A stretch of 64,000 nucleotides of DNA from Salpingoeca rosetta (GCA_033442325.1 JAWQFM010000014.1:328589-392588), one strand, 5' to 3'. Shown: positions 1-64,000, counted from the stretch's first letter. Made by a program: numbers and translations. Notes: generated by a model from the sequence alone, not told the origin.

Positions 1-5
1 ACACG

Positions 6-37
<32 letters not shown>

Positions 38-263
38 CACACACACACACTTTGCACAGAGTACGCGGAGCAAGCCCACGCAGCATACAGTATGATGGAG
101 TGCACAACACTTACAGGCTGCTGGGGTGGTTGTGGATGCTGCAGTGGTGGCCGAGGCGGTGCTGATAGCTCGCGAGCAGATGCGCGAAGAATCGCGTCAG
201 ATGCAGCGTCAGCAGGCGGTGGTGGCGCGCACTCACCAGCAGCGCCTGAACACGACACGACAC

Positions 264-327
<64 letters not shown>

Positions 328-1927
328 GCACATGATGGTAATTATGAGTTTGGAGACGATGGGGAGCGCAGCCGTGCGGCGAATAAATTTTTACGGCACC
401 ATCAAAACACACATGATGAGGTGATGGTGTGCCTGTTTGTACATATACACGTGTGCGCTGCGTGTGTGTATGTGTATGTGTGTGTGTGTACGTGTGCGGC
501 TGTGCGTGTGCCGCAGATGCAGACCTGAAAGTCACAGTAGAGGGACTTGAGGACGCGAACAAATTCGACGAGCTTGGTCTGCAGATGCACAAACGGGCAC
601 GCGGCAGCATCACACGCCACGGCCAGCACGTAGTCGTCCTCCAGGTACACATACGCCACGTGCACCAGCGTGCCAGACAGCACCTGTGTGTTGCCAATGG
701 GCTGTGTCACGGGTGTGCGTGTACGGGCATGCACATGTGTACGTGTGTCAACAGGGTGAGCTGTCGCTGTCGTTGTGGTGGGGACTCGACAAAGGTGCTA
801 TGCGCACGAAGCAAATGCTGAAACACACACACATACACACACACACACATGTAATGTCATCCCCCCCCCCAAGAAATTCCATGCACCGGCCGCCTCCTCA
901 CTGCTCAGGAGAACGCACCATGTCTCTGGTGACATGCTCGGGAAAGCTGTCGATCATGGTGATGAGAGCACCAGACAGCACGCCCAACGCAGACGCTGGT
1001 TGCTCATCCTCATTCTCTTCCTCCTCTTGTTCCTCTTCATCCTCTGCTTTTGCTTTGTTTCCTTTTTCCTTTTCCTCCTGTTCCTCCTGTTCCTCCTTTT
1101 CCTCCTGTTCCTCCGCCTTATTCGCCTCTTGATGGGGGTTGCTGCTGCTGCCAGTGCGACTGTTGACGTCAGCAGCAGCAGCAGTGCCTGCTTGGTTATG
1201 CTCGCGGTTCACGGGTCCGTGCTCTGCCGTGGCGGTGTCGTCTGTGACCACAGTATCGTCGCGGCTGTCGCTGCCGCGCTCTGCTGCTGCCGCTGCTGTT
1301 GCAGTTGCATCAACGCCACCTGCTCCCTGCTTTCCGCCATCACCGTGCCGGCTTTCGCTCCCCTCGCGCTGAGCCCGACTGCCATCGCCGCCACCAGCAC
1401 TCGCTGCCACGTCTACGGCATCGCTGGTGTCGGCTTCATCCTCCCCCAGCAGCGACGCAGCAAGTCGCGCAGCCTCAGACGCGTTGTACTGTTGGTGAAG
1501 CAGTCGGAGCCATGAGTTAATGGTTCGAGACGCAAGACAACATCAAAGGCCAACGACACACACATACACACACACACACACACAGGCACACAACGCACCG
1601 CTGCAGCGACTGCGGCCTTGTAGCAGTAGGTGGCGTCCTTCTCCCGCTTTGCACGCTTCTCGTTCGGGCGACGCATGAGCACCGCGTCGCACATGGTGGT
1701 GGCCACCGCCCCCTCGAGCGTACGCACCGACGGCAGCAGCCGCAGCAGCCGCGATAGCGCAGGCTCTGTGCAGACATGCACGCACACACGCACGTAGGCA
1801 CGCATGTACGCGAATTGGGTCAGGTTGAGAAGGGGTGAGCACCAACGTTCAAATGAAAACGGGACAGGGGATGACTGAGGGAGGGGGAGACAGAGAGGGG
1901 TGGCACAGGCGGAACGGCCACGCTTGT

Positions 1928-1984
<57 letters not shown>

Positions 1985-2770
1985 CGACGACGTCGTCGTC
2001 CGTTCCGTTCCGTCGTNNNNNNNNNNNNNNNNNNNNNNNNNNNNNNNNNNNNNNNNNNNNNNNNNNNNNNNNNNNNNNNNNNNNNNNNNNNNNNNNNNNN
2101 NNNNNNNNNNNNNNNNGTCGGCCCAGCGGTCGCCTTGCAGCAGTCTGCAGGGCAGCAGCATACACAAGGTAAACGGGAGAAAGGAGACCAGCCAAGGGCG
2201 TGCCATGATGACCAGGTGACAACAGCACCGCCCACCGTCATGTGTCCTCGTCAGCCGGTTCACTCACATGTATCGTGCGCAATGCATACGCACTAAGGCA
2301 CGCACACTTGCACACACACGCACACTTGCACACACACACGCACACTTGCACACACACACACACACACTTGCACACACACACACACACACACTTGCACACA
2401 CACACACACACACACACACGCACGCAGTTGCGCACCTATCCTGGGTTTGCGAGACATCGCGATCACGCGGCAGCACGGTGGTGGGGGCATCACTGTCGTG
2501 CGATGTTTGCAGGTGGTCGTCATCAACCTCTGTGACCGTCAGCTCGTTGGACGCCGGTCCAGATGACGTCATGACGGATGGACGACGCTTCACACGGCGA
2601 GCATCCTGTTGCAGTGAACCACCGCATACACATACACGCACACGTGGCAGCGCCACAAATTACGTGAGCCTTTTAAGATGGTGTTCCTCTGTTGTCGATG
2701 ACAAACAGCCCGTGCACTTGTGTGCTACCAGGTCGGGACGCAGGATAAAACAAGCCCAACACACAATATA

Positions 2771-2821
<51 letters not shown>

Positions 2822-4528
2822 AGTTTCGTGCACCACTGCAGGATGGGATCAGCTGTGCTTGGCGCGACGGCGGCCTGTGGACGATTTGTCCACTCGCGTG
2901 AACGTGGGAGAACCACCGAGGACGTCAGCGTGTGCACGGACACATCTGCAAGCGCTTTTGCCAACGCAGGGTTGTTGTTCGCTCGCTGTAAAACGTCCTG
3001 TGCGTTTGGGCAAGTGTTGCGCATGTAGAACGTGCATGCGCAGGCATACGTGTATGCGTGCGTGTGCGTGCGTGTGATTGCATGTTGAAAAGGATGAGCA
3101 GGGAAGCAGAGAAAGCCGCAGCAAGTAGAGTTGTTGCACAAAACCACTTGCATGCCAAGCAAAGCACCACGCGAACACCACGCGAACACCACGATGCCCG
3201 ACCCCCTCCCCGCCCCCAAAGTGCCGACGTCAACAATGGCATCCAAAGATTGAAAGCAGCACCAACGCACCAGCTGGCGTGAGAGCTCGGCCATCAGTTT
3301 CGGCGATGCGCTGATCGTCTGGCCTGCAGTGCCACCGGCTGCAGCTGCAGCACACACCGCACATAATGAGCACACGATGCATGCCAATTCGTGCGTGAGT
3401 GACAGAGAACGCACCTCGCGTTTCAGCTACTCAGATGGCGTCAGCATAATAAATAAATCAGGGGGCATAATAAATAAATCAGGGGCAAACAAGTTACATT
3501 TCACATCACACGCACCCGCTTCATCCACGCTCACACACGCACCGGTGGGCGTTGACGGCGATAATGGTTGTGGCGTGGCCTGTGATAACTGCTGGGCTTC
3601 ATCTGCCGTGCCCGACAGCATGTACAACTGGCTGGTCGCGTGCGTGTGCGCACCGCTGTCGCCAATGGCATCCCGCGCACGCGATACAATCGAGTTCATC
3701 TGCACCTGCTGCACAACAGCACCAGAGGACAATCAGGGCATACAAGAATTAAAGCGTGCGCGTGTGTGCATGTGCGTGTGCGTGCGTGCATGTTCATGGG
3801 TGTACATGTATGTGCGAATGTGGGTGACGTATGTGCTTGTTCGTTCGCGCTCGGCACCCTCAAAGGAGGTCGCCATGCGTCTCCCACGAGCACCTCGCGT
3901 CCCGCATAAACACGGCCATCATCCATCAATGCAAGTACAAGCGCCAGCCACCGTACCCTCTTCCTCCTGTTTGGCGGGGTGTATCCTGCGTGTGCGAGGC
4001 GCGGCGACGTGCGATCGTGCGTGGCGTCGCTGTGCTGCCGAAACAGCAGCGCGGCAGCAGCAGACGGCGATGATGAGGATGACAACGCAGCCGTGGTGGG
4101 CACGGCCAATGACGGCGAAGTTGGTGCGCTGGACAGCATTGCCCCGGCGCTTGTTGAGGCAGCGGGGGCTCCCTGATGCTGCTGCCGCGGCAAACGCGTT
4201 GGCAGGGTCGTGCACGCCACATGGTGATGCACGCTCGCATCGGTGATGCTGGATGCTGGCGATGCAATGAACGAGCCGTCAGGGTTCTGGGCGTGCACGT
4301 GTGCATGAGCATGTGTACGTGCGTGTGCGTGTGCGTGTGCGTGTGATGATGATGATGCTGACGCGGATGTGGGTGGCGGTGAGAGCGGGCCGTTGCGGCC
4401 GGTTTCCGCCAGCGACACCGACGACGACGGCGATTGCGGAGCTGCAGATGAGTCATCAAGCCGCGTGGTGAGGTGCGGGCGCTGGGTCCAGTCAACGGAG
4501 CGGTGGTGTGCAGGAGAGACAGGCAGGG

Positions 4529-4571
<43 letters not shown>

Positions 4572-5046
4572 TTGTTGTTGTTGGCGTAGCCTGTGTTCAC
4601 GGCGCAACTGCTGCTGCACTCGCAACATGTGTTTCTCTGCGTCATACTCCTCTGCATGGTGCACGCCAGCATCAGCGTGCCCGCCTCGGGTGCCTTCATG
4701 CATTTGCATCTGCGCCATCTTCACCTGCGCGAGTGAGCCGCCGCGGTGCTGTGGGCTGCCGTGCATGTGTGGCCGTGGTGATCGTGAGCGTGAGCGTGGT
4801 CGTGGTGATCGTGAGCGTGAGCGTGCCCGCAGCTGCGCCGCAAACGACCCACTACCACCACCACCGCGGTGCTGCAGCAGCTGCTGGTGCCTGCCCCTGA
4901 TGTGGCGGCGGGAGGGCGAGCCGTGCTGGGAGGAGGACGCAGACGCTGGTGGTGACGGCGTTGTTGCTGGCAGCAGGTTCGGTGCAGACGCAGAGACAGG
5001 TGGTGATTGCAGCGGGATTGCAATGCCATGGCTCGCCTGCTCGGTG

Positions 5047-5083
<37 letters not shown>

Positions 5084-7295
5084 ACTGCTGCTGCTTGTGT
5101 TGAAGTTCATGTTCGGACACGACCAGCGCCGGTGTTGGTGTCATCGTTGTTGGCGCCCCAGTTGCGACCGCTGTTGGGGTGGTGTGCAGCGATGTGGCGC
5201 GACGGCCAGCCCAGGCCCCGCCCGCCGCGTTGACTGCAGTGCCGCTCGTGCCGCTGGTGCCGCTGGTGCCGCTGGCAATGGTGGTGTTGGGGGAACCGTG
5301 TACGGTTGAGCGGCGGCCCGGCGACTCTGCGCGGATTGTGTGCAGGTACGACAGGATGTCGTCGCTCTGCTGTAGAATGGCCATTACTTGGTCTTCGCTC
5401 ATGTGCTTCGACTGCTGCAGGGCCATGCGCGTGCTCGACACGCGGCGGTGGCGCGGTGTCATTGCCCGCACCTGCCGTGAGCCAGATCCGCGCCCAACGA
5501 CTGCTGTTGCTGCTGGCGACGGCGTCGCTGCCTCTGCTGTCGCTGTGGTTGGTGTTGTTGCAGCTGTTGTTGCTGGCCTTGCAGTTGCTGTTGCTGTTGC
5601 TGCTGTAGTTGTTGTGGTAGGTGCAGCTGTTGTGGTCGTCTGCGTTGGTGTTTGGGATGCTGTTGGCGCTGCAGTGGGCGCTTGTGCCCCTTGCTGTGTG
5701 GAAACAGCTTGCGTCGGGGAGATGGTATGGCCAGATTCAACGGGTGCCGGCCCATTTTCTTCCTGATGGTCACGCGCGGGTTCTGTGCTTGTGCTACTTG
5801 CCACATGTGTTGTGCTGGCTGCATGTGATGTGCTGGCTGCATGCGTTGTGCTGGCTGCATGCCTGTGTCCTGCTCCCCGCCACTGTTGCTGTTGCTGTCC
5901 CTGTCCCTGTGTTTGCTTTCCCTTGCCTTTCTGTTGCGACTGTTGCTGCTTGATCTTTGCAAGCACAGAGTCTGTTGAGTGCAGGATGCGCAGGAAGTGG
6001 TCCTCATCATATCGGCTCGCCGTGTCGCTCTCAACAATCCACACGTCATCAGCATCCTTGGACACGTGGCCGCTCGGTGAGTGAAGCCCAGCAGGGTCGC
6101 TGGCCACGTTGCTCGCAGCTGTGTGTCCATGTGCCGCGCCGGGTGTGGCTGTCGTTTGTTCTGTTGACGCGGACGCCGCCGTTGTCACGGCCATGCCTGA
6201 TGATTGTTGCGATTGTGTGACTCCGGCTCCTGGTTGCGTGGACACAATGTTGGAAGAGCCAAGATCTTCCTCACCAGTGCTGTCAACGTTGCGAGCTTGG
6301 GCCTGCTGCGTCTGTGCCCTGCCATCCCAAATTACACCGTTCTGCTGCTGCTCTTGCTGTTGTTGTTGTTGTTCCTGCCGCTGCTGCTGTTGTTGTTCTT
6401 CTTGTTCTTCTCTTGTTGCTCCTTCTTCCCCTCCTCCTCCTCCTTCTTCTTCCGTTTGGTTTCCTCCTCCTCCTCTTCCTCCTTCTTTTTCTGCTTCTGC
6501 TACTTCTTCTTCTTCTTCTTCTTTAGCTTCGTCTTCGTGGTTGACTTGGTCCTGGTGCTGCCCTGCTTGACCTCCTTGTGGTGCTCCATTCTCTGTTGCG
6601 GAAGCGTCTTCAGCGTCAGCCGGTTCTTGATCTTCGCTAAACTCCAACGAGCCCCAGGCAGCGTCTTCCTCTGCATCCGGGGACAGGTGTTCATCGTCGC
6701 CAACAGCACCGTCACCAAGAACAGCACCCCCATCCTGCGGGCTGCCTGAGCGCTCGTGATGTCCTCCATTCGCCACCTCATCACTGGTCTCTGGCGGCGA
6801 GTCGTGGCGCACAACATTGGTATCGTCGTGTGCTGCCCCGACCCCATCCGTCACCCCGTGGGGACCGCTACGGTCACCGACACTTCCACTCACTGGGTGC
6901 TCCACTCCATCGTCGCCACCGCCATCATCACCATCGTCATCACTGTCAACGTTGGCAGCACCATCATCAGCACCACCATCAGTGTCGGTTGACTGCCCTT
7001 CCTGTTGCGGTTCATGACGTACGCCCTCCTCTGCTTCATCTGCGCCCTCTGCAACACGACGTGCTGCATGTGTTCCTGGTGCATTTGTGGCTGCTACTTC
7101 CTCGCCCCTTCCCTGCTGCTGTGCCTGGTGGTGTCCCCCATCGCCCCCAGCCTCAACCTCCTCCCCACTCACGTCTTGCTTCCTCTCCACGCCTTGCTCT
7201 CCGTTGTCGCCGCCGTTCATCGTCTCACTTCGTTCTTCCGGCCACCGACAAATTGCGGTACCATCAACAAATTTCGCAACAGCGATCTCGTGCAT
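1..7295 (-). CDS. INTU: Inturned-like (INTU/CCZ1 first longin domain) protein with long disordered N-terminus; multi-exon, 3' end beyond the window start, interrupted by an assembly gap
   Basis: Exons ~1620-1771 (...EKDATYCYK), ~918-1488 (...[20 protein letters not shown]), 525-683 ([53 protein letters not shown]) and ~113-246 ([13 protein letters not shown]) follow the order of the INTU longin-1 region as I recall it (ILYHYP...RGIFLTL...IHVAY...LKFMYG...LFFQ). Linking the large low-complexity exon 7295-~3840 to this gene is inferred. Confidence 0.55.
2017..2116. other. Assembly gap (100 N)
   Basis: Run of N. Confidence 1.
3443..3486. repeat. ~21-bp AT-rich tandem duplication (GCATAATAAATAAATCAGGGG x2)
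   Basis: Directly visible direct repeat. Confidence 0.85.
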
Positions 7296-7786
7296 TTTTT
7301 CCCAAGCGACAACAGCAAAGGCGACCTCGACCCGCCAGCTTGCTTCGCGTGCGCCATCATATCCGAGGGTCCTCTTCTGCCATCGACCTGCCCCACTTCT
7401 CTCCTCTCTCCCTCTTTATTGTCGGTGGCGCTGATCCTGAGCGCACCAGCCTACCACCCGCCACGGTACACATGCGTGTTGGATCTTTGTGTGTGGGATG
7501 CAGTGTTTTCAGTTGTGATTTGCTGCTGGAAGGACGTGCTTTGCTGATGATGGTCACATCACGTCACATTCCCACAATCTGCACCCTGTTATGTAATGAG
7601 GTCGTTTTGTGCACACTCGAGAACACACACACACACTTGACACACACACACGCTCTCTCTCTCTCTCTACAAACAGACACGGCACACACGCACACGCACA
7701 CACACACCTACACACACACACACACACGCACACGGCTCACTCTCCACACCACGCACGCTGTCATCATACACGCACATTGCTTGCAG

Positions 7787-10375
7787 ATGAAGTTCTTTCG
7801 GACGTTGCGGGATGTGATGGGCGAGTCGCTGACTCAACTGAAGCAGGATGCACGCAAGAACGCGCGCACGGCTCGCCACACCATCCACACCTCAGTGGTC
7901 GGGGCGCCTCGCTCCTTGTACCAGTACTTTGTTGATTCCGCTCGCTTCTACCGCAAGAACCTAGGCACGCTGCGCCAGGAGCTTGCCTCCGGCTTCACCA
8001 TCTCCGTGCTGCAAATCCCGGAATCCGTGGCCTTCAGCTTTGTTGCGGGCGTGGACCCCGTGATTGGGCTCCGTGCGACCGTGTTCATGGCCCTGGTCTG
8101 CGGCGCGCTCGGCGCCCGGCCCGGCATGGTGAGCGGCGCCGCGGGTGCCATGGCCGTCATCCTCGCCGAGCTGAGCGCGGCCGGCGGCAAGTGGAACGAC
8201 CGGCCACGCGACGAGATTGAGCGTCTCGTGTTCATGACCATGATCCTGACGGGCGCCATCCAGTTTGGCATTGGGCTCCTCGGCCTCTCGCGGCTCTCCA
8301 AGCTCATTCCCTTCACGGCCATGATTGGGTTCATGAACGGCCTGGCCATCATCATCCTCATTTCGCAGCTGGACGCGTTCAAGGAGTGCCCCGGCAACGA
8401 CTACTCCGTGTGCGCACGCGCAGGTACGCTCAAGTGGCGCTCGCTGGCGGAGGGCAACACGTGGATGGTGATTCTGGAAACGGTCATGGCAGCCATCACG
8501 GTCACGGTGTTCCCGCGGTGGAAGACGGTACACCGCTACATCCCGGCTGCGCTGGTGGCGCTGGTGCTTGTCACCTCCTTTGAGCACGGCATCAACCGCA
8601 CGCTGATCAAGCTGCCCACGCGGACGGTGGCGGAGACGGCGGACGTGGAGGGCAAGTTCATCACGCCAGGCATCCCCGACCTCCCGGACGACACGCCGTG
8701 GAACGACATCATCACATATGCGGTGATCATGGCGCTGGTCGGCATCATTGAGTCTGTGATGACGAGCGACGCGGTTGCCGAGCTGCTGCAGGAGCCCAAC
8801 GGGCCCTTTGCCTCGACACAGGACACGCTGGCGCAGGGCATGGGCAACTTTGTGTCTGGGCTGTTTGGCAGCATGGGTGGCGACGCCATGATTGGGCAGT
8901 CGGTGGTCAACGTCATCAACGGCGCGCGGTACCGCCTGTCCACCATCTCCTCGGGGGCGTTTCTTGCGCTGGTGATTGTTGCGCTGCCAGATGCCATTGG
9001 CCTTGTCCCCGTCGCCTGCCTCACAGGCATCCTCTTCATCATTGTGGTCAAGACCTTCCACTGGAACTCGTTTATCCTTCTGTTCCAGCTCAACTGGGCC
9101 GACTCGCTCAACATCATCATGGTCACCGCGCTCGCCGTCACCACCAACCTTGCCATTGCCGTTGGCGCCGGCATTGTGTGGCGCGCGCTTGTGCACTCGT
9201 TTGCCACCAGCTCGCTCCTGCACGTGCGCACGGAGCTGCTTGGGCCGGACGGCAAGCCGCTGTCGCCCGAGCACGCGGCCATCATCACCGCCACCGCGCG
9301 CCACATTCAGGAGGTGCCGGAGCCCGCATCGGACGCGTCTTCGCGCGACCTCCTCGTGCAGCAGCAAGAGGAGCAGGAGCAGCAGGCGCAAGGACAAGAA
9401 CAAGCACAGAAGCCAGCGCAGGAGCAGCAACAGCAGGAAGAGGGCGCTGGTGTGACCGAGGAAGACAATGATGCAACGGCGAAGGAAAAGTCAGCAACAA
9501 CAGCAACAACGGCAGCGGCGGTGACAGCGACAGCTACAAAACCAGCAACAGCAGAAGCGACGACGTCTGCGTCGGCGGCCTCTGTGGCCATGCCGGGCCC
9601 CTCGGACCTGACCAAGGTGTACCACGTACACGGCCCGCTGTTCTTTGGGTCTGTGACGGCCTTCCGCACGGCGTTTACGCCGGGGCCAGATCCGCCCCAC
9701 GTTGTGATTGAGCTGCGCGAGGCGCTGGTGTCTGATTTCTCGGGCGTGTCGGCCATTCGCGCCGTGTGCAAACGCTACCAGCAGCTGGGCAAGAAGATTG
9801 TCATTCGCGGCCTGTGCGCGCACTCGCAGTCGCACGTGCACCGCAACCCGAAGCTGCGCCCGCTCACACAGGCGTCACGCGGCGGCGGCGGCGGCGGCGG
9901 CGGCAGTGCGGAGAGGAAGGAAGAAGAGCAGGAGGAGGGCGATGGCGTTGCGCTGGTGGGCGACGATGCACAGCAAGGGCGGCAACAGCAGCAGCGGCGG
10001 CGCAGGCGGGGTGAGGCCGCAGAGGGGCAGGAGCAAGAGGAGGATGTTGTGGGCCGCGCTGTGTCCGCCATGCGGCCCATTGACGAGGAAGAAAGCGAGG
10101 AAGAAGAGGAGCGGGACCTGGAGCACCTGCGTCTGTTCCAGCCACAGGGTGACGAGTTGAACCGGCCAGAGGTGGAGCTCACCTCGGAGCAGGCCACCGC
10201 CGTGCTGCGCGCAGCCGGCATTGAGGTTGAGGACGACGAGGACGATGGCGATGACTACAGTGGCAGTGACGGTGGTGATGGTGGTGCTGATGCAGCGCAC
10301 CTCCGTCGCCGTCGCTCGCGCCAGTCGCGCCAGCTCTCCCGCACCTCGCTCGCCTCACAGACCTCGGTCATCTGA
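7787..10375 (+). CDS. SulP/SLC26 family anion (sulfate/bicarbonate/dicarboxylate) transporter with C-terminal STAS domain; intronless CDS
   Basis: ATG 7787 (MKFFRT). Motifs QIPESVAFSFVAGVDP, GARPGMVSGAAGAMAV, GFMNGLAIII, AQGMGNFVSGLFGSMGGDAMIGQSVVN; STAS HGPLFFGS...DFSGVSAI; many TM segments. Confidence 0.93.
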   Translation: MKFFRTLRDVMGESLTQLKQDARKNARTARHTIHTSVVGAPRSLYQYFVDSARFYRKNLGTLRQELASGFTISVLQIPESVAFSFVAGVDPVIGLRATVFMALVCGALGARPGMVSGAAGAMAVILAELSAAGGKWNDRPRDEIERLVFMTMILTGAIQFGIGLLGLSRLSKLIPFTAMIGFMNGLAIIILISQLDAFKECPGNDYSVCARAGTLKWRSLAEGNTWMVILETVMAAITVTVFPRWKTVHRYIPAALVALVLVTSFEHGINRTLIKLPTRTVAETADVEGKFITPGIPDLPDDTPWNDIITYAVIMALVGIIESVMTSDAVAELLQEPNGPFASTQDTLAQGMGNFVSGLFGSMGGDAMIGQSVVNVINGARYRLSTISSGAFLALVIVALPDAIGLVPVACLTGILFIIVVKTFHWNSFILLFQLNWADSLNIIMVTALAVTTNLAIAVGAGIVWRALVHSFATSSLLHVRTELLGPDGKPLSPEHAAIITATARHIQEVPEPASDASSRDLLVQQQEEQEQQAQGQEQAQKPAQEQQQQEEGAGVTEEDNDATAKEKSATTATTAAAVTATATKPATAEATTSASAASVAMPGPSDLTKVYHVHGPLFFGSVTAFRTAFTPGPDPPHVVIELREALVSDFSGVSAIRAVCKRYQQLGKKIVIRGLCAHSQSHVHRNPKLRPLTQASRGGGGGGGGSAERKEEEQEEGDGVALVGDDAQQGRQQQQRRRRRGEAAEGQEQEEDVVGRAVSAMRPIDEEESEEEEERDLEHLRLFQPQGDELNRPEVELTSEQATAVLRAAGIEVEDDEDDGDDYSGSDGGDGGADAAHLRRRRSRQSRQLSRTSLASQTSVI

Positions 10376-10408
10376 GAGAGAGTGAAGGCTTTTGTGTGTG
10401 TGTGTGTG

Positions 10409-10441
<33 letters not shown>

Positions 10442-10719
10442 TGATGTGTGTTTATGTGCGTGTGTGTGTGTGTTGATGTGTGTGTGTGTGTTGATGTGTG
10501 GTACCCTTTTCGTTGTGTGCTGTGGGTTGTACTAGAAGTCGAGGGGGACTGAGCTGTCCTGTGTGCTCAGGTGGTGTTGCTGCTGATCGTCCCTCTCTGT
10601 GTTGCCACTGTTTTTGTCCACCGCGTTGTAACCGATTGATCCTGTATCCTGTGTGTTTTGTGTTGCCGCTGTGCACGTTTGTTTCGAATTACACGAATGA
10701 AACACAAGCAAGCATGTGT

Positions 10720-10757
<38 letters not shown>

Positions 10758-11005
10758 GTGAAGGTGAACGAAGAACAGGCCAAGCTGCAACGCGACACAC
10801 CATGAGCCAATGGGTGCCAGGAGTTGCATCTAAATCTACGATTCGCACGGAAAACTGTGTGGTGCGCAGCTGGTGGATAGTCGATACAGGCGGGGGTGCT
10901 GCAATATCGCGACCGAAACAACAGCAGCGACATTCACGCCAGACGCCACGAGGCACGATCACACCACAGCTTCACCAGCGACAGCCACTGGACCACTGAA
11001 CCGCG

Positions 11006-11100
11006 ATGGGAGGAGGAGGCCAGCAGCAGCAGCCCGCCAAGGAGCGGAAGGAGGTGTTGATCGATGGCATGCTCTACGACGTGACATCGTTCCGTCACCC

Positions 11101-11183
<83 letters not shown>

Positions 11184-11489
11184 TGTCTGTGTGTCTGTGT
11201 GTGTCTGTGTGCGTCTGTGTGCGTGTGTCTGTCTGTCTGTGTGCGTGTCTGTGTGTGTGTGTGTGTGTGTCTGTCTGTGTGTCTGTGTGTGTCTGTGTGT
11301 CTGTGTGCGTGTCTGTCTGTCTGTGTCCATGTGTGTCCGTCTATCCGTCCCTCCGTCTGTCCGTCGATCCGTGTGCATGCGTGCTTGCGTGTCTCTTCCG
11401 TGAGTCAATCAGCCACGGCACGCTCACGATTCACCGATTCCCGTGCTCCCATGTACCCTTCCACACACACACATTCACACACGCACACG

Positions 11490-11543
<54 letters not shown>

Positions 11544-12716
11544 CACGCACGCACAGGCGGCTCGATCATCAAGTTCCTGACAAACCACGGCGATGCGACG
11601 GACGCGTTCCACCAGTTCCACCTGCGGAGCGAGCGGGCGCAGAAGCTGCTCAAGGTGCTGCCCAAGCGCCCGGCCCCAAAGGATGTGATTGCGGAGCGCG
11701 GCGGCAACGGGCAGGAAGGGCTGGCCAAGGCGTTTGCCAAGCTGCACAGCGATCTCAAGGCCGAGGGCTACTTTGACCCGTCCATGGCGGAGGTGGCATA
11801 CCGCACGCTCGAGCTTGTGGCCATCCACGCCCTGGGCGCCTACTTCCTCATGACGGCGACTAACGTGTTCTCGGTCATCGCAGGCATCCTGTGCCTGGCC
11901 ATGGGCCAGGGCCGCTGCGGCTGGCTCATGCACGAGGGCGGCCACTACAGCATGACCGGCAACGTGGCCATTGACAAGGCGTTCCAGATTGTGCTGTACG
12001 GCGTTGGGTGCGGCATGTCTGCCGGGTGGTGGCGCAGCCAGCACAACCGGCACCACGCCACGCCGCAGAAGCTGCAGCACGACGTTGATCTCGAGACACT
12101 GCCCCTGGTTGCCTTCAACACCCGCATTGCCGAGCGCACAAAGTCGCCCGCCGTGCGCGCGTGGCTGAGCATGCAGCACATCTTGTTCATCCCCGTGTCC
12201 TGCCTGCTCGTCGCCCTTGGCTGGCAGCTCTTCCTGCACCCGCGCTACATGCTGCGCACCAAGAAGAAGTTTGAGTTTATGACGCTGTTTGTGCGCTACT
12301 ACCTCCTGTTTGGCGTTGTGCTGCAGGGCTACACGTGGCCCGCGGCAATTGCCATCTATCTCCTGTACAACGGCCTGAGCGCCTCGTACATCTTCACCAA
12401 CTTTGCGCTGTCGCACACGCACCTGCCCGTGACCAACCCGGACGAGTACCTGCACTGGGTTGAGTACGCGTCCAAGCACACGACCAACATCACCTCGAGT
12501 GCGCTGTGCGACTGGTGGATGGCGTACCTCAACTACCAGATTGAGCACCACCTCTTCCCCTCCATGCCGCAGTTCCGCCACCCGAAGATTGCCGGCCGCG
12601 TGCGCAAGCTGTTTGAGGACCACGGTCTCGTGTACGACGTGCGCGACTACTTTGCCTGCCTCGACGACACCCTGTCCAACCTCGCCCGCGTCGGCAACCC
12701 AGACAAGGCCAAGTAA
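11006..12716 (+). CDS. Cytochrome b5-fused front-end fatty acid desaturase (Delta5-like); exons 11006-11102 and 11557-12716
   Basis: Splicing restores the HPGG heme motif; His boxes HEGGH, HNRHH and QIEHH are present. Confidence 0.95.
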
Positions 12717-13100
12717 CACTCAACCAGACAACAGCATGTGGTGGTGGTGGTGGTAGGGGTCATAGCAGTAGCAGATTGATGGGTTGGAATCTGGTGTGTG
12801 CATTGGTGTGTGTGTGTGTGTGTGTTGACCGTGTTGTGCTTTCGCTCCGTTCCTCCTGATTCCTTTTTCCTTTCCCACACGCGGCACCTTTCATCTGGCT
12901 GGCGCATGTGGCATTCATTCTTTTTCTGATGTGTCATGAGTTGTCTTCCAACCTCTTCCTTCACGTTCCATGCGCTGGTGGGGTTGAACTACATACATAC
13001 AACAATCAAACCACGTTAACGTTGTTCATGTGTGATGTGCCGTGAATTGAACTAACAGCAAACCCATAATCTATGCATGCGTGGCTGGAGTGTACATGTG

Positions 13101-13184
<84 letters not shown>

Positions 13185-13536
13185 TGGGGGGGGGGCAATG
13201 AAAAGGGCAGCTAGCTTCAGCATGTTCAGTTATTCGATGAGGCTGGCATGCTATCTTCTTGACGCCAGCAAAAGGCCCAGAAGGAACCTTGTGTATGCGT
13301 GTGTGTGGGAAGGGTGTGAGCTGCGTCATCGACATGAGGACACAGGTTGTAAGGCAAGCAGACAAGATGGAGACGTGTATGAAAACATGCAAGGTCTCGA
13401 CTCACCCAATACAGGACCCGAAGAGAGAAGGGCGCGGCCACATCTGCCAGGAACACGACAGAGTGGTGAGCAAGGCAGTACGAAGAAACAAAACAGGAGG
13501 GGAGTTGGCGTGGTGTTGGGAATACCAGCGAGCAAC

Positions 13537-13636
13537 NNNNNNNNNNNNNNNNNNNNNNNNNNNNNNNNNNNNNNNNNNNNNNNNNNNNNNNNNNNNNNNN
13601 NNNNNNNNNNNNNNNNNNNNNNNNNNNNNNNNNNNN
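13537..13636. other. Assembly gap (100 N)
   Basis: Run of N. Confidence 1.
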
Positions 13637-13643
13637 CACACAC

Positions 13644-14930
13644 CTGCCAGGGTTGCTGCCAATCGAGGACGAGGGATGCGTGATGCGAGAGTGGCACATG
13701 CGGCCATGGCGACGAGGACGGACACATGGAGGCGAACACGTGCGGGCAGTCGTTGCCTGTGTTTGGAGTTGCATCCGCATGTGAAGGAACGTTGGACATA
13801 CGTTCACACACGTTTCATGAGGGAAAATTGCAAACAGACACATGCAAGCACACACACACACACACATACAGGCACAGACACAAACACACATACACATACA
13901 CACACATGCACGCACGCACGCACGCGCGCATACGCATGCACAAGCAATGTACGTCCCTCCACAGTGTGTACAGAAGAACACCTGTGTGTGAAGAAGGAGT
14001 TGACGCCGGCGGGGGAGCTGTAGATGACGCCTGCAGACTCCGATGACAGTACGGCAGTCACAATCGACCAGTGCAGCAATCCAGACAGGCCATCTCTGCC
14101 AAGAACATGGTACATGCATGCCCGAGTGTGAAGCGTGAAATCTCACACACAAACATGCACGTGCGCACACACGCACATGCACACACAAACACACACACAC
14201 ACACACATACACACACACACACGCGCGCGCGCGCATGCTCAATGAATGGCGTGATTGCCACTGCAGGAGGGCAGCACAACAGGCCAAACGTACTCTGTGA
14301 TGTAGACACCGGCCAAGATGCCAAGCACTACACAACAGCCCAGCATCGCCGCAAATTCCGTGCATGCCGTCAGCCCATCACGAACAGCCAGCAGCGCCTA
14401 CACAACAAACAATACACCACGCACACGTGTGTGACCGAAACGGTTGGCTATTCAGCATGTACGTTGAGCCGACTCGCACATGCATACACAGGTGCACACA
14501 CAGGTGCACACACAGGTGCACACACAGGTGCACACAGCACACACACACACACACACCACACACACACACACACAACCACACGCGGGCATATTGTGTCGTG
14601 TACCTTGTTGTTGCCGGTGCGTGCGCGTTGGATGACCGTGATGCAGAGGGCAAGCGAGGCCAGCCCAATGTCAACGTGTGCCCACTGCCAGCGGTCCGCC
14701 GTCAATGATGCTGTCTGCGCTGGTGGCGCATCTGCACTACTGTTATCGCTGAGCGCAGCGATGCCACTGGCCACCACCAACGCTGCCGCAAGCACGGCTC
14801 TCACCTTCATGCTCCCTGTGGTCGCTGCTGCGCCAGCGCCAGCGCCAGCGCTGTCACGGCTGCTGCTGTGCTGCGGCAACACCGCACCACTGCTGCCAGT
14901 GCTGTTGGGCTGTGTTCTCCGCCGCGTCAT
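13644..14930 (-). CDS. Small multi-pass membrane protein, possibly GPI-biosynthesis PIG-F/Gpi11-like; 3' part lost in or near the gap
   Basis: ATG 14930. Hydrophobic exons (VRAVLAAALVVASGIAAL; AAMLGCCVVLGILAGVYITE; LLHWSIVTAVL) and LDWQQPWQ, which resembles the PIG-F PLDWxRPWQ motif. Confidence 0.38.
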
Positions 14931-15106
14931 CTTTTCAAACAGAGGATGCCAAATGGATCAATACGGCCCATTTGCACAAGTCAGCACTTTTCTTGTGAGC
15001 AGGCAGTCCTTTTGCTTCGACGAACTGCCTGCCGCGGCAGTCATTTCCCCCGAGGCTGCCAACACGAACAACAACACCAACAACCAACCCGCTCACACAG
15101 CTCACG

Positions 15107-16620
15107 ATGGCTGGTGGAGGCAAGAAGGCACCGCTGCCGGAGTGCCGGTTTGGCTTGTCGTGCTATCGCAAGAACGTCAAGCACTTTGACGAGTACTCAC
15201 ACCCGTGCAAGTACGGCGCAGCGTGCTATCGCCGCGATCCCGACCATTTCCACAAGTACACGCACCCCAAGGCATCCAAAACCACAACAGCAGTCGCCGT
15301 TGCCGCTGCGAAAGCCATCGCCGACGATGACGATGACGCGCGCGTGAGCGACGGTAGCGACTCCGATGGGGACGCGCGCCGACGAGGCAAGACAACAGCC
15401 AAGCGCAAGGCCGGTGGTGTCAGTGATGAGGACGACGACGACGATGACAGCGACGATCGTGGTGATGCACCAGCTGCACGTCGCAAGCCCAAGATAGCGA
15501 AAGCCGCTCGCAAGGCTGCCAGCGACAGTGGCAGCAGCGACAGTGACAGCGATGGCAGTGGGTCGAAGACTTCAGCAGCCACAGCATCATCGATCCGAGA
15601 TCTCAAAGTCGTGTTCACGGTGCGTTGTGATTGTGCGTGTTTGTGTGTGTGTGTGTATGTGTGTGTGTGTGTGTTTGTGTTTGTATGTGTGTGCGTGTGT
15701 TTGTGCGTGTTTGGGTGTGTGTGCTTGCCCAATACATGCACACATGGTCCACACACTGTGGTTTGCTGCACACACTCACGGTGTGGTTCATGCACACACA
15801 ACCACACGAGCAGGGTACATTTGAGTCTGGGATTCGGCGCGTTGTGGAGAACGAAGCGTCCAAGCTGGGTGCGATTGTGGGCTCCAGCGTGTCGTCCAAG
15901 ACGGACCTGCTGGTCATTGGCGGCCTCGTGCGTCCCTTTGGAGCCAAGGAGGATCGCGCATCAGACCTTGGTGCGACGTACATGTGACTACGCGTGTGTG
16001 TGTGTGTGTGAGCGTGCATGTGTTTGTGTGTTTGTGTGAATGTGTGCTGTGTGAGTGTGCATTTGCATGCAAAGAGGGTTACTGACACGCCGCAGCGAGC
16101 TATATGAGAAACCAATCAACACGATGGAGCAATCTCACGGTGCATCCGGCGTGCGGTTTTGCTTGGGCAGGTGTGCGCGTGATCTTTGAGAAGGAGTGGA
16201 ACGACATGGTGTTTGCAGAGTATCGTCGACGCCGAACAGCAAAAGGAGCAACGTCGACGAAGAAGGCGCACAAGAAGGAAAAGAAAGCAACTCCCCACCG
16301 CGACGCAGATGATGATGATGATGATGAAGATGATGATGAGGACGACAATGTGGACGGCAATGAGGATGAGGATGAGGATGATGATGATGGTAATGGTGAC
16401 GACGATGACGCTGATGCTGATGCTGATACACCCAAACCACTGCACAAGCTGGAGGATGGTGAGAGCGTGGACTACACGTCACCCTCGGGCTCCTCCTACA
16501 AGTGGGTAGAATGCCATTGGCAGTGACCTGCTGTCTTGTGTGCGCTGTTGTGCTTTGGATGCTGGGAAAAAAAGGGTGTCATCTTGCTGATGCCGCATTT
16601 GGTCACACACACACACACCA

Positions 16621-16660
<40 letters not shown>

Positions 16661-16824
16661 TTCTGCTGCGGTTGGCGTTGAGAAGGATCAAGCGTACCGG
16701 CGATCACTACTACTGCACGTGCCCTGCGTGGCGGAACCAGAGCGCCCCGGTCAACGCGCGCACATGCAAGCACCTCTGCGCCTACCTCGGCGACGGTGCG
16801 TACGCGTGTCGTGTGTGTGTGTGT

Positions 16825-16903
<79 letters not shown>

Positions 16904-17122
16904 CGACAGGTGTCTGCTTGTTGTGTGTCCTTGTCTTGAATTCCACCCCACCGCTTGTGCCGTGACTGATGTCCATGCTTGTTTGGCGTAAGTGCTCATA
17001 CACATCCACACACATGTGTGCACATGCAGCGTTTGAGAAAGCGCGTGTTGGCGGCGTGAAGACGGTGCCTTTGAAGGCACGCGGAACACCGAAGCCAGAC
17101 CTGCTCCTGGCCCAGCGTTGGG

Positions 17123-17158
<36 letters not shown>

Positions 17159-19068
17159 TGCAAGTTTCTTGCCAATGAGTGATGTGTGCGCCAGAATTGC
17201 CATTGCTTGTCTCCCGTTGTCGTCACATCAACCGTCACACCACCACGCGTCACACGCCACACGTCACATACCATTGTGTACGCGCTGCCCGCAGGCGCGT
17301 GTTGATCCGACTGACTGGCACATGAGCGAGAAGCTGGATGGCGTTCGCGCGTATTGGAACGGAAAAGAGCTCCTGTCCCGCCTTGGCAACGCGTTTGCAG
17401 CCCCTTCCTGGTTTACAGGCACTCTCCCGGTGTGTTTGTTTGTGTTTTGTTTGTTGTGTGTTTGCTTGTGTTTGTTTTTGTGCGTGCTTGTTGTTGTGTG
17501 TGGTTGGTTTTGTGTGCGTGTGTTTGTTTGTATGCGTGTGCGTTCGTGTTTGCTTGCTTGCTTGTTTGTTGCAAGACACTGCGCTGACTCACTTTCCAAC
17601 CATACGCCCTACACACGACCACACACACACACACACACAAACACACAAACACACACAAACACACACACACACACATGCACACACCCTGCGCGTGCCCAGC
17701 GGGACATGACACTTGACGGGGAGCTGTTCATGGGCCGCGGGCGCTTCAACGACACCGTCAGCGTCGTGCGAACCGTCGGCAGCAAGCGGTGGACAGATGT
17801 CACATACCAGGTCTGCAAGGGCAGTGGAATCGAAGGCATGGGCTGCCTTGCTTTTGCTCATTCAGGGACTGCACACACACACACACGCACACGCACACGC
17901 ACACGCACACGTACACACAATTCATTGGCGCCCCATGTAACTTTCCCTCCCTTTATGTTGCACAGGTGTTTGATTGTCCCAGTGAGGGCGCACGTGTGTT
18001 TGAGGAGCGAGTGGAGGCTTTGCAGCGCTGGCATTCTGCGCAGCCGTCCGGCCATGTGAAGCATGTCTCCCTCGTCCAGCACACAAGGTGTGTGTGTGTG
18101 CGTGTGTGTGTGTGTGTGCTGACGTGTGTGCGTGTGTGTGTGTGTGTGTGCGCGTGTGTGTGTGCATGAGCACCTGTGAGAACCTGTGCAGCTGACGCTG
18201 TGTGATGATGACATGCCCGATTTGTGCCTCCATGTGTGCGTATGTGTTTAGGGTGCGGGATGTGAAGCACATGGAGGATGAGCTGGAGCGTGTTGTGGCG
18301 CGTCTTGGGGGCGAGGGCCTGATGCTCCGACAGCCAAAGTCGACCTACGCAAAGACACGATCGTCCACACTGCTCAAGGTCCGTTTGACGTGTTTTGTTT
18401 CCTGACATGATGTTGAACTGTGTTGGCTGGTGGGTCTATCACGCTCCTTACTTCTTTGACGATGCAATTGTGCACAAGCGCAGATTCAAGTGTGAACACG
18501 TTCACACACACACGCACACGCGCGCGCGCATGGCAGGTGAAGCGCTTCTACGATGCGGAGGCGCGCGTTCTTGCTCATGTGCCCGGCAAAGGCAGACACA
18601 AGGGCGCAATGGGCGCGTTGGAGGTGGAAATGGAGTGTGGAAAGAAGGTCAGCGGCATGTGTGTGTGTGTGTTGGCGTGTGCAAACTATTCATGTTGGCA
18701 TGCGCGCGCGGTCTCTCTCTATCACCCCCGCACACTCACACACACACACACACACATTCACTCACTCACACACTCACACACACTCACTCACTCACTCACA
18801 CACACGCTCACGCACTCACACACACAAACACACACACACACACATACACACACGCATACACACACACACTCTCACTCACTCGCAGTTCAAGATTGGCACG
18901 GGGTTCTCGGACGCACAGCGCAGATCCCCGCCAAAGGTTGGCGCCATCATCACATACAAGTTCCAGGAACTGACCCCAGATGGGATTCCCCGCTTTGCGG
19001 CCTTTGTTGGCGAGCGTGCAGACGCTGCTGGACCAAAGGACTACATCCCAAAGCGCACGTCAGCATGA
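15107..19068 (+). CDS. ATP-dependent DNA ligase (minimal bacterial/viral-type adenylation + OB domains) with N-terminal 2x PBZ zinc fingers, BRCT and SWIM zinc finger; ~11 exons
   Basis: PBZ: CRFGLSCYRKNVKHFDEYSH and CKYGAACYRRDPDHFHKYTH. BRCT: VVFT|GTFESGIRRVVENEASKLGAIVGSSVSSKTDLLVIG...VRVIFEKEW. SWIM: YCTCPAWRNQ...TCKH. Ligase motifs I SEKLDGVR, III LDGELF, IIIa VFD, IV GEGLMLR, V LLK|VKRFYDAE; OB domain FKIGTGFSDAQR...GIPRF. Confidence 0.92.
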
Positions 19069-19260
19069 CAGACACACAGCACAAGAAGCGCATCTCTCTT
19101 GTCTCTTGTTTCTTGTCTCTTGTTTGTCCTGTGAATAATACATGAAGATATTCGCCAATCATCTACAATCGCACGTTTTGTGGACCAACCAACAGCACTG
19201 TCACACACAGCATTGTTACAGCCTCCCATCATCCCGTGCTCCACGCTTTCCTCGACGACA

Positions 19261-20277
19261 ATGAGTGTGCAGTGTGTGCACCCGTTTGTGCGCGTGGGCG
19301 CATCAAACAAGGACACCGACATTGACCTGGTCAGACTGCTCTGCCGCGTACATCTAGAACACGCGCTTGCACCTGTCATGCAGTGAAGGTGCAGTGCAGG
19401 TGCAGTGAAGGTGCAGTGGCTCACATCTACGCTCTGCATCTCTCATTCACAATTCCTCATAACGCGTCATTGCTGCGTGTGCCTGCAGACTTCCAGTGAG
19501 TGGAAGCAGTCCATCAAGCAGTTCACCATCGCTGGCGACGTGTACATCACAGCCTCCTCTCAATCGCCAACTGTTGACCAGCTCCGCGAGTTCCTCAAGG
19601 TGCAGCGTGCACAGAGCAATCACAAGGGCGCATGCACGCGTTTCCGAGTTTCAACCACCACAATTGCTGCACACACAGCACGCAAACACAGCACACACTA
19701 TCTCACACATACTTTTACACTTGCTCACTCACATCCTCATCCGCTTGCTCACTTGCTCACTCGCGCACACACACACACACACACTTGCTGACTCACATCC
19801 CCATCCACTTGCTCACTTGCTCACTCGCGCGCGCGCACACACGCATACTCACATCCTCATACACTTGCTCACTTACGCACACACACGCAGGTTGTGAGGG
19901 CACGTGTTGTGGGCGATATCGTGGCGGACGCAGATGTGGCGACCGACTTGCTGAACGCGGGCGCCCTTCAAGTTTGCATTCCGCTTGCAACGTACAAGGC
20001 CAACCAAGATGCATTCCAACAGGTACGTGACTCGCCACCGCCACACGCACCCTGATTTGGCACCACCTCCTGCAGCCAGTTGCTCATCGCACGTGTTTCC
20101 CATATGTTGGTTTTGCAGCTGCCACAAGATCGCCTTGCAGTTGTCATCTCCTCTGCTGACGACCTGAACGACGAGCTGTCAACACTCGACATTCTGGTGA
20201 GATCACGTGCACTTTCGTTTGGAGTGATCACGGCTGTGTACGTATCTCATCATGATATGCCGCTCACACGTATCCTT

Positions 20278-20349
<72 letters not shown>

Positions 20350-21268
20350 CATGTGGTTTTGGGTTGCTAAAACTCGTGTATATAGTACGACAGCGGCACT
20401 GCGCCTACAGTGGATGATGTCAATGCTGTGGCAGCGAAAGTGGGCGATGGCGTCACAGCCTCCTTTGCCAACGTCTCGTCCACCTCTGTCGTACAGGCCA
20501 TCGACAAGTCCGCCGGCCACGCCCTGGTAAGTGCTGACACGTTGTGTGCATGTGTGTGTGTGTGTGTGGGGGGGGGGCGGTTGCACATGATTTATGTTGG
20601 AACAATTACGCGCCCATCCCCTTCTCATGGCACGGGCAACCCGCGTGTTATCCTTGACAGATCAACGCCACAACGCTGCAGTCGTCGCTGCTGCTTGCAG
20701 ATGCCATTTCGTGCCTCCTCAAAACAGACAGGTACGACAACAACACACGCGTTGTACCCTTGCGCTGAGGCTACGATGTGGCTGCTCGCTCGCGCAGCGT
20801 GCATGTTACGCATTCGCACGCACACACACACACACACACACGCACACACGCACACGCACACACACATACACACATACACACACACACGCACACACACACA
20901 CGCACACACACATACACACATACACACACACACGTGCAGGCCTGATGGCTTGTGGACGACGGTGGTTGTGAATGAGCGCAACGAGACGCTTGGCGTGTGC
21001 TATTCCAACGCTGAGTCCTTGAAGGAGGCCATCCGCCTGCAGCAGGGAGTGTACTGGTCACGCAAACGCGGGCTGTGGCACAAAGGCAGCACCTCTGGCG
21101 CCACGCAGGACCTCCACACCATCGCCTACGACTGCGACCGTGACCTCATCCAGTTCCGCGTGACCCAGCATGGCAAGGTGAGCCACGCGTGCGCGAAAAC
21201 ACTGCTATTGATGATTGTGCAAACGTCACTGTTACACCGCTCTCCGTCATGCCCCAGCTCAGCCACAT

Positions 21269-21355
<87 letters not shown>

Positions 21356-23264
21356 AACGTAGGGTTTCTGCCACCGGGACACGATGACGTGCATGGGGGC
21401 AAGCCGGGGGCTGACGGCGCTGCAAGAAACGCTTCGCTCGCGTCTTGAGACAGCACCTGAGGGAAGTTACACGCGCAGGCTGTTCAACGACCCCGCCCTC
21501 TTGCAGAAGAAGGTGGTCGAGGAAGCAATTGAGCTCACCGAGGTACCACAACGCACGTCGGATGCAGCCATTGCGTTTTATGTCTGTGTCTGTGTATGCG
21601 TGTGTCTGTGCGCGTGTGCGTGTGTGTGCGTGCGCGCGCGTGTGTGTCCCAGGACGTTTTCATCCACACACATATGCGCACACTTGCACGCACACACACA
21701 CACACATTCACACACACACGTACGCCCCCTCCCCCCTGCCGTACCTGCTCAAGGCCAAGGACACGGACCACATTGCGTCTGAGATGGCGGACCTGCTGTA
21801 CTTCAGCCTTGCACTGTGCACAAAGGCCGGCGTGTCCCTTGATGACGTGGAGCGCAAGCTTGACCGCCGCCACCTCAAGGTCAGCAGGCGCCCGGGCAAC
21901 GCAAAGCCGGAGTTTCTCAAGGAGAAGCTGGGCGGTATCACGCAAACGCAGAATAAGAAGAAGAGCATGGAGGGCCAGGTCGTGCACGATGGCGAGGACA
22001 CGCCAGCTGCTGGTGATGTTGATGACAGCGCGCAAGGACAGCAGCAGCAGCAACAACAGGCGGCTGCTGAGCCCGTGCTGAAGATGATCAAGGCCGAGGA
22101 CGTGCCGCCACTCCACAGGGATCCAGGTGTGTGTGTGTGTGCGTGCGTGGGTGTGTGTGTGCGTGTGTGTGTGTGCGTGTGTGTGTGTGAATGCTGTTGT
22201 GTGTGCAGTCACGTGGCGCGAATGCGCGAGTGGTGGTCATGGCAGCAACAGTGTGAGCAATGCTGAAGTTTGTCTACGTGGGTCTGCGCCAGTGTTAGTG
22301 TGCAAACGATGTGCTCCATCACGAACGCCACCCCTTTCCCACCCCACTCTACCATGCGATTGACTTAATTTATTGATCTTCACACACATGACACCCCCGC
22401 TGCGCGTGGACAGTTGACCCCAAGGCGCGTGCGATTGCGGAGGAGATTATGCGCGATGTGCGCGAGCGTGGGGAGGCCGCCGTCATGCACCACGCCGTGC
22501 GCCTTGGCGACATTGCCGACGGCCAGCCGATGGTGGTTGGCCAGGGGGGGCTCAAGGCCGCGTACGACGCGCTGAGCGAACAAGAGCGGGGCGTGCTGCA
22601 GCGCACGGCAGACCGCATCAAGGCGTTTGCACAGGCCCAGCGCGCGTCTGTGCAGGACAACTGCCAGGTTGATCTTCCTGGTGGGCAGGCCGGGCAGCTG
22701 GTGGCCGCGGTGGAAGTGGCCGGCTGCTACGCGCCTGGGGGCAGGTACCCGCTCCCCTCCAGCGTGCTCATGGGCGCCGTCACGGCTCGCGTCGCCGGTG
22801 TGAAGCAGGTGTGGGTTGCCAGCCCGCGCCCCCACCGCAGCGTGCTCGCTGCTGCGTATATTGCTGGGGCCGATGGCTTGCTCGCTGTCGGCGGCGTGCA
22901 GGCCATTGCCGCCTTCACGTACGGCGCTGGAGACGTGCCTGTGTGTGATGCCATTGTTGGGCCGGGCAACAAGTTTGTCACTGCTGCCAAGTCGCTCGTT
23001 GCAGGCAGCGTTGCCATTGACATGCTGGCGGGCCCCAGCGAGTGCCTGGTGGTGGCAGACAGCACGTGCGACCCCGCTGTTGTTGCAGCGGATCTGCTGG
23101 CCCAGAGCGAGCACGATGTGGCGGCGCGCGCCATCCTGGTCACGCCAGACAAGCAGGTTGTCGATGCCGTCAACGCACAGGTGCAGCAGCAGCTCGCCGT
23201 GCTCCCAACAGCGGACACCGCAAGGTGTGTGTGTGTGTCGTGTGTGCGCGCGTGTACGTGTGTG

Positions 23265-23329
<65 letters not shown>

Positions 23330-24225
23330 GTGTGTGTGTGTGTGTGTGTGTGTGGTCGTCAATTTGTGGTGTGTGGCAGCAACCCTTTTGAGTTGGTGAT
23401 CCCTTGTCCTCTGTGTTGCTAGCAACCACATGCGATCGCGTCAAGCGATCACACTGACGCCCTTCACGCAACCCCAAGTCATTCACACACACACACACAC
23501 ACACTCACTCACTCACACACACACACACATACATTTACACCGGCCCTTTACTCGCCCTTGCGTTGGCAGGGTTGCCATTGCGGAGAACAGCTTTGCCGTG
23601 GTGACGGCTGACGTCGACGAGGCCATTGCCGTGGCCAACCGCCTGGCGCCAGAGCACCTCGAGGTGCACACGAAGGACGCGTGGGACCTCGTGCCCCGCT
23701 TCGACCACTACGGCGCCCTCTTTGTCGGCCACAATGCTGCGGAGGTGCTTGGCGACTACGGTGCTGGTCCAAACCACACCCTGCCCACCGGTGGCACGGC
23801 CCGCTCGTTTGGCGGCCTCAGCGTCCACACGTTTCTTCGCCCCCGCACGTGGCTGCGCATCGATGACAAGAAGGTCCGGGTCTCGCCTTGTTCTTGGTGA
23901 TGGCGGTGAAGGTGGCGATGGTGGCGGTGAAGGTGGCAGGCAACGTTGATGGCTGTGATGGTGGCGGTGGTCGTTTGTTTCATCTGTGCTGGCTGGATGC
24001 TGTGCATTTTCTGATCGCCTTGATGCACAATAATGCTCGCTCGCTTTCACTCACCACCTTTGCACTGAACAAACATGCATCATCATCGCCCTTCAGGCTG
24101 CGACGGGAGTTGTGCAGGACGCCGTTGATCTCGCGCTGATGGAAGGACTTCACGGCCATTCGCGCGCTGCTGCACTTCGCCTCCCGACCCAAGGCCGCAC
24201 TATTGGGCCCATCATCAGCCTGTGA
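19261..24225 (+). CDS. HIS4: Trifunctional histidine biosynthesis protein (PR-AMP cyclohydrolase HisI, PR-ATP pyrophosphatase HisE, histidinol dehydrogenase HisD); multi-exon
   Basis: HisI: [16 protein letters not shown]...DCDRD...GFCH. HisE: [10 protein letters not shown]...VEEAIEL...EMADLLYF. HisD: [49 protein letters not shown]. Stop TGA at 24223-24225. Confidence 0.93.
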
Positions 24226-24263
24226 TGCTCTCGCACCTCTTGTTTTCCTTGAAGCTGCTGTTT

Positions 24264-24316
<53 letters not shown>

Positions 24317-24601
24317 GTTTGATCGCAAGAGCGATTTGAACGAGTTGCCTCAAGCCAGGGTAGACGCTTTTTGGTCTGTTTGTCGCTTCGCCTGCTGGCT
24401 TGCGTGTCTCTTGGTGTGTTGACGCATGGGTAAGCGTGTGTGGAATGTCGATTCTTACTTCATGGCGCTCATTTCACAAGCCAAATCAATGTCTCGCGGA
24501 ACTTGGGCGTCAACAAGCAATCAACCAAAACGTACAGTGTCACATAAACGCGTAACACGCGGACTCGGACAGCAGCAACAACTGAAACCGTACTTACAAT
24601 C

Positions 24602-24694
<93 letters not shown>

Positions 24695-24709
24695 ACACGA
24701 CCATCACTG

Positions 24710-26743
24710 CTATGGGCACGTGTTTTGACACTGGTTGAAGGTCACACCATTGTCAGCTTGGATGCAAAAGCTGAGATCGTCGCAAGTCACCATGACCAAG
24801 GAAGGGTTGTTGCGTACATCCAAGCCGCCGAGCAGAGACAGTCCGGAGAGGTCGAGGGTGACGAGATCGTTGTCTCGGAGAACCAAGTTGCCTTGAACGT
24901 ATCGCAACTTGCCAAAGTCAATGTTGGACAGTTGGTTGTCGCTCAAATTCACCTGATCGGTGATCATGGTGATGTTGCCAAAGCTGAAGATGGTGAGCTG
25001 GTTGGAGAAGAGGAAAAAGTCGCCCCCAACGCTGGTTAGGCTGCCCGTGTCAGCGACGGTGAAGGCGTTGTCTGAAAAGTCAAGATCGCCCGCCACGCTG
25101 CCGAGGTTCTTGAAGTCAAGGCGCTTGAGGCTGTTGCTGTAGAAGGACATGTAGCCGTCAACGAAGGTGAGGGCGCCAAAGTCGATGGACGTGAAGGAGG
25201 GGCTGTTCTCGTGGTAAATGGCGTCATCCAGGCGAGTCAATTTGCCAAAGTCCAGGCTGGCAAGGTCGCTGTCAATTGCAACACTGCCAGCGAGGGTGGT
25301 GATGTTGTTGAGGTCGATGTGGGCAGCTTCATTCACTTCGAGGAACAAGCCACCGCCAATGCTGGTCAGAGGCCCAAAGGTGATGTTGGTGATGCGTTTA
25401 CCGGCAATCTCGACGCTCTGTTCAACCGCCGCCACATTGCCAAGGTTCACGGTGGTGATGCTGTCGCCGTAGATGCCCACACTGCCGGCCTGAGTGACGC
25501 TGCTGAGGTCGACCGCTGTGAGAGCGGCGGAGCCGGCAACTTCCAGATAGCCGCCCACGATCAGAGCGCTGCTGGTTGTGTTCACGGTGACGGTCGTGAG
25601 CTGATTGGAGCCGATTCTAAGGTCTCCCCCAACATGCATCAGCTTGCCAAAGTCGATGCTGGTGATGGTGTCGGAGAGGAGGCGCACTGTGGCGTCCACC
25701 GTGGTGACGTCGCCGAAGGAGATGGCTTGCAGAACAGAGAGCCTGGTGTCCAAGGAACCACCGAGTCTGGCCAAGCTGCCAAAGTCAATGGACGTGACCT
25801 GAGTGGTTCCAAGGTCGACGCTCGCCTGCAGCACGCCCTCCTTCAGGCTCAAGTCATCACTGGAGAAGATGGACAGCACCCCGCCAACGTGTGTTAGCTG
25901 CCCAAACGAGAGTGCTTGCACGGGGTTGCCTGTGAGGTTGAGGTTGCCCTCCACGCGCGTGAGCCCTGCAAAGTCCACGCTTGTGATGTTGTTGCCACTG
26001 AGGTCGACGGATCCGCCGACAGTCTTCAGCGCGCCAAAGTCCAGCGAGTTGAGAGCATCATCTGCAGCCAGCACATCACCACCGATGGCTGTGATGGAGC
26101 CAAACGCAAGTGCCTGCAGGGAACTGAAAACGCTGACCGAGCCGAGGATCTCCTGCAATGCGCCAAACTCGTCGCAGCAGCAGTTGACGACAGCGCCGGC
26201 GACGCAAAGGCGGGCGGCTGCAAACTGATCCTGCAGTAGGAGGCTGCCGCAATCCAGCGTGGCAGTGGTGGTGCCCCGACAAGGTGGCTCCTCTGCGTTT
26301 GCGGCGGCAATGGTGTCATTCAGGGCAGCCTGTAGATCATGGACTTGGGTGTTGAGGTCCTCAATCATGCTTTCTTGCGCTGCGATGGTGCTGCATACGT
26401 CCAGGCCGTTAACAAACACCGGCTGCGCCGTGACACTGCCCCTGCTGTCGCTGTTGGTGTTATTGATGTGGAAGCCACCAAAGAGGTCCTCCACCAGCAC
26501 CACCTCGCCCTGGCAAACTGGCAGCAAGGAGAACGACGATAGAGTGCTTGCAGGGAGCAACGCTGCTGCAGCAGCAGCACAACAACAGCCCAAAATGCAC
26601 AGGACTGCCCGCAGAAGTGCACCGCTCGTCCTGCTCGTCGTCACTAACACGCCCACGCCACCCTTCTTCTTGTGGTTTTCGTGGTTCCTGTAGCTCTTGT
26701 GGCTCGCGTCCTCCGACGTTGTATGCGACAGCGACCACCTCAT
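24710..26743 (-). CDS. Intronless secreted/signal-anchored solenoid protein with ~20 L-domain/LRR-like 21-23 aa repeats (Ecm33-like) after a short coiled coil
   Basis: 677-aa ORF. Hydrophobic N-terminal segment, heptad region (IAAQESMIEDLNTQVHDLQAALND), repeat consensus (I/L)TSIDFGxLxxVGGxLxLxxN, Cys-rich caps. Confidence 0.8.
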   Translation of the reverse strand: MRWSLSHTTSEDASHKSYRNHENHKKKGGVGVLVTTSRTSGALLRAVLCILGCCCAAAAAALLPASTLSSFSLLPVCQGEVVLVEDLFGGFHINNTNSDSRGSVTAQPVFVNGLDVCSTIAAQESMIEDLNTQVHDLQAALNDTIAAANAEEPPCRGTTTATLDCGSLLLQDQFAAARLCVAGAVVNCCCDEFGALQEILGSVSVFSSLQALAFGSITAIGGDVLAADDALNSLDFGALKTVGGSVDLSGNNITSVDFAGLTRVEGNLNLTGNPVQALSFGQLTHVGGVLSIFSSDDLSLKEGVLQASVDLGTTQVTSIDFGSLARLGGSLDTRLSVLQAISFGDVTTVDATVRLLSDTITSIDFGKLMHVGGDLRIGSNQLTTVTVNTTSSALIVGGYLEVAGSAALTAVDLSSVTQAGSVGIYGDSITTVNLGNVAAVEQSVEIAGKRITNITFGPLTSIGGGLFLEVNEAAHIDLNNITTLAGSVAIDSDLASLDFGKLTRLDDAIYHENSPSFTSIDFGALTFVDGYMSFYSNSLKRLDFKNLGSVAGDLDFSDNAFTVADTGSLTSVGGDFFLFSNQLTIFSFGNITMITDQVNLSDNQLSNIDFGKLRYVQGNLVLRDNDLVTLDLSGLSLLGGLDVRNNPSLVMVTCDDLSFCIQADNGVTFNQCQNTCP

Positions 26744-26937
26744 TGTGGAGGGGTTGCGATCGTGTGCTCAGAAGAGAAGAGTGGATGCAAAGTGCTAACG
26801 TGCAAGTGCTTAAGCCTTTTGCAGGAAAGGCAGGAGCACTCTTCTCGACAACTCCTCGTCGCACCTGTCAGTTTGTGGTGTCTGATACAGCCGGATTTCA
26901 CGGACGTTGCAAACAAGCACAACAGCCAGTCGGCAGC

Positions 26938-29729
<2,792 letters not shown>

Positions 29730-30210
29730 TGTGCGTATGTTTCCGTGTGTGTCGAAGAAGGGGGGGGGGTACTGTAACGTAAGTGAATCGTTCGTTGGTG
29801 TTCTTGTGAGCGTGGCGCGTGCTGATCTGTACACATGTATTGTTGTCATCAGCACCATCTTAACACAAGCAAGCAAGCAGCATCAGTCTTTGAAACATGA
29901 AACGAACACATCAGCAAGGTCAAAAGAACACAAAGCAGGAAGGGAAGGAAGGAAGGAAAGAAAGAAGGAAGGAAGGCAGAGGGAGGCAAGGGGCAAATTA
30001 GCAGGCAAAGAGCATTGATAAACGCCAGCACGTTTGACAAACACGGCGTGTTCGAGTCAGCATGGGTAGCACAGGGAGACAAAGCAAGCAGTCAAGTCTG
30101 CAAACATGTAGTTACATGTGGCAACACGGACTCAGGCTGGACATACACACACACGCACACAGACACACAGACACACACACACACAGACACAGACACAGAC
30201 ACACACACAC

Positions 30211-30241
<31 letters not shown>

Positions 30242-30286
30242 CACACACACACACACAGGCATCTACAGACAAAGGGGTGTGAGCTG

Positions 30287-30671
30287 TCACTTCTCCTCAA
30301 AGTGGGAGGTGTGGTGGAGGACGTGGTGAAAGAAAGTGGTGGTGATTTCATCCATGACATTGTGGTGTTCATCAGCGTCGTGGTGCTGAAAGAAGTTCTT
30401 GTCCCAGCCAACATGCCCACCCCACTCCGTCAGCACGAAGATGATGTGTTCATTGTCTGTCGCGTGCTTTCGCACAAACTCTTCGGCCTGCTCGGGAAAC
30501 AGAGGGTCATTGCGTGCGTTCACCGTCAGAAACGGACGGCGGATCCTGTGCAAATATGTGCCGGAACTTTCTGCCTGTGCAAACTCTTCAAGCGAACTGT
30601 AGCCGTAGATGGCTGGCAGGTGCAGCTTGTCAAACTCAGCCAGCGTCGACGCCGCCAGCAACTCTGAGAGG

Positions 30672-30759
<88 letters not shown>

Positions 30760-31305
30760 CGTGAGTGCGTGCGTGCGTGAGTGTGTGTGTGTGTGCGCGT
30801 GCGTGCGTGTGTGTTTGTGGTTGGTAATGTGTTTGTTTGTGAGTTGACATGTGAGTACAAACACAAGTCAGAGAGGCTGAGGTTGCTTGTCGTGGACACG
30901 CGAGCACACACGTCAAGTCCACGCCCAACCCTCTTCAACTGCCACGTCAGCGCACATGGTGCACTCACCGTCTTTCGTAAAGGGCAAGCCAGACTGCTCA
31001 AACTGCTCGGGTGGAAGCTGCTTCCAGGGCTCCTTTGCCCAAAACAGCAGGGCAAGATGGTAGGGCCGGAAGTGGGGCTGGTGCAACTGCAGATTACATT
31101 GTGAGGGAGGACAATGCATGGGGGAAAATACATGTACAAAGAGGAACGGTCAGCGCTGTTGCAGCACAGGACATACAGCAGCAGCAGCAGGAGGAGGAGG
31201 AGGTGGAGGTGGAGTGGCAACAGCAAGCGAAAAACGAGAGCCAGCAATACGTCCTACATCTCACTGGTATCACTGCATGCTTCTTCCTCCCACAACCGTA
31301 ACAGC

Positions 31306-31398
<93 letters not shown>

Positions 31399-31881
31399 GC
31401 GCACCATTTCGTATCCCCATTGAAGGATGTATCCGTTTGAGTATGTGACGGCTGCGTCGATGCTGTGGTACAGGTCAGACCCCAGGTCCTCATTCGTCGT
31501 GCCCATGTACTTGGTGAGCACGTTTGCGCCCATGGAAAAGGCGACAGCCACGATGGGCCCTGCCGGGTACATGCGCTTGATGTACCGGATGGCAAGCTCA
31601 ATGTCCTCCGTGTTGCCGTAGTTGAACGTGCGGGCGCTCCGCAGCTCCGTCTTACACCCGCGCCAGTTCTTCACCACCGTCTGCAAGGGGGTGCGCGGTT
31701 GGGTGGGGGGTGGTCAGTGTGCGTGTGTTTGTCGGTGTGCATGTGAGTATTTGAATTTGGCACAGAGAGAGAGAGAGAGTGTGTGTGTGTGTGTATCTAT
31801 GGGGTCACACGGACGAAGTAACACACGCACACACTACACACACTACACACACTACACACACCACACACACACACACACACT

Positions 31882-31912
<31 letters not shown>

Positions 31913-32707
31913 AGTTTAAACACACACACACATACATTCGCTTACCCGCCAGCCATGCTCGTGGCATGCGAGAGCGAGGGACCGGATGTAAGGGGCGTCA
32001 CTGCAGCTGGCAATACCGGGAACCAGCAGAACCGTCAGTGGAGGCGCGTCCGCAGCACCGCGCGCTGGAGGCTCGAGAATGTCCAGACCAATCAGCCCAC
32101 CGTCGGGCGTGTCCAAGTGCTCCCTGCAGCGGCAAAACGGCGCGTGTGCACAGCAGTATATGAGGCGCTGTCCTTTGGTGACACCGAGCCAGCTTGTGCA
32201 CGCACACAAGGAAGGCAGCCTCAACTCTACAGCAGCGCCCCACTCAACGCGCATGACGATCAGCCTCGCATGCGAGGAACGCAGCGACATGACCATAACA
32301 CAGCAACACAGGAACAATACATGACCATAACACAGCGACACAGGAACACTACAGGAACACTACAGCACCGACACAAAGTCTGACCTGTGGAACTTTGGCA
32401 TGGGCGGGCGCTTGCCAAGGGCAGCAAAGAGGGTGCTGGTGTGTGCGTTGGTGAGGAGGCGAGGCGGCTTGTAGCGGGTGAGCGTCGTGTGTTGGCGCAG
32501 CTTGTGAACCACGGCCTTGTTGCTGGGTGTTGGCACGTAGTGCATGTCCACTTTGCTTGCCCGCACCGTTCGAGCCAGCAGCAAGAGCACAGAGCCGCAC
32601 ACCGCCGCAAACACAACCACTGCCGCAGGCACATCCTCCACGCCAAGCAAGTCGTCCACCCGCACGACCTCTGTGGTCCGAGCCAGCAGCTCCGCCACCA
32701 AATCCAT
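30287..32707 (-). CDS. Alpha/beta hydrolase of the ABHD1/2/3 (YheT/Eht1) family with N-terminal membrane anchor; multi-exon
   Basis: YKPPRLLTNAHTSTL; REHLDTPDGGLIGLD; VPGIAS; NWRGC; nucleophile AFSMG; NARNDPL; GGHVGW. Confidence 0.85.
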
Positions 32708-32963
32708 GTTGCTTTGCACAGGCAAGCAAGGGGTGGATGGATGGGTCGTGTCGTGTTGAAGTGAAGCAAGCAAGCAAGCAAGCAAAGCAAGCAAGAGCGA
32801 CTCGCGCAAGCAAATGAGCGCAGCAGCACACAACAAGCAGGACCGCAACAGAGTGCACACGCCCACTTTGGTACTATATTTTTGTGTGTCGTGTCGCCTT
32901 TTTCCACAAACCAAACCAACGTTCGCACACGAGAAGCAAGACACACACGACGACTTTGACGCG

Positions 32964-33014
32964 ATGAGCAGTGGCCAAGGTTCGCATCGAACGTGACATG
33001 TTCCGCACTCACGC

Positions 33015-33102
<88 letters not shown>

Positions 33103-33828
33103 GTGCCGTGTTTTTTTTTTTTGGTTTGTTTGTGGGGGCATCTCGATCTGCGTCACAACAACACGTGAGCACATGTGTGCATGATTTGTGTGCATGGGAC
33201 GTGTGTCCAGTTGATGACCGTTGATCTGTGGCATGCGGGCGTGCTGCAGGCGACGAAGCTGCACAGCAGCAGCAGAAGAAGCAGCAGGAGAAGCGAGAGG
33301 AGGAAGAGGGGCAGCAGCCGCTCGAAGAAGGTGCAGAGGAGCCATACCCGGAAGATGAGGCGGACCTCGCCTACGATGAGGAGGGCGAGGAGGGCGAGGA
33401 GGCCGCACAGGCGGAAGGCGCCACAAAGCAAGAAGGCTCTGGCGACACAGAAGAGGGTGGCGGTGACGATGACGAGTTTGAGCAAGTGAGTCCAGTGGGT
33501 GTGTATGTATGTGTGTGTGTGTGCGGGGTCTTTGTATGTGTACGTACGCGCGCGTGTGTGTGTGCACTTGTATCTATGTGTTCGTGTGTTCGTGTACTGA
33601 GTGTGTACAGGGTGCATCACCTCAACCGCACGCGCTTGGCATACATGCCATTGTCACACTCCCCTCTCACGCTCCCACCTCACGCCTAATGGGGGTTGTT
33701 TCAGTTGAGGCAACAGGTGAACCAGAACGAGTCTTCACTGCAGCAGGATCGTGAAGCCCTCAACCAAGTCATGAAGAGTGAGTGTTCTTGAGCATTCACT
33801 GCAGCTTGGTGTATCCATCCTACGCGTA

Positions 33829-33865
<37 letters not shown>

Positions 33866-34459
33866 AACGCCTCGCTTCTCCCTTCCTGATCACGTTTTCT
33901 TTCGTTTGTTTTTGCTTCCATCGTATGAACGCCATCACAGCCGGCTCCCAAGAGAGCCGCGAGGAAGCAGATCGCCGCTCCGTCTTTGTCCAGAACGTGC
34001 GTGCGTGTGTGTATGTGTGCGTATGTGTGTGTGTTTGTATGTGTATGTGTGTGCGTCCTTCCCAGAGCTTGATCATCCTCAGCCTCGTGTCGTCGTAGCT
34101 CTGCTGTCATAACCCGTCTGCTATGCCCAATTCTACCCCCCCCCCGTCATTCGCGATCCATACCACCACTACCACCCCACCCTTCCGTGCGTGCCCATCC
34201 TGTTTGGCGGGATGCAGGTTGACTACGGGACCTCTGAGGTTGATCTGCAGCTCTTCTTCAAGGACTGCGGCCCCGTGCGCCGCATCACCATTGGCCGCGG
34301 GCCAACCGGGCAGCCAAAGGGGTCAGTCAACACACGCACGGTAGCAGTGGTTTTGCTCGTGCTCGTGTTGATGGTGGTGGTAGCGGCGGTGGTGTGTTGT
34401 ATGAATGTCGAGTTGGTGGCAAATCATCTCTCCTGTCCGCCCATTTGTCTGCCCCTCTG

Positions 34460-34534
<75 letters not shown>

Positions 34535-35367
34535 TGTATGTGTGTGTGTGTGTGCCACGACCAACAACAGCCTTGTACCAACGCGCGCTTGCGCAACCCC
34601 CTCACCACCACCCCCCCCTCCATCACGTGCACCTTCAGGTTTGCGTATGTTGAGTTTACGGACGAGGCCGCCGTTGAGACGGCAAAGGGGCTGACCAACC
34701 AGATGCTCAAGGGCCGCCAGGTTACGGTCAGTCGCCTGCGCAGTCAGGGGAGAGAAGAGGCATGGTCGTGGTGGTGGTGGTGGTGGTGGTTGTGGTGGTG
34801 GTGGTCTTGAGGGGTTGTGATGGGCATATCAACCCAGCAGGTGAATCGTGCATGTGTGTGTGTGTGTGTTTGGTGTACTTTGCAAGTGAGTTACTCGTGT
34901 GCGAAGGACACAGCATCCTCTGCTTGTATGTATGTGTGTATGCGTATTCCCGGTCCTCACACCAGCTGTGGACACTCCTGCTGCCAGGTGTTGAATAAGC
35001 GCACCAACGTGCCTGGCCTGCGCAAGAGGGGCCGTGGCCGTGGCCGTGGTCGTGGCCGCTATTTCCGCGGTTACAGGGGCGGACGCGGCAGGGGGCGCAG
35101 GTGAGACACAACCGGCCAAAGGGCATTCTGTGTGTGTATGTGTGTGTGAATGCTGCTGTTTGTGTGAAAGCTGTTGTGTGTGTGTGTGTGTGTGTTGTGT
35201 GTGTGCCTTTGTTCATGTTTGTGTGTACCCATCTGTCTTTGTTTTGCACCTCGCCTGTCTCGTGCGTTTGCATTCAAACCACGTGCTCACTCGCATCACC
35301 GCCGCCATGTGAATGCGTCTTCAGCCGTGGTGCCCGCGGCTATGCCGTGTACTTCTCCACATCATAG
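32964..35367 (+). CDS. PABPN1: Nuclear polyadenylate-binding protein 2 (acidic N-terminus, coiled coil, single RRM, RG-rich tail)
   Basis: EEADRRSVFVQN|VDYG, GQPKG|FAYVEF (RNP1), KRTNVPG, RGRGRG tail. The 16-nt first exon (32964-32979) is inferred. Confidence 0.88.
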
Positions 35368-35413
35368 CCACCACCACCACCACCACCACCACCACCACCA
35401 CGTCGCTCGTCTC

Positions 35414-35474
<61 letters not shown>

Positions 35475-35780
35475 TGTGGTGCTCTCGCTGCTGCTGCTGT
35501 TGTGTTGCAGGCGCGTGTGCCCTTTTCCCTTGTCCTTTGCCTTTGTCCTTCCTCCAGTGCGGTAGTGTATCCATGTTCTCCTCCATGGCGTTGCAATGTA
35601 GTTTAAGTGTGTGGACAATTAACAATCAAAACTTGAGTCAGAACACAAGCAGTAACACAACCTCGGGGAGGGGGAGGAGTTGCGGCTGTGCTTGCATGCA
35701 TGCAACTGCGGCCAAACACACAGTCATGACACACACCATACGTGGGGGGGGGCATGCATTGCATTTGTATGCAAGCGAGG

Positions 35781-35859
<79 letters not shown>

Positions 35860-35863
35860 CGCG

Positions 35864-36415
35864 CTATGGCGCGGCCTGCACCATCTGGTACAGGATGACA
35901 CCGACAATGGGCACGACGATGCATGCAATCACGGCGAGCGTTTGGGATGATAGCTCAGGCAACTTCTCATCACCACCGCTGCCGCTGCTGCTGCTGTTTG
36001 TATTCGCTCCCTCACTGCACGTGCGTGTGTGATTTTGTTTGTGGTCAGGGAGACATGAGATGTGGGTCAAAGGGCGCGGCACACTAGTCGAAGCCTAACC
36101 AGACAGACATACACACAGAGGGGCACAGACAAACAGACACACAGGGACACAGACAAACAGACAGACAGGCAGACAGACAGGACAGATAGGCAGAGACAGA
36201 CAGACCAGCACCTGCTAGCCGCGTTCTGTGCGTCTGTCGCCTCCTTCACTTTCCGTCGCAGCACCTCTCGAATCTCCTCCGCAGTCTGTACGGCAGCCGG
36301 CAAGGTGGTAGTGGTGGGGCGTGTATGTGTGTGAAGATCATGAGGTCAACGCATGAAACACGCTCACAAACACACAGGCAGGCAGAGGTGAAGAGAGAGC
36401 GCGTGCGAGGGCTGA

Positions 36416-36462
<47 letters not shown>

Positions 36463-36933
36463 CGCCGTTTCTCTGCCCCTCTCTGTCAACTGCGCATGTG
36501 TGCACATGTGCGCACCTCTGGAAAGAGATCGCAGAAGAGCTGGTCCTTGAGATTGAACACGAGACTCCGCTTGGCGAGGGCGCGTTTCTGGCACACGCAC
36601 CCGTGTGTGTGTGAGACGTCGCTTCCTCGCACAGAGTCGGCGCTGTTTGGAAAAACCTGTCTACCATACGTTAAGTAGGGATGATGCAGATTTTAAAACC
36701 GAAGATCACAGCTCGGTTGCTCAGACTACAGTAGCACTCGTTAGAGAACGCCTGTTTGAAGGTGAATGTAAGTAAAGAAAGCCCTACGTCGCTCATGTCC
36801 TGAGGAGCCGCTAGCTGGGCTATGGTCAGTCCCCTTGGATACGATTAGCGTAGGGACAATTGAATATCGAAGCTTCGTTACGATCTAGTAGGGGGGGCTA
36901 CATTTGACCTCGCGCGCCCAGTGACGACGACCG

Positions 36934-36989
<56 letters not shown>

Positions 36990-37362
36990 TGTACGTGCTT
37001 GTGCGCTTATGCGCAGCGTGATGATACTGGGCAGTGCTCGCCATTGGTTGCACACCACGCGTTGCACTGACAAGTTGACGGCCACCCGATGACAGACACC
37101 GTGCATGGGCAAACAAACAGAGACAACCGATATTGCGGCTCAAACCTCTGCTGTGGTGGTGGTGATGCTGCCGGCGGTGGGCGTGTCCTCCAGCTGACGT
37201 GATCAACACGCGCACAAACGCACAAACGCGCACCAAGGCAATGGCCATTGTGAGTGAGGGCAGTGGTTTGTGGTGTGTGCGCGTGTGAGTGAGTTGTGTG
37301 CAGTAGGTCTGTGCGTGCGTGCAGTATGTGTGTGTGTGTGCAGTTTGTGTGTGTGTGTGTGC

Positions 37363-37429
<67 letters not shown>

Positions 37430-38891
37430 TTCGGTTTGTGAAAGTAGGCTTGAGGTGCACATCCCATCTGACTCACCATGAAGCTGAGGAGGCCCTTCAG
37501 TACGGTCTCCACAGACCACTGAGAGCACGCGGGTGGCATTGGAGCATATTGGAGGTAAGAAACACAGCATGGACGAGCGAGTTGACATGTTTGCATACAC
37601 ACGCACACGCACGCACGCACACATACACAAGCGCACATGCATACACACCGCGGGGTTCCAAGTGTCGGGGTGAAAGTCAGAGATGCTGAGGCATAATCTG
37701 CAAGGGTTCAATACACCACAAGCAGGTGTGTGTGTGTATGTGTGTGTGTGTGTGTGTGCATGTGTTTGAGGGCGTCTTGATCCTCAAACAAACAATAACA
37801 GCACACGCACACGTCAGCGACGCACATGTCAGGTTGATGACCAAGACAAGGTGCCCTGGGCCACGTACCTTGTGTTTTCCTTGAAGCGGCCGTTTGGAGT
37901 GATCATGTAGATGGCAGGCGGCTTCATCGGGTATGATGAAGGGAACACCAGCTTGCCGTGGTAGAAGCCACCTGTTGTCGACACACAGTTGGGTGGTGTG
38001 CGATACAGTTAACAAACAGAGCAGCACAACAACCAGCCTTGACACACATAACATCGTTCATCCACACATCCAATACACAAACAACAAACGCGCAAACGCA
38101 GATGCAGACACAGGTACAGGCGTAGACGGAGACGTAGACACAGACACAGTCACAGATGGAGACGTAGACGCAGTCGTTGTATCACAGCTCACCATGGTAC
38201 GGTGTGTCGTCTGGAAGGCCGGAAATGACATAATGCCTGTGTACATGAGAGAGCGCGAGAGAGAGCGAGTGCGAGTGCGCAGCAACAAGAACAAAGACGT
38301 TAGCCACGCCACGCGACAGCAGCTGGACAACAACGGGAACTGGGATGATGGCGGCAGCCGTTTGATGCTCCAGCGCAAGCATCAACCACACACACACACA
38401 CAGACACACACACACACACACAGACACACACACACGCACGAACGCACCCACAAACACGCATACACTCACACGCACGAACGCACACACACACACACACACA
38501 CACACGCACGAACGCACACAGCCACGCGCACATACACACGAACCACTCGAGGATGTTCTCTGGTTTTGGTTCCGCGAGAATGAAAGGAGGAGGGTTCTAC
38601 AAGCGCACGGCGAGCACAAGCAAGACAAGGCAAGATTGCAGAGTGGGTGAGGCGCACACGAGCGAAATACAAGCACACAGAGAGAGGAGACGCACATACA
38701 CACAGACACAGAGCCAGACAAACAGACACACACACAGACAGACACAAACACAGACACAGACACACACACAGACACACAGACACACAGACACACAGACACA
38801 CACATGAACACACCAACCAACCAACCTTCTTGATGGCCTTGTATTCGCGGGCGAGTCGCCCCACATATCGCTTGGGTGCAGCGGACGACAT
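35864..38891 (-). CDS. UBE2J2: Tail-anchored ER ubiquitin-conjugating enzyme E2 J (Ubc6); ~10 exons
   Basis: [18 protein letters not shown]|HYVISG, TPYHG|[46 protein letters not shown]|[18 protein letters not shown]-terminal [17 protein letters not shown]. Confidence 0.92.
36650..36925 (-). ncRNA. Candidate intronic structured ncRNA (unassigned; H/ACA-like 3' end) inside UBC6 intron 36588-37145
   Basis: Repeat-free, more AT-rich island with several stems: 36727-36734 pairs with 36661-36668 (G-U pairs valid on the minus strand) and is followed by ACA; also 36697-36703/36712-36718 and a long hairpin 36782-36855. Confidence 0.45.
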
Positions 38892-39071
38892 GGCTGCAGT
38901 TTATGGTGTCGATAACAGTTGCCGCATTCCACCACGTTGTTGGCTGGCTGGCTGGTGGAGCTGTCCACACACCCTTCCTCCACAACACCCTTCCTCCACA
39001 CACGTTCCTCCACCTCGCCTCTCAACACTCAGCACAGCCGTCCCCGCCCCGCTTCCTGAGACATCAGCGTC

Positions 39072-40079
39072 ATGTCGGAGCGTGTGAAGCAGCATCTTGG
39101 GGCGCCACGAGTCGGCCTGTCGCTTGCGCGGCACTTGCTCTTTGCCATCGTGTCGTACGTGCTGGACACTGCGCTCTGGACTGCGTCCGTGGTCATGTCC
39201 GTGCTGCGCCTGAAACACAAGGACAACACCGACAGGCAGCAGCAGTGCCCAGCTTGTGCGCTGCGCCGCAGTCGAACAAGCAGCACCAGCAGTGGCCGTG
39301 GGAACAGCACAGATGCAGGTGCAGGCACAGGCACAGGCCGTGGGGTTGGCAGCCGCACCGGCGCAAGCGCGTGTGCAAGTCCTGTTGTTACATCCCCGAC
39401 CATGCCCACACACACATGCAGAGGCAACGGGCGTCGACGTTCGAGCTTTCACAACCACAGCAACAGCAGCCGCACCAGCACCGGCAGGGCACACTCGTCA
39501 TCGTCCTCCTTGTCGTCGCCCTCCTCGCCACTGCTGTCCGCACCAAGGGCGGACACTGGGTTAACCATGCATGTGCCCATCCCAAGCGCGCCAGGGAACA
39601 CAACAGCAGAGGTGCGCATCCTCGACAGCAGACAAAGCGTGTTCAACAAGGAGGTCGCCCACGTGCTGGTCATGATCCCGGGAAACCCTGGTCACCCGGA
39701 GTTCTACATCGACTTTATGAGCGAACTCCACGACAAGACGAGAGACCCGTGCGTCATCATCGGCCACACGGGCCACTCCCCCACGTCCGTCTCGCCGCAT
39801 CTCTTCTCCCACTTCCAACAAACGGAGCACAAGCTGCAGGTCATGCGGGTTCTTCGCGAACGGTACCCGTCTGCCAGGTTTACCTTGATGGGCCACTCGA
39901 TTGGCGCTTGGATCGCCATGGAGATGTTGCGACCCCTCAGCTCCAGTGTTGATCGCGTCTTCAACCTCTTCCCCACCGTCCACCACATTGGTTGGTTGTT
40001 AGCAGTGTCTTGTGACGCACGCGCGCGCGTGTGTGTGTGTGTGTACGTGAATGAGTACATGTGCGTGCGTTTGTGCGTG

Positions 40080-40161
<82 letters not shown>

Positions 40162-40771
40162 AATGCGTACATTAGTGTGTTCATATGCTGATTGTTCTCT
40201 TGGTGCAACATGTGGTTGCAGCTGCCCCCTCGCCAAGTCTCTCTCACGCATACACACACACACACATACATACACACGCACACACACGTACGCACACACA
40301 CACGTACGTACGTACTCACGCGTACGTACACATGCTGTTCTCGCTCCACCACACCCTTGACCCCGCCATCAACACCAGGCACGACACCAAACGGGTCCAA
40401 GCTGTATCCACTGCTGCGGCACTTCCGCCGGCCCGCCGCTCGCCTAGCACACATCATCGGCCATCTTCCTGCCAGTCTGCGAGGTGCACTCGTCAACTGG
40501 CACCTCGGTGACTGCTCCAACGCGCTCGTGAGTGGCTGAGACCGATATCTGTGGTGCTGTGGCTCAGTTGATGTGTTGCGTGCACCTGCAAGTGTTGGTT
40601 GATTGTCTCCTGCACTCTTTGCTTTGCTGTACGTTGCACGTAAACGCATGGACGTACTCATTCACACACACACACACACACACAACCACAATGCACGTAC
40701 ACACACAACACACACGTGCACACAATGCACGTACACACACACACAACACACACATGGACACAATGCACAAT

Positions 40772-40816
<45 letters not shown>

Positions 40817-41398
40817 CACACACATGCGCACAGCCACCATCCCCAACGGCGCTTGCGACGATTGACGAGCTGTTCCACCACGACGTTGTGCTGCAAGCGC
40901 TGCACATGGCCTGCTGCGAGATGGAGTACCTACTGGATCTGGACACGCACCACTACCGCGAGCACCAGCACAAGCTCGTCTGGTACTATGGCGGCGCGGA
41001 CGGTTGGGTGACGCACCACCACGCGGCAGACATCAAGCACGCCCTCCCACACAGCACGCATATCGACTGCACACAGGTTCGTGTGTATGTGTGTATGCAT
41101 GTGTGTATGCGTGAGTGTAGGTGTGAGTATTGGGTTGTACGTGTTGGTTTTATGTGTGTTTGTGTATGTGGACGTATGCCTGTGGATGTTTATCTGGGCG
41201 TGCTCACCACGTGTCTCCGCTCACCACCTCTGCTCATTCTCCTGTTTGCTTGCATGATCGATCACAATCACACAGGGGTTCTCGCACAGCTTTGTTGTTG
41301 ACCAGAGCGAAGAGATGGCGAAAATCGCACTCAACTGGCTCCTGTCACCCCAATCAACATCATCCAAGCCACAATCACCGTCATTGCATTCCTCTTAA
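39072..41398 (+). CDS. LDAH: Lipid droplet-associated hydrolase (LDAH/C2orf43-like); 4 exons
   Basis: MIPGNPGHPEFYIDF, GHTGH, GHSIGAW, LFPTV...TPNG, YYGGADGWV, HSFVV; stop TAA at 41396-41398. Confidence 0.85.
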
Positions 41399-41735
41399 TG
41401 GCTGTACCACGCTTCGATTTCGCCTGCCGCTGCACTGGCTGTTGTTTGCCATCTTTACCTCGCGTTTGCTTGTTGTTGCTGTTGTACATTCTGCCTTTTT
41501 GTTCTGCACTGTGATTTTGTTTTGACTTGTCTCTTGTCTTCTGTACAGACTGCAAGTGTGAATGTGAAATGCTCTCACCGAATTACACCGCACCAGCCAT
41601 TGGATGACCACCGAACAGACCCACGCACACGCCCACGCCCACAAGGAGCCCCAAACGCTCGCGAATTCGAACCAAAGTTTACTTGTCGCACTGGCAGCCA
41701 CGCGTGCACGTCTCTCGCGCACACAAACGTGCACA

Positions 41736-41817
<82 letters not shown>

Positions 41818-41823
41818 AACAGT

Positions 41824-43988
41824 TCACGCATCCTCAACATCGACCGACCAGTTGAACGTGAACTGCGGCGTGTCGTCATAGTTACAAATCTCCCTGTCCC
41901 TGTCGTAGTACCACAGCCCGCGCAGCACAAGCCGTTCAATCTTGGCGCGCAATCCCTTGATCCAGTTGTTGTGCAGAATAACAATCTGCGGGTGGCGCAC
42001 GTGGATGTTGTCGCTGTTCCAATAGCCGCCCACGTTGCCGTTTGGATACTGCCGCCGGTCAAGGAACTCAACTTCAAGCAGTGCATTGCCTGCAGGCAAT
42101 GCGTTGTGTGCGGTTTCGTGTATGTTCGTGTCATGTGAATATACACCCCAGGTCTTCAGAGCGAGTAGCAAACGAGAAACGAGCACGTTGGCCTCCATCT
42201 TGGGACCGTTGCTTGCAGACAACGACACGGCAGATCACGGGCAGGCCGCATGCAGAGCAAACAGTTGTCAACTCAGCCATACCTTGGTCGTGTGGGATGA
42301 GGTCTGGCGGGGGTCGGTAGTGGCACTTGTTATCGCCGACAGTGGTTGTGCCTTCCTTCCCGCCACACAGGACGATGTAGAAGGAGGGCTGCTCTGTCAT
42401 GGTGCTCGAGGCAGCATGCGCAACAATCTGCAACATGAAAAGTATGGTTCCAATGGCATCGAAGGCGCAGCGCGTGAGAAACATCCACAGTTGTCGGTGA
42501 AACATTACTGGGGTTGGTGGACGGCGAACCAGCGGCCGCAGAATTTGCGCGCACACACACACGAAGACAAGGTGGACAGACGAACACGCAGCACACCACA
42601 ACACACAACACAACACAACACAACACAACACAACACAACACAACACAACACAACACAACACAACACAACACAACACACCACAACACAACACAACACAACA
42701 CAACACAACACAACACAACACAACACAACACAACACAACACAACACAACACAACACAACACAACACACCACGTGCGTACCTGCTGCATTGCGGCGATGGT
42801 GACTGGTGTGGAGCGGACGCGATAAAACCCGGAGTTGATGCGAAGAGGGCCATTGGCCACACGCTCGTCCGGGAAGGGGGCGTTGCTCTGCACAACAAAG
42901 TCAGACTCCTGTGCGTGCACGCAAATTTTGCGAGAAAGAGAGTGTGTTATTAAGGTGATGTGTTATTAAGGTGACGTGAGCGACAGGCGTTAGCGCATGG
43001 GCACAGGGCTCACGCACGCCACAAACATAAATGAATGTACGTGCAGCATGCAGGCACGCACACGCAACAAGAACAAACAGGCAAACAAACAACTTTGTAC
43101 ATCGCTCCGCGAGTGAGCGAGCGCGCACACCCAGCACCAAGACCCACCATGGCCATCAGCTTTGGAATCGGGTCCTCAAACCAGACAATGTCCGTATCTG
43201 TCGTCACAGCAGCAGGCGAGCAGGCAGATGTGAGGGAACGAATATCCTGGTGTGTGGTGCTGCTGCTGCAGCAATGTAGTGCTGACCAAAAGTGCGAGGA
43301 TGGCACGAACGGCACAATGATGCAACCAAGCAAACAAGGCCGCATGCCCCCCCCCCACACGCACACGCACACACAACATACACACACGCGCACACACGCG
43401 CACACACACACACACGCACACACACGCACACACACAACATACACACATACCTGTCCAGGTGACATCATATCCCATTTGCAAGATTTGGAGCACAACTTGT
43501 GACTTGAGCTTGGTCACCTGCATACAGTGCAGCACAGGCAGGCGCGCATGTGCACATGTGTGAGCGGTTACATTACAGTGGTGGCGGACAGGATTGGGCT
43601 GTCAAAAGAAATGCATCCAAAAAGACTAAAAGAGGGGCACTACCGAGAAACCACAAGTAAGGGGGGGGGGCATCACGAACTCCAACACGCATGTGACATC
43701 AATAGAGCTCTTCGTACAACTCGACGTACACACGCGCACGTGCGTGTTGCCCTCACCTTCTTGAAGGCGTCGCTTCCGTACTCAAGATCGCGAGACGAGA
43801 GACCAGCAAGGTCGTCGCTCTGATAGTAGAAGATGGGCAGACCCATGCGGAATCCAAACCTGACCCAGCAGCACGAGATTCGGCAGCAGCGTGTTGGCTT
43901 TGGCGGTGAGCGTAGGAGCTTGACACACACAGAGGAATCCACGCGCACACACATAGAGACAGACACAGATGCACACAGACACGCAAAC

Positions 43989-44030
<42 letters not shown>

Positions 44031-45327
44031 CAGCGCAGCCCCACACCACCCTGCGCCAGATACCGACGCATCGTGCGCACCTGTACATTTCCTCGTCAAA
44101 GGCGGCAAGTATGAGCTGATCGTAGATGCCAAGCCGACGAAGGTTGCACACAAAGTTCATCACCACATCGCGATAAATGTAGCTGTCGTTGCATGCAGGC
44201 AAACAAGGAACGCATTGGGAAGATTGGTGTTGCACAGTGAGCAACAGCAAGATGCATGCAAAAGCAAGTTGTGACAAACAAGAATTGGCGCGCAACGATA
44301 AACACACATCACGCACCCAACGCAGCCACCACCACCACCACCAGCACATCATCTGCGTGCCGCATTCATACGCAACACATGCAGCACATGCAACACACGC
44401 AACAGTTTCACACCCATACAATGCGTGGCCTGCGTTCACACAATGCACGCATGATAAACAACACGCAAGACACACCTGACACCGGAGAGGATGACGTGTT
44501 TGTTTCGCGCGACAATGGGCAGCAGGTCCTTGAGTGTAAAGGGCAGACCATAACGCGGCTCGTGCCCCGGTGGCGTGGTGACCGGGATGGTGTAGGCGTC
44601 TGTCTTGTCCACAGAGACGCTGCCGCACTTGACAATGTTCTTGCGCACGTCGTTCTCGAACACGTTGGCCACCTGCGGGTCATTCTGTGTTGTGATTGCA
44701 AACGCGTTGTGCTCGCACGGGCAGATGCCTGGACGCACGCGCTTCATCAGGCACATGCCAGAGGGCTCCATGCACGCTGCAAGCTTCCACGGCGCGTGCA
44801 CGGTTGTGCCGTCCTGGTTGCGGTAACTGCCGTAGTAGATGGCAAGGTGGTTGTTGTGGAAGATCTGCCAGTCGGTTGTCTTGGACTTCATCCAGAACGT
44901 GGCGCTGCCACCGGTCGCCATCTTGGATACCGCCCCCTCGGCACTACACACGGTGGCGGTGGTGCTTATGTGAGACTGTTGCGATCTTGCGATAGCTCCC
45001 TGGCAACCAAGCGGCGCCATGCCGCAAGTCACATATGGTGTCGCACCAGCTCGCACATGTGCATGCACACACATACACACACATACACAAAGCAGTGTAC
45101 CTTTTGTAGTTGTGGTTGACGTGGACAGCGGTGACAGCCTCTGTTCCATCAATGACGTCCCGGTATCCAGCTTGGATCACCTCGTGAACGAACCAGTTGT
45201 CGACTGCAGAAAACGCATGCACAGCAGCAACATGTACCCGTGAGGCGAGCTGTGAGCCAAAACAGGCACATGCACATGTGTATTTGCAGGTACGGATGCG
45301 TACGTCTCCTGTTCACATGTGTGTGTG

Positions 45328-45386
<59 letters not shown>

Positions 45387-46824
45387 TGCATGGACATGAA
45401 CACGAGAGCATCAGTGTTTACATTTGCTTTTGCCGCGAATAAAAGGCGGCATAACGCCATGAAACAGCTTCTTTCCGTTGTTGTTCCATGCAAAGTAATC
45501 CTACATTGTCAGTTGTGGTGGAGTGTACAAGTCGAACGCATGCGTGTGACGTTAAGTGAGACAGCTGGCTGAGACAATGCTTTCAACTTCGCTCCATTCA
45601 TCCGGGAACAGCGCGCACACAGCAAAAACGCTCACGCTCACACTCATGTTCACGTTCACCCGCAGCAAACACGCATACCCACAGCAAACACACACACCCG
45701 CCCACTCACCCATCCACCCACACCAACACACCCACCCACACACACACACCCACCCACCCACACACACACGCACACGCACACGCACACGCACACGCACACG
45801 CACACGCACACGCACACAAGGTCCAACCTGGCCGCCAGCGGTGTGCAGGACGCCTTTCGTTTTGGTGTAGGCAACAAAGGCTGCCTCGTTGAAGTCCTTG
45901 CGTGAAGGTTCATATATGCTCGGCAAGTCATCAATGTCATACCTGTGGCAACGAGACATGACAGAAACGTGAACTACGTGCACACGCAACCCCCAATAAG
46001 CAGCAACAGCTAGTTGCCGCCAGATCACAAAAGATCATTGCTTGCAGGCAAGCAGCTGTGACGCACCGTGCTCCGGCAAGGAACCAGTCGTCGAAGTGCG
46101 TGCGCAGCTTGGCCACGGCATCCGGAAACGATTGGGTCAACAAAATGTCACTGTTCAGGATCACACTCACCTGTGTGTGTGTGTGTGACGTGGATAAGTA
46201 CTCAGACTCTGCTTGCCACGCTCAAAGCGCGCAACAGTCACCACTGCACACTCGGTGCCTGCTTGCATGCACGCCACAAACCATACACAAGCACACTCAC
46301 ATCAGTGTCGGCATTCATTGCCGTGTCGATCAGGCTGCCGGCGAGCGGCATCATGACAAAGTTCATGTCCAAGTGCGGGTTGATGATGGCATCGTAATCC
46401 TAGGGGCGCCCATAGCACGATTCTGGGTGAGACATCATGCTTGGTGCAACAAGGAAAGGCCTTTCCCTCCCCACACGCTCGGCCCTCTCTTGTCTACATG
46501 TGTCGATGAAACAAGTTGGATGGGACAGCTTGGTGCGATACCTTGGCGACCTCCTCGTAGCCTTCGCCTTGGCCGACAAGCACGACCTTTGGGCGGGGCT
46601 TGAGCCGGATCCAAGACTCAATGGCGCGTCGCTAACAGGCAGGCAACAAACAGCACAACGGCAAGTTGGAGTGGGGGGGGGGAGGGAAACAACGCGAGGG
46701 GACGCAATCAAATTGAGCGGGAGGATGTCGAGCAAAGCGAAAGCAATCGAGAAAGCAAAGCGAAAGCATTGGGTTTGCACACGCACATGTGCATGCAAGC
46801 ACAAACAAACACACACAAAGCAAG

Positions 46825-46865
<41 letters not shown>

Positions 46866-47232
46866 CCCAGCACATATACACAAGCGCAAACGGAGCTCTG
46901 ACCTGCAAGCGATTGGGCAGGCCCGAGAATCCTTGAGGGGTGATGAAAATGCTCCACGTAAAGTCGTAGTCATACATGGCCTCGTTGCTGGTGCGTTCAT
47001 GCAGCAGCGTTTGGTGAATGGACTTGAGCGTCGTGCCGCGGATGTCGCGACGGGCCCGGCCACCTCCTCCGGTCGCGCCTGCGTGAACGCCATACTGGTG
47101 CGAGCTGCTGCTGCTGCTGGAACCCCTGTCGCTGCCCGTGTGAACTTGCAGCATGATGACCACGAGGCCGATCATGCCTGCAAGCACGACGGCAAGCAGG
47201 GTCGACCCAAACCGTGTCCTCAACATATTCAT
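41824..47232 (-). CDS. Type II membrane GT77 (nucleotide-diphospho-sugar transferase) glycosyltransferase, plant RAY1-like two-domain architecture; ~15 exons
   Basis: N-terminal TM; SIFITPQGF...RAIESW; LNSDILL; LPFTLKDLLPIVA; YRDVVMNFVCNLRRL; VTKLKSQVVLQILQMGYDV; DxD in TDTDIVWF; INSGFY; EQPSFY; FLDRRQYPNG; LHNNWIKG...GLWYYD. Confidence 0.85.
42598..42770. repeat. (CAACA)n pentanucleotide microsatellite in an intron of the GT77 gene
   Basis: Directly visible. Confidence 0.92.
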
Positions 47233-48105
47233 CTTTCCTCCCTTCCCTTTCGGCTTGCTGGCTTGTTTGCCGTGAAATGCAACAGAAGAGGAGAACACGA
47301 CAGCGAGCAAGCGAGAAGACAACGCGCACGCTCAAAGAGAAGGAGAGAGAGCGAGAGAGTAGGAAGAGGAGGAGGATTCAACTGAACTGATACGCTTCAA
47401 CTGAAAGACTGAAGGAACGAAACAACACACCCAATGCACCCGAAGCCGCTGCCAACCGCCCACGCGACTCGCTTCAGCGCTTTCGTGGTGTGTCTGGTGT
47501 CCTCGTCGGAGGTGGGACGGGTTCTTGCTGTTGATTGATGTGAGGAGAACAATGATCGTGAGCGAGGCGAGGAGAGGAGCCACGCTGCTTCCTTCCTCTC
47601 TCTCTCGTTGTTGGTGCTTTGGTTGCGCGCAACGGAAACGTCCCCGAGTTTACCAACAAAACACTGACAGTTTATGGCAAACTAACATTTGCCACACACG
47701 ACAACAGACAGGAAGAAAAGTTGTGGCTGCACCGTTTTCTGCTTGTGCTATGGTCGCGCAACACAGAAATCGTCAACCGCCCACCACCACCACGTTGCGT
47801 CGTTTGCTTGCTTGCTTGTTTGTTGGTCGTGAGTTGAGCTGAGCGCCCCACCCACTCCCAGCATTGTCACGGCAGGAGGCAGCAGAGCAGCGATTGTTTG
47901 ACCCTTCTCCCTGTCCCTTTTCTCGACCACAAAGCACAAAGGCCAAGCAACCAAGCCCTCCAGAAGCACACAAACAACCCAAGTGACCCTGTTGGTGAGC
48001 AAACAAAGCAGGCAAGACAACCAAGACGGTTGTTTCTTTGTGGACCTACCCTTGAAGGAGACCTTGTCCACAACGACGACAACAGTCACCAGGAGTGTGC
48101 ATACG

Positions 48106-56833
<8,728 letters not shown>

Positions 56834-56859
56834 TTGCGAGTGTGATTGTGGATAGATAG

Positions 56860-56864
56860 GGTGG

Positions 56865-56913
<49 letters not shown>

Positions 56914-56915
56914 GG

Positions 56916-56964
<49 letters not shown>

Positions 56965-56975
56965 GGTGGTGATGA

Positions 56976-57009
<34 letters not shown>

Positions 57010-57012
57010 GGT
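56860..57012. repeat. Compound (GAT)n/(GGT)n trinucleotide repeat just 3' of the receptor stop codon
   Basis: Directly visible. Confidence 0.92.
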
Positions 57013-57615
57013 CGCAACGTCTGTAGCTGCCATTCATCTATTGCTGTTTGTCATGCCATGTAACGTAATGCCGTGTCAGTTTACAGGCTATGCTTTCTCC
57101 CCCTTGTGTTGCGTGTATTTGTTGCACTCACGCCCTCGTGGTGTTTGTGTGTGGCATGTGGTGTGATGCCATTGTTCGCTGTCTGCGCAGCCCACCTGTT
57201 TGTGTTCCGCTGTGTTGGATGTTTTGTACTTCTTTCGTACATGACCTCAAAACCCAAACACACACACGCACATGGATAGCGGTGCTTGATGGAGTGTGTG
57301 TGTGTGTGCGAGTGTGTGTGAGTGTGTGTGTGTGTGTGAGGTCAGCTGGTTGGCAGAACGGCAAAGGAAGGAGGGTGACGTGTGTAGTTGAAAGCAGAGT
57401 TGGTGGTGAACTAGTCTAGGCTGATGAAAGGGGTGAGCAGAAGTTGCGGAAAAGCCACGAGCTAACGGGTGAATGGTGGTGCTTCTGAGAGAGAACGGTG
57501 TGGTTGTGTCGAGACGGCCGCAATTGTGAACATGATGCTGGCACAAAGCGACTGCAAGGGACGGCAGCCAACTACACTTGTTTCCTCGCCCACTCGCACA
57601 TGTGATGATGCTAAC

Positions 57616-57718
<103 letters not shown>

Positions 57719-57727
57719 GGCCGTTGC

Positions 57728-59771
<2,044 letters not shown>

Positions 59772-59789
59772 TCAGTAACACCACCCGCG

Positions 59790-62408
<2,619 letters not shown>

Positions 62409-62471
62409 GCCATGCCAAACGCTTTCATCAGAACCCTACTAGCATCGGAGCCATTAAACTCTGTCAATCAG

Positions 62472-62550
<79 letters not shown>

Positions 62551-63714
62551 GGCAACCACCGAATCAGCAACACAAAACAACACGACCAAGCACGCAGCTC
62601 ATCTGCATTGCAGTCACATTTCGATCGTACTGTGGCAGCAAAACACACAACTTCAGCGGCATGGGGCAATGTTTAGTTCCCCTAAACACACGTTTTGGCC
62701 TACATGACGCCATGGGAAAATGCGATATTGCGATGTCACAAACCACAATGCGAGGAAGCCGTCCATCTCTCCACCATTTCTTTGGTGTGGTTCCAGTGAG
62801 ACACCCCCCCCCCCCCCACACACACACACACAACAACCAGCCGCAAATTATGATTGCATGCTTGCCCTTTCTGCGTGGTCTTGCTTTGAGTTTCATTAAC
62901 GCTGCACAAGGCAGAACAAGTGGTGGAGAACGGCGGGTGGGGTGTAACGGCATTGGAGGGCTGCCTGTCTGTCTGTGTGACGTGCGGTGTGATGTGATGC
63001 TCACTAGCTCACAGCCAACACATTCGGACAACAAAGCCCAACAAGATGAACGCAGATGTAGGAAGAAGAACTAAGAACGCAGCATGTAGACGGCAGCACA
63101 TGGTGGCAACTGCAGGTGTCTTTCTCTTGGGGTGTGTGGCAGGGCTGTAGGCGGAACGAACAATGCCTAAATGCGAAGAAGGTAACAAGGCAATCAGGGC
63201 AGTGAGGGCACTGGACCAGGCAACGAACACTCGCGCCACAGGTCTGATTTGCTGGCGATGCCAAATATGAGAGGCAGAGAACGAACTTCGCAGCGAGCGC
63301 ACCAGTGAGAGTGCAGCCGCAACCAACGGAAAGCGGGTGTGAGTAGGGGCTATCGGGCAGTTAAACAAGAGGAAGATCGAACGAGCCAGAACAAAGCAAG
63401 GAAAAAAGTGAAGCTAGAAGCGACGAAAGGGGTGAAAACGAGGAGGCCAAGGTTCACAGGGCCGGCCAGAGAGAATGTGTGGAGAGTTGTAGCTACGACA
63501 AGGAGGGGGGGGGGCGACTGTGAACTCTAAAAACCTAAGGCTTCAGCGACAACAAGGAGACGAAGGCAGCTAGCTGCATGGTCAATCAATCCAGCAGAGA
63601 CCTTTTTGCAGCGTGCGTTTGACGCGGTGCAAGACAGAGAAGCAGATACAGGCAAAAAAAAAAAAGAAAAAAAAGAAAGAGAGGTGAAGGGGGAAGGGGA
63701 TTCGCTGCATGCTG

Positions 63715-64000
63715 CTACGACGAGGACGACGGCGGATGCGGCGGCGACTGTGAATGGTGAGCCATGTGATGATGCGCGTGACTGGAGTCGAATGCAAGGT
63801 CCAGTGGCGCAAACGGGAACGCAGTGGTGGTCCCGCCTCCCAGAGAAACAGCCTCTGTTGCACGGCGAAGGGAAGGGGAGGTGACGACCGAGTGGGGGCC
63901 AGGGGCACCCATGTGAGGAAATGCACCCGTTGGTGATTGCGGCAGGCTCGTGCTGCGAGGCAAGCTCTCCTGGGCGCCGACGCTGCTGCTCAACGTGTGG
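63715..64000 (-). CDS. Probable terminal exon of a minus-strand gene continuing beyond the window (S/P/H-rich low-complexity tail)
   Basis: Open frame from the window end to a stop at 63715, followed by a T/C-rich UTR-like region; no recognisable domain. Confidence 0.35.
   Translation of the reverse strand, partial: HTLSSSVGAQESLPRSTSLPQSPTGAFPHMGAPGPHSVVTSPSLRRATEAVSLGGGTTTAFPFAPLDLAFDSSHAHHHMAHHSQSPPHPPSSSS

What the first reader, a model, noticed from the sequence alone, without database searches (positions are those of the whole stretch)
15107..19068. PAR-reading DNA ligase: PBZ-PBZ-BRCT fused to a bacterial-type SWIM-finger minimal ATP-dependent ligase
Seen: after splicing, one protein carries tandem APLF-type PBZ fingers, acidic/basic linkers, a BRCT domain, a SWIM finger (LEDGESV...YCTCPAWRNQ...TCKH...EKARVG) and a compact adenylation+OB ligase. 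It has all catalytic motifs but lacks the DNA-binding domain of LIG1/3/4. Established: PBZ binds poly(ADP-ribose), and minimal KxDG ligases of this type are typical of bacteria and viruses. From memory, SWIM-ligase fusions occur in myxobacteria/planctomycetes and some fungi. Inference: a ligase outside the LIG1/3/4 set that recruits itself to PARylated breaks, collapsing APLF/XRCC1/LIG3 roles into one polypeptide. It has ~10 spliceosomal introns, so it is not contamination.
Basis: partly seen in the sequence, partly recalled or inferred. Interest (0 to 1): 0.85.

Follow-up and report, generated by a model that had tools for sequence, protein, structure and literature searches.

The report
PBZ-BRCT-SWIM Lig E-type DNA ligase
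This is a real, expressed 11-exon gene of the choanoflagellate Salpingoeca rosetta. It joins two poly(ADP-ribose)-binding zinc fingers, a BRCT domain and a SWIM zinc module to a small bacterial-type (Lig E) DNA ligase, but this protein and its family are already in the literature, so it is a sound rather than a new finding.

Summary
Window 15107-19068 (+) holds 11 exons with GT..AG introns that encode 664 aa. The product is identical to the public protein 'DNA ligase [Salpingoeca rosetta]', and stranded RNA-seq and transcript contigs support the splicing.

Domains:
- Tandem PBZ fingers, with the APLF PAR-contact Tyr/Arg residues kept.
- One BRCT of the NAD-ligase LigA / RFC1 type.
- An acidic tract.
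- A SWIM-type CxCx14CxH module.
- A Lig E-type adenylation + OB core with no LIG1/3/4 DNA-binding domain. Its best solved relatives are bacterial Lig E, at E about 1e-60.

The protein lies outside LIG1/3/4 and is probably drawn to PAR. It does not replace XRCC1-LIG3. The genome keeps a full LIG3 with two zf-PARP fingers, its own PBZ and a LIG3-BRCT, and probably XRCC1. It also has LIG1-like and LIG4-like loci and many PARPs.

It is not new. Hecox-Lea & Mark Welch 2018 drew the domain model of this S. rosetta protein as 'Ligase K' with N-terminal PBZ. Nicolas et al. 2023 characterised eukaryotic 'Ligase E' with PBZ. The SWIM + core unit is 48-55% identical to leaderless Lig E of Myxococcota and Planctomycetota. 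PBZ-BRCT versions occur in other choanoflagellates, Amoebozoa and molluscs.

PAR binding and ligation by this protein remain untested.

The parts
15107..19068 (+). Whole coding region: 11 exons, 664 aa. mRNA runs from about 15056 to about 19158.
   Evidence: Gene model, identical to P0002. Transcript contigs start at 15056 and end at 19157/19158.
15107..15619 (+). Exon 1 (aa 1-171): both PBZ fingers, the basic/acidic Ser-rich linker and the start of the BRCT
   Evidence: Contig X5 record 4 joins it to exon 2.
15137..15211 (+). PBZ finger 1 (C13-x5-C19-x6-H26-x5-H32; F15, Y20, R21)
   Evidence: PF10283 at 49.6 bits in the six-frame genome search. Aligns to APLF PBZ, PDB 2kqb.
15203..15271 (+). 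PBZ finger 2 (C34-x5-C40-x6-H47-x5-H53; Y36, Y41, R42), directly abutting finger 1
   Evidence: PF10283 at 40.5 bits. Two stretches.
15587..16208 (+). BRCT domain (aa about 161-236), spread over the end of exon 1, exon 2 and the start of exon 3. T171-G172, R179 and K216 sit at the phosphate-pocket positions.
   Evidence: Pfam BRCT 16.9 bits, E 0.0077. Orthologue profile A5 hits the LigA BRCT at E 1e-23 and the RFC1 BRCT at 2e-16. G172, R179 and K216 are invariant in A3/A5.
15814..15970 (+). Exon 2
   Evidence: spliced reads give the joint 15969/70 -> 16170/71.
16171..16501 (+). Exon 3: end of the BRCT, basic patch, Asp/Glu tract (16302-16427), start of the SWIM module
   Evidence: 29 + 21 spliced reads give the joint 16501 -> 16686.
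16461..17052 (+). SWIM-type zinc module (aa about 321-378; C344, C346, C361, H363), spread over exons 3, 4 and 5
   Evidence: The four ligands are invariant in 54 relatives. PF04434 is the commonest, though sub-threshold, Pfam match: 21 of 53 relatives, best E 9e-4. AF2 pLDDT is 87-95 within the full model and 81.5 alone. The nearest non-family Atlas clusters carry PF04434. UniProt names relatives 'SWIM-type domain-containing protein'.
16686..16795 (+). Exon 4
17030..17124 (+). Exon 5
   Evidence: Loose ends at 17293 carry the end of exon 5, and contig X4 record 2 is colinear.
17101..18542 (+). Adenylation (nucleotidyltransferase) domain, aa about 395-569, over exons 5-10. Motifs I (K415-L-D-G), III (D453-G-E-L), IV (E546-G-L-M-L-R) and V (L565-L-K-V-K569).
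   Evidence: PF01068 at 32-35 bits. These residues are invariant or >=90% conserved in 42 relatives. PDB Lig E matches at E 1e-59 to 1e-61.
17331..17333 (+). Codon of K415, the predicted AMP-accepting lysine (motif I)
   Evidence: Aligned to the KxDG of Neisseria gonorrhoeae Lig E.
17295..17429 (+). Exon 6
   Evidence: joint 17428/29 -> 17699/700.
17700..17810 (+). Exon 7
   Evidence: joint 17807-10 -> 17963-66.
17966..18087 (+). Exon 8
   Evidence: the loose end at 18250 carries the end of exon 8.
18252..18378 (+). Exon 9
   Evidence: contig positions 840 -> 841 are colinear with exon 10.
18537..18647 (+). Exon 10
   Evidence: Exon 10 matches PF14743 positions 1-22 and exon 11 matches positions 23-66, so the two exons abut in the profile.
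18582..19017 (+). Lig E-type OB domain (aa 583-648), over exons 10 and 11
   Evidence: PF14743 at 102.8 bits. It is the only PF14743 locus in the genome.
18886..19068 (+). Exon 11 and the TGA stop

Best explanation
The gene encodes the single Lig E-type (also called 'Ligase K/E') ATP-dependent DNA ligase of Salpingoeca rosetta. It is an accessory nuclear repair ligase that exists alongside LIG1, LIG3 and LIG4.

Shown here:
- The exon chain and its expression.
- A complete catalytic core (motifs I, III, IV, V and the OB domain) that models with high confidence onto the DNA-bound Lig E structure.
- A SWIM-type zinc module fixed about 70 residues upstream of the catalytic lysine. It is inherited as one unit with the core from the leaderless Lig E clade that is also present in Myxococcota and Planctomycetota.
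- Two eukaryote-type additions at the N-terminus: tandem PBZ fingers and a LigA/RFC1-type BRCT.

Inferred mechanism:
1. PARPs activated at strand breaks make poly(ADP-ribose).
2. The tandem PBZ fingers bind it. Y/F15, Y20, R21 and Y36, Y41, R42 correspond to the APLF residues that contact adenine and phosphate.
3. This concentrates the ligase at the break.
4. The BRCT keeps the Thr-Gly / Arg / Lys pocket that binds 5'-phosphate DNA ends in RFC1 and PAR in XRCC1. It gives a second hold on the 5'-phosphorylated end or on PAR.
5. The SWIM-plus-core module then seals the nick through K415-AMP.

The long acidic and basic linkers probably act as flexible tethers and carry nuclear localisation signals.
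For: - Gene model and identity to the annotated protein.
- Transcript support.
- PBZ: 70.6 bits, two stretches. E 2e-11 to the APLF tandem PBZ structures, with the Cys/His ligands and Tyr/Arg contacts aligned. The role of those residues is stated in PMC6264785.
- Ligase core: PDB sequence matches are 8u6x (N. gonorrhoeae Lig E) at 7.9e-61, 4d05 at 2.4e-59 and 6gdr at 1.3e-58, against Chlorella virus ligase at about 1e-15. No LIG1/3/4 chain reaches E<0.01.
- AF2 model: pLDDT 93.1, pTM 0.83. It superposes on 6gdr (Lig E with DNA) at TM 0.89 and rmsd 2.1 A. Solved Lig E chains cover only model residues 72-333, so SWIM plus linker is an add-on.
- No PF04675 DNA-binding domain in the protein, whereas three other ligase loci in the genome have one.
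- BRCT: the family profile hits the LigA BRCT at 1e-23 and the RFC1 BRCT at 2e-16. The pocket's function in RFC1 and XRCC1 is described in PMC6334254.
- SWIM.
- Same architecture in Salpingoeca infusionum, Choanoeca flexa, Mastigamoeba, Mastigella, Pelomyxa, Luapelamoeba and the chiton Liolophura.
- The three choanoflagellate proteins group together in the core tree (98 SH-aLRT).
- Family precedent: rotifer AvLigE-B (Lig E core + PBZ) is a functional ligase, is induced by radiation, and raises the radiotolerance of human cells (PMC10665377).
Against: - No biochemical data exist for this protein. PAR binding, zinc binding, DNA-end binding by the BRCT and ligation are all inferred.
- PBZ finger 1 has Phe where APLF has Tyr381. 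This is a conservative change, and the equivalent change in finger 2 is seen in some metazoan APLFs (PMC6264785).
- The two fingers abut (21 residues between their first cysteines), unlike the wider spacing in APLF, so cooperative PAR binding may differ.
- The BRCT scores below Pfam's cut-off in this protein alone (16.9 vs 21.3 bits). It also has a 3-residue insertion and lacks the usual G-S-K-L motif.
- SWIM never reaches Pfam's cut-off, and the SWIM model has no solved structural match (Z <= 2.5).
- A complete LIG3 with its own PBZ, and a probable XRCC1, are present. The cell does not depend on this enzyme for PAR-guided nick sealing, and its particular niche is unknown.
Confidence: 0.78

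Rival explanations
1. The ligase works mainly in double-strand-break end joining or replication-linked joining. On this reading the PBZ/BRCT modules serve chromatin, histone or protein docking rather than PAR-guided single-strand-break repair.
For: APLF, the PBZ archetype, acts in NHEJ (PMC6264785). Relatives of this ligase are fused to Pol X (pol beta/lambda-like) domains, FHA and UBA modules. A long Asp/Glu tract recalls acidic histone-binding regions. Rotifer AvLigE is induced by ionising radiation, which makes DSBs.
Against: Solved Lig E enzymes are minimal nick-sealing scaffolds, and the model matches the nick-bound form best. No Ku-binding or XRCC4-binding element was detected. The genome has a separate LIG4-like locus.
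Confidence: 0.15
2. It is an organellar (mitochondrial) ligase, like the kinetoplastid Ligase K enzymes that share the PF01068 + PF14743 core.
For: The family was first named Ligase K after the kinetoplast enzymes, and the cores are related (PMC6264785; PMC10665377).
Against: The N-terminus begins directly with a PBZ finger, with no presequence-like stretch. PBZ and BRCT are nuclear damage-response modules. Basic NLS-like patches are present. Kinetoplastid Ligase K is more divergent from rotifer AvLigE than other Ligase E members are (PMC10665377).
Confidence: 0.03
3. It is a recent bacterial transfer, a contaminant, or a decaying gene without function.
For: SWIM + core is 48-55% identical to myxobacterial and planctomycete proteins. 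The root of the family tree is unresolved.
Against: There are ten spliceosomal introns with the host's typical GT-rich/CA-rich composition. Strand-specific expression is seen in several studies. The frame is intact and every catalytic motif is conserved. Orthologues with the same PBZ-BRCT-SWIM-core order exist in two other choanoflagellate genera and group together. The gene sits on a 1.67 Mb contig.
Confidence: 0.02

Closest known systems
Eukaryotic 'Ligase E' / 'Ligase K' with PBZ fingers (Adineta vaga AvLigE-A/B, Mortierella MvLigE; Hecox-Lea & Mark Welch 2018, PMC6264785; Nicolas et al. 2023, PMC10665377)
   Same: The same PF01068 + PF14743 core, fused to APLF-type PBZ fingers. The 2018 paper lists 'Salpingoeca rosetta XP_004993722.1' among the domain models in its Fig. 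5b. [quoted passage not shown]
   Different: The rotifer and Mortierella proteins carry PBZ at the C-terminus, among Pro-Ser-Thr repeats. Neither paper's text mentions a BRCT or SWIM in these ligases (0 mentions of SWIM in both; BRCT only for Pol lambda). Function was tested only for the rotifer enzyme.
Bacterial Lig E (Neisseria gonorrhoeae 8u6x, Psychromonas 4d05, Alteromonas 6gdr)
   Same: Closest solved structures: 39-44% identity, E about 1e-60, TM 0.89 to the DNA-bound form. Same two-domain minimal scaffold and motifs.
   Different: Canonical Lig E has a signal peptide and is periplasmic (PMC8455567; abstracts). It has no SWIM, PBZ or BRCT. The window protein belongs with the leaderless clade.
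Leaderless SWIM-Lig E(-WGR) of Myxococcota and Planctomycetota (e.g. Myxococcus xanthus, Cystobacter fuscus, Blastopirellula marina)
   Same: SWIM module plus core are colinear and 48-55% identical over about 335 residues. All 24 sampled loci carry the CxC..CxH signature. Pedersen/Williamson's network paper noted that leaderless Myxococcales sequences cluster with fungal ones.
   Different: The bacterial proteins often end in a WGR domain instead of starting with PBZ and BRCT. They have no introns.
Human XRCC1-LIG3 and APLF
   Same: Functional analogy only: PAR-guided delivery of a ligase to strand breaks. The PBZ fingers are homologous to those of APLF.
   Different: The catalytic core is not LIG3-like: no zf-PARP, no DBD and a different OB family. 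The BRCT is closest to LigA/RFC1, not to the LIG3 or XRCC1 BRCTs. S. rosetta has its own LIG3 and a probable XRCC1.

Membership tests
Lig E / Ligase K-E family of ATP-dependent DNA ligases | Adenylation domain PF01068 followed by the specific OB domain PF14743 | tested here: met
   32.2 and 102.8 bits, both above the cut-offs.
Lig E / Ligase K-E family of ATP-dependent DNA ligases | No LIG1/3/4-type N-terminal DNA-binding domain (PF04675) | tested here: met
   No PF04675 match even at E<=10. Solved Lig E chains cover the whole core.
Lig E / Ligase K-E family of ATP-dependent DNA ligases | Closer to Lig E than to viral, LIG1/3/4 or LigB/C/D ligases | tested here: met
   E about 1e-60 for Lig E, against 1e-15 for Chlorella virus ligase and none for LIG1/3/4. 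Structural ranking agrees.
Canonical periplasmic bacterial Lig E | N-terminal signal (leader) peptide | tested here: not met
   The N-terminus is a PBZ finger. The protein belongs with the leaderless clade.
Catalytically competent nucleotidyltransferase ligase | Motifs I (KxDG), III, IV and V plus conserved OB residues | tested here: met
   K415, D417, G418, D453-L456, E546-G547, K567 and K569 fall in columns that are invariant or >=90% conserved in 42 relatives.
Catalytically competent nucleotidyltransferase ligase | Self-adenylation and nick sealing | not testable with these tools
   Needs an enzyme assay.
PBZ (APLF-type CCHH) zinc finger | C-x5-C-x6-H-x5-H spacing with the CxY/F and CYR PAR-contact residues | tested here: met
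   Both fingers fit the spacing. Pfam gives 70.6 bits with 2 stretches. Alignment to APLF 2kqb.
PBZ (APLF-type CCHH) zinc finger | Binds poly(ADP-ribose) | not testable with these tools
   Needs a binding assay.
BRCT domain, LigA/RFC1/PARP-type | BRCT fold signature, with sequence nearest the NAD-ligase and RFC1 BRCTs | tested here: met
   The single sequence is sub-threshold (16.9 bits; best PDB hits LigA/RFC1 at E 0.006-0.04). The profile of 10 orthologues gives LigA 1e-23 and RFC1 2e-16.
SWIM zinc finger (PF04434 / PROSITE SWIM-type) | CxCxnCxH signature in a beta-strands-then-helix module | tested here: met
   The signature is invariant in 54 relatives. The model shows three strands followed by helices, with pLDDT 81-95.
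SWIM zinc finger (PF04434 / PROSITE SWIM-type) | Significant match to the Pfam SWIM model | tested here: inconclusive
   No member reaches the 19.6-bit cut-off. 21 of 53 match at E<=1, best 9e-4. Atlas structural neighbours outside the family carry PF04434 at TM 0.52-0.55. No PDB match.
DNA ligase III | zf-PARP finger, PF04675 DBD, PF04679 OB, LIG3-type BRCT | tested here: not met
   None of these is in the window protein. All of them are in a different gene on contig C2.

The most novel reading that the evidence does not exclude
The SWIM-plus-Lig E unit may be a distinct intracellular ligase class, shared by Myxococcota, Planctomycetota and many eukaryotes. In this class the zinc SWIM module would be an integral third domain needed to engage DNA, taking the place of the DBD or latch of other ligases. 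Different lineages would then have repeatedly bolted break-signal modules onto it: WGR in bacteria, and PBZ, a LigA/RFC1-type BRCT, FHA, UBA or Pol X in eukaryotes. In choanoflagellates this would yield a self-sufficient, PAR-guided, single-polypeptide nick-repair enzyme working in parallel with XRCC1-LIG3.
Probability: 0.35. Interest if true: 0.5.

Novelty: already known. Interest (0 to 1): 0.3.

Why it matters
This is a fifth kind of eukaryotic DNA ligase that appears to plug directly into PARP signalling. The published work on it comes from rotifers and one fungus. S. rosetta is a genetically tractable close relative of animals. It keeps both this enzyme and a PBZ-bearing LIG3, so it would be a good system for asking what a PAR-reading minimal ligase adds to canonical XRCC1-LIG3 repair. 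It could also show what the conserved SWIM module does for a ligase that lacks a DNA-binding domain. The family's compact core is of interest as a molecular-biology reagent too. Because the protein and its PBZ fusion are already published, the value here is confirmation plus a few incremental details: the BRCT subtype, SWIM conservation from bacteria to eukaryotes, and co-existence with LIG3/XRCC1.

Tried and rejected
- Pfam on single exons gave only partial or no ligase, BRCT and SWIM hits because the domains are split by introns. This was solved by recovering the full-length public protein through an exhaustive search with exon 11.
- SWIM region against solved structures gave nothing, either by sequence profile or by structure (best Z 2.5).
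- The Atlas search by language-model features gave no usable hit.
- Rooting the ligase tree failed. Only one canonical leader-bearing Lig E (P0089) was available and its branch is very long. The root fell next to the choanoflagellates, which I treat as unreliable. I make no claim about donor or direction of transfer.
- A CK2/FHA-docking motif of the XRCC1/XRCC4 type in the Ser/Asp linker: no phospho-Thr-type S-T-D-E motif is visible in the sequence, so I dropped the idea (my own reading).
- An APLF-like histone-chaperone role for the acidic tract: there is no supporting evidence, so it stays speculation.
- Contamination or pseudogene: rejected.
Full report
**1. The observation**

The region 14800-19400 reads as a eukaryotic gene with short introns rich in GT and CA repeats. 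From three-frame translations I assembled 11 exons with canonical GT..AG borders: 15107-15619, 15814-15970, 16171-16501, 16686-16795, 17030-17124, 17295-17429, 17700-17810, 17966-18087, 18252-18378, 18537-18647 and 18886-19068. Together they give 1995 nt and 664 aa.

An exhaustive HMMER search with exon 11 alone returned a 664-aa public protein, P0002, that is 100% identical over the exon. Its full sequence equals my model. NCBI and UniProt call it 'DNA ligase [Salpingoeca rosetta]'. The window is contig C14:328589-392588 of a 55.4 Mb assembly.

**2. Transcript evidence**

- Two stranded raw-read RNA-seq runs cover every exon on one strand at roughly 5-30x. Depth falls to about 0 in the introns.
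- Spliced reads define introns 2, 3, 6 and 7 at the predicted bases. Intron 3 uses the acceptor that gives '...SSYK|IKRTG...'.
- One transcript contig is colinear with exons 1-2-3, starting at 15056, which is 51 nt upstream of the ATG. Another is colinear with exon 3 (its last 142 nt or so) through exon 11 and the 3'UTR to 19158.
- Loose read ends carry the sequences across introns 5, 8 and 10.
The only unbridged stretch is the low-complexity acidic repeat inside exon 3, which reads do cover.

**3. Domains**

*PBZ.* Pfam on the full protein gives PF10283 at 70.6 bits with two stretches. The first 60 residues hit the solved tandem PBZ of human APLF at E 2e-11. Both fingers have C-x5-C-x6-H-x5-H spacing. 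They carry F15/Y20/R21 and Y36/Y41/R42 at the positions of APLF Y381/Y386/R387 and Y423/Y428/R429. Hecox-Lea & Mark Welch describe those residues as the adenine and phosphate contacts (PMC6264785). The two fingers abut directly.

*BRCT.* The domain is weak in the single sequence (16.9 bits, E 0.0077). A direct PDB search already ranks the LigA and RFC1 BRCTs first. A profile of ten orthologues (A5) hits the E. coli LigA BRCT at 1e-23, Thermus LigA at about 1e-21 to 1e-22 and RFC1 at 2e-16. These are far ahead of TopBP1/Rad4-type BRCTs. G172, R179 and K216 are invariant across the orthologues. They sit where the phosphate pocket lies that mediates DNA-end binding in RFC1 and PAR binding in XRCC1 (PMC6334254).

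*SWIM.* C344-x-C346-x14-C361-x-H363 is invariant in 54 aligned relatives, within a conserved block of about 60 residues.
- Pfam's SWIM model is the most frequent match for these segments but never reaches significance: 21 of 53 at E<=1, best 9e-4.
- UniProt labels many relatives 'SWIM-type domain-containing protein'.
- AlphaFold2 models the module confidently as three strands followed by helices.
- In the ESM Atlas its nearest neighbours are the same module in oomycete, mollusc and planctomycete ligases and in small stand-alone planctomycete proteins. After those come phage and archaeal clusters that carry PF04434, at TM 0.52-0.55.
- No solved structure resembles it.

*Ligase core.*
- PF01068 scores 32.2 bits and PF14743 scores 102.8 bits.
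- The PDB relatives by sequence are Lig E of N. gonorrhoeae, Psychromonas and Alteromonas (E 1e-59 to 1e-61, 39-44% identity). Chlorella virus ligase comes next at 1e-15, and no LIG1/3/4 chain appears.
- The model of aa 319-664 has pLDDT 93.1 and pTM 0.83. It superposes on DNA-bound Lig E (6gdr) at TM 0.89 and 2.1 A.
- Solved Lig E chains align only to model residues 72-333. SWIM plus linker is therefore an addition that no solved Lig E structure has.
- All nucleotidyltransferase motifs fall in invariant or near-invariant columns.
- The protein has no PF04675 DNA-binding domain.

**4. The rest of the genome**

PF01068 finds four other ligase loci. Three of them have the PF04675 DBD.

The locus on contig C2 carries two zf-PARP fingers, the DBD, the catalytic domain and a PF04679 OB. 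It then carries a PBZ finger (43.6 bits) and a LIG3-type BRCT (65.5 bits). This is a full LIG3 orthologue with its own PBZ.

On C22, two consecutive exons match XRCC1_N at profile positions 44-84 and 100-138, in that order. A BRCT exon lies downstream on the same strand. XRCC1 is therefore probably present.

PARP catalytic domains are numerous. The six-frame PBZ search found only the two ligase genes, but that count is a lower bound.

So the Lig E-type enzyme adds to the canonical PAR-guided ligation machinery and does not replace it.

**5. Relatives**

A search with aa 320-664 finds thousands of relatives. They include many Agaricomycetes and chytrids, the latter often with PBZ.

Proteins with the same PBZ-BRCT-SWIM-core order come from:
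- Salpingoeca infusionum, with 69% identity and three BRCTs;
- Choanoeca flexa, with 63% identity;
- Mastigamoeba, Mastigella and Pelomyxa;
- Luapelamoeba, which has an added FHA;
- the chiton Liolophura.

Among 42 long relatives, 18 carry PBZ, 5 carry BRCT, 5 carry Pol X domains, 4 carry WGR and 3 carry UBA.

In bacteria, at least 574 loci encode relatives of SWIM + core. The 80 best of these, from Myxococcota, Planctomycetota and a few other groups, are 47-55% identical over about 335 residues. All 24 that I sampled carry the SWIM signature.

A quick maximum-likelihood tree of the core groups the three choanoflagellates (98), the fungi, the molluscs and nearly all the bacteria. The root is unreliable, so I draw no conclusion about the direction of transfer.

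**6. What is already known**

- Hecox-Lea & Mark Welch (2018, PMC6264785) describe 'Ligase K' across bacteria, fungi, protists and some animals. They state that it generally carries PBZ fingers N-terminal to the core. Their Fig. 5b draws domain models that include 'Salpingoeca rosetta XP_004993722.1'. The genome has a single PF14743 locus, so I infer that accession is this gene.
- Nicolas et al. (2023, PMC10665377) rename the group Ligase E. They note PBZ at the C-terminus in rotifers, Thecamonas and Mortierella, and at the N-terminus in three animals. They show that rotifer AvLigE-B is an active, radiation-induced ligase that improves the radiotolerance of human cells.
- Pedersen/Williamson's network analysis noted the leaderless Myxococcales Lig E cluster that groups with fungal sequences (PMC8455567).
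- In the text of these papers I found no mention of the SWIM module in any of them, and no mention of a BRCT in these ligases. A full-text search for S. rosetta + DNA ligase + PBZ returned only the 2018 paper and one unrelated preprint.

**7. Mechanism**

Shown: gene structure, expression, domain content, an intact catalytic core, and family placement.

Inferred:
- PARP-made PAR is read by the tandem PBZ fingers.
- The LigA/RFC1-type BRCT pocket holds a 5'-phosphate end or PAR.
- The SWIM-plus-core module encircles and seals the nick through K415-AMP.

I put identity and family placement at about 0.95, and the PAR-guided nick-sealing mechanism at about 0.65.

**8. Verdict**

The feature belongs to a published family, and this very protein has been drawn in a published figure.
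- full RNA support for the model;
- the BRCT subtype;
- conservation of the SWIM module as a unit with the core from bacteria to eukaryotes;
- co-existence with a PBZ-bearing LIG3 and a probable XRCC1.

Noticed in passing
G000 contig C2:415111-421850 (loci L002, L003, L008, L013), outside the window: The LIG3 orthologue of S. rosetta has two zf-PARP fingers, the DBD and the catalytic core. Between its OB domain and its LIG3-type BRCT it also has a PBZ finger. The only two PBZ-bearing loci that the six-frame search found in this genome are both DNA ligases.
   Followed up: partly
window 15620-18885 (the ten introns of this gene): Seven of the ten introns are GT/TG-rich in their 5' half, and most are CA/AC-rich in their 3' half. 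Introns 1 and 6 fold far more stably than mononucleotide shuffles (z about -10 and -9), with the two halves pairing.
   Followed up: partly
proteins P0005, P0007, P0020 (metagenomic; not in the window): These are fusions of a Pol X (pol beta/lambda-type: HhH, fingers, palm, thumb) polymerase with a Lig E core, in either order. At least two carry the SWIM signature. They are candidate single-polypeptide gap-fill-and-seal enzymes.
   Followed up: no
loci L015-L094 and proteins P0240-P0262 (bacterial): Myxococcota and Planctomycetota encode leaderless SWIM-Lig E proteins that often end in a WGR domain, the break-sensing module of PARP1-3. Small stand-alone proteins of 93-175 aa with the same SWIM-like fold occur in Planctomycetota.
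   Followed up: partly
proteins P0003 (2912 aa) and P0116 (3007 aa): These are giant proteins with many repeated matches to the C-terminal part of the Lig E OB domain (22 and 5 stretches). Their nature is unknown.
   Followed up: no
window about 19073-19500 (+): A downstream same-strand gene starts within about 100-200 nt of the ligase stop codon. Reads show a splice donor at 19329, joining to sequence that encodes ...[10 protein letters not shown]... The 3'UTR of the ligase and the 5' end of this neighbour are very close or overlap.
   Followed up: no
G000 contig C9:1677333-1677842 (loci L006, L010): This is a fifth PF01068-matching locus with no detected PF04675 DBD. I did not identify it; it could be another ligase or a related nucleotidyltransferase.
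   Followed up: no
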